Shown here: one piece after another, positions 1-64,000 of the stretch | Layout of the letters: each line of letters opens with the position of its first letter | Numbering within the stretch: the stretch's first letter is position 1 | NCBI GenBank assembly: GCA_013115145.1 | Contig: JAAPAO010000059.1 | Coordinates: forward strand, 1 to 64,000 | Length of the DNA stretch: 64,000 bases | Direction of reading: 5' to 3' | Source: Perkinsus chesapeaki ATCC PRA-425 | Lineage: Eukaryota > Protista > Perkinsozoa | The notes under the pieces: generated by a model | The model's database searches: none | Seen by the model: only the letters and a program-made list of their open reading frames with translations | Told to the model about the DNA's origin: nothing | Translations under genes and position numbers: made by a program

Positions 1-790
1 GTTCCAATGTTCAGGTTCCGAAATTCCGAGAAAGTGTCTAGTTGTTCAGTGAGAGAAGGCAGTACTGGCCGAACCGCGCTCATGCTTCTGAGCAGTGGTA
101 GCTTTTACATCTTCCGGAAGAGACGTGACACATGCCACGGAAACTGAAGATTTCAAGTGACGTATCTTTTTGTGCATGCGTGCAACCGTTTTTGTGGGGC
201 TAGGCTAATTGGTTTGCCGTATGGTATACCATCTGCCCCCATCTACTGCACTGCTACCTTTCTGCTACTGACAAGGATATTAACCCTCGCATACTGAGAG
301 GTTCTTTGGATTGGTGTGGTAACTACTTTGTGTTATTCACTGTGCTGGCCCACTCCCCCAGCAGTTGCTCATGAACGGTCGGAATGATGAGTTAGCCCAG
401 TTTCATTCTCAACACTTATGGTTCCAGGAACTGTGTAGCGGTATATGTTTAAAAGAGGGCCGCTAAAAAGGCAAGCGGTAAAGAATGCTCTGGTTAATGT
501 CGAGGTAGTGTTTGAGCTCGGAATATGTCATACCGTCCTGGTCAGACGGTGAGCTCATCCTCGAGTTGTCATCCAAGAAAGATGATTTGAGCTATCCTCT
601 TAGGCTCGCCTAGCAATGGCGATGTATGCCGCGTTCTTGGTGTCATGTGAAGGTGGTGATGTATGTTACGAGTGGCTGACCACTTTTCGACGACTTCATG
701 GAGTAGGCCGAATATCGCTGTGGACTTTGACAGTGCCACCTGCTGCTATGCTGCTTTGGATTAACTGTTTGATCGACAGTTCATGCTTAT

Positions 791-1173
791 GGTTGGACGC
801 CTCAATAGTCCGTATTGATAGGGTTGGACGGCTCAATAGTCCGTATTGATAGGGTTGGACGCCTCGATAGTCCGTATTGATAGGGTTGGACGCCTCAATA
901 GTCCGTATTGATAGGTTTGGACGCCTCAATAGTCCGTATTGATACNNNNNNNNNNNNNNNNNNNNNNNNNNNNNNNNNNNNNNNNNNNNNNNNNNNNNNN
1001 NNNNNNNNNNNNNNNNNNNNNNNNNNNNNNNNNNNNNNNNNNNTGGGTTGGACGCCTCAATAGTCCGTATTGATAGGGTTGGACGCCTCAATAGTCCGTA
1101 TTGATAGGGTTGGACGCCTCAATAGTCCGTATTGATAGGGTTGGACGCCTCAATAGTCCGTATTGATAGGGTT
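791..1173. repeat. 31-bp tandem minisatellite (GTTGGACGCCTCAATAGTCCGTATTGATAGG)n spanning an assembly gap
   Basis: Near-identical head-to-tail units on both sides of the N run 946-1043, with no spacers. Each unit holds a TCAATA/TATTGA inverted repeat. Confidence 0.95.
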
Positions 1174-1248
1174 ATACCGATTATAGTCGAAGGCCTTCAT
1201 AGAACTCTGTGGGTCATCGCTTAGATTGACTCTTATCTCGTCACTAGT

Positions 1249-1354
1249 GGTTTGGTAACCTACTTGTGGCAGCCACCGTCGCAAGCGGTTTGGTAACCTG
1301 CTTGTGGCAGCCATCGTCGCAAGCGGTTTGGTAACCTGCTTGTGGCAGTCATCG
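1249..1354. repeat. 38-bp tandem repeat, about 2.8 copies
   Basis: GGTTTGGTAACCT(A/G)CTTGTGGCAG recurs at 1249, 1287 and 1325. Confidence 0.9.
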
Positions 1355-2010
1355 AATGGATGGTTAGAAACCCTCCAGACGATCGTGAGCGGCAGCGCTG
1401 TTGTAGGCCATCTGTGGTCCTATGCGTGGTTTGGTTATGCTGATGAGAGTGGTTCAAGGTTGGACGTCACGCCTATCAGCACAGTGTTTCCCCGGGTAGC
1501 TTGCTATCATCACCAGAATTCCCCTCTGTATATGATCGGTTCATATTCCTTGTGCTGCGTACCATTCTGCACTGCTCAACTCCTGCTAATCTATCTAAAG
1601 CTTATAGTGTGTTGAGTTTGTAAGTGGGTGAGTGTTGAACAACGGAGAGTGAGTGGTGGCTCTTTCACTCGCTTATCAGTATTAATTGTTTTTCGCCTTT
1701 TTAGTTCATGGTGTATTGAGATGTCATCCGCGAGAATAGGGCTGTTTTTACGGGTCTACGTATTGTTGGTTCCTTTGGCTGGGCCATCAAGCTTGCGGTG
1801 TGTTTGGACTTGGCGAATCTTGCATTCTTGTCTTTCTTTTAAATTCGGTCAAAATTGATAAGTGCGTAACTTGCTACTCGTGTATTGCTGATTCCTTGGT
1901 GTTTTTGTATTTCTTCTGGTGTCTTCCAGTGTGTTGTGTTGAGTCTTGTCTAGCGACTTCCTTCATGTGGCAGCTCAGGCTTGTGGTTATTGTAATCGTG
2001 AACCTGAATA

Positions 2011-5000
2011 ATGTCTGCTTACGGGGAGACTGTGCCTTTAGATGAAGGATGGACCCTCATTAAGGAGAAGGCAATCGATAGACTAGAGTGAGCTGCTCCT
2101 GGCTGCCGTTTTTTGCCAGCCAGGCATTTTTCTTCGTAAGGTACTACTTGGATACTGGCGATGTCCCTAAGGACGTCGTACAGGTTGCTGGCAAGCCCAT
2201 TCGTATCTTTGGCGCTGGTGATTACGCCCAGCTTTATACGTACTACCGGCGCCCTTGGAGGAATCTTGTCATTTATGTGCTCAGAACGGTCTATAACATG
2301 TGTACTCAACGATCACCAAACAACTGGTCTGAGGAGCTCTATCAGCGCTATGGGGATTCCATGTCCTCTTATGTGACTAGAAAGGTAGAAGCCGCCTCGG
2401 ATTCACACGCGGGTGAAGAGGACCGTCGCTAGGTGGTACCGAAAATCGATAAACTGGAGGGTAAGGCTCTGTTGGAAGAGTTGCTACATCGATGGAACAA
2501 CCATAAGCTTTACAGCAAGTGGATGGAACGCTTCTTCACATACTTGGATCGGTACGAAAGAGGCACAGTGTGGCCGTGGAGGAGACGCCACTTTGGGCAG
2601 ATACTATGTGAAGCTGCAATCTGTCGACACTCTTGCTGTCCGAGGAGTTACCATATTTAAAATGCTTGCCTTTGACCATGGTGAGGTCCCCGCTAGGTGC
2701 CGCGCTGCCGTACTGGATATGATTAATAAGGAAAGAGAAGGTAGTGTCGGTGGATCATCGCTAGAGGATCTACCCGTTACGCTTTTGCAAGTACTTTCGC
2801 ATTTGCTGTCTGTAGTGTCGGTGTGAGTATTCCGATGAGACACGGTGATAGTATTTAAATCGCGAATCGCGCGGGAATATGCAGCTTTGTGCAGTGTATC
2901 GGTGGTAGATTCGGAAATAGATCAAAGCCTCCTGAGAGGCATTGTCAATATGCTCATTGATCTCGGTAGTGCGAGCCGATCTAGTGGTGCAGCTGATGGC
3001 CAAGCAAGCAGTTCCAGCTCAACTAAGTACGCCTATCCTTCCCACTGTTTGCCCTCACACATGTTGTTCGCTCAGCGTCACTAGTAGCAGACCGACTTTG
3101 GGCGGTGTTCCCAATCCTCCTCATGGCAGCGGAGAGTTGAGTAATCTTTGGGTCTATCAGCAGGAGCTGGAGGAGTACCTTCTTCCTCAAACTGCCGTAC
3201 TAGAATCATCGGGCTTCTAATTATCGCTACATTGTTTTGGTTCAGCGGTACTATGAGCAACAGGCAAATGCTTGGCTGGCCACGGACACTTTGCCGGAGT
3301 TCCTGATTAAGGCGGAGTCGGCGCTGATGGCAGGTGTGCCACATAAATTGGGATATGGTGGAGTGTTATTCGTTTCAGAACAGAAGAGAGTGGAAATGTA
3401 CCTACATCCCTCATCTATGCAGAAAATTAAGGATGTCGTTATTAAAGCAACGTTGGCCGACACAATGGTGGGGGGGTCTATCGAATGATTTGGGGGAAGA
3501 GCGGTGTGGATGCGAATTGATACTACTTCTCTTGCCTAGCAGTGTTTGCAGTTTGCTATTCTCACTACTGGGACGTTTGGAGTATTAACTTGATTGCTGT
3601 CTCAGTCACAAACGCTCGAGAAGGATACAGGCGTCACATGGATGTTGGACAACGATAAGAGAGAGGATCTGGTAGGCAAGCGATGTAGTGACGTGCTGGA
3701 AGTGTACTTTGTTTCAGTCGCGAATGTGGCGCATGTTCGGCTTGGTTCCTAATGGTCTTGCACCAATTGCAGCGAGTTTCAAGTAATAGGAGGCTGTCAG
3801 GCATTAAGGGGAGACTGGTTCGTTGCTCTATGCTTGAATGGGCTATTCTAGTGGGCATAGCACTAGGGCCTAAGGGTATTCCTCCTTTATAAGTATTGAC
3901 TGTAGAGTGTGCTGTACACTATAGTGGCAGATGATGTTATAGAAAAGGACCAAAGGTCAGTAAGAGCATTGTTACATCTCTGCATACTAGCGCGCAGCGC
4001 TCGATCACGCTCATTATATATTCTTAAAGGCCTATGTAACTGCTTCCTGCCGTAGTTGGCACGGGCCCTGGAGGGGGCGCTACAAGCCAACGCGCAATGG
4101 GTTAACACAGTTTTTCGGCCATGACGCTACGACGGCGTTGGATTTTAGACTCCTGACACACACGAATAGATGTCGTCCTCCTCATCGCTGGCGTATATGG
4201 GTCTTGTTGGATCAGGCAATATGTACAAGACTTGGGTAACAGTGTTGTAGACGCTCGTATTGAGCAACTGAAGGCACTGGGTCCTCAGCCAAGCCCACAG
4301 GTTAAGACTGAGGTGTTGTCTGATCCATCCTTCATACAGAGGCTCATCGATATGCATGATAGGTAGGGCTCGAAGGGAGTACGCGTGCTGCTGTATTGGC
4401 GGAATGGCGGCGGTGTGTTAGGTTTAAGAGCGTCGTAGCGGAGTGCTTCCAGTCGGACGGTTTGTTCCAGAAGAGCCTAAAGGAAGGTCATACCAGGAAG
4501 GGTGTGTGGCTTGTTACTTCAGCGTGATAAAGCGTGGAAATTTAGAGTCAAGGGAATGCAGGAAAGAGCGCTCGTATCTTGTAGATATTGTGATCCTTGG
4601 AAATCACGCTCATCTCATCTCTACATTGACCGAGAGACTGCTCGCCGGTGGCGGGTACTGACTGTTTTTTATGTGTTTTGAATAATGAATCTTTGTTATT
4701 GAGCGTACGATACTACTACAAGGACTTATATTATCACCGAGTTGCTGGCTGCTGTTGCCATCTTGTCTGTTTGAGTTGCCTTTTCCTTCCAGCTTTCGAA
4801 ACCTTCATCAACCGCGATCTGGGCCGGTTCAGCATTGCCGCTATGATGAGCAGCTTCTGTGATAAAGCGCTCCGGAAGGGAGGTAGAAGTGAAGGATCTC
4901 TCGCGAGAAGAGCGAGTGCCATTGGTAGGCGAGAAGCGTTCGGAGGAACAAGTGGACACACTTATGTCGAAGTTGGTGGATCTGTTCTCGTTCCTTACGG

Positions 5001-6772
5001 ATAAGGATGTCTTTGCTGAGATATACAGGAACCAGCTGGCCAAGAGACTCCTGTAAGGATGGTGACACAAGACGCTTTTTAGGTCGCTTCACCTTTGGGA
5101 GTAGACGTTGGTGGTATTTTTGCTGTTTTATAGTTCGATTGATGATTATAAGATGGTTCCAGTTAATAATGTTACATTCGCCGTACTGTAGTAGGTTAAA
5201 GGAGGCAGAATCTAATATTTCTTATAACTTCTGACGAAATACATGCGGTAGGTGGTATAGTAGTTGTAACCTACTATTACTTGTTCGTAACATTCATCAG
5301 TAGGATACTTTACTGCTTACTCGACTCTGTCTCCTGAGTGCCGCTTCCTCTCTATTTTATTATACCCGTCCCACATACGTCTCCATATCTATTGTATGGT
5401 TATTAAGGTACGATACCAGCGCGAGTGATGAGGCAGAGAAGAGCGTCATTCAGAAATTGAAGATGAAATGCGGGTAAGCATTGGAAGACATGAATTAACA
5501 GGATGGTATTGTTGCTAACAGAGCACAGTTCACTTCGAAGCTGGAGGGTATGATCACGGATACCTCCTTGGCCACAGACATGCAGAAACAGTTTAGGGAG
5601 TATCTTTCGCATAGGGATAATCAATCTGATCGGGAAAGGTAGCATTAGGAGGGGCGTCGCGCGCCATTAAATTGTGATGTGTGTCAGTATTGACTTCTCG
5701 GTGACGGTTCTGACCACCGGATTCTGGCCAACCTACCATGTAAGAGGAAACGGTCGCGGCTGTCGGCCCACGGTTGGCTTTTATTCAGCCGATCGATAGC
5801 GTCATTTTACCGATGCCGATGACGAGGTGCCTTAATGTCTTCACTGATTTCTATAACGGCAAGACTCAGCATCGGAAGCTCTCCTGGATCCACAGCCTCG
5901 GTACGCCATCTGGCCTTCTTCTGGCTCCTTGAGAAAGGTCGTTTGGTTCAGGTCAGGCAGTGGTGGGAGCGAAGTTCGGGCAGAGAAAGCACGACCTTAA
6001 CTGTAACACATTGCAGGTTAGATAGCTAGAGGTGTCAGAAAACGGCTACGCTATTGTGGTCAGGCGCTCATTCTTCTCCTTTTCAATAATCCATCAGCAC
6101 ATGGTGGAGACAGCGAAGGTTGGATCAGCTTCCAAGACGTAAAGGGAGGGGGTCCTTTGACATCGAAATAGCATTGATCCTCATAGATTCATACAGCAAC
6201 TGGATGCGGTGATGACAGTATGTGCAAGAAGCTGTTGGCGACGCTTAGCATAGCGAGATATAAGGTGCGGGAGAGACGAACGGCTGGGTGCTTGGGGAGT
6301 CGGAAGGCAGGTTCTGGAGAAGTCGGGATCGAATCCGAGGATAATTGATGTGGAGGAGAAGTTCAGGGTGAATCCGAAGTTCAGCTGCCCCCAGCGAAAG
6401 ATCAAGATACCGCCACCAGCCCAGGTAGGGGAAATAGTCACGCGCCACGGAATTGGGGGGTCTCATAACCTTGCGTGTAGGATGAGACGCATAAGGCGGA
6501 GCGAGTGCAGGAGGATCGATCGATCTCGATTGAGGCGGCGATAGTCCGCATTATGAAGACAAGGAAGACATGCAGTCATCAGCAGTTGGTGTCGGAGGTC
6601 TTAAATCAGCTCTCATTTTTCAAGTAGGAATTTCGTGGCGCGGTGAAGGAATTTCTACATGCTGTTCAGACCGAACCCGAAGGTTATTAAGCAGCGTATC
6701 GAGCATCTTATCGAGAGGGAGTATCTCGAGCGAGATGAGAATCAGCCTAATGTGTACCGCTACCTAGCATAG
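2011..6772 (+). CDS. CUL1: Cullin-1 (SCF scaffold), multi-exon
   Basis: Spliced exons give [96 protein letters not shown] and the C-terminal [16 protein letters not shown]. These are the canonical cullin motifs. Confidence 0.95.
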
Positions 6773-6927
6773 TAGACTGTGACGGCTGTCCCCAATTACT
6801 TTGCTGCAGCAGTGGTGGTTCTACTGCGGGTAAAAGATGTTGGTTTCGAGGCGACTAGTGATTATCATTTTGTCTACTATAATTGGCGGGGTGGAGTTTA
6901 GTGCATCACACATTGGTAGTTATTGAC

Positions 6928-7825
6928 ATGTCGAATGGAGAGATCGGCTCCTTTGTGAGCTTTGGTGACTTTGTCTGGGTGCCAGAGGGGGTAGAGGTCA
7001 CAGCGGCATCAGGGCTGAAGTCGCTGGGTGACGGGCAGTATACTAGCGCTAAGGTGGGCACTGTGAAAGTGGAGGATAATAAGGTGATAAGGGAACTGGG
7101 AGGAAGAGAGGAGTAGTTTGGGCATGTTGTAGCTGGTAATTGAAGGCCCGACAGCGCCGTTCGTGCCGCCTTCGGTGGGGGACATTGTTTATGCGAGGTA
7201 ATAACACGCCCTAGCCGGGGATGGAACTTGCGCCTCCCTCCTGTTCAGAGTTGCTCGGATCACACGGCTGAAGGCTGAATGCGTTATTGTCGGTGATCAT
7301 GCCGGGCGAGTTAACAGCTGCGGGTGGGACAGGCTAGCTACATCGCTGCGAAGGATTGCTTCTTGCTTTCTAAGGTTCCGAGGCCACATTCGAGTACAGG
7401 ATGTGCGGTACTATGACATAGACGCCGTGGCCATAGAGGACTGCTTCAGACCGGGGGACCTGGTCCGGTGCAAAGTTGTAGGAGACAGGGGAATTGCTCG
7501 GATTTTCCACTGTTATCGGTGGTATGTTCCTGCTGTCTCAGTTGTCGATGGGAGACTCTCGTAGCTATCTCCTAACCACATCGGGAACAGATGCCAGCCT
7601 GGGAGTGGTCATGGCAACGAGCGTCAATGGTGCGAGCGTCGAGTGGGTGGGTGGGAGACAGAAGTTGTGTTCAGGTCACCCTCTGGTGCCTATCTCATGG
7701 CGGCTTATGAAGTGCTCGGTAACGGGAGAGTTGGAGAAAAGGTATGCTCCTGAAGTCGGCTGAAATGCCAAAGGTGGTTCAGGAAAGTTGCCCGGCCGGT
7801 GTGGCTGAAGGACGAGGAGAAGTGA
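6928..7825 (+). CDS. CSL4: Exosome complex component CSL4 (EXOSC1), multi-exon
   Basis: Exons encode PSVGDIVYAR, FRGHIRVQDVR, DCFRPGDLVRCK, SMGDSRSYLLTT, LGVVMA, LVPISWRLMKC and EKRKVARP, matching the CSL4 S1 domain and C-terminal ribbon. Confidence 0.92.
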
Positions 7826-7987
7826 AGTGCGGCCATTACGTTGTTTACCAGTCTTATACTGCTATTGTGTTAGTGGTCTTATATCATCAACTCGTCCGGG
7901 GGGGCTCGGGAGGGATAATGGCTATTATGTAGAGCGTCGAAATGATAAGGCCTCCTTAGATAAGAAGACCCTCTGGTACCTTTACTG

Positions 7988-8064
7988 AAGCTAAGTGTCC
8001 AAGATACATCGGCACCTATACAAGGCTTCACATAGGTGCCGATGTATCTTGGACACTTCAGCTT
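7988..8064. other. Intergenic perfect 27-bp inverted repeat (hairpin) with a 12-nt loop
   Basis: 7993-8019 is the exact reverse complement of 8032-8058. The stem extends by AAGCT/AGCTT past a 1-nt bulge. Confidence 0.9.
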
Positions 8065-8452
8065 GCTTCGTACCATTGGCTGTGGTTCGAGATCATGGTA
8101 CGGGTTTATAAGCCACCTTTGTTATCGATTATTTTATTGAACCACTCTCTCGTATTGGCCACTTTGACCTCTTTGTTCAACTCTAGCTACTGTCGGAGCT
8201 CCATGTGCTGTCAGAGTTCAGTTGTGAGAGCTAGACCATTCAATTATAAGGATATAGATTTTAGAGTGGGGCGGCGGCGGCCTTAGCCTAGCATGCGGCA
8301 CCGTTGGGGAAGAAATGGTAGGCGCGGCTAGTGATATACGGGGTCTCCCAAATAGTGTCCGGGTTCCTTTTCCACATTTTTCTGGGGCCACCCTGTAGAT
8401 TGGTATATAATAATATTAAAAGGGCACATCAGAAGGTTTCCTCTCATTATTA

Positions 8453-9560
8453 ATGACAACGAAAGAGGAGCTGGAGGCCTTAAAGGTGGCCGAACTGAAG
8501 GTAAAACTGAAGGTAGGCTAAGTTGGTATTGGGAGTGACTGAGCAGTGGTGTTATAGGAAGCGAAACTGCCATTGTCGGGGACCAAGGCGGTGTTGGTTG
8601 CTAGACTGGTGGAACATTATGAGAAGGAGGAAGAAGATAAAGGAAAGGAGGGAGATGAGGAGGTTGAGGATAAAGCAACGGAAGAGGATGAGCCCAGTGA
8701 GGAGGATAAGGAGGAGCCCGTGGAAGAAAAGAAGAAAGCATCTCCAGTGAGGGATAAGGTGCCAGTGGGACACTGTCCCGCTATGCTGTATCATTGCGAT
8801 TGTAGGCCCCTGTGGAACCAGCGAAGGCGAAGACAGTTGAAAGTGATATTCCGGTGAGAACCGGCAGTAGTAGGGCGCCTTCCTCGGCAGCCGAGGACGA
8901 TGCCAACTCTTGCATGGTGGAGGCTGGTAGCAGCGCGGCGGCAATGAGCACGATAGAGGCTTCTGAAGTGAGCTCTGAGAAGGGGAAGGATACGGAGAAG
9001 GCGTCACGAGATGAAAGCATGGCAAAGAAGAGAGAGGAGTCTCTGGATGAGGACGCTGCGATGCAGGTAATAGGGAGGGCTATCGGTGGGCTTGGTAGTG
9101 ATGGTTGTGCATGGGCAGAGTCCTGGAGAGAGCCCTCGATCTGAGAAGGAGGAAGAGGGAGAGAAGGAGGTTATACAGACTAAGTCGGGTAAGGCTATAC
9201 CGAGGATTACATGGGACAATGCTGGAGGGGGAGACAGCAGCAATAGGAACACACCGGCTGAGCAAGGTACAAAGAGGCTGGATGCGTGGGCTGCAGGCAT
9301 ATGGGGATTTAGGGCGATCGCCGCCGAACCGCAAGCGGTCTCTGTCCGGTGGGGAGGATTCTGACCACAGGAGGAAGGTCGAGAGGGCCAGACGATTTGG
9401 GATGGATGAGGTAGAGAACAGTAGGCCTGGAGAGGGATTGAAGTGCATTTGGTAGGATGGAGATGAGCGTATGGTCGGTAAGGGAGAGGATGGAATTGAG
9501 TTGAAGACGCAGGCAGAAGCAGGAGGCGGAGAGACAAAGGAGGCTCCTCCTATGGCTAAG
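8453..9560 (+). CDS. SAP-domain protein with an acidic linker and a Tho1/SARNP-like RARRFG motif; 3' end uncertain
   Basis: N-terminus MTTKEELEALKVAELK...LSGTKAVLVARL is a SAP motif. An E/K-rich region follows, then KVERARRFGMDE near 9380-9410. Confidence 0.65.
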
Positions 9561-9599
9561 GCGATGGAGAAGTAGTAAAGGGTCTGGTGATGTGATCAA

Positions 9600-10193
9600 T
9601 ACTATATGGATGGTGGGTCGCAGAAATGTGTGGATTGCGTAGGATAGTGCGAAGTGACTGCGAATGGAGCGTTGAATGTGGACAGCTTCTGGAGGTGATC
9701 TGATAATCTTCGAACTCGGGATTGTAAGATTCTTGAGAGGTCGCCCTGGTGCCACTGTTGGGGGAAGGTGCTGCAATACCTGCTGTCGAGGGAGGATCCT
9801 TTCCTTGGGCAATTTCCGATAGATACGCGGATTGTCATGTATTACTAAGCTTGTCTACTTCCCCTGGCTTTCCGGTGATGGAATATCAATTTCCGACTGG
9901 GGAAACCCGACAAATATTCCAACAGTGAAAAATGAACTCAGATTCACTGAGATGGTAGAGCATGTTATGCACGACGCCCAGCTGATTACGGCCGAAGACG
10001 TACTGGCAGATGAGCGCAATGCTGACCTGCTGGATCTGGTGAGGAGGCGTTAAGATTTCTCGGCGTTACGGGCTTGCTGGTTGGTAGGCATTGGAGCAGT
10101 TCACGAAGGAGGAGGTGGCGCAGATGATGCTGGATGTTGACGGCGATATTAAGAGGGAGTTCAAATGGAGATCTGAGATCCGCTGGCCGTAAT
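9600..10193 (+). CDS. Unresolved coding exons (continuation of the SAP gene or a separate hypothetical gene)
   Basis: GT/AG-bounded protein-like segments (DERNADLLDL; ALEQFTKEEVAQMMLDVDGDIKREFKWRSEIRWP*). I could not fix the frame linkage. Confidence 0.35.
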
Positions 10194-10609
10194 GGAGAGG
10201 AGTAATGTGGCGTGGATTTGTGCTTGGCAGGCCTTCGATGTTCCATGGACGATTTCGTCGAGCCTGTAGAATGGCTGGTGTGAGAGGCATGATGGATGAG
10301 CGTGGTGGGTATTATAGTGGCAAGGGTAGGTTGATGGGTATAGGGAAGATGTTATGTTATTTGGTATTTAGGTAGCTGGGGTAAGGGAGGGGGAGGACGA
10401 TGGGGGGAAGGGGATAGAAGAGAAGGTAGGTTGGCTTCTATGCCGTTACATTTATGTCATCTGATTCACCTTACGTATCATCATGCCATCTGGTTACCTT
10501 CTTCGTATACTATCTTTATGCAACCTTACTACTAGATTTGTGCTATCTCATTTCAGCTCTTTTTTTATTATTGTACGTGCTTGAATGGTGTGTGTGTATA
10601 ATAGGTCCA

Positions 10610-12310
10610 TGGTCTGGTGGCCGCAGTGGTCCTCCTCGAGGCCGAGCAGCTTACTTTGGCCATGATGACAGGGCTGGAATAAGGGAGCCCAGCCCGCCGC
10701 TGGAAGGGTAGGGAGAAATGTCGGGTGCTGGGATCGAACCGGGGTGTGTCAGGATGGATCGCATGAGTTCTCCTACGAGACTGCGTGGAAGAGCCTTCAG
10801 TGGTGGCAAGGGATCTGGGAGGGATGAAGGCTCGGGAGGATTCCGTCCTAGACAGTCGTGGTAAAAACAGCTCACGAAGTCGGTGATACGTGGGATTGGT
10901 CCGCTTAGGGGTCGAAGTGGGAGCGGTGGAGGAGTGTGGCAGCATGATGATCGAGCCGGCGGTAGAAGCTTTGATCCTGCCAGTGAACCTTCTAGTGGGG
11001 GATTCCGCAGATCGGATGATAGGAGGTAGACTTATTCTGTTGCAGTCAGGGACGTCTGGGATTTTTGATGGGTACTTCTTACCTATTCCCACTGCATCTG
11101 TTTGTGGTCCATACCACAGAGGCTTCCAATAATAAGCACTCTTTACCATTGTACAGTCTTTGGAAATATCCTATCCCTCTGTAGAGAGATGTGATGGCTC
11201 GGGGTTCGCAGCGCAGTTAGTTTAGTCACATAGAAGCTTTAATTATAAACAGTAGGAGCCATATAGGGACTACTTCGAATCTTACTTGACCACGAGGTTA
11301 TGTAGTGGTACATACCTGGCATCCGTGCACCGTGGCTACTTCGCAGTGGTGGAGTGTGGAGCGGGTTCATACAGCCGAAATAGAGCATCAGACCTATTAG
11401 ATACACTTGTATGGATATTGTCGAGGTTATTGCTTTCAGAGGCTTCCGATCAAGATCTCGCAGCCCCCTGCCAGTACTGCAGTCCAACTTGCCTACTGAA
11501 TTGAAGAACATCGTAGAGGACTTCATCAGGGAGAACAGGCTCGATGAGAGGTGATGGAGAAGAAGATTCCGTGGGGTTAACTGCGGCATTCAGGGCGGCA
11601 TCGGCGCTCCTGCAGAGGACAACTCCAGACGTCCTGATCAGAGTTCTTGAAATGGGCCGTCTCACTGTAGTGAAAGGCTTCTCGTTGCATTGGTATGTTT
11701 TGACCTGTCAGAGCCCCAATCATTCTCGGGAGCTCATGATCCGCCTACGAGACATCGGAGGAGGTGGAGGAGGATTTAGACGGTCTGGAGGTGGAGGAGG
11801 TAGCGGTTAAAGGGTTGCTGATGGTAAAATGAAGTGGTGATTTTGCACAGGTTCGCCCTTCTCTGGTGGGAGGCGCCGTCAGTTCTCTCCGCCTCCAGCG
11901 TCACGGCGTCGTAGCCGCAGTCGTAGTGATGATCGGGCTAAGAGGTAATGTTACATCTATATAGTGTTTTAGACGGTATAAAACACTATATAGATGTACT
12001 GTAGAAGTAATGAGATGGTATAAATTATACCATCTCATTAATTCTATAAATTCAAATTCTCTATACGGTTTGTAGGCAATGGATAACAGTGTTAGCTTCT
12101 GGATGGGTGATCTCGATACTTCAGGCCTGCCTCTCCTCCGGCTTACCGTCGACCTCACCGTGGACGTCATGTGAGCAGATCTGGCAGCAGGGAAAGGACG
12201 CACCACAGCTCTTCTAGGAGGCAAAGTAACGGCACTTGAATGCCTTCTTTTCTTCACATTATCGGTGTATCAGGCCGCCATAGCAGGAGTCGATCTCGAT
12301 AGGTTATCTG
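10610..12310 (+). CDS. Arg/Ser/Gly-rich RNA-binding protein with an hnRNP-Q acidic-domain-like module; start uncertain
   Basis: Exons encode RSRSRSP, then ELKNIVEDFIRENRLDERASALLQRTTPDVLIRVLEMGRLT...SPNHSRELMIRLRD, then RGG/RS repeats. Confidence 0.55.
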
Positions 12311-12477
12311 GTTTTAGAGGACGAATTATTAGCTCGTTTACAATGCCGATGGAGTAATGATGATAGTAGAGTACTTTATGTCAGATCAGACAATAATAAC
12401 GACTATGTTTTACGCGTCTTTCTTTGCATTGTGTTACTGTCCCATCGATATCTGGTAGTGTTTTGGAACCTTTTTGA

Positions 12478-13104
12478 ATGGCGTCAGCTGAGCCGAGTCT
12501 CAGTGATGAAGGAAGCTCGAGTGGCGGGCAGTGGACTGGTGTGGAGTCGGAGGATGTGGATGAGCTTACTAGGGAGTATCGACGGAAGACGCAGGTAGAA
12601 GACTTGGGGCGGTGGTGGATAGTAGAATAGGGTGATGGCCATTGTGGAGTGTTTGATGGCTATTGTGGAGTGTTTGATGGCTATTGTGGAGTGTTTGATG
12701 GCTATTGTGGAGTTTTTGGCTGTCAATACTTTACGAAATGTTACGGAATCTCTATTGTTGAGTATTACAGTACTGTATTACGGTTATATCTGCGCGCACT
12801 CCTCGATGGGGATGAGGAGGTTATCGAGGAACATGAAGATATTCCCATAAGGAATAAACTCGTTGCTTTTACAGCTCTCGTCGCATATTATCTATGAGTG
12901 TTTCCAGCGTACATCATATAGCATACAGTATATGGATACGCTGGAATACCATATAAATGTATATCTGAATTTGTAACGCACTCCGACCCCTGAGAAACAG
13001 ATTTCCGGTAAGACATCTATCGAGGCTTGTGTGCGGAAGATATGCGACATGTCACCGCCTCCTTGCCTAAGAGGGCGGCGATGAAACTAAGTTATGCCAT
13101 ATGA
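12478..13104 (+). CDS. Small hypothetical multi-exon gene
   Basis: MASAEPSLSDEGSS...ELTREYRRKTQ|gt, then LRLYLRALLDGDEEVIEEHEDIP, then a terminal ...LPKRAAMKLSYAI*. Middle junctions are uncertain. Confidence 0.4.
12633..12716. repeat. 21-bp minisatellite x4 (GATGGCTATTGTGGAGTGTTT) inside an intron
   Basis: Direct tandem copies, which produce the repetitive IVECLMA shadow ORFs. Confidence 0.9.
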
Positions 13105-13369
13105 GATTTTATCCTTCGTCGAGTGGAGCTCGGGCATGCATAACAGTACCTCCTCCAACTGAGTACAGAGTGGACGCTGACTCGGACATAACTTAGCGGG
13201 TGGTGGCCATGATCGAGAGCCAATGAGCAACATGCACGCACACGCACGAGGCGTGCAACTCCGGAAATCTCAGTCTGGAGCGCGTGGTGGTTTACGAAAT
13301 AGCCTTCCCCCGCAGCTTCATGTCGGCTTTTCTTCATTGCACCTATAGATTTCCTTTGCGCTACATTAA

Positions 13370-16300
13370 TGCATTTATTAGGCCACCACGGACCCCTATC
13401 TAGCGTTGCTGTACCCCGACAAGGATCCATCTGAATATCCTGACCTTCCCTTGGCAGGATGCGCCATGGACTACTTGCCCACCCTCTGCGCAAACTACAC
13501 TGTCGAGCGTGTGAATGCAGAGGTAGCTCCGCATCCCTATTAGCTGAGCTCTACTGGTTGTTTAGGCGTCGGATCTTGATGTCGATATAGCGCGGACCAA
13601 TGATGAGATGGAGAGCTTGGCTGTGAACAACTACAAGGCGTTTATATCAGCGGCTAAGGTGGCATCAAGAGGGGAAGGCGGCGAGGGGGCGCTAGGTTAT
13701 GTAGGTGCTCCGTCGGGTTGATAAGGATATGGACAAGGCTCGGGAAGACCTGTCGGGGATCGGGGAAGACTTGGGACCGCTACAGGTGGGGCTGCGCTTG
13801 GAATAAGATGGATTAGTTTTAAGGTTGCTATCGTTTTCAGAGTTCCCTTAATACACTACGGACCAGCCGATCGAAGGAATTGAAAGCTAAGAGAGCTGCT
13901 CTACGGCAGGTTACAGGGCACAGCGGGATACATGAGCTCCTGGAGTTACCGGCCTTGATAGATGCTACGGTAATATCCTTACGTTTATGCGGGTTTAACA
14001 ACATGCAAGTAGGCATCTAACCCTGGTGAACCTAGTCCTTGAAACTTTGGACTTAACTTTACCGTTGGTCATTTACAACTCTGCCCCGCTTCTATACTAG
14101 ATACCTCTGAGATGAGGAATGATTATTAATGATAGAGAAAACATTACGGGGTGTTTGTTCTACTATTTCATCTACCTGTGAATGCTCGCTTGGAGGGAGG
14201 TCATTTTGGTAGTATATTGTCTTGGCAGATACGCAACAAACTGTACATGGAAGCCCTTGAGCTCCTTAGCTTTGCTGATCGGACGCTCAGGGCCCTCACT
14301 GTAGAGAGTGTAGGATCATCGTCTTCATCGGAGGATGAAGCCGGTAGGCAAGGTGGTGGAGTACCGAGTATAGTTGTGACGCTGAAAGGGCAGGTGGAGA
14401 CACAGAGTAAGCACTGGGATCATCGAAGTTCGTAGAGATGTGTAGTATTACGTAGTGTGCTGCCCCCAGACTGGAGGCTCCAGTTGCTTTGAGTTTCGTC
14501 AGAAAGGAAACTCCTCGTTGGTAGTTGTCGTACTTTGAAAATCGTTATCTTGAATGTAAGGGCTCCTGTCTGCAGCTCTACGATAACAAACAGGAACTCT
14601 TCGTTTGTATTGGAACGGTGGCTTCCTTGTACGTAGAGCGATGGCTGCTGGGACGTGGTTAAGAGCTGCTGTTTTCGCGTTCCTCAGGATCGCATCTGCT
14701 ATCCTCCTTAACATCCCAACTAGCCTCGCCACAACTTCATTTGCCCCAAGCAGTGCCAGTTGTGAACCATCTTCGCCGAGTACTACAGTCCAGCCCCGCC
14801 GGCAGCCAGTCTTGCCAGCTCTATGCCTAGGTCCTTCCTACACTCTTGCGCGGTGGCTCGTCCGAACAGGTGGAGATGATCATTCGCGTGGCGTTCCTAA
14901 CTCAGAGGTCCTCGGATCCATCGGACCTCTCATCAACGGTGCGCCTTAGGTGTCAGTACGCGGATCAACAGAAGGACAGCATTGAGGCTCAAGCAAACTC
15001 GACAACAGGGGCCACACTACTGTAAGGTCGTGAGGTCTCGTTCGGTGATGCTAGCCGCTCAATACTTTCAGTCACTCTGTATCTCACCTTGCTGACAACA
15101 CCTTTGTTCATTCTCAGGAGCTCACTGCGTGCTGGGTCAGATCTCCTCCGGTCCTATGTGTTCGATACAGCAATGCAGTATCGGTCATTGTTCAGTCCTC
15201 CAAAGGGCGAAGTGGATCCCCTCGCCGTGTGGATGAGCACTCAAGTCAGCACCTGGTTTATTATCAGTAGCACCTATGCATCGTGCCTTAGGTCTCATGG
15301 TTCGTCTCTATGGTATCAGCATCTGTTGCCGTACCCCAGGACCCTTCAGAGGAGTTGCCATTTGATGCGTCACAATTGGCGTCTCTCTATAGGTAGGCAA
15401 TGTCTCCCGTGTTCATGTCTTTGCTTTTCAAAAGTGAGAGGGCTGAGATCGCGAAGCTCCTTAGTCTAATGTGTAAACGGTGTGACCCGTATTTATAACT
15501 GTTACTAGTGTACCACTGGGAACTTACGAACCTGCATACCTCAGATACTGCTCTAATGCCTCTACCACCCTGGCTCGCGTATCTTGTGCGTTCATGCCTC
15601 TTGTGGAGCCTTTGCTTGATGCATACTTGCAGCATTTTATCTGCACAGTATGTCTCGATGAAATAGCAATGGACGACTTCACCTCCGAAATGGACAAGTG
15701 GGCATGCACATTCCCTCTTTTTGCATTTAATCTCTTTCCCACCGTTCGTCTATTACGCTTTCAGATACCATTGGGTGCCGTCTACTGCCTTGATTCAAGG
15801 TCCGGAGGATTACAACCTCACCGATGTAGCTGACAGAAGTTCTCTCATCATTTATCTCACACGGCATCGTCCCTTGGCTGTATTCTTTAACGATGTTACA
15901 GTAGCCATGAACGAGCTCAGACAGTGTCCTGCCTTACATCTTGCCGAGCCTGTGGCCAAGTGAGTCACCGAGTCATTACGGCTTGCCCCATTAGTCTTAC
16001 CAGTAAATCCTTATGTATATAAAACCTTCTCCTTCGGCCCCTAGCTATGGAGCCGCCTTTCGCCAAGGGCGCCGTACCACAGATCTGTCCTGTCTCCCCT
16101 TGTTACGCCACTGTTCAGCAATGCACCATTGTACACTCGTCCGGGAAACCCGTCTATGTTGTATTTATGTGTCATCCCTTGTCTCCTTCAGATCCCTGCA
16201 AGGCTGCCTTGACAGCGTGGCTAAAGTTTTGAGTGATGCTTCTGGTAAGGTCAGTCCGGTGGAGCAGGAAGGTGGGCCAGTTGGTTGCTTGACTACCCAA

Positions 16301-16592
16301 CGCAGCTTTTCAGAGCTTCAACGAATGGAACGGAATTTCGTCGAGATTGTCATTCCTGTGGTATCACAGATGTACTCGAAGATCTTTGGAGAAGCTGCAA
16401 GGAGCTTTGTGTCAATGCTAGCTGAGGTAGACGGCGACCATGTCAGGATTCAGGTTAACCTTTTCGGTCGTGCAGGTTGCGCAGGAGTTGCAGGTGGGGG
16501 ATAGCGATGCGTCTAATGGCGTCCCACCGCCAATGGCAAACTCCGAGCTAATGCTAGCTGAGGGGAACGGTTGCGAGACAACGACTGACTAG
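13370..16592 (+). CDS. COG8: Conserved oligomeric Golgi complex subunit 8 (Dor1 family), multi-exon; start approximate
   Basis: EMESLAVNNYKAFI, ELLELPALID, YMEALELL and LHLPQAVPVVNHLRR match Dor1/COG8 hallmarks. Stop at 16590-16592. Confidence 0.8.
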
Positions 16593-16741
16593 CGCTTTTC
16601 AACTGTATGATGTTATGATACTTTTTTGTGACACTTGTCTCCATTGTGCTATTCGTTGTTTTTAGCAGTGGGACGTTCCTTTAAAGCCGCAGTTGATACA
16701 TCTGTGCAGCATTTTGTTTCTGTTATCTGATTAAATACTAT

Positions 16742-18094
16742 ATGTCTCACGATCACGAAGCTCAACACACCATTATTGTAGGAGCAGTGACAGCCGCGGT
16801 AAGTCCCAGTGAATTTTGCTAGTGACATCGGCAATGGTGTGCCGTGATTAGGTAGTCGGCGTCACGGCCTTGGCAGCCCGAAGATGGTACAAAAACTCAC
16901 ACATCGCCCTCAAGAAGGGGAGGTCTTTCAATGCAATGTTGATTGACAAGAGTAAGCCTTGCTGCAGTCTGGATGTAGCTTTGTTCATGTTATCGTCTGT
17001 TAGCCGATGTCAGCCACGATGTTCGTCGACTAACTTTCGCCCTCCCCCACCAGAACGATATATTGGGTTTGCCCATTGGACATCATGTGAAGCTCACTGC
17101 AGACATGCCCAATCCTAGGACCGGTACGCCTTCATTTCTCTGCCATTCGCATCCAGATCTCTTTCCAGGATTGGCTCCCGTTGAGACGGTATCGAGGCCC
17201 TACACCCCTGTAACCCTAGATGACCGTCATGGATCCTTCCAGTTGGTAAGCTGCGCAGTAAAGTGGTTACAGTTTTGGTGATTGCCGCTGTAGGTTGTGA
17301 AAATCTATCCAAGTGGACAGGATGAGCGTCACCCGGATGGCGGTTGGATGTCTCAGTATCTCGACAAGATGGTGCCTGGTGTGGACTCGATTAACGTCAT
17401 GGGTGAGTTAGCAATTTCTCGATTGCATTGTTTGGAGTTTCCACATTCAAGGTCCTGTCGGCCGTCTCACCTATAAGGGCCATGGAATCTTCGATATTGT
17501 TCGAAGCGAGTGTCAAAGCTGCAACGGTATCAAGAACCTCGGTATGGTCGCCGGAGGTAAGTATTAACGTGGCAAATGTACTGTTATATGGTTTTTGCAC
17601 TAGGCACTGGTATCACGCCCCACTACCAGATCATCCAGTATGTTCTCAAGAATAAGGTACGGGCGATGTTTTTATTCGAATGGGATCTTTTTTCTTTAGG
17701 ATGAGCTGAACATGTCCTTGTTGTGCGCCAACAGGACGCCAGATGATGTCCTTCTAGGCCCTGAGCTGGCAATGCTCGCGGATCAGCACCCATCCCAACT
17801 TAAGGTAGAGTTTGCTTAGATCGCGTAGTGAAGTAAGTTGGTATACTTTAGGTTCATCACACTGTTGATGATGCTTCTAAGAACCCGAGCTGGAGCGGAT
17901 ATGTCGGACGCGTGACCAAGGAAATGCTTCAGGAGACCATGCCGAAGCCTGGTAGGCTAAAGTGTACAAGTGGAGTTCACTAGGATTCTGCGTTAGGTCC
18001 GGATACTCTGATCATGCTGTGCGGTCCCAAGCCTATGAACGAGGCTGCCAAGGGTCTGCTCAAGGAGCTTGGTTATGAGAAGATCTACTATTAA
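16742..18094 (+). CDS. NADH-cytochrome b5 reductase with an N-terminal membrane anchor, multi-exon
   Basis: LGLPIGHHV, SRPYTPVT, KIYP...GGWMSQYL, GMVAGGTGITP, LLCANRT.DD.LL and MLCGPKPM are FAD/NADH-binding motifs. Confidence 0.93.
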
Positions 18095-18807
18095 ACTTTT
18101 ACGACGATATGATGATGAAGAGCATCGGCAATTTACTGCCTGTATGTGGGAGGATCATTCGTATAGTCGACAGAATTTTTTATTCACTGCGGATTACTCC
18201 CTAGAAGCTATTGTAGACCTTCCTGTATATCCTTACTGGGGGAAGAACAGTCTGATTTATTAGAATCTAAGCAGTGTTGTTGAGTTTGTAAATCGTAGTG
18301 AGAGGCACAACTTGGCTTCAGAGCTATCCCAAAGACCAGTTGAGCGAGATGGAATACGTCGCAGAGTTGTAACTGTAGATTTTAGTACCTCCAGCAAGTA
18401 CGTGAGAATTTTCCCGCGATGCTGTTGTCATTACCACCCTCCTCGAGACTGTATGGGTGGTCGTTCTGTGTCGCTTTATGAATATTACAGCCTCGACCAC
18501 CGTACTCTCATGTGAACGGCGCCGCAGCTGGGTGGTACACTACCTCGCTCACTGAAAACTCTAGCTCACTTTCTTCGAACGTCTGCGAGGCGATGGTGTA
18601 TCTCTAGCGCATGCTAGCCTATATCTCATTGGGACATCGCGGGAACTTGCGGAACTTATATCTTAGCGCTCAAGCTTGGCTTTAAAGCCACCCGAGCTAG
18701 TATAATATAACATTGTAATGAACAACAACAATCACTTGATCCCCCTTCTTGTGCCTCCTATAGTTAAACTCTCATTTTAGCTTTTGCATATTTTTAACTC
18801 TGTGATA

Positions 18808-20643
18808 ATGGCCGGTTTTGCTTTATCGTTGTTGGCAAGCACTGTCCTCGGTGCAACTGCTAGTGTGAACATGAACGAGGTTATCTCCACTGGCGGTGGC
18901 TTCGGAAGCCTCGATAGCAATAAATCCGTACAGGAAGCTATCGTGACTCTCAAGGATGGTGTGTTCGACGTGAAGGAGATGCCCCGTGACACTCCTCTAG
19001 CTGTCGCCTCCGGCCTCTACACGGACACTCTATTCGAACTTGGCTGGGATCAGCTCCAGTTGGACGCTGGTTCTGATTATTACTCTGAGAAGGACAGAAT
19101 GTATGCCATGGGTATGTTGGAGTCCTACTTCATCCATGACCGCATCTATCAATTCTGGGAGAACTTTGATCATAATGATCTTGAGGGCAGCCCAGCTGGT
19201 GTGAAGCAGTGGTTCAAGGACCAGTGGGAGTATGTGAAGATCATGACACAGACTAGCAACGAGACTTTCTGGCAGAACATGGCTCTCATCGAGGCTCAGA
19301 CTGAAGGTTACATTGACGGTTATCAGAAATTCCACTCTGAAGGCCAAGATATCGATCCTCTGGATATGTACATCCTCCAGTCATGGGGCGATCTCGGCGA
19401 TGTACAGGAAGGTTTCCGTGCTGCTGCTGAAGAACCAGCTGAAGATCTCGCCACAGCCCCCGATGCCGATGCTGACTTCGAGGCCGGTCCCGGTACCTTG
19501 AGCCACGGAAGTTGCACGACTGTGATTCGTCTCATGGATAACGGCGAGATTGCCCTTGCTCATAATACATGGCGTAGCTATGAGGGGTTCATTCGTGTTT
19601 TCAAGAGGAACACCTACCCTAATGGCCTCACTGTAACCATGAGCAGCACTCCTGGTCTTCTCCATAGTAAGGATGACTTCTATGTTCAAGAGAACGGTAA
19701 CCTAATTGCTGCTGAGACAACTAACAGTATGTACGACCAGAAGGTTGCTGCCACTCTAGCTAATGACCCCGATGCTCGTCATGTCTGTCTCTCGTGGCAA
19801 CGTGTTATGTCCTCCATTATCTTCTCCACTACTGCTCCCGAGTTCGTAGACAGCTTCGTGGAGCAGGCCAACTCTGGTACCTATAACAACCAGTGGATGG
19901 TCGTCGATGTGAACCGTCATCATCAGGGTGCTACTGATGAAGTTGCTATGATTGTCGAGCAGTCCATCGGTTATTCTCATAAGGGTGATGTCTCAAGCGT
20001 CCTTCTCGACAGGGGTTACTGGAAGTCCTACAATATTCCCTACTTCCCCGATGTCTACGAGCAGATGGGCTACAATGATTCTGATAAGCAGAGCAGTTAC
20101 CACCAGTGCGCCCGTAGCGAGATCAGTAATCGTGACGGTCCTCATCTGGCTAACTTGGAGGATGTTATGTCCTTCTCGAGGTACAACGAGTATCTTACCG
20201 ATCCTATCTCTGAGGGTTGTGCCCGACTCTCTATTGCTTCCCGTTATGATCTGAGTAATCAGGCTAAGTGTGGTGCGGGTGCAGGCCCACAGGCCTTCGG
20301 TGCCATTGACGCAAAAGTTGTCGCCTCCGATGACCTCACCACCGTCCATGCTATCTCCGGTCCCACCAACGATCCCGAGAACGGTATTCCTGTTTTCCAG
20401 TGGTCAACTTCTCCCGTTAACGATATGATCAAGCATGTTGGTATGCCTGATCGTTATGACTTCCCTTGGGTGAGGTTCAACGGTGAGAGTTGGTCGCTGA
20501 AGTCTCTGGACGACTCGGCATGCGATCACGCAGACCATGTTCGTATAACTCCTAAGGAGTCTACTACCACGCTACCAGCTACAACTACAACACCTACGAC
20601 TACCACCACCAGCAGCAGCAGCAGCTTCCGTGGAAGTAACTAA
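18808..20643 (+). CDS. Phospholipase B-like (PLBD/Ntn-hydrolase) secreted or lysosomal protein, intronless
   Basis: Signal peptide MAGFALSLLASTVLG. GSCT autoprocessing site, AHNTW, SKDDFY, NSGTYNNQWMVVD, YWKSYNIPYF, IASRYDL, GAIDAKV and SGPT. C-terminal Thr/Ser tail. Confidence 0.93.
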   Translation: MAGFALSLLASTVLGATASVNMNEVISTGGGFGSLDSNKSVQEAIVTLKDGVFDVKEMPRDTPLAVASGLYTDTLFELGWDQLQLDAGSDYYSEKDRMYAMGMLESYFIHDRIYQFWENFDHNDLEGSPAGVKQWFKDQWEYVKIMTQTSNETFWQNMALIEAQTEGYIDGYQKFHSEGQDIDPLDMYILQSWGDLGDVQEGFRAAAEEPAEDLATAPDADADFEAGPGTLSHGSCTTVIRLMDNGEIALAHNTWRSYEGFIRVFKRNTYPNGLTVTMSSTPGLLHSKDDFYVQENGNLIAAETTNSMYDQKVAATLANDPDARHVCLSWQRVMSSIIFSTTAPEFVDSFVEQANSGTYNNQWMVVDVNRHHQGATDEVAMIVEQSIGYSHKGDVSSVLLDRGYWKSYNIPYFPDVYEQMGYNDSDKQSSYHQCARSEISNRDGPHLANLEDVMSFSRYNEYLTDPISEGCARLSIASRYDLSNQAKCGAGAGPQAFGAIDAKVVASDDLTTVHAISGPTNDPENGIPVFQWSTSPVNDMIKHVGMPDRYDFPWVRFNGESWSLKSLDDSACDHADHVRITPKESTTTLPATTTTPTTTTTSSSSSFRGSN

Positions 20644-20899
20644 TTCATCGTCTCTATTTAGCGCACTCTAGCGCCTTGCTCTAATGAGCTCGTTTTTCTA
20701 TATCTCCTGTCACGAGCAAGTTGTGCCGTAGATGACGCACCAGTTCTGTTTTAACTTTAGTGTTGTCCCCCGTTGGGGACGTTTAACCTACCACTCGTTG
20801 ACTGAATACCTTATGACTTGCGTTTCCGTAGTCTTTCCGTTGTCGGCTTATGCTTACGTAGCCTGCCTGAAGCAGCCGGTAGTACCAACACAACATTCG

Positions 20900-22512
20900 A
20901 GCAGGGATACACGATGGTAAAGGCATGTTTAGTCTAGTTTCGCGTTGGTGCCTGCCGCGGTTGCTGCCTGAAAACTCTCGAGAGTAGAGACGAGGGAAGG
21001 TTTCAATCACCTGTTCATTTTCCCTTTTACGATTGTCCCTGGTAGGCCATCGCCTCTTATGGTGGACAGTTGGTGCACGTCGGCGCTCAAGTGTCATCCA
21101 CAATACGATGCACGCAACGAAAAGGATGAATCCAGCCGCCGCGTATCTTGCAAAGATTAGCATGTCGAACTGCGGTAGCTCTGGATCGAATCAACGGTCC
21201 TTGTGATGCAATTATAGAGTCGGAGACATCATCAATTCATCACGTTCCATTTATACGTGATGCTACGAAGCGGGCACTTTCTGACATCATAGCTGCAAGC
21301 GTCCTTCCTCGACGAGCTGCCTCGTCATGGGTATGTTTATCCGGAGCCCCGCCCGTGTGCTGGTTCAACCTGATACGCTACAGTGCTTAGCAACTGTGAC
21401 AAAAGCCTACTGTTCCCCAGCAGACTCTTTGCTAAGGGCGCTCCCTTCGTTGCTAGCTGCGGGCTTTCCAACGGCGTCTTCTCTTTCGCATATCGTCGAG
21501 ACCGCCAGAATCTGTCAAATCTAGCTTGACAGTGTGGGCCACACATGTCGGGAAGGTGCGCGGCACCCAAGGCTCACAGAGTGTTTTTTGTTGTGGTTTA
21601 TTGATACACTCGTGAGCTGCGCCTCGGACAGCGTTACACGACTTAGAAGAGTTTCAACGATTGTCTTGGCTTCCAACCCAATCTCGCACGTATGGTCGTC
21701 CTTGCCGCCCGCAGACGTACCTACGATGCGCAACGTTCCGGTGACCAACTATCCACTGACCGAGTATACCGCAAGATCCCTGGAAAGCTGCGCAGAATGC
21801 AGTAGGCAGCACGACTTCGTGACCACCATTAGGAACCTGATGAATCAGGAAAGATGGTTTGGGACGGACTGCGTCTCTACAGGCTCGATGATATCAGGGC
21901 TGCACACAACACCGCAGAGTAAGGCTTGCATGTTCTCTCGGCATCCTGGACATTGCCCCAGCTTCGATGATGGAGCATCTTGAACGAAAGCTAGGGCGTG
22001 GGTCAACCTGATGGCGCATGTTGCCGACTGAGTTGTGGACAATTAGCCTACACCTCGTCCACGGCGATGAGCTGACGGTCAGTGCAGCAGACTCCTTTGG
22101 TCCAGAAGGAACATGGGCCATCGGAGACTTTGCCGGGTCCAACAGGCCGGTCGCTGGGGATACCGCCAGTGAGAGGGCATCGGGGAGGTGAGTGGGGTGA
22201 GTGTCTGCGAAGGGGGCAATTCCATACCCGTGCGATGTGCTGAATACTCGGCGACAGACTTCACTAGCGACACGCTCTCCTCCAGATCGATCGGGTCCAA
22301 TGGGGCTGATGCGTCCTGGCATGCAAGGCCTTAGGCGTCCACGCATGAACTGAGGCTACCAGCTGAACCAAGCTGATACTTTCATCGGTTATTTGAGCCC
22401 AGCCTTCAGATACCCACGTCTGGTGATGAGAGCGAGAAGCCAGACCAGAGTCGTCTAGGCCGTCCAGAGCCTGTACGACAGTCAGGGCGGTGAGAAGAGC
22501 GGTCACTCTCAT
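20900..22512 (-). CDS. Hypothetical type-I membrane protein, multi-exon; internal exons unresolved
   Basis: Signal-peptide-like MRVTALLTALTVVQA at 22512. C-terminal hydrophobic AAAGFILFVACIVLWMTL followed by basic ERRR near 21090-21150. Confidence 0.45.
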
Positions 22513-22654
22513 TCGAATTGGCCTGCTTAGCACTCCAACCGATCTGATGACCAGTTCGCCAGCTCTCAAGACTGACACTATGAACACGACCGCGGCAAAA
22601 AATGAAACGAGGGTGATTCATCAAAGACACATTGATGGGTGGATTGAAAGGTGT

Positions 22655-25600
22655 TTAAGCTTTGAGGCCCTTCATCTCGAGGAACGCCTCCTGGTTAGGC
22701 TCGCGGCCAAGGAACTCCTTAAGCATCTCAGATGCGTCAACGGAGCCACCGCGAGACAGGATGGTCCTGATGAAAAAACATTTTACTGTGACGCCATGAC
22801 ACTGCCAATTACTTCCTGTACTCCATGCCGGTTTCGGGGTTGAGGAGGTTGCCGGGCTTCTTGAATTTGGTCAAAAACAGATCATCAGCGAAGACCTCAG
22901 CCCACAGATACGAGTAGTATCTGATGGTGACATCGTTCCTTTGCCGAACCATTCGGTTGCCTTACTTGGCATCGTAGCCACACATATGTCCGAAGGTAGC
23001 AGGGAAGTGGCTGCCGTCTTGCTGTTTCACACCCATGGTCTGCAGGGAGATGTTGTTGAAGGTGCTAGTGATGTCACTTGGAGGGTTCACTGACATTATC
23101 AAACTAGACCAACACGCCAAGGTTCGAAAGCCACTGCTGCACCTCCGTGAATAGTCTGATCGAAGTTGTCGAAGACCAACTGTCTCTGGGTGTTGATGCC
23201 CTCGTTGGCATCACGGGACTTGATGAGCTTCTCAATCAGGTCATCCGGGAGGGGCTCATGTGTCTTGTAATGGCATGACAGCTTCTTCAAGATCTGACCA
23301 CACCAACACCGCGATGCACCGGACAGCCTCCACGAACGACCCTCCTCCCTACGTCCTTCTCCCAGCACCAGTTCTCAAGCATTTGGGAGGGGCACTCTAC
23401 GAAGTCTTGCTCAACACTGGTACCTGCATAGGAGGATGTCCGGACACCACATGGCGCCGCCGCGGACTCACCAGCGAACTCGGCAAACTCAACGTTCTCG
23501 GCGCAGATGTGGTGCATGCAGTGGCCGAACTCATGGAAGAATGTGACGACCTAAAGGCAATGGGCTGTGGTTGACGACTTGGGGACGAGGTCGTACCTCA
23601 TCATGGGTGAGTAGGGAGGGCTTGGTGGGAGTGGACTTAGTGAAGTTGCAGACCAATGAGCACACACCGTAGCTCCTCTTGCCCTTATAAAGCACGTTGG
23701 GCTGCAAAGGGAAGAGGGCAGCATGAGAGTACCTATCGGAGGAGAACGACAGTGTGAGGGATATGTTCGGTGGGACTCGGTTAGTGTTACTTTCCCTCTC
23801 TAGGGAACATGTCCATATAGCAGTAACCGAGGAAATGGTTATCACCGGCATCGTTGACGGCAAGGCAGACGACATCCTCGTGCCACACAGGCTGGTCTGT
23901 AACCTAAACGACAGGTGATTGGATCGAACCCTCGACAAGCTCACAACCCCCGGAGTACCCTGGTGAACTTGAGACCAAGAATCTTTTCATAGAGCTCCAA
24001 AAGAGTCTTCAAAACATGCTCGAACGGGAAGTACTCTTGAATGAGAAGTTGATCTGAAACGGTCATCAGAATAGCACAATGGTCAACGGTCTTACCAACT
24101 GAGTAGTTCCTCTCTTCCACTAGGTTCCTGTAATAGCTCAGATCATACGAGTCCAGGGGCGTCTCCAGTGTGGAGTCCTGAGCCGCCGATATGCGAAGGC
24201 TGAGACCAACGGTAAAGCTTACAGTGTCCTCGTTGCGCAGTTCCTTCAGAAGCTTCATGTCGCTCTCACCGCGGGGCCTGAGAGTAAGCCGTGAGGTTGG
24301 CGCAGAACTGGATGAGCACGTACTTGACCTTGTCCTCGATGCCATGGAGGAAGTCCAAGACAGTAGGGGCATTCTTGGCCATCTTCATCTCGGTGGCAAA
24401 GTCAGCGTGGGAGGGGAAGCCGAGGATGCCAGCCTGATGATGATAAGGTACCATTACACCACATATTGCTGCATCCTCCCTCCTCCTTACCCTGTCCTTG
24501 CGGAGCTTCACCAGCTCTGTGAGAATCTCAGTGTTATCATCAGCACAACGATTGTTGAAGGCACTAAACGAGCATGCTTGATGACTGCCGCTGCCGCCCA
24601 GCTCCCTTTGGTGGCTTACAAGTCCATCTTTCTTCTAGTATCACGGTTCTTGCATTTCTTAGCAATGGGGACATAGTGGGGATATTTCAAGGTCACCTAT
24701 GGACAAGTGGTGGCACCGCGGCTGGCCATGCTGACTAGTACCTTGTATTTGCCAGAGTCTGTTTTCTCGAGTGTCTCCAAGAAATCATCGGACATGCCGT
24801 CTAGCTCCTCCTTGGTGAACTCCAATACCTGATTTACTTTCATTTCATCACATGACGTTACATTCGGCGACCCTAGCGTGGTGACGGAAACGCATGGGGA
24901 TCCCTATTACAGTGTTCTCCTCTCCAAGGTTCTTGCTGAACTTGATGGACAACTCGGACATCCTCTTCTTCATCTTCTCGATCTCATCTCTGGAGGCCTC
25001 GTCCAAATGAAGACCATTGCGGCGACCTTCCTTAATGGAGCGGTCAAGCAATCTATGATAACGCAACGGTCTCTAAAGGGACTACCGGCAGTAGTACCTT
25101 TCGGCTTCAGCGTCCATTTCAGGGTGCTGCTCTTGGAGAGCAACGAGGACGTCAAATACATCCTTCCGCATGGACATCTCGACAAGATGCTCCGAAAGTT
25201 TCTGAGAAAGGCCGGTGAACATATAGAAGGGCAAGTTGAGGGCCTCACCTGGTCGGCCTCGGAGCTGGCCTCTCTGACGTCCTTATCAGGTGAGACGTTT
25301 TGAAGGAACTCCATTGAGCTATAACGAGGGTAAAAGTCAACCCAGAACTCATTAGGAACACCGAGGACATTTTCCACGGAGATGTCGGAACCTGTAGAGG
25401 GGTGTGCCGTCTGGCAGGGGGAGGGAGCTAGATGGTACCCTTCAAGGAGGCCAGGCGATCGTGCATGGCTTTGGACTCTTTGATGAGCTCGGTGGTCTGG
25501 GACTTTATATCGTCCACGGTGAGATTGAAGTTCAACTTGTTGAGAGGAGCGCTAAGGAATGAATGACAGTACATTTTGTTTGGGAAGGGTACTCGGAGGC

Positions 25601-25743
25601 CGCTGTCGGGGACACTGGCCTGTCCAACAGAGCCCACAGTAATGCTAATAACGCTACAGTCAGCGAGATGAAGCCACACCGACCCAGACTGAGACCATTA
25701 GGCCTCTCTGTCACGTGCCCTATGGTGCTGCTTACCTGCTCAT
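22655..25743 (-). CDS. Thimet oligopeptidase/neurolysin (peptidase M3A), multi-exon
   Basis: [25 protein letters not shown] zinc motif, [35 protein letters not shown], and the C-terminal [28 protein letters not shown]. Confidence 0.95.
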
Positions 25744-38101: not shown

Positions 38102-39067
38102 TCAAAAAACGGCGAGTAAAAGCAGGAACAGTAGGCCATATAAGAGAGTAGAGGAAGGGCGGTTGGCTGCACCCGTGAACCACGAAGCTCGTAGCCCTCC
38201 GAGAGTGGGATCTTTGGTTACGTATATGTTAAGGCATCTCACTTGGCGTCCACCAGTATGCCAGTCTTTGTTAGTGGTATCGACAAAGCGACTATAGCGG
38301 AATAGATTGCTGCCTTCGAAACCGAAGCAGATTCGGTGAACAACACCGACATCCAGCAAGGAAGGCGCGAAGTTGTATGTGAGCTCCCAGACATTCTGAT
38401 CTTTGTCTTTCTCGACAAGATAGTAGCGGGGCAGACGGTTGATTTGATCGCTTGAGAAGGGACAATAACCATTAACAGTAGCAGTGTTGGAGCCACTCGA
38501 GGCAAATGTCTCCTTGAAGCAAACTATGGTTTCACTGTCATCGGAGCTCGGCAGTGCCGTGAGGGAGATCCTGGCCAAACGGCCCGGTGGTATGTAGTAA
38601 ACGTCTGGCTCGCCGTTTTGTAGGAACCGGGCACCATGGGCCTCGCTTCCCTTGACCACAATGTCAGCCCGAAATAACAGATTAGGTTCCTCATGGGAAT
38701 ATGTGTTGAGGGCGAGGCTCAGAGAGTGACTACCAACATCGGTAACCAGACCGCGGACATGTATCAACCACGTGAATTGGGTGTTTGAGGCCATGGGCCG
38801 ATGAATGGTGATGACACTCGGCCAGTCGTGGCTGGAGCTATGCCAGAAGTCATCGGTTAGAATGCTCTTCGGGCAAGAATATACAAAACGAAGGGTTCTA
38901 TTTTGGCCAGCAGTAAGCTTGTTGTCGGCGAACATGAGGGAGCAGTGCAGGTGTTCTTTCAGAGGTACTCGATTACCCCAATCCCATGAGTCATCGTCAT
39001 CGCTGGTGTTGCTCTTCAGCGACTTTATGCACCAGAGTGTCGAGAGAAACAATAAAAGCTTCGTCAT
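38102..39067 (-). CDS. Intronless secreted, probably GPI-anchored protein of the same unnamed family as 26819-27649
   Basis: Signal peptide MTKLLLFLSTLWCIKS. Hydrophobic C-terminus LLYGLLFLLLLAVF*. Motifs shared with the paralog. Confidence 0.8.
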   Translation of the reverse strand: MTKLLLFLSTLWCIKSLKSNTSDDDDSWDWGNRVPLKEHLHCSLMFADNKLTAGQNRTLRFVYSCPKSILTDDFWHSSSHDWPSVITIHRPMASNTQFTWLIHVRGLVTDVGSHSLSLALNTYSHEEPNLLFRADIVVKGSEAHGARFLQNGEPDVYYIPPGRLARISLTALPSSDDSETIVCFKETFASSGSNTATVNGYCPFSSDQINRLPRYYLVEKDKDQNVWELTYNFAPSLLDVGVVHRICFGFEGSNLFRYSRFVDTTNKDWHTGGRQVRCLNIYVTKDPTLGGLRASWFTGAANRPSSTLLYGLLFLLLLAVF

Positions 39068-39641
39068 ACTTAAGATGAGACTGCGCAGTTTGAGAATTGG
39101 CGACATCGCTTCGCTCCACCATCTGCATCGCTCCGCTAAGCTTTTGAGGATTGTATGCACGATTTCATCCACCTTACGTTCTTGACTACACCAGTGTTGC
39201 GTGATACATAGTAATATTTTGTATAGTGGTTGCATCACTTTCCAATGAGCGAGAGCGGCTCCGACTCCGAGTTCTCTGAGGATGATACACTGGTAATAGG
39301 GTGCCGTCGACTAGGTGGATGAGACTCTCCGATAGGCTCAAACTCAGCATGTTCCGCCTGAGGATGCTGATATGGGGGATATAGAGGAGGTTAAGAGTGA
39401 TGATGATGCCAGCAGCGATGACTCGGATCTTTTTGGCTCCGACACAAGTAATAGAACTGAAGTCCCGGTTCACTACATATGATAAAATGGATGTCGTGGC
39501 CGCTTGCGACTTTAAATTTTGGCCGGCCTTCTCCGATCTAGCAACTCAATTTCTCGTTCGACATCTCTATACGTAACGGGCGATATAAGAGATAGGTGCT
39601 GGACCGGAGCTGGGCTTGGATTTTGTAATATACGTCCAAGC

Positions 39642-42600
39642 ATGGTCAAGGAACATGCAGCTCGCACAGTGGTTCTGATATGCCTGTCTAGCTGTCGTTC
39701 GCTACTCAGGTTCCTCCGAGTCTGACAGTGAATCAGGAGACGATGGTGCTGCCGCAAAGGGTAATACTTCAACTCTGCTATAGTCTCAATGGGAATATCT
39801 TAGACGATGAGTTGTTTGAGGAAAAGGTCGCTATAGAGGAGGACGCTGATCTGGAGTAGTGTGGGGGGTTCTGAGTGTTGCGCAGATTGTATGTCATCAG
39901 CGATGATGATGAAGATGACGATGTGGAGAATGAGATTGTCCAAGATGACTCGTGGGCAGTTGCGGACTCCTACTTCAAAGATAAAGGTAATACTACTTCC
40001 CAGCTGCATGCAGGGATAGCTACTGCAAGGTCTTGTGTCCCAACAAGTCGGCTCGTTCGATGACTTTGTTACCTACAAGATGCAGGAGATTGTGGATGAG
40101 TGTCCCCCTATCACCATCATACCACAGAACCAGGTAAGCTATGCCTTGGTGGCCGCGGCCGCTGCGGTACTATGCGGTCTTAGTACGATCCCAACTCATC
40201 CAAGCAGCAGCAAATGCAGCAGAATGTGGGCTTGGTTTACGAGCTGAGTAAGTGAGGGTGGTTTTTGGGGGAGGTAGGGAAAGGTTGTCCTTCAGAATTC
40301 GAGCAGTTGTCATTGAACAAACCTACTGTGGAGGAGGTTGACGGTGCTATGACCAGTCTTACTCCTAACCAAGCTCGTTTAAGGAACCTTACGTATAGCA
40401 GTCCGGTAATAATCAATGGGATTGAGTACACGGATGCTTGAGGGTTGGACGATGAACCCGTGGGAGCTGTCAACTCAGGTGTACGTCAATGTGAACCAGA
40501 AAACATACACCCTGTCGGATCCCGACGACCCCAACTCAGAGAAGGAATTGGTAACGAGGAGACGAGGAGGTATGGGAGAATGTGTGCTGTAGGTTTCGGA
40601 GGACACTTACCCCAAGATTCTCATTGGGCGCATTCCTATGATGCTTAAGTCTGAGTATTGCTGGTTGAAGAATCAAACAGAGCGAGGCCTGGTGGAGATG
40701 GGCGAGTGCGTCTTTGATCAGGGAGGGTAGTCTACGGTGTGGGTGTGGGCTTCGGATGAGTCATTTAGGTATTTCATCATTAACGGATCAGAGAAGGTGC
40801 TCATTGCCATGGAGCGTATGGCCAACAATTTCGTATACTGTTTCCAGAAGAAACAGCCGGCCAAGTACACTTGGATTTGTGAGGTAGTATTACCGGGCAG
40901 AAGGGACGGCGCATGTTGTGACGCTGATAGTGATGTTGTGGTGAATATTATGGAAATCTATCAGGGTAAAGCGTGTGCTTGTTTTCCTACGTTGATGATG
41001 AGGTTACAACATTTCAAGGAAATCTCTGCGGAACTCCGGTCGGTTTTGTCATTTTCCAGCATATGCAAGTTTCTCTCTCCGCCAATCCAATGGGGAAATT
41101 GAAAGCTAAGCTTATGGAGAGTATCCCGACGCCAAACCATATGAATGACGGTGTGGCTCATCTGTCAGAGTATCTATGTGTATGTCAGATTCGATCTCAA
41201 GCAGACGGGATGCAGAGCACCAGTGGATTTTCTGTAAAGATGCTTGCCAATCTTGGAGGCAGAAGTGCAGCTAGAGGACAGATCGTCTGCTCTATGCCGT
41301 GGGTTATCTACTCCATCGTTGACTCTGCTGCTATTGAGCTGCTATAATCAGGTATATTAATGCTGATATTCCAGTGGTGATCCTTTTCCGAGCACTGGGG
41401 TGTGTTTCGGACCGTGAAGTGATCGAAAGGATTGTTTATGACTTCTCCGATACCCAGATGATGTTCTTGCTTCGGCCTAGTATAGAGGAAGCGATGCCTA
41501 TCATGAGCCAAGAGGTACGCTCCATCACTATGGAAAAACGGGGGAGACTGCTGCTGCTGCTGCTCAATTAGGTAGCACTGGATTACATTGCAAAAAGAGG
41601 ACCGACAATTGGAACGTCCAAGAGCGGGCGTATACAGTAGGAAAATATTACGATAGAATTCGAAGTACGGCAACGTGTCAGATACGCTAAGGAGCTACTT
41701 CAAAAAGAGCTGCTGCCCCATCTCGGTGTTAAGCAATACTGTGAGCCGAGGAAGGCGTACTTTATAGGGTACTAAGGGCGGGACTACTCTGAGGGGGATG
41801 GCCTAGCTAGGGAGTGTAGATTGAACATCTACAAATGGGCTTGTATATAGCTCCGGGTCGTCCTTTAGGCAAGCTAGTGACATATAGATTCAAATAGATT
41901 GTCGGTTCTAAGAATGACAAATTGGTTGGTATGGGGAGTAAGTGTAATGTGATCAGATACATGGTCCATCGTCTGTTGCTTGGCCAACTTGGTCGAATTG
42001 CTGAGGATGACCGTGATCACTTTGGAAAGAAGCGCATGGATATGGCTGGTCCTCTCATGGCAGCTAGTTTCGCCCAGCTATTCCGAAAAGTACACTGCAT
42101 ACACGTCAACCTGCTGGTCAGGACTTGCTCCATTTTAGTTGGTCCTAGACAGTAAAAGGATCCTTCAAAGACAAGTGGACAGCGGTCGGCACTTTGACCT
42201 CAACTCAGCTATTCGCAGCGCCTCCAGCATTACTGAAGGATTGAGGTACAGCATCAGCAGCGACAGCGGCCACTACGTTTGGCCAGGGTATACTGTGTGT
42301 ATTTAGGTATCAATTGGCTACCGGAAACTGGGGGATAGATAAATCTGGTAAATCCGTAAGGACAGGTGTTAGTCAGGTAAGCGCAGCTGTCAATGCTTCT
42401 GGCGTTTACTAGGAGGATCTTAGGTCTTGAATCGTCTGACGTTTATGTCGACTATGTCACATTTAAGGAGGATGAATACTCCTTTGGAGCGCAGTGGCAA
42501 GTTGGCCAAGCCGCGGCAGCTGCACAATACGCATTGGGGTAATAGCATCGTACGCATGGTGGCGGTATTGGCCGAGTAGGTATGATATGCCCTGCTGAGA

Positions 42601-45600
42601 CACCAGAAGGACAGGCAGTTGGATTGGTGAAGAATATTGCGCTGATGTGAGGAGGAAGGGGCTCTGGACGGTGACGGGGTAATGGATTCTGTTATAGGTG
42701 CACAATCACGGTCGGAAGTCTACCGAATGTTGTTTACGATTTCCTTAATGAATGGGGTCTGGAGAACTTAGATGAGATCAACCCAGGACAAATTAAGCAC
42801 ATGACCAAGGTAAACCCCATCGCCACCATGACCGCGGACGCAGGGGAGGAGCTGGCCATCTCAGGTGTTCTTGAATGGACAGTGGGTTGGCATGCATGCA
42901 GATGCAACTATGCTGTGCGAGACCCTTCGAGATTTGAGGCGCAAGAGGGATATCGACCCAGAGGTTTCGATTATTAGAGACCTACAGGTGATTCACTCCT
43001 AAGCCCGAAACACCGCAGCCTGGAATGACATCTGGTCAGGCCAACGAGCTCCGGATATTCACAGATGGCGGTCGGGCATGCCGTCCTTTGTACGTGGTGC
43101 AGCCTCCACCCAGTCAGAAGCTTTGCATTAAACGAGAGCATGTCGAAACATTAAGGCAGATGCTAGTAGGTGTTTAACTGGACCCAGCTGACGATACCGA
43201 TTCATTACGTTAATCTCAAACCATTTATTATCGAACCTCGCGGTGAACCCATGTAGATATCCAGATGACTTCACCACTATAGAACATAATCCTCGGACTC
43301 ATAGCGCTGCTATCATCTTTTAGTTGAATAACGAACACGGCGGCTGGGACATGCTTGTCGAGGAGGGTTTGGTTGAGTATATAGATGCCGAAGAGGTAAG
43401 ACACTAATCTTGCAAAGCTGGTTCTATGAAGGACCAGCGGATTTGAAGTTTAACCTGTTTAGGAAGAGACCTGTATGGTAGCTATGTTTGTCGATGACCT
43501 TCGTAATGCCCAAAGGAAAAAGAGCAAGGCCAGCAGCTATTGCCACACGTAAAGCGGCGACAGCGGGGGGGCTATGCTTCTACCGACTAAGGGCTTTCTA
43601 GATACACCCACTGCGAGATCCATCCATCTCTTATTCTTGGTGTATGTGCTTCCATCATTCCCTTCCCGGATCACAATCAGAGTCCTCGTAACACTTACCA
43701 GAGTGCCATGGGAAAGCAGGCTATGGGTGTTTACGCCACCAACTTTAACGTAAGGCCTCTGCCAAGTCGCAACGGCCATTATTTTTCTGTCTGTCAGATG
43801 CGCATAGACACAATGGCGCATGTGTTGAACTATCCTCAGAAGCCTTTGGTTGGAACAAGGGCAATGGAGTACCTAAGATTCCGCGAGCTTCCAGCCGGCA
43901 ACAACGCTATTGTGAGGGGATATGTAACGGTGGAATGATACCATGGTTTCATTGTAGGTCGCCATTATGACGTACTCCGGATACAACCAGGAAGATTCAC
44001 TGATCATGAATGCATCATCCATCGATCGAGGCTTCATGAGATCAGTCCATTTCAAAAGTTACATGGCCGACGAGAAACGCCAAGGAGCTCAGGTAAGTCG
44101 GTGTTGTCAATGGGGATTAGTAAGTGGCTCCAAAGGTTGTTGAGGAGTTCCGGGCACCGTCCTGGTCTAAAACGTATGCGATGAAGAGAGGTGATTACTC
44201 TAAGTTGGATAATGATGGTCTTATCAATCCTGGTAAGAAGTTTCCACTAGTAGATCGGACTGTATGATACCACAGGCACTCGAGTTCATGGTGACGACAT
44301 TCTCATTGGAAAAGTCTCGCCTATACCCAATCAGACGGATGAAGAAGGTCGCATTCAAAAGTAGTGGTCGAATAGGGGTGTAGTTTATTAACTTGTGCTC
44401 AGATACACTGAACGGGATTGCTCTGTAGCTTTGAAGGGCGCTGATAATGGCGTAGTTGACCAGGTGAGTTGGTGGCACTTGAGCATCATCGTTGGCGGTG
44501 GACGATGTTGGCAGGTTATGCTGTCTGTTAATGCTCGAGGTCACAAGTTCACGAAGATCCGTGTGAGAACGTTACGAGTTCCCACCATTGGCGATAAGTT
44601 TGCATCTCGACACGGTCAGAAGGGTACCATGGGTATCTCTTACCGTCAAGAAGATATGCCATTCACACAGTAGCAGCTGGCGCATTATCCCACCGAGACC
44701 TGGCTCGTTGTTTAGGTTCGGTGTAGTACCGGATATTATCATGAACCCTCATGCTGTACCTTCCCGAATGACAATTGGACATCTTGTCGAGTGTTTGCTT
44801 GGAAAGGTGAGTTTCGTTCTCATACTCGCCTCAGCTTGTCGTTCAAGCAACCAATTCTGGCTTCCTGATTTAACATACTTATTTTCATAGGTTGGACTTT
44901 TGAGTGGGGAAGAAGGTGATGCCACACCGTTCTCTCAAGTAAGTAGCTACCACCACTTCCCTCAGCTGCTAACGACCATTGCTTACCAAGGTTACAGTAC
45001 ACGAGATTATGGCTCGACTACATGAGCTAGGCTTCCAACGGCAAGGTCGAGAAGTTATGTACAATGGCCACACTGGGTTGCGACTGCCAGCTAAGATCTT
45101 CATCGGTCCCACGTAAGTTGTCATCACGCCAATCGTACTAGGAGTTGTGGTAAACAGGTACTACCAGCGTCTGAAGCATATGGTCGAGGATAAGATACAT
45201 TCGAGAGCTCGAGGGCCGATGCAGGTGAGAGATTATGGCTCATTGCTGGTAACCAGGAATGTGATACCTCAGATGCTTACACGACAACCTATGGAGGGTC
45301 GTGGACGAGAAGGTGGTCTACGATTTGGAGAGATGGAACGAGACTGCATGATTAGTCATGGAGCAGCCAAGTTCCTTAAGGAGAGGCTCTTCGATATCTC
45401 GGATGCATACAGGTAGCGTTGAATGACGGATTCTCGGCATCTTGTCAACTTGTTGGTATCATGTCTTTGCTTAGGGTACACGTTTGTGATAACTGTGGTA
45501 TGTTCGCAATAGCGAATCTATACAAGAATCATTACGAGTGTAAAGCGTGTAAGAACTCCACGATATCACAGGTGAGAGATGCTCCTCCTTCGGTGATTAG

Positions 45601-45706
45601 TGGGAATTACGAAGTTCAGGTACACATACCATACGCATGCAAGCTGCTGTTCCAAGAGCTGATGACAATGTCTATTATGCCAAAACTCGTTCTCAAGGTC
45701 GCTTGA
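39642..45706 (+). CDS. RPB2: DNA-directed RNA polymerase II second-largest subunit, multi-exon; start approximate
   Basis: [104 protein letters not shown] and [11 protein letters not shown]. Confidence 0.98.
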
Positions 45707-46246
45707 TTACTCCCCGTAACTTTCACTGTTTACACGTTTACACATTTCTATCCTTTCTCGCTTAGTGTTAGTTACCCGAATACACTTGCATGAGAGGCGC
45801 GGGCTAAGTTGCAGGCCGAGGTGTCGTCAGGTGGCCGGGCGCAGCCACGGTCACCATAGGAAGCAGTTTTGAATGGTTAAAAGGTGGAATCTACCCTCAG
45901 ACGTAGAGGAAACGACCATCTTGTGCAAGACAATGCAGAAGTTTACGGGGATGCACGAAAAAGAGAATGACAACAAAACTACTGGACATCACCGAGTACC
46001 GATTATTATAGCAGTCGAATCGGTATTTTGTTCGTGCCGTGATTATTTGATCTACTCATGAAACGCAACATGGAGGCAATTAAAAACCGATCATCGACAA
46101 ACGAAATCGGGTGGTATGGTTGAAGCTCTGATGAATAATGTTTAATATTATGGCATCACTTCGCTGGAGAAAATGGGGATGTCCTGCCACAGAAAAACAC
46201 TTGCTTTCACGCGAGCAGTTGTAGATATTAGTAGAAGAGTGTGATC

Positions 46247-47140
46247 CTATCTGCAGGGGGTGAAGATTGTAGAGGTAGGGGTTAGCTCGGTGACCGAGGT
46301 TGGCTTGATGACCTTCCCGTAGTACAGAATGATCTGATCGCGCAGCAGATCAAACGCAAGCCCGTGCCCAGCCATGAAGAAGCCTTCCGAGATTCTCGCC
46401 TCGGTACCATCGGGCATGATCTCGCTCAAGCGAGTGATGTCCCTTTCTTGGTTCTTTACAATGGTGATGTTCATAGGGTAAACATCTCCATTGAATGACC
46501 AATCCAACCAAATAGCGGACCAAGGAATGTCGGGACTGCCAGCGTTGGACACCACCAGAGTCCTTGCTACACCATTGGCGCTTGTGTTAGAAGTGAAGAG
46601 GAGCTGGAAGTTTTTGCCTTCCACTGAACCACAGAAAAGCCTGTTCAAAAAGTATTGGTGACAACCCTCATAGGACAAGTGCAAACGCTTCTGTTCAGAG
46701 GTATAAGTTTGCACTGAAGGCCGCACAGTCGAGGTCGGCGCATGGTAATCCAAATTTTCTAGCTTTGAAGCGTCCAGGCCGACTTCTTTGGCGAATGATC
46801 TCGTCTTGTTGGCGTAAGAGGCAAGTTTCACGCTTGCATCAGGTGGCTCGCCGACGGCTTTCGGAGGCTCCAATCTAGAGCCGAAAGTATTTGCTGCTTG
46901 GTGCTCTTGTGCCGTGTAACCAATGACACCCTCAGAAGCGTACTTGCCGGATGTGGACATACCATATAGAGCGACCTCGCCAGTGGTTATATTATTATTA
47001 ATTACTTTTGTAAGAGCAAACCGCATGACCACCTTAGGGAGGTCTTTCTGTGCGAAGGTAGTACAGTACATTCCGCGGGGACCAACATAATCACCGATAG
47101 CGAGCTCGAAGATAGAACAGGCTAGTAAGAAAAATCTCAT
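46247..47140 (-). CDS. Hypothetical secreted protein, apparently intronless
   Basis: Signal peptide MRFFLLACSIFELAIG. Open frame of about 297 aa. Two halves each start with a G/R-x-Y/F-C motif (PRGMYC, NRLFC). Confidence 0.7.
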   Translation of the reverse strand: MRFFLLACSIFELAIGDYVGPRGMYCTTFAQKDLPKVVMRFALTKVINNNITTGEVALYGMSTSGKYASEGVIGYTAQEHQAANTFGSRLEPPKAVGEPPDASVKLASYANKTRSFAKEVGLDASKLENLDYHAPTSTVRPSVQTYTSEQKRLHLSYEGCHQYFLNRLFCGSVEGKNFQLLFTSNTSANGVARTLVVSNAGSPDIPWSAIWLDWSFNGDVYPMNITIVKNQERDITRLSEIMPDGTEARISEGFFMAGHGLAFDLLRDQIILYYGKVIKPTSVTELTPTSTIFTPCR

Positions 47141-48532
47141 GAGAGAGGACACTGCAGGAGCTGCGAAGGAGCGACCAGCGAAGGGGGTATATGGCTCGCA
47201 CTCCGCGCTCTAAACTGAGCTTGAGACGCCGAATCTCTTCGCTTTCCTACCCTGTACGTGTACTTGCAACGCGGATGCTCCACCCTTTTTTCTGATAGCT
47301 ATACTTTTCTTAACTTTGGTATTTCGATGCTTTCCTTCACACTGGCCGGTGCTGGGAAGCGTTTGCCCACCGCGTCGTTCCGGCAGGAACATGCGCCTTG
47401 GATGAAGGAACTCCCGCCGGATGATTTTTCGCTCAAGTAGTACTGCTTTTTGAGGCTTTTCATGAGTTCAGTCGAGTAGGTGTGATTGTCTCGTGCCCGT
47501 TATATCTCTTTATAGTACTAAGCTGACATTTTCTGATGGTTAATCCTTCTTCGTCTAATGCCCTGACTGTTGGGTTTGCACCCGAAAACGAGTGGCTTGA
47601 TCCCGCTATGGCTACACTTTGGGTTCCTCCTCGAGCTCACGTATACCGCCTCATCCATCACGAGTGTTGTGTACGCGACGCCTTATCGAAGATCGATAAC
47701 CGGATCTCAGTTTAACCGAGTCGGTTGGGGCACGCTACACTAGGTAGCCGATCCAATGGTCCCCATACTTCGAGGTGGTGACTCACCACTGGTGAGTGCC
47801 GGCCCGTTCGCCTTGAACCAAGGCCCTTGGCATGACACTTTCTACAGCTGAAGTTTTCGTTGGTCAAAGTTCTGGGAGCAGCAGTATTGAGTGGTATCTT
47901 CCCCACAAAGCCCGACTCTAGCTTAGCATTAGATTCTTAGTGACTATCAAAGTGACTCCCGTTCATCAGAAAAAGATGTTGTTCTACGGGCAATGGAGAA
48001 AGTTCCATGTGGCTTTGGCACAGTGTTAGAACACGCAACTCGTCTTGTAGCTTGCAAGCATACCATCGCATAACATGCAGATTATGGGTTTACGTAAGGC
48101 ATAGTTCCATCATCCAGCAGAAGCGTCGTGCTCCAACGATTGCCTTGAGGCTCAAAAGGGCTGTCTTCGGTGACATATCTTTTTGTTGGTTACTGTTTGA
48201 CGCAAAGCTCATCACAGCAGAAACTAGGAACGAGTTTATAGAGACTCCCTATTGGGGACTGCCGCCAAGTAGGTCGGCTGACTGCAGTGTACAGGAACAC
48301 TATGATGGGACGGAGAGTCTAACAACTACTTGATATCGACTTAGCCAGTGGGAATAAATGAAGTTGTTATGCAGCGCAAAAACACCGGGAGAACTCGCTT
48401 GCTGCATCATAGCAGGCCTTCCTGAGGAGGGCTTCTTCTCCCGAGATGTCGCAATACCACATACAGAACTCCATACAAAGTACTGTTGGTGTTTAGTTAT
48501 AATGATATTAGGCTTATCACGACGTCACAGGC

Positions 48533-49051
48533 TTACCACGCAGCACGAGCAGCTGTACGGACAGAATCCCCAGCAGCACGACCAGCAGTGCGAGCAGAGT
48601 CGCCTGCAGCGCGACCAGCGATACGAGCAGAGTCACCAGCGGCATAACCAGCAGTGCGAGCGGAGTCCCCAGCAGCATGACCAGCAGCATGACCAGAATC
48701 ACCAGCAACTCTTGCCGAGGTACGTATTGAATCAGCTGCAGCGCGGGCAGATGTCCTTATGGAATCGCCAGAAGCATGGGCCGCCATACGCGCAGAGTCA
48801 CTGGTCGCATGGGCCGCGGTCCGAGCCGAATCACCAGCTGCGCGGGCAGCTGTTCTAACTGCACCAGCGCCTCCATTGACCGATGCAGCAGTCGTCTGGG
48901 CGTTCTGTGTAGCTGCCGCCGCGTCAGCAGTGGCTGCGGCACTCACTTGCGCGCTAGCACTAGTAGCGGCCTGAGCAACGTCACACGCGGATCTTGTCAC
49001 ATCCGTCGCAAGCTTGGTAACATCGGATGTCAAATCTGTGAGAAATCCCAT
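48533..49051 (-). CDS. 11-mer-repeat Ala-rich protein, family copy 1
   Basis: MGFLTDLTSDVTKLATDV N-terminus, then about nine A(A/G)(R/H)AAGDS(A/I/V)RT 11-mers. Intronless. Confidence 0.8.
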   Translation of the reverse strand: MGFLTDLTSDVTKLATDVTRSACDVAQAATSASAQVSAAATADAAAATQNAQTTAASVNGGAGAVRTAARAAGDSARTAAHATSDSARMAAHASGDSIRTSARAAADSIRTSARVAGDSGHAAGHAAGDSARTAGYAAGDSARIAGRAAGDSARTAGRAAGDSVRTAARAAW

Positions 49052-49753
49052 TTTACAAAACAATTAACTACACAATCAGAAATGCTGGCAAGAGACCTCT
49101 GAATTTTGGACAGAGGATGAACGCCATCATAATAAATTATCACTCCCGAAAAACGCCAAACTAAAATGCGCTAGACCGAGGCGAAAAACTGTTGGCGAGA
49201 GTAGATCGAAACGCAACGGCTTTGTGTCGGCTGTCCCGAGTCGGACAAATAGTGCTACTCATCCCAGGATACTAAGACACGCCAGGGGGCAGTCTCGCTG
49301 TCACGTAACTTCGAGTTTGGGAAACCCTACGCAAATTCCCAGTCGCGCGGCTAACAACCAAGGGTAACGCGACTCAGAAATGACCAATCTGAAGCACTAA
49401 GACAAGGCTTGTGTCACAAGCTGACTAAGAACATATGGACGCTCCCAGCGAGGACTGATACACTTATGCGGCAGGTTAGTTAAGTCCAAGGAAATTCGAA
49501 ATCCGAATCAATCTACTATAAACTCAACACAATGCTTTTAAAGTAACCCCTGAGTGGCTTATGACGATCAACACGCGAAGAGAAGCGATATCACCACGAT
49601 CGCCTAACGGCATACAGAATTTGAGTCAGACTGCACTCATGGAACAAGGGAATTGTCAAGCGGGTATATTTGTCACTCTTATGATGGCTTTGATAGTACA
49701 TATTTTATGAATAAACTCATATCAGGATACAACGTTAAACGTCACATAAAAGT

Positions 49754-50999
49754 TTAGGGAGAACCTCTGAATACAGTGCGGACACTGTCATGAATGGATC
49801 GACCAGTAGCATGGCCAGCATCACGAATGGCGCTGCCGCTAGCATGACCCGCATCGTGAACAGCTTGACCTGCTGCTTTACTTGCAGCTCGAATATTCTG
49901 AGTCTCCGAGGTAGTGCTTTCAGAAGCAGGGGCCGAAGAAGCAGTGTCTCGCTGTACCGAAGCAGAAGTACTGGTAGAACCGGTAGAGTTTGGGGTACCT
50001 AGAGCATTATTAACACCAATCTGGGCACCACGAACGGCGGTATCGACACCGAGTTGAGCGCCTCTCGCGNNNNNNNNNNNNNNNNNNNNNNNNNNNNNNN
50101 NNNNNNNNNNNNNNNNNNNNNNNNNNNNNNNNNNNNNNNNNNNNNNNNNNNNNNNNNNNNNNNNNNACGCCGTTGCTGACACCAAGGGAAGCACCGCGAA
50201 CAGCATTATCAACACCGAGTTGAGCACCACGAACGGCGTTATCGACACCGAGTTGAGCGCCTCTCGCGCCGTTGCTGACACCAAGGGAAGCACCGCGAAC
50301 AGCATTATCAACACCGAGTTGAGCACCACGAACGGCGTTACTGGCAGCAAGAGATGCGCCTCCTGAGGCGTTGTCGACACCAAGCTGAGCCCCTCTTACA
50401 GCGTTATTGACACCAAGCGAGGCACCACGGGCAGCATTACTCACACCGAGGGAAGCCCCACGAGCTGCATTACTCACACCAAGGGAAGCACCACGAGCTG
50501 CATTACTTGCAGCAAGGTTAGCCCCCGCAGTAGCCGAGTTACGGGCAACGTTAGCTCCTTGACTAGCAGAATTGGCAGCTATACCAGCCCCATGTAGAGC
50601 AGAATTAACTGCAATACTAGCCCCTTTCAAGGCAGAGTTGATTGCAATTCCAACACCCCCAAGACCAGTATCACGGGCAATACCAGCACCGGTCGTTGCA
50701 GTATCGCGAGCAATATTGGCCCCTGTGGCTGCAGTGTCCTCAGCCATAGCAGCACCAGTAGCAGCCGTGTCGCGGGCGATGTTGGCGCCCGTAGTTGCAG
50801 TGTCTTGTGCCATAGCGGCACCAGTGGCAGCAGTGTCACGAGCGACGGCGGCACCGGTACTGGCGACACTGGGAGCAGCGTTAGCGGCTGGCTGCGCTTG
50901 ACCGGGAGCTGTAGCATTCGCCAAGTCATTGAGGGATGCACTGACATCTGTTGCCAGCTTGTTGAGATCAGAAGTCAAAGTATCAAGGAATCCAACCAT
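49754..50999 (-). CDS. 11-mer-repeat Ala/Gly-rich protein, family copy 2 (spans the gap at 50070-50166)
   Basis: MVGFLDTLTSDLNKLATDV, at least 20 GA-initiated 11-mers, and C-terminal IHDSVRTVFRGSP*. Confidence 0.8.
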
Positions 51000-52437
51000 T
51001 TTGAGAATAAAGTATTAATATAGAATAACTACCAACAACACGTAGGGACACGAAAGGAAAATATGCCACATAAATGATTTTCTCAAGAAAGCAGGAGCCA
51101 TCAACCCAAACTCTTGAGAAGGGCCATGGTTAAAAGCTTACTAGCCACACAAGCTGTACATTTAGATGCATCGCGGGCCTCATGTATATCACACAAAGCT
51201 GTCTCCTAATTGAAATTCACGCTACAACAACGTTCCATTATGCGGTTCAAAGGCAAGGCCGCTCGTGTTAGATGCAGAGTAACCGGTTATGAAAAAACTA
51301 AAATGCTACAACCCGTCATCAGGTGGCAATTAGTTGGCAACCAGTGATCATGCCGGACGCCGTTGGACCTTGGACATCAGCTTCAGCAATCAACTGTAGC
51401 CTCTCAGTCCAAACTGTGGCATCTCTGATCATGTCGGGGGGCCGCTTGGCCACTTAGCTGTGCACGCATGCACAACTGCGGTTGCCCGATCTCGACCCTT
51501 TCGACGGAGGTTCTTTGGTTCGCCAAGGCACTTCTACATCTGCCGGTGGTTGTTTTATCTCGTGGTAAATGAGGGAGGCCACTCGTTGTGGGCAGCGCAA
51601 GATAACAACGGGTACAAGGGGGTTGATCTTAAGGTTACTTCAATTGACGCATGCGTGCCCGTGGAGGTTCGCTGCCACATTACGTGGATAGTTCCAATTG
51701 TGTTTATTGGAAGCGAGGGTCATCTACATTGTAGACTCTACAATGCAAATTCTGCATGAAAGAATCCCCTAGCTGGACCATACTCGCATTCCATTCGCTA
51801 GGAGGAAGGGGCCCGGATTCTGTTGCTGTTTGGGTGGACTGGCCTATCGGACTGGCTTATTCTTCGACCGAATTCCTCTTGGTCTAATTGCAAAGGCGTT
51901 TCTGTTATACCGACGCTACTTAACATCTGCAGCAGCAGCGCACCGTTCAAACGACATGTTTATGCTTTGTGATGATTAGAACATCCCAGCAGAGCTAGAA
52001 CACCATATTTCTAAATGAGTTTCCGGTTCCCCAATTCTATCCAAGATTGGAACCACCGGTTCATGATCCCATATAACTCTAACAGTGTTCAGCATTGTAA
52101 TGATCAACAGAGACTCAAACACAACTCTCTTGTTGGGTAGCACACATACCACCTAGAAAGGATGGCTGATATAATGTTCATAAACGAGATACACAGGTGA
52201 ACGTATCAGGTGTAATAGAGCAGCAACCTGGAATAATAGCACAGAAACAGGACGGATACTTCCGTTAGACATGCTAAGAAAGGTCAAGTACAGCCATTCA
52301 TAGCAAAGGTATTTGGCTATAACATACTTTAGTTTGCAGGCTGAATAAGATGAAGTGCCTTGCAAACTAAGAGAAATAAACACTGCAATGGCTATACAGC
52401 TTATCATCAGCACTCGCTGTATCATCGGTCTACTTAC

Positions 52438-52935
52438 TTAAGGGTGACCTCTGAAGATCGTGCGAACTGAATCATGCACGGACTTGCCTCCTGCGTGAGC
52501 AGCATTACGGACCGAATCTCCGGCAGCTCGAGCGGCGGTTCTGGTAGCTGTTGCATTGGTATTGGCACTCTGCGAGGCGTTCTCGGCACCAGGCACTGCA
52601 GACTCACGGGTGGCTTCAGCACCGCTCACGGCGGACTGACGGGCAGCTTCAGCACCGCTCACGGCGGACTGACGGGCAGCTTCAGCACCGCTCACGGCAG
52701 ATTGACGGGCAGCTTCAGCACCGCTCACGGCAGATTGACGGGCAGCTTCAGCACCGCTCACGGCAGACTGACGAGTAGCCTCGGCGGACTGACGAGCTGC
52801 CGCAGCGCTGTTGGTAGCGGCGGTACTCACCTGCGCGCTCGCATCAGTAGCAGCTTTTGCGACGTTCGCAGCCGAAGTGGTGACGTCTGTGGCGAGCTTG
52901 CCAACACCAGTCGTTAAGTCAGTAAGGAATCCCAT
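52438..52935 (-). CDS. 11-mer-repeat Ala-rich protein, family copy 3
   Basis: MGFLTDLTTGVGKLATDV, GAEAARQSAVS x4-5 (33-bp DNA repeat), and C-terminal VHDSVRTIFRGHP*. Confidence 0.85.
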   Translation of the reverse strand: MGFLTDLTTGVGKLATDVTTSAANVAKAATDASAQVSTAATNSAAAARQSAEATRQSAVSGAEAARQSAVSGAEAARQSAVSGAEAARQSAVSGAEAARQSAVSGAEATRESAVPGAENASQSANTNATATRTAARAAGDSVRNAAHAGGKSVHDSVRTIFRGHP

Positions 52936-53773
52936 ATTATTCTAACGGAAATAAATAATATCTAAGAGGTTTCTATCTATGCGAGAACTCTCCCTGCGAC
53001 TGAATACACCCATTTGAGCTAACAGCCCAGAAGCTTTGTGTGAAATGTCCCCCTGCGCCCAGCTAGCAGAGAAGTGTGCCGTACTTCACGCGCTACCTTA
53101 CAGATTCATGGGAACACTTTAGACCGCCCAATGCTTCTCTGCGGGCGGTGCTTTGGTACGTGCCGCTTCAAGCAGCCGGCTTGTCACAGTTCTCCCTGGA
53201 GAAGTCCACCACAGTACCAGCCGGACTATGTACCATCATGAGTCCCATCCTGAGTATTTTGTGTGTGGGTGCGCGTATCGTGTCACAAAACCGTAAGATA
53301 CCGTGATAGTACGGGGCGCATTAAATTCTTGTGAAAAGGGCACTTCACCCTTGAATAGCGAAACTTATTCAATCCATGTGGTCTAGAAGCAGATGAGGTT
53401 CATCACGACTGTGACCTCTTGTTGACGAGCACGGCTGTGTACTCGATACTCGAGTTGCATTTGGCATGGTAAAACAGGACGTTTCGCGCTTGAAGATTCG
53501 AGGTGTAGGTCTTTCAGTGGCCCCTGCTAACATATTTAAACAGCAAGATGGCCCGTGAGGGGAAGCTCACCTGAGTTAAGCGTCAGACTTCCACGTGCCA
53601 AGGAGGGGACAGACTTTGTGCAACGTTAGCGCAACTCGCCCGCCCAAGCGTTACACCGCAGACAAGTAACGGACAAGTAGCACCCGAGTACTTTTAACGG
53701 CTTGATCTGTTCCGAGCCTGTTTGCTACTTAGCCTTGGCGCCGAGTCAGAATTCTGTTTCCTTTTTGGTTGTC

Positions 53774-55348
53774 ATGCCTCGTCTTCTAGCGATCTGCGCC
53801 ATTGCGCTGAGCGTCGTTTCTGGTCTCACTCCAGTAGATCCCAATTACATGTGTACTACTGCCTGTGAGGCAACTTCAACTTGCGCGAACGATCCACATG
53901 CCCACGGCTCTTACTGCAAGTATTGGCTGAGCCCGCCCACCTGCTTTGGTTTTTATGTGCGTCCTGACGGCTCTCTATGTTATCAACCTAACGACCCTAC
54001 ATGTGATGACACCTCTCTGACGGCGCTTCCTTGTGGTGAAGTGCCTCCCGAGACCACCGAGTCCCCAATGGCAGGAGCAGACAGCAATCCGGATGGTGAC
54101 GAGATTGGAGGTGATGGTACCGAGCCGCCAGTTGGAACTACTGTGGGGATCACTGCTGAGCCTCCAGTCGAAACCACTGCTGAGGCTCCAGTCGAAACCA
54201 CTGCTGAGCCTCCAGTCGAAACTGCTGCTGAGCCTCCAGTCAGAACCACTGCTGGGCCACCAGTCGAAACCACTGCTGAGCCACCGGTTGAGACTACTGC
54301 TGAGCCTTCGGTTGAGACCACTGCTGAGCCCCCGGTTGAGACTACTGCTGAGCCACCAGTCGAAACCACTACCGGGCCTCCGGTTGAGACCACTGCTGAG
54401 CCTTCGGTTGAGACCACTGCTGAGCCTCCGGTTGAGACTACTGGTGAACCTCCTGTTGAGACCACTGGTGAACCTCTTGTTGAGACCACTGGTGAACCTC
54501 CTGTTGAGACCACTGGTGAACCTCCTGTTGAGACCACTGGTGAACCTCCTGTTGAGACCACTGGTGAACCTCCGNNNNNNNNNNNNNNNNNNNNNNNNNN
54601 NNNNNNNNNNNNNNNNNNNNNNNNNNNNNNNNNNNNNNNNNNNNNNNNNNNNNNNNNNNNNNNNNNNNNNNNNNCCACTGGTGAACCTCCTGTTGAGACC
54701 ACTGGTGAACCTCCTGTTGAGACCACTGGTGAACCTCCTGTTGAGACTACTCGTGAACCTCCGGTTGAGACCACTGCTAAACCTCCGGTTGAGACTACTG
54801 CTGAGCCCTCGGTTGAGACTACTGCTGAGCCTTCGGATGAGACCACGGCTGCACCACCAGTTGAGACCACGGCTGCACCACCAGTTGAGATCACTGCTGA
54901 GTCTCCGGTTGAGACCACTGCTGAGCCGCCGGTTGAGACTACTGGTGAACCTCCTGTTGAGACCACTGCTGGGCCACCAGTTGAGACCACTGCTGAGCCC
55001 CCGGTTGAGACCACTGGTGAACCTCCTGTTGAGACCACTGGTGAACCTCCGGTTGAGACTACTGCTGAGCCCTTGGTTGAGACCACTGGTGAACCTCCGG
55101 TTGAGACCATTGCTGAACCACCAGTTGAGACCACTGCTGAGCCCCCGGTTGAGACTACTGGTGAACCTCCTGTTGACCCCACTACTGCTGGGCCACCAGT
55201 TGAGACCACTGCTGAGCCTCCGGTTGAGACCACTGCTGAACCTCCGCTTGAGACTACTGGTGAACCTCCGGTTGAGACCACTGCTGAACCTCTGGTTGAG
55301 GCCACTACTGAGTCACCGGTGGGGAGCATTTCACTTCTTCGGCGTTGA
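53774..55348 (+). CDS. Secreted mucin-like protein: Cys-rich domain plus ETT(A/G)EPPV repeats, copy 1 (spans a gap)
   Basis: Signal peptide MPRLLAICAIALSVVSG, an 8-Cys domain containing GSYCKYW...CFG...C, and a 24-bp tandem array. Confidence 0.88.
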   Translation: MPRLLAICAIALSVVSGLTPVDPNYMCTTACEATSTCANDPHAHGSYCKYWLSPPTCFGFYVRPDGSLCYQPNDPTCDDTSLTALPCGEVPPETTESPMAGADSNPDGDEIGGDGTEPPVGTTVGITAEPPVETTAEAPVETTAEPPVETAAEPPVRTTAGPPVETTAEPPVETTAEPSVETTAEPPVETTAEPPVETTTGPPVETTAEPSVETTAEPPVETTGEPPVETTGEPLVETTGEPPVETTGEPPVETTGEPPVETTGEPPXXXXXXXXXXXXXXXXXXXXXXXXXXXXXXXXXXTGEPPVETTGEPPVETTGEPPVETTREPPVETTAKPPVETTAEPSVETTAEPSDETTAAPPVETTAAPPVEITAESPVETTAEPPVETTGEPPVETTAGPPVETTAEPPVETTGEPPVETTGEPPVETTAEPLVETTGEPPVETIAEPPVETTAEPPVETTGEPPVDPTTAGPPVETTAEPPVETTAEPPLETTGEPPVETTAEPLVEATTESPVGSISLLRR

Positions 55349-55637
55349 TAAACCGATACAACACATTTTCGGCTGAGCTCGGCGAGCCGCTGACTTTATT
55401 TTTAATTTCTTGAATGATAATCCACTATGTTTCAATTTGATCTCAATTGACCACTGTATGGTACAGTGAGAATTACCTCCTGCATGCCTCTCAATTCTTT
55501 GTTCTCACTAGTTGATCCAATATGTAGTTTCTAGAAGTTTATGGGACGCTGTGTTGGTAATCGGTATGGAAATCGGGTTTGCTCTGGTCTGTCACGTTTG
55601 CTCTTGGTTAGTTCATAGAATTCATTTATCTCTTTGC

Positions 55638-57355
55638 ATGTCACGCGTCGTCTTGAGGTTATTTCATTTCTCGACGCTATTTATTGGCAGCCAAAGCGCT
55701 ACGTGCTCCGATATGTGTGCCGGTCTCGACAGTTGCATTAACGACACGCAAAATCATGGTTCTTACTGCAAGTACTGGCAAAGCCCACCAGTGTGTTTCG
55801 GGATCTATATGAAAGCCGATGGTTCTCTCTGCTTTCACCCTAATGATCCCAGTTGTGACGATACACTGTTTGACCCTGTATACTGCGAGGAGAGCAGTAC
55901 AACATATGCTCCTATGGCTGGGGCAGATAGTGACGAGCTAACCGAGCTACCTGATGAGGGCGATAACGATTACTGGTCGACAGGAACAGCTCCGATGGAT
56001 GCAAATACGTCTGAGCCTACCAATGAGACATCTGCGGAAGTTCAGATCTATACTACGACGGAGTCGCCGGTTGGAACTACTCCTGGACCTTCGATTAAGA
56101 CAACTGCTACTGAGCCTCCTTTTGACACCACGGCTACTGGTTCTTTGGTCGACACCACGGTTGAACCTCTGGTTGAGACTACTGAACCTCCGGTTGACAC
56201 TTTTGTTGAGCCCCCAGCTGAGACTACTGCTGAGCCCCCGGTTGAGACCACTGTTGAACCTCCAGTTGAGACCACTGCTGAGCCCCCGGTTGAGACCACT
56301 GCTGAGCCTTCGGTTGAGACTACTGCTACTGAGCCTTCGGTTGAGACCACTGTTGAACCTCCGGTTGAGACTACTGATCCTCCAGCTGAGACTACTGCCG
56401 AGCCTTCGGTTGAAACTACTGTGCCTTCAGCTGAGACTACTGTCGAGCCTCCGGTTGAGACTACTGAGCCTCCAGCTGAGACAACTGCCGAGCCTCCGGT
56501 TGAAACTACTGCCGAGCCTCCAGCTGAGACTACTGCCGAGCCTTCGGTTGAAACTACTGTGCCTCCAGCTGAGACTACTGTCGAGCCCCCGGTTGAGACT
56601 ACTGATCCTCCGGCTGAGACTACTGCCGAGCCTCCGGTTGAGACTACCGCCGAGCCCCCAGTTGAAACTATTGTGCCTCCAGCTGAGACTACTGCCGAGC
56701 CTCCAGTTGAAACTATTGTGCCTCCAGCTGAGACTACTGCCGAGCCTCCGGTGGAGACCACTGTTGAACCTCCGGTTGAGACTACTGATCCTCCAGCTGA
56801 GACTACTGCCGAGTCTTCGGTTGAAACTACTGCCGAGCCTCCAGCTGAGACTACTGCCGAGTCTTCGGTTGAAACTACTGCCGAGCCTCCAGCTGAGACT
56901 ACTGCCGAGCCTCCGGTTGAGACTACTGAGCCTCCAGCTGAGACTACTGCCGAGCCTCCGGTTGAAACTACTGTGCCTCCAGCTGAGACTACTGCCGAGC
57001 CTTCNNNNNNNNNNNNNNNNNNNNNNNNNNNNNNNNNNNNNNNNNNNNNNNNNNNNNNNNNNNNNNNNNNNNNNNNNNNNNNNNNNNNNNNNNNNNNNNN
57101 CGGCCTCCAGCTGAGACTACTGCCGAGCCTCCGGTTGAAACTACTGTGCCTCCAGCTGAGACTACTGCCGAGCCTTCGGTTGAAACTACTGCTGAGCCTT
57201 CCGTCGATACATCAGGTGAACTTTCCATCGAAACTACGGTTGCTTCTAAGGTTGAAACAACCGAACCCTCTAAATCTACAATTGAGACGTTGCACCCTTC
57301 AGTTGATACAATAGTCTTACGTCCAGCTACCTCTACTATGCGAATTGTTTCCTAA
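55638..57355 (+). CDS. Secreted mucin-like protein: Cys-rich domain plus ETTxEPP repeats, copy 2 (spans a gap)
   Basis: MSRVVLRLFHFSTLFIG, the same domain (HGSYCKYWQSPPVCFGIY...CFHPNDPSCDD), and mixed 7/8-aa repeats. Confidence 0.85.
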
Positions 57356-57808
57356 CCATCATCACTAACGTATTAGTTTTTTCGACTCCTTCGACGTATA
57401 TAAGTATGAAGTTCGTGAACCTCAGGTGTGGTTCAATTCTATTCAATCGTACCGTCTGGCGCTTTGCTACTGAATATCCATTAGTTGTTGCGTTTAGTGT
57501 ACGCATGAACCAGATGTAATTAGCCGCTAGTCGTTTACGCACCGCAACATTCCTACATCACTCCAGCCAATAAACTCAGAGAGGCACGGCTAGGCTGGAA
57601 TGTCCTTTAAGCACCACTCTCAACAACTACTCTCGTGTCTTCCATTTTGAGCATAATACGCACTGTAGCGGTTGGACGGTCCAGCTCGTTCTCTAGGAGG
57701 AAGTATCGCCCGTGGAACGGTGGGGATAGTTAACGACTGGGGATACGAGAACTCAAGAGCAGCATGTTATTGGGTATCTTAGTCGAAACAATCTTAACAA
57801 AGCCTGAT

Positions 57809-58885
57809 CTAGTGCGGCTGAGGGGCTACAAGGCTCTGGTTGAACCACTTCTTGCCATACTGTACGATGGTAGATATCACGGGAAGAGAAGTTACTCTCC
57901 TGAAAGATATGCTCTGTCTCGAGCCTTGCCATGGTTGATTCAATCTTACTGTGTCTTCGAGTCCAATATGCCCCATGCTTCGTGATGATGGGCTGAGGAC
58001 CGTGGAGCTTGATACCTAAGTGGGGCCGCGGGGTTGGGGCACGACAGGGTTTCAGCGCGATGACTTGCCTTATCCGAAGAAGGCTCCAATATAGGAGGCA
58101 TGCCATGATTTCTCGGTAAGGCGTGAACAAGTTTATGATGTACTGGAAACCAAGCCCTGAAAGCACCATGCTTGAGAGGGCAGCGAGGAGAACTCTTACC
58201 AATTTCACATATGGTAGAAACACGCATGATCTCGGTCTCCCTCGACTTGAGCTTCAACCAGAACGGCTGGATCTTCATCCATACCGTGACGCCTGGGAAA
58301 AGCCTGGTGATCGCAAGGGAGGCGGCAACTTACCGGTGAGATGGGAGTTGGCAAAAGTACCGCAATACCAGAGAGAGCGCCGTATGATAACAAAGAGGCC
58401 GAAGAAGTTGGGAACGAAGGAGCCGGTTGTTAGGAGCACTAAAACACTTTTAGTATAAGCTAACATATCTTGCGGGATGACAACTATTACAGCTCATGAA
58501 TAGGAATGGGAAATCGGCGCCCAAAGTGACACGGCTCAGCCACAACTGGAAGGCCTGCATGCCGCTACGTATCTGAGGTCGACAGCTCCATAATAAAGTT
58601 TACGAGAGAGCGGTAGCTTACCGGTGGGAGACCATAGTTGGTCCAGATAGTATAGACGCAGACGAAAGCGCTTGATAGGAAGGTCATCCGGTAGAAAACC
58701 ACCGACGGTATCTTGGCTACATAAGCCTATGGGATAACATAGGTCAATAAGGCGGCGGGCAATATTACCACTAACGATATTATATAGAGTATAGCATTAG
58801 CAAGGACGAGCATGTGCAGTGAGAAGGCTACAGCGGCTGGGCTGGCTGCAGTAGCTTGGCCTGCTGCCGCTCCTGAGTTAGTCAT
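57809..58885 (-). CDS. TMEM33/Pom33-family ER/nuclear-envelope membrane protein, multi-exon; start uncertain
   Basis: Spliced reading YRMTFLSSAFVCVYTI, LWLSRVTLGADFPFLFMS, RSLWYCGTF, EIMRVSTICEIG, IMACLLYWSLLRIR and HEAWGILDSK follows the TMEM33 pattern. Confidence 0.65.
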
Positions 58886-59427
58886 TCCAAATGCCTACTG
58901 CTCCCACAGTACTACTACCTTGTGGCTGCTTCTTAAATCGCATATAAACTATATACCCAACAAGAGGGATGATCCACCACGGTATAGGCATCATAATGTA
59001 ACAAGTAAAGTCCTAACAGATCATCACCATACTTCCACTCACGCGAGAGTAAGGTCCGTCCCTCGCCAAAAAGGGCTATAGCGCGCGCCCGGGCGAGTCC
59101 GGCCTCAAAAAAAATGTACAGCGTTGCGTGTTAGAGACGTTGTTGGTATGAAGAGGTTTTTAGAGGCTGTAGATTAAGTTAGCAACTTAGTGGTTATATT
59201 AGAGAGATGAACCGGAGGGGTAGGGAGCCACTTAGCTTTTTCACGTCACGGGATGCCGGGGCTAGAAATTGTAATAATGTCTCTTAGAGTGAAAGGAAGC
59301 TTGTTATGTCAGGGGGTCGCTTAGGACCCCTCGGAAAGTCTTACTATCATTTTCAGCTCAAAAAATAACAAAGTTGTAGATTTGCTGTTCCCTATTGAAA
59401 TTTCTGTGTAGCCATCAGAGAGTGGCA

Positions 59428-60233
59428 TGATGCTAGATAAGCAGGATGATGCCTCGAGGGCCGCCGAAGTGGAGAGGAATTTCAATGCCTATTTGAGGAC
59501 CTCAATATTCGGCCGACACAAAAGTGGTTCTAGGACTCAGCTGTGAGGCGTTCATACCGACTTTTCCTCAGGTTCCACCCGAATGCGGCAGTCTCAGATA
59601 GAGAATCGACCAAGTCCGCCCAAGAGGGACGCCTGCAGCCATTCCCTTACCACTGTGTCGGCCCCTTGTACGCGGTTTACTGGACTCCTTGTTGAGGAGG
59701 ATACATCGTTCGCCGGCTTACCATTGAAGGCCAGGGTCGAGCGTCTGGCTGAATCATTGGGACATTTGAAACAAGCGCATAATGCAATGCAGAACCAGGT
59801 AATGTCGTTGGTGAAGGACGGGGCTTCCATAGCTCTCTGGCAATTACACTTGTCAGTCGATGCTCTCCGGGTGGTCAAGGCCCATGCCAGGTTCAGCAGA
59901 GTCTCGATAGGCTGAGGAGCGAGATGACGGACTCCGCCAACGACCTAGCCGAAGTAATGGAACGTGCATCAGGGCAGCTGCGGCAAAATGAGAGGTCGGC
60001 TGGCTCGATAATGGTGGTATGTGGCTTATGGCGCTTGTAGGGAGGCGATGGAGACTAAGTCTGTTTTGGAGGGGCATATAAGTAAGATGGAGATGGCACT
60101 GGCTCAACTTGGACGGTATGTGGAGGAGATCGCTGGAAGGCAAGAGGAAGTTGAGGCTACTGTGAGGGAATTGTCGGTATGGGTGCTTTAGTGGCCATGT
60201 TAGATACGGCAAGTTGAGCGAGAAGTTTACGGA
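59428..60233 (+). CDS. Hypothetical coiled-coil protein, multi-exon
   Basis: MLDKQDDASRAAEVERNFNAYL, ARVERLAESLGHLKQAHNAMQNQ|VQQSLDRLRSEM and ...IRQVEREVYG*. Confidence 0.5.
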
Positions 60234-60256
60234 TAGACCTACTTGTTTACTTTGAC

Positions 60257-63200
60257 ATGCACCATTATGATGATGCCTATGGGCGATTTACGAACGACTT
60301 GGTCAGCACTTGTGGTGTTATTAAGGCCCATTTTTATTGGATATTGTTGTTCAGCTCTTTTGTTCCTTCTGGTACCAATATCAGTTATATATGTCACTAC
60401 CATCACTGGCAGTATCCTATTCCCAGGAGAACTGGGCAGTCATGCTCGATGATGCCGACAGATACGCTGTCACGGTCATGTTCATGGTATTACTTGGCAA
60501 CATCGCCAAACTTATCAATTCGCCCTTACTCAGATTACTTTGGCGATATTTCTATTTATAATAGATGAGTTTCGCGGCACTCGCCCGAAGGCCTCCACAG
60601 CATTCATGCCGGTTTTCTATCCAGATGAGAGCATTCCATGGTAAGGGGCGTCTGATGGGGGGCATCGGGTCTGAGGGGCTGGATGCTCAGGGCCAAGCTC
60701 AACGACTACGAGTACTTCTCTGGCCTTTTCGGGCTCGGAATTCGGAAGTGGGCCATCTGGAAGTGGGCAACCGGAGCGATACGTCGCCGTCATGCTAAGT
60801 CCCACAAGAGTAGTAGCGGCGGGCAGCCAGTACGCTTGGCTTATTATTGAGACTATGCTTAGAGTCGACTGAGGAAGGGGAGGAGGTATCCTATCGTGAC
60901 ATGGACCTGCCTTGGGTCACGGTCGTTAATGCGTATATCGGATATTTGGTCCTGTTCTTGAAGGGCATCTTGAGGGAGTGCTTATGGACAGTGACCTTTA
61001 ATAAGAGGAAGAATGACAGTGAGAACTGGTGCCCGCAGTGGTGGAAGGAGTTCTATACTCAACACATGTAACATCATCTACGGTGATATTTCCTATTGGC
61101 AATGCTTAGGTACAGAAGGATCGAAGACTGTTGGAACAGGCCAATATGTTCGGCACCTGGGAGCACGATCGATGTAGCCGTTGCGGTCCTTCGTAGCACG
61201 AGTCAGCGCATGTGGCAGGTGTTGGTCCGTTCTCGTCCAAATGACATCCTCAAAAGGTTTGGGAAATTCCAGCCCACTGGTGAAGTTCAGAGAGGCTGCA
61301 TTAATCTGGCCTCATATAACTACCTGGGCTTCGGTGGTACCGACAAATACTGTAATAAAGATTGTTGAGCTTTGGACGTATCTTGAGGTCAACTTAAGGT
61401 ACTCCGTTGGCCATTAAGGCTCTGGACGAGTACGGCTTGGCTGTATGTGCCTCAAGGCCGGAGTATGGCGGTAAGTCCGGGCTGATTGGGGTGGGCTTGG
61501 TGGAATTGGTTTTGTTAGGAACTAATAGACTGCATAACGAGTTTGAGTCAAAGGTCGCGGCATTTTTGGGAAAGGAAGATGCCCTAGTTATGGGCATGGG
61601 TTTCGCCACTAACAGTAATGATAAGGGGGAGACGTGTGCACCGAGATCGCCATTAGGAGTATCTTAGGTTGATCCTAGGTCATCACATTCAGGTACTTTC
61701 CTTGGAGCCTTGGCTATGACTGAAGGTGGCTCTACTGCTAAGAAAGTACTACACTGCCTTTCACGGATGCTGTCGGGCACTCAGCTTTGAGTGGTATTTC
61801 AGACTCTTTTCGTTTCGGATCAACTGAACCACAAGTCAATCGTTGAGGGCGTTAAACAGAGTAGCGCCAAGGTCATCGGATTTAAGCATAATAATATGCA
61901 TGACCTTGAGAAAATTTTGGATAGAGAGACCCGTACTATGTGGTGGCAGCGTAGGTTCGTGGCATTGGCCGGGCAGGTTCGGGCAAATGGGCTAAGATCG
62001 TTATTATTGTTGAGGGTATTTATTCGATGGAGGGAGAGTTCTGCCGCTTGAGAGAGACTGTAAGGAAGAAGCAGCAGCAGCTACTGCTTGAATTTGGTTG
62101 TTATAATGCTGGCTGCTGTGGTAATCAGGTCTCCTTGAAAAACAAGTATAACTGTTACTTATGGCTTGATGAGGCTCACTCCATCGGAGCGGTCGGGCCT
62201 ACTGGACGTGGTATTACTGAACTTTTTGGCGTTGGTAGGCGCAGCGAAGCACTGGAGGTCCTCGACGGTTTAATTGGTTTATTAGATACTTCGGAGGTTG
62301 ATATTATGATGGGCACTTTTACTAAGTCGTTCGGTTCTAATGGCGGTTACATTGCCAGCACCAACGAGTGCATTCAGGTGCTGTCTGTTTGGGGAGGTTT
62401 ATCCGCCTATTCGGGAAGCTAGTCTTTCTCAGCACCTTCGCCGTTGTTCCTTGGGCTGGCTACATGGTGCTGCGATGCCGCCTATGGTAACAGCTCAGGC
62501 AATGGCCGCTCTAGATTTACTGTCTACTGAAAGGGGCAAGGCTAAGGTAGTGGCAGCTGGCTAGGGGGGGGAGGGAGACAGCTTTTGTGCAACAGTTACG
62601 TGCTGTACGAGAAAATGCCAACTACCTCCGTGAGGGTCTAATGAAGCTCAATTTACGTGTTATCGGCGATATCGATTCCCCTGTTATCTGCGTTATGCTG
62701 GTAATAGCTTGGATGGGTTACCTTCGTCTTTGTTATTATCACTGATAGGTTCATCCCGAGAAGATTGCTCGCTTCTCTAGGGAATGCCTGAAGAGGAACA
62801 TTGCGGCTGTTGTGGTAGGTCCATCATCCTGGCTTGGGCAGTGGGGAGCTTGCTCTGTGCCAGGTGGGGTACCCGGCAACACCAGTGATTCTGTCTCGAG
62901 CCAGATTTTGTGTGAGCGCCAGTCACACTAAGGAGCAGTTGGATGAGACACTCCGTGTCGTTAAAGAGGTCTCCCATATCGTCGGTAATTAGACCACTGG
63001 GACCCGGTCGTGTCGCTCGGTAGTTTCGGTCGCACTCGGGAAATTTTCTTTTGCAAATCGCCGCGGGGAGTGCGTTGGTTATCAACGCACTCATATCACT
63101 CATATCACGATATCACGCATATCGGGCAGTACTATGATGCTTCCTCGTGACTTCTCCCGTGTAGGAGTGCGAGTGACGTAAAAGGGTATATTGATTAACA

Positions 63201-64000
63201 TGAATTTTACCGTACTTGTATATCGTATACAGATATAGTAATAGAATGGAAATATTTCTGGCAGAAGGGTGCATGGTTACACGGTGTCAGGTATTGAGTA
63301 CGGTAACAACACCGATGAGAATGCAGCCAAGGCATATAGGAAGTATCTTGCCGAAGCTCCTATTGCGACTGAGCCCCTAGATGGCCTTGAAGCATACTGG
63401 AATCCTGAGCCATTGGTGCCTGCTACACTAGAGGAGGACAGGGAGAATCTGTCGAGCAAAAGTAGGATACGGGAGAGGTTGGTTGGAGGTCCATGTGGAG
63501 CGGTAGGCACTTCTGCTACCAACTCTCCCCGAGATAGCGGCGCCAGTGAGACCGAGGATGAGCAGCAGGCCAAGGGCTTGCTTGATTTCGCCACCATCGA
63601 TCCTCTGGCATTGCAGCACAAGCCAGATGAGAGGTTGATGAAGGTTGCTAGGGACGTCGTAAGGGAGAAGGGTGTGGGTGCATGTGGCCCTCGAGGCTTC
63701 TATGGTAGCACTGTTCCCTTGGGTTTGGGACCGGAATGAGTGGCATCAGGTACGACGGTGGAGCACTTGGATCTCGAAAAGGCTATCACTGAGTTCCTGG
63801 GCACCGAGGCTTCGATTGTCTACAGCCATCACACTGTGTCCGATTCTAGTGTGGTAAGTGGTGGTGGAGGTGTTGCCGTCTCCAGGCGGATGATTGGATC
63901 CATCAGATCCAAGCATTCATCACCAAGAATGATTTTGTCATCGTCCATAAGGACGCGAATCCACACATGTGCATCGGCCTTAACTTGTCCCGCGCTAAGA
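60257..64000 (+). CDS. Serine palmitoyltransferase: LCB2 moiety spliced to an LCB1 moiety (predicted single chain); runs off the window; start uncertain
   Basis: LCB2 motifs: [46 protein letters not shown], and GTFTKSFG with the PLP Lys at 62324-62326. LCB1 motifs: [20 protein letters not shown] and [22 protein letters not shown] phase-1 intron at 62985-63290 joins the two. Confidence 0.8.

Follow-up and report, generated by a model that had tools for sequence, protein, structure and literature searches.

Serine palmitoyltransferase (SPT) carries out the committed step of sphingolipid synthesis and is usually a two-gene heterodimer of LCB1 and LCB2 with small regulatory partners. Single-chain versions have been engineered, the later ones as LCB2-ssSPT-LCB1 constructs. 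Han et al. (2006, J Biol Chem 281:39935) describe a natural single-chain SPT, that of coccolithovirus EhV-86, which was expressed and assayed, together with engineered single-chain chimeras of the yeast and mammalian enzymes, and indicate that an LCB2-LCB1 fusion can be active. Toxoplasma possesses TgSPT1, a homodimeric, bacterial-like single-domain SPT (PMC5519370). In the literature searched the spread of fused SPTs is barely discussed, and a single paper names Perkinsus together with SPT, only as a BLAST match; PMC5371807 lists an SPT of Perkinsus marinus among the database hits to the viral gene.

Here we describe a locus of Perkinsus chesapeaki lying at the end of the window (the whole stretch of 64,000 nucleotides that was analysed). 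Judged from its sequence, it is very probably gene A of a tandem pair of single-chain SPT genes, with LCB2 and LCB1 encoded in one spliced gene. Both halves have the folds and motifs of the canonical heterodimers (SPTLC1/SPTLC2, Arabidopsis LCB1/LCB2a, yeast Lcb1/Lcb2; PDB 7K0N, 7YJK, 8C82) and, as in these, the PLP lysine is in the LCB2 half only; the Perkinsus enzyme differs in being one chain rather than two genes and in missing the first LCB1 transmembrane helix. It resembles EhV SPT in the LCB2-then-LCB1 order within a single polypeptide and in the missing LCB1 N-terminal membrane helix. Disparities nevertheless appear: the Perkinsus protein is ~170 aa longer, with an N-terminal extension that contains an extra hydrophobic helix; its linker is longer and includes a Ser/acid-rich loop, a conserved helix and the motif WxPEPLVP, whereas giant-virus SPTs have a short linker without WxPEPLVP; and its gene, one of two in tandem, is interrupted by 22 introns. 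The engineered chimeras are artificial, and Pfam found no match in the Perkinsus N-terminal extension and linker, hence no ssSPT-like or other small-subunit-like domain; that chimeras in the LCB2-LCB1 order are active makes the mechanism proposed below plausible. TgSPT1 performs the same reaction in a related alveolate group, but Perkinsus keeps the eukaryotic LCB2 and LCB1, fused.

In a natural single chain the two subunits are locked at 1:1 and the LCB1 membrane helix is lost, which would make such an enzyme a useful natural experiment on the anchoring and regulation of the complex. Perkinsus being a parasite of oysters and clams, the fused SPT would also define the target of an SPT inhibitor.

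Gene model and domains

The gene A model has 23 exons and 22 introns, with a complete frame of ~1,041 aa from ATG 60391 (Table 1). This start was adopted from the P. marinus orthologue P0009; the public model begins upstream, at window position 59430. The last exon in the window, 63907-64000, continues to 64137, and the remainder of the gene was read from the identical contig L006. With this extension past 64000, which an earlier note on this DNA had proposed as a check, the rest of the LCB1 half proves to be intact on this contig, and its end, at window-equivalent 64897, coincides with that of the public gene. With two in-frame 45-nt introns still in it, the model shares 88% identity with P. 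marinus P0009 and with P. olseni P0010; over the LCB2 domain its identity to P0009 is 94%. None of the six aligned fused proteins of Perkinsus has the 15 residues that the probable linker intron would encode.

Table 1. Features of gene A in the window, and lengths of the junction intron in Perkinsus loci
Feature	Position	Strand	Remarks
N-terminal extension and LCB2 half of gene A	60391..62984	+	17 exons, introns 42-78 nt, GTA/GTG..AG
Exons 1-6	60391-60486, 60534-60640, 60691-60809, 60863-61067, 61110-61173, 61219-61351	+	
Exons 7-12	61399-61470, 61519-61614, 61693-61745, 61803-61932, 61977-62059, 62129-62234	+	
Exons 13-17	62286-62377, 62433-62546, 62596-62700, 62749-62814, 62864-62984	+	
N-terminal hydrophobic helix	60463..60566	+	model residues 25-43; split by 47-nt intron 60487-60533
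PLP-binding lysine codon AAG, LCB2 half	62324..62326	+	GTFTKSFG, model K435
Last LCB2 exon	62864..62984	+	VGYPATPV...EVSHIV and first Gly base; 90-95% identical to gene A orthologues
Junction intron (predicted)	62985..63290	+	phase 1, 306 nt, GTAATT..TGTCAG; holds TAG 62990-62992
Rival start, ATG ATG frame in junction intron	63134..63181	+	in phase via GT 63159 to 63291 or GT 63178 to 63265
Junction exon	63291..63461	+	(G)IEY tail motif, linker with Y..YL.EAPI, LCB1 motif WNPEPLVP
Probable in-frame 45-nt linker intron	63462..63506	+	GTAGGA..CGGTAG; retention adds 15 residues
LCB1 catalytic-fold start	63507..64000	+	exons 63507-63704, 63750-63853, 63907-64000
Junction intron length, P. chesapeaki			A 306 nt, B 42 nt
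Junction intron length, P. marinus			A 51 nt, B 217 nt
Junction intron length, P. olseni			A 46 nt, B 55 nt
Junction intron length, further Logan contig			54 nt

The identity of the two halves comes from motifs and folds. Pfam PF00155 is found on the fused orthologue P0002 for LCB2, and K435, present in the window model, is invariant in an alignment of 43 fused proteins. The corresponding site of the LCB1 half, read from the contig outside the window, is GSLEHAFG, i.e. without Lys, as in the other fused proteins of the alignment (A1). In the junction exon the motif W-x-PEPL-x-P is present and the best match is LCB1/SPTLC1. The AlphaFold model of P0009 (pTM 0.84) has an LCB2 half matching SPTLC2 and AtLCB2a (TMt 0.88-0.90, 42-45% identity), an LCB1 half matching SPTLC1 (TMt 0.72) and a confident linker helix at 597-609. 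Two N-terminal segments of the window model are hydrophobic, with Kyte-Doolittle values of 2.29 (the helix of residues 25-43) and 1.79; in the AlphaFold model of P0009 the N-terminal helix is 12-46.

We propose that one pre-mRNA of 23 exons is transcribed, and that removal of the 306-nt phase-1 junction intron would delete the TAG and join ..EVSHIV-G to the exon that finishes the LCB2 C-terminal tail (IEY). Past this tail would come a linker of ~25 residues, partly helical, then a Ser/acid-rich loop and the LCB1 domain without its N-terminal membrane helix. The product would have ~1,041 aa, or more if the public upstream start is correct. The LCB2 half would give the PLP lysine K435 and the LCB1 half, with His in its place, the other half of the interface active site, so that the protein would work as an intramolecular pseudo-heterodimer, presumably active as SPT. 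The N-terminal hydrophobic helices would anchor it in the membrane, a predicted topology.

The junction between the LCB2 and LCB1 halves

The end of the LCB2 frame reads GTC (62981-83) GGT (62984-86) AAT TAG (62990-92). The GT of the donor GTAATT is at 62985-86, leaving a single G at 62984 on the left of the split codon (phase 1); the acceptor AG is at 63289-90, and the exon from 63291 reads GT ATT GAG TAC GGT AAC AAC. The joined codon G+GT is Gly, and the reading continues in phase, ..IVG/IEYGNN.., onward to LCB1. The coordinates of the earlier note, which had the LCB2 frame ending VSHIVG at a GTAATT donor (62985) and continuing in phase into LCB1 from a TCAG acceptor at 63290, thus hold. Unspliced, the LCB2 frame stops at the in-frame TAG, 5 nt inside the intron, so that intron retention would give an LCB2-only product. 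The splice sites fit the gene, other donors being GTAATA or GTAATG and TCAG acceptors recurring; the intron is 4-7 times as long as the gene's other 21 introns (42-78 nt). In an independent DNA sample (run X4) a second haplotype departs from the window over just this intron, with a joint from 62991 to 63286, which indicates that its content is unconstrained. An RNA gene inside it was considered and rejected (no Rfam match, folding z = -0.15 versus shuffles, no repeat copy), repeat copies being absent elsewhere in the window and in the fetched loci.

The RNA search gave only two small runs labelled 'RNA?' for P. chesapeaki, which were aligned to the locus (3,701 letters). The sole contig from an 'RNA?' run covers 60690-60977, i.e. 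the 5' exons in spliced form: intron 60810-60862 corresponds to a listed GT..AG joint, and a 16-nt loose end, matching the end of the upstream exon, supports intron 60641-60690. The junction 62984/63291 is outside this coverage, and its splicing in P. chesapeaki, which we consider to take place in vivo, is therefore inferred from sequence features. A degenerate pattern of the spliced junction had no match in metagenome and metatranscriptome contigs.

Upstream, the LCB1 frame is shut by TAG TAA TAG (63236-63244), and there is no in-frame ATG at 63245-63290, as the earlier note had observed. Its first in-frame Met sits 3' of the conserved WNPEPLVP motif, and the first 57 codons of the junction exon are all 5' of any in-frame ATG. 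The exon is under purifying selection, with pN of 0.18-0.21 against pS of 0.63-0.87 in between-species comparisons with orthologues; this indicates that the 57 codons are translated. In a PDB sequence search the junction exon matched only LCB1/SPTLC1 chains, apart from one chance-level ribosomal match (E = 0.68).

Both sides of the splice show what a fusion entails. In the standalone LCB2s of animals, fungi and green algae the last helix is followed immediately by [LIV]-[KR]-[YF]. Here the LCB2 C-terminal tail motif is IEY (63293-63301; ICY in paralogue B), encoded 3' of the splice, so a tail of this kind follows the last helix only if the intron is spliced; VGIxY is the consensus across the 43 aligned fused proteins. 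The LCB1 homology begins just past the expected position of the first transmembrane helix. Over the 120 residues past the junction the maximum Kyte-Doolittle value is 0.13 (19-residue window), in agreement with the claim in the earlier note that the LCB1 N-terminal helix is missing; this is as expected for the fused form.

Conservation of the junction intron across Perkinsus

We compared seven Perkinsus loci, i.e. the two tandem paralogues of P. chesapeaki, P. marinus and P. olseni and one further Logan contig. In all seven the same codon is split by a phase-1 GT..AG intron and the frame is kept across the splice, with LCB2 N-terminal and LCB1 C-terminal in one frame. The intron is 306 nt in P. 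chesapeaki gene A against 42-217 nt in the other loci; three of the lengths (46, 55 and 217 nt) are not divisible by 3. When unspliced read-through was translated for six loci (all except P. chesapeaki B), it hit a stop in four (the window, P. olseni A and B, P. marinus B) and was open in L001 and P. marinus A. These lengths and stops, with a downstream frame conserved in all loci, imply that splicing is required.

Alternative readings of the locus

That LCB2 and LCB1 are two separate genes, LCB2 ending ..IVGN at the TAG and LCB1 starting from ATG 63134 or from a spliced leader at AG 63290, appears very improbable. The stop right past the donor, a gap unusually long for gene A, the ATG ATG joinable in phase by two routes and RNA contigs reaching 60690-60977 only are all compatible with it. 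But in five of the six other loci the homologous gap measures just 42-55 nt, which would not accommodate a terminator and a promoter plus a start exon, and two loci keep an open frame through it without any splicing. The internal ATG exon is not conserved: none of the relatives has an equivalent, and introns of 46-54 nt in the gene A orthologues leave no room for it. A leader at 63290 would leave conserved, selected codons without a start, the first in-frame Met lying 3' of them. Two genes would moreover deprive LCB2 of its conserved tail motif, and the separate LCB1 would be without a membrane helix.

Two other readings accept the fused frame. The fusion could be the main form, while retention of the stop-containing intron also yields, as a regulatory device, an LCB2-only protein or a decay-targeted transcript. 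Retention would here end in GN and a stop, the intron is long relative to the rest of the gene, and the second haplotype differs across exactly this segment. This dual output is nevertheless unlikely, as the outcome of retention is not conserved: P. marinus A and L001 would gain extra residues in frame, and the other loci would run into a frameshift or stop. Alternatively the window could hold a decaying copy or allele, in which the junction intron, at six times its length in the gene A orthologues, hampers splicing, the work being done by paralogue B, on hand in tandem, or by the other haplotype. To this we give almost no credence, since none of the 23 exons is interrupted, its splice sites are canonical, the catalytic Lys is retained along with the conserved motifs, identity to the orthologous proteins is 88-94% with synonymous sites saturated, and the 5' exons appear spliced in the 'RNA?' contig. 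A single spliced gene A is thus the preferred reading: the proposal of the earlier note, that one polypeptide serves as the committed sphingolipid enzyme of this lineage, is supported by the conserved intron, selection, tail homology and fused orthologues in three Perkinsus species.

Public annotation and Perkinsus relatives

The fused LCB2-LCB1 model is not a new prediction. In contig JAAPAO010000059.1 of assembly GCA_013115145.1 (100% identical to the window) a public gene of 1222 aa spans 59430-64897. It shares its stop with the present model and, from its span and length, presumably uses the same junction splice; paralogue B (P0012) comes after it on the same contig. Annotated fused orthologues are known from P. 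marinus (XP_002774667.1, XP_002771826.1, XP_002774668.1; tandem pair), where they go back to the ATCC 50983 annotation, and from P. olseni (KAF4669203.1, KAF4669202.1; tandem pair). They are 81-88% (gene A) and ~59% (gene B) identical to the present gene and share with P. chesapeaki the junction sequence, the intron position and the tandem A-B layout. The public P. chesapeaki and P. olseni models have an extra upstream N-terminal part, whereas those of P. marinus do not. As predictions, which may have spread by homology, the public models are not independent proof. With fused models public here and in sister species, and the kind known from EhV, our finding mostly confirms the existing annotation and its novelty is modest.

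When the LCB1 half was searched by itself against candidates of 246-784 aa, the Perkinsus matches were fragments of fused loci, with no separate annotated LCB1 among them; with only 8000 candidates scored, this counts as weak evidence.

Fused homologues beyond Perkinsus

Amoebophrya, Effrenium and Ostreococcus have fused homologues of 1000-1600 aa, dinoflagellates and prasinophytes being among the groups represented. They are also found in assembled MMETSP/Trinity transcripts marked complete, and P0041, P0047 and P0056 are fused assembled transcripts of other protists. Two giant-virus contigs (L004, L005) encode fused relatives of 870-875 aa, 38% identical to P0009. The earlier note had ascribed the fused order to coccolithovirus and a few protists, and this extends to alveolates, green picoalgae and giant-virus contigs.

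Perkinsus, Amoebophrya and Effrenium have in common the linker motif Y..WL..AP[LIM]. It is conceivable, though we hold it only tentatively and rather doubt it, that the SPT fusion is an old trait common to dinozoan alveolates (Perkinsus, Amoebophrya, dinoflagellates) with a linker helix of their own (Y..WL..AP) and not a peculiarity of Perkinsus or viruses, that the EhV-type enzyme came from a wider protist-virus exchange, and that the tandem duplication took place later in Perkinsus. On this reading the two Perkinsus copies, at ~59% identity, might prefer different acyl-CoAs or amino acids, and the extra N-terminal helix might replace either the LCB1 membrane helix that was lost or a small subunit. 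In a tree of the LCB2 half, from a quick search, the dinozoan fused forms group with giant-virus SPTs, away from standalone LCB2; if this grouping is true, the coccolithovirus-type enzyme would have arisen in such an exchange.

Predicted joining of the LCB2 and LCB1 frames

The sequence 60000-64000 was read and translated in the three forward frames. The LCB2 frame of gene A, the fused gene for serine palmitoyltransferase (SPT), ends ..GTC GGT AAT TAG (GGT at 62984-86, TAG at 62990-92); the donor GT is at 62985-86 (GTAATT), so that one base of the Gly codon stays in the exon. The acceptor AG at 63289-90 is followed by GT ATT GAG TAC GGT AAC AAC. Joining 62984 to 63291 thus restores the GGT codon (G + GT) and reading continues into the LCB1 frame. 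Upstream, the LCB1 frame is closed by TAG TAA TAG (63236-44); after these stops no in-frame ATG precedes 63291, and the earliest in-frame Met lies 3' of WNPEPLVP. The frame translation therefore agrees with the earlier note on the donor ending the LCB2 frame at 62985, on the acceptor at 63290 that keeps phase into LCB1, and on the lack of an in-frame ATG after the upstream LCB1 stops.

Gene A was modelled with orthologues as guide, the final three exons being taken from contig sequence past the window end. Extension past 64000, proposed in the earlier note, shows the frame running on to a TAA at window-equivalent 64897, which gives 23 exons from the ATG at 60391 and 1,041 aa. Twenty-one introns measure 42-78 nt, with GTA or GTG donors, and the junction intron 306 nt. 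Two 45-nt segments (Table) are probably introns, though both read as coding; they are called so only because their residues are absent from all six Perkinsus fused proteins aligned. Retention of either would go undetected by frame checks.

Table. Coordinates and lengths of introns and of viral fused genes.
Feature	Location	Strand	Length	Remark
GT..AG segment, probable intron	61174-61218	+	45 nt	in frame, stop-free
GT..AG segment, probable intron	63462-63506	+	45 nt	in frame, stop-free
Junction intron, P. chesapeaki A	62985-63290		306 nt	
Junction intron, P. chesapeaki B	L006 12638-12679		42 nt	
Junction intron, P. marinus A			51 nt	
Junction intron, P. marinus B			217 nt	
Junction intron, P. 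olseni A			46 nt	
Junction intron, P. olseni B			55 nt	
Junction intron, Logan contig L001			54 nt	
Intronless fused SPT gene	L004 2929-5565			IMG/VR giant-virus contig
Intronless fused SPT gene	L005 2944-5565			IMG/VR giant-virus contig

From 57101 to 64000 the window matches contig JAAPAO010000059.1 of GCA_013115145.1 at 100% identity. In the public annotation of that contig a single 1222-aa gene runs over 59430-64897, and thus includes both SPT halves; a second fused gene, P0012 (gene B, 1039 aa), comes next. P0012 lies in tandem at 10001-14515 of L006, the same contig continued past 64000 (window-equivalent 65977-70491), and is about 59% identical to gene A. In the annotations of both P. 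marinus (XP_002774667.1, XP_002774668.1) and P. olseni (KAF4669203.1, KAF4669202.1) the fused genes likewise form a tandem pair. The fused gene is already modelled publicly at this locus and in sister species, and is a further case of a known type.

Identity of the two halves

Against solved structures, the junction exon (63293-63703) matched LCB1/SPTLC1 chains only, apart from one chance-level ribosomal match (E = 0.68); both G-V-G-x-CGPRGFY and the W-x-PEPL-x-P segment lie within the LCB1 match. With this exon as query, an exhaustive HMMER search led to the Perkinsus marinus protein XP_002771826.1 (P0002, 1042 aa, 'serine palmitoyltransferase, putative'), 64% identical and aligned at residues 570-692, which contains two aminotransferase class I/II stretches. 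The PLP lysine codon is in the LCB2 half (62324-26), and the LCB1 half has GSLEHAFG at the equivalent site. Both hydrophobic helices of the gene A model are in its N-terminal part (residues 25-43 and 126-144) and none follows the junction: the N-terminal transmembrane helix of LCB1 is missing, as had been claimed.

Evidence for splicing and for a single chain

Cross-species comparison makes a strong case that the junction intron is real. A GT..AG intron occurs at the same codon in seven loci (Table), the frame being carried across the splice in all seven; three of the lengths are not divisible by three. Of the six loci translated, four run into a stop when left unspliced, and a gap of 42-55 nt is too small to hold transcript ends together with a promoter and a start exon. 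In interspecies comparisons, codons 1-57 of the junction exon show a pN of 0.18-0.21 and a pS of 0.63-0.87. This low pN relative to pS argues that they are translated in the LCB1 frame, despite a start codon in no species. In standalone LCB2 of animals, fungi, green algae and a cryptophyte, [LIV]-[KR]-[YF] directly follows the last helix; the Perkinsus equivalent, IEY or ICY, is encoded downstream of the splice, and the consensus across 43 fused proteins is VGIxY. Without splicing, LCB2 would stop at ..IVGN and lack this tail motif.

LCB1 can alternatively be imagined to start separately. An ATG ATG at 63134, within the junction intron, joins the LCB1 frame in phase in two ways (GT 63159 to 63291, or GT 63178 to 63265), but the relatives, with gene A introns of 46-54 nt, have no counterpart to it. 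Perkinsus uses a spliced leader, and one could be added at 63290; this would however leave the selected codons of the junction exon without a start. Intron conservation (7 loci), codon selection, the LCB2 tail motif and the fused relatives support the earlier proposal of an LCB2-LCB1 SPT made as one polypeptide, and the sequence comparisons make it very probable that gene A is a real, predicted single-chain SPT gene.

The junction intron matched no Rfam family, showed no folding out of the ordinary, and has no repeat copy in the rest of the window or in the fetched loci. A second-haplotype contig of run X4, an independent DNA sample, departs from the window sequence at 62991, and the two coincide again from 63286; the contig has several substitutions in the flanking exons. 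The intron content thus differs between haplotypes, and the 306-nt form may be allele-specific.

The P. marinus orthologue of gene A (P0009) was modelled by AlphaFold2 with a 43-sequence alignment (mean pLDDT 80, pTM 0.84). The linker helix 597-609 and the next segment, WxPEPLVP, are confident, and the loop 636-665 is disordered. By Foldseek the model matches SPTLC2/LCB2 (TMt 0.88-0.90) and SPTLC1 (TMt 0.72). The high pTM of this two-domain chain fits a predicted intramolecular pseudo-heterodimer.

Fused relatives

With the full-length P. marinus protein as query, fused proteins of about 1000-1660 aa were recovered from Amoebophrya, Effrenium voratum and Ostreococcus. Others came from assembled transcripts (MMETSP and Trinity) that are marked as complete, and from many marine metagenome and Logan contigs, several of which scarcely exceed the reading frame in length. 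The fused proteins encoded on two giant-virus contigs have 870-875 aa; compared with Perkinsus, their LCB2-LCB1 linker is much shorter and without WxPEPLVP. These contigs are probably from coccolithovirus-like viruses. The linker motif Y..WL..AP[LIM] is common to Perkinsus, Amoebophrya and dinoflagellate sequences.

In a quick tree of the LCB2 half, the A and B copies of Perkinsus group as a single clade (SH-aLRT 100), and the window gene is placed inside clade A (99). Alveolate, unnamed and viral fused forms group on one side (support 85-91). Prasinophyte fused forms are placed with standalone LCB2, which hints that fusion may have arisen more than once; the deep branches are weakly supported and allow no firm conclusion.

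Coccolithovirus SPT is described as a natural chimera of both subunits (PMC6148460), and Han et al. 2006, cited in PMC5371807, expressed it as a single-chain enzyme. Database matches of the viral SPT include Perkinsus marinus (PMC5371807), and this paper alone, among the literature searched, names Perkinsus and SPT together. The Toxoplasma SPT is a bacterial-type enzyme (PMC5519370).

The 5' end and a neighbouring repeat

Contigs of two small P. chesapeaki runs labelled 'RNA?', the only such runs found for this species, gave a single match to 60300-64000, of 251 nt, which does not reach the 62984 to 63291 junction. It is spliced from 60809 to 60863 (intron 60810-60862, GT..AG joint), and its 16-nt loose end matches the end of the upstream exon, implying a splice from 60640 to 60691 (intron 60641-60690). 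This spliced contig suggests that the 5' part of gene A is expressed.

The N-terminal extension (60391-60862) contains a conserved segment as well as an additional hydrophobic helix; no Pfam match to a small-subunit-like domain was found in it. In the public 1222-aa model the start lies about 960 nt 5' of the ATG with which the P. marinus models begin, and the P. olseni model has a coiled-coil-like upstream part with a weak match to 59685-59801. The segment 59430-60390 may be part of the SPT gene or a merged neighbour.

Elsewhere in the window, a long tandem array occupies 56160-57199. Its periods are 21-24 and 45 nt; the 45-nt unit (consensus GTTGAGCCTCCGGTTGAGACTACT..) occurs about 18 times and appears to code for a Pro/Glu/Thr-rich repeat.
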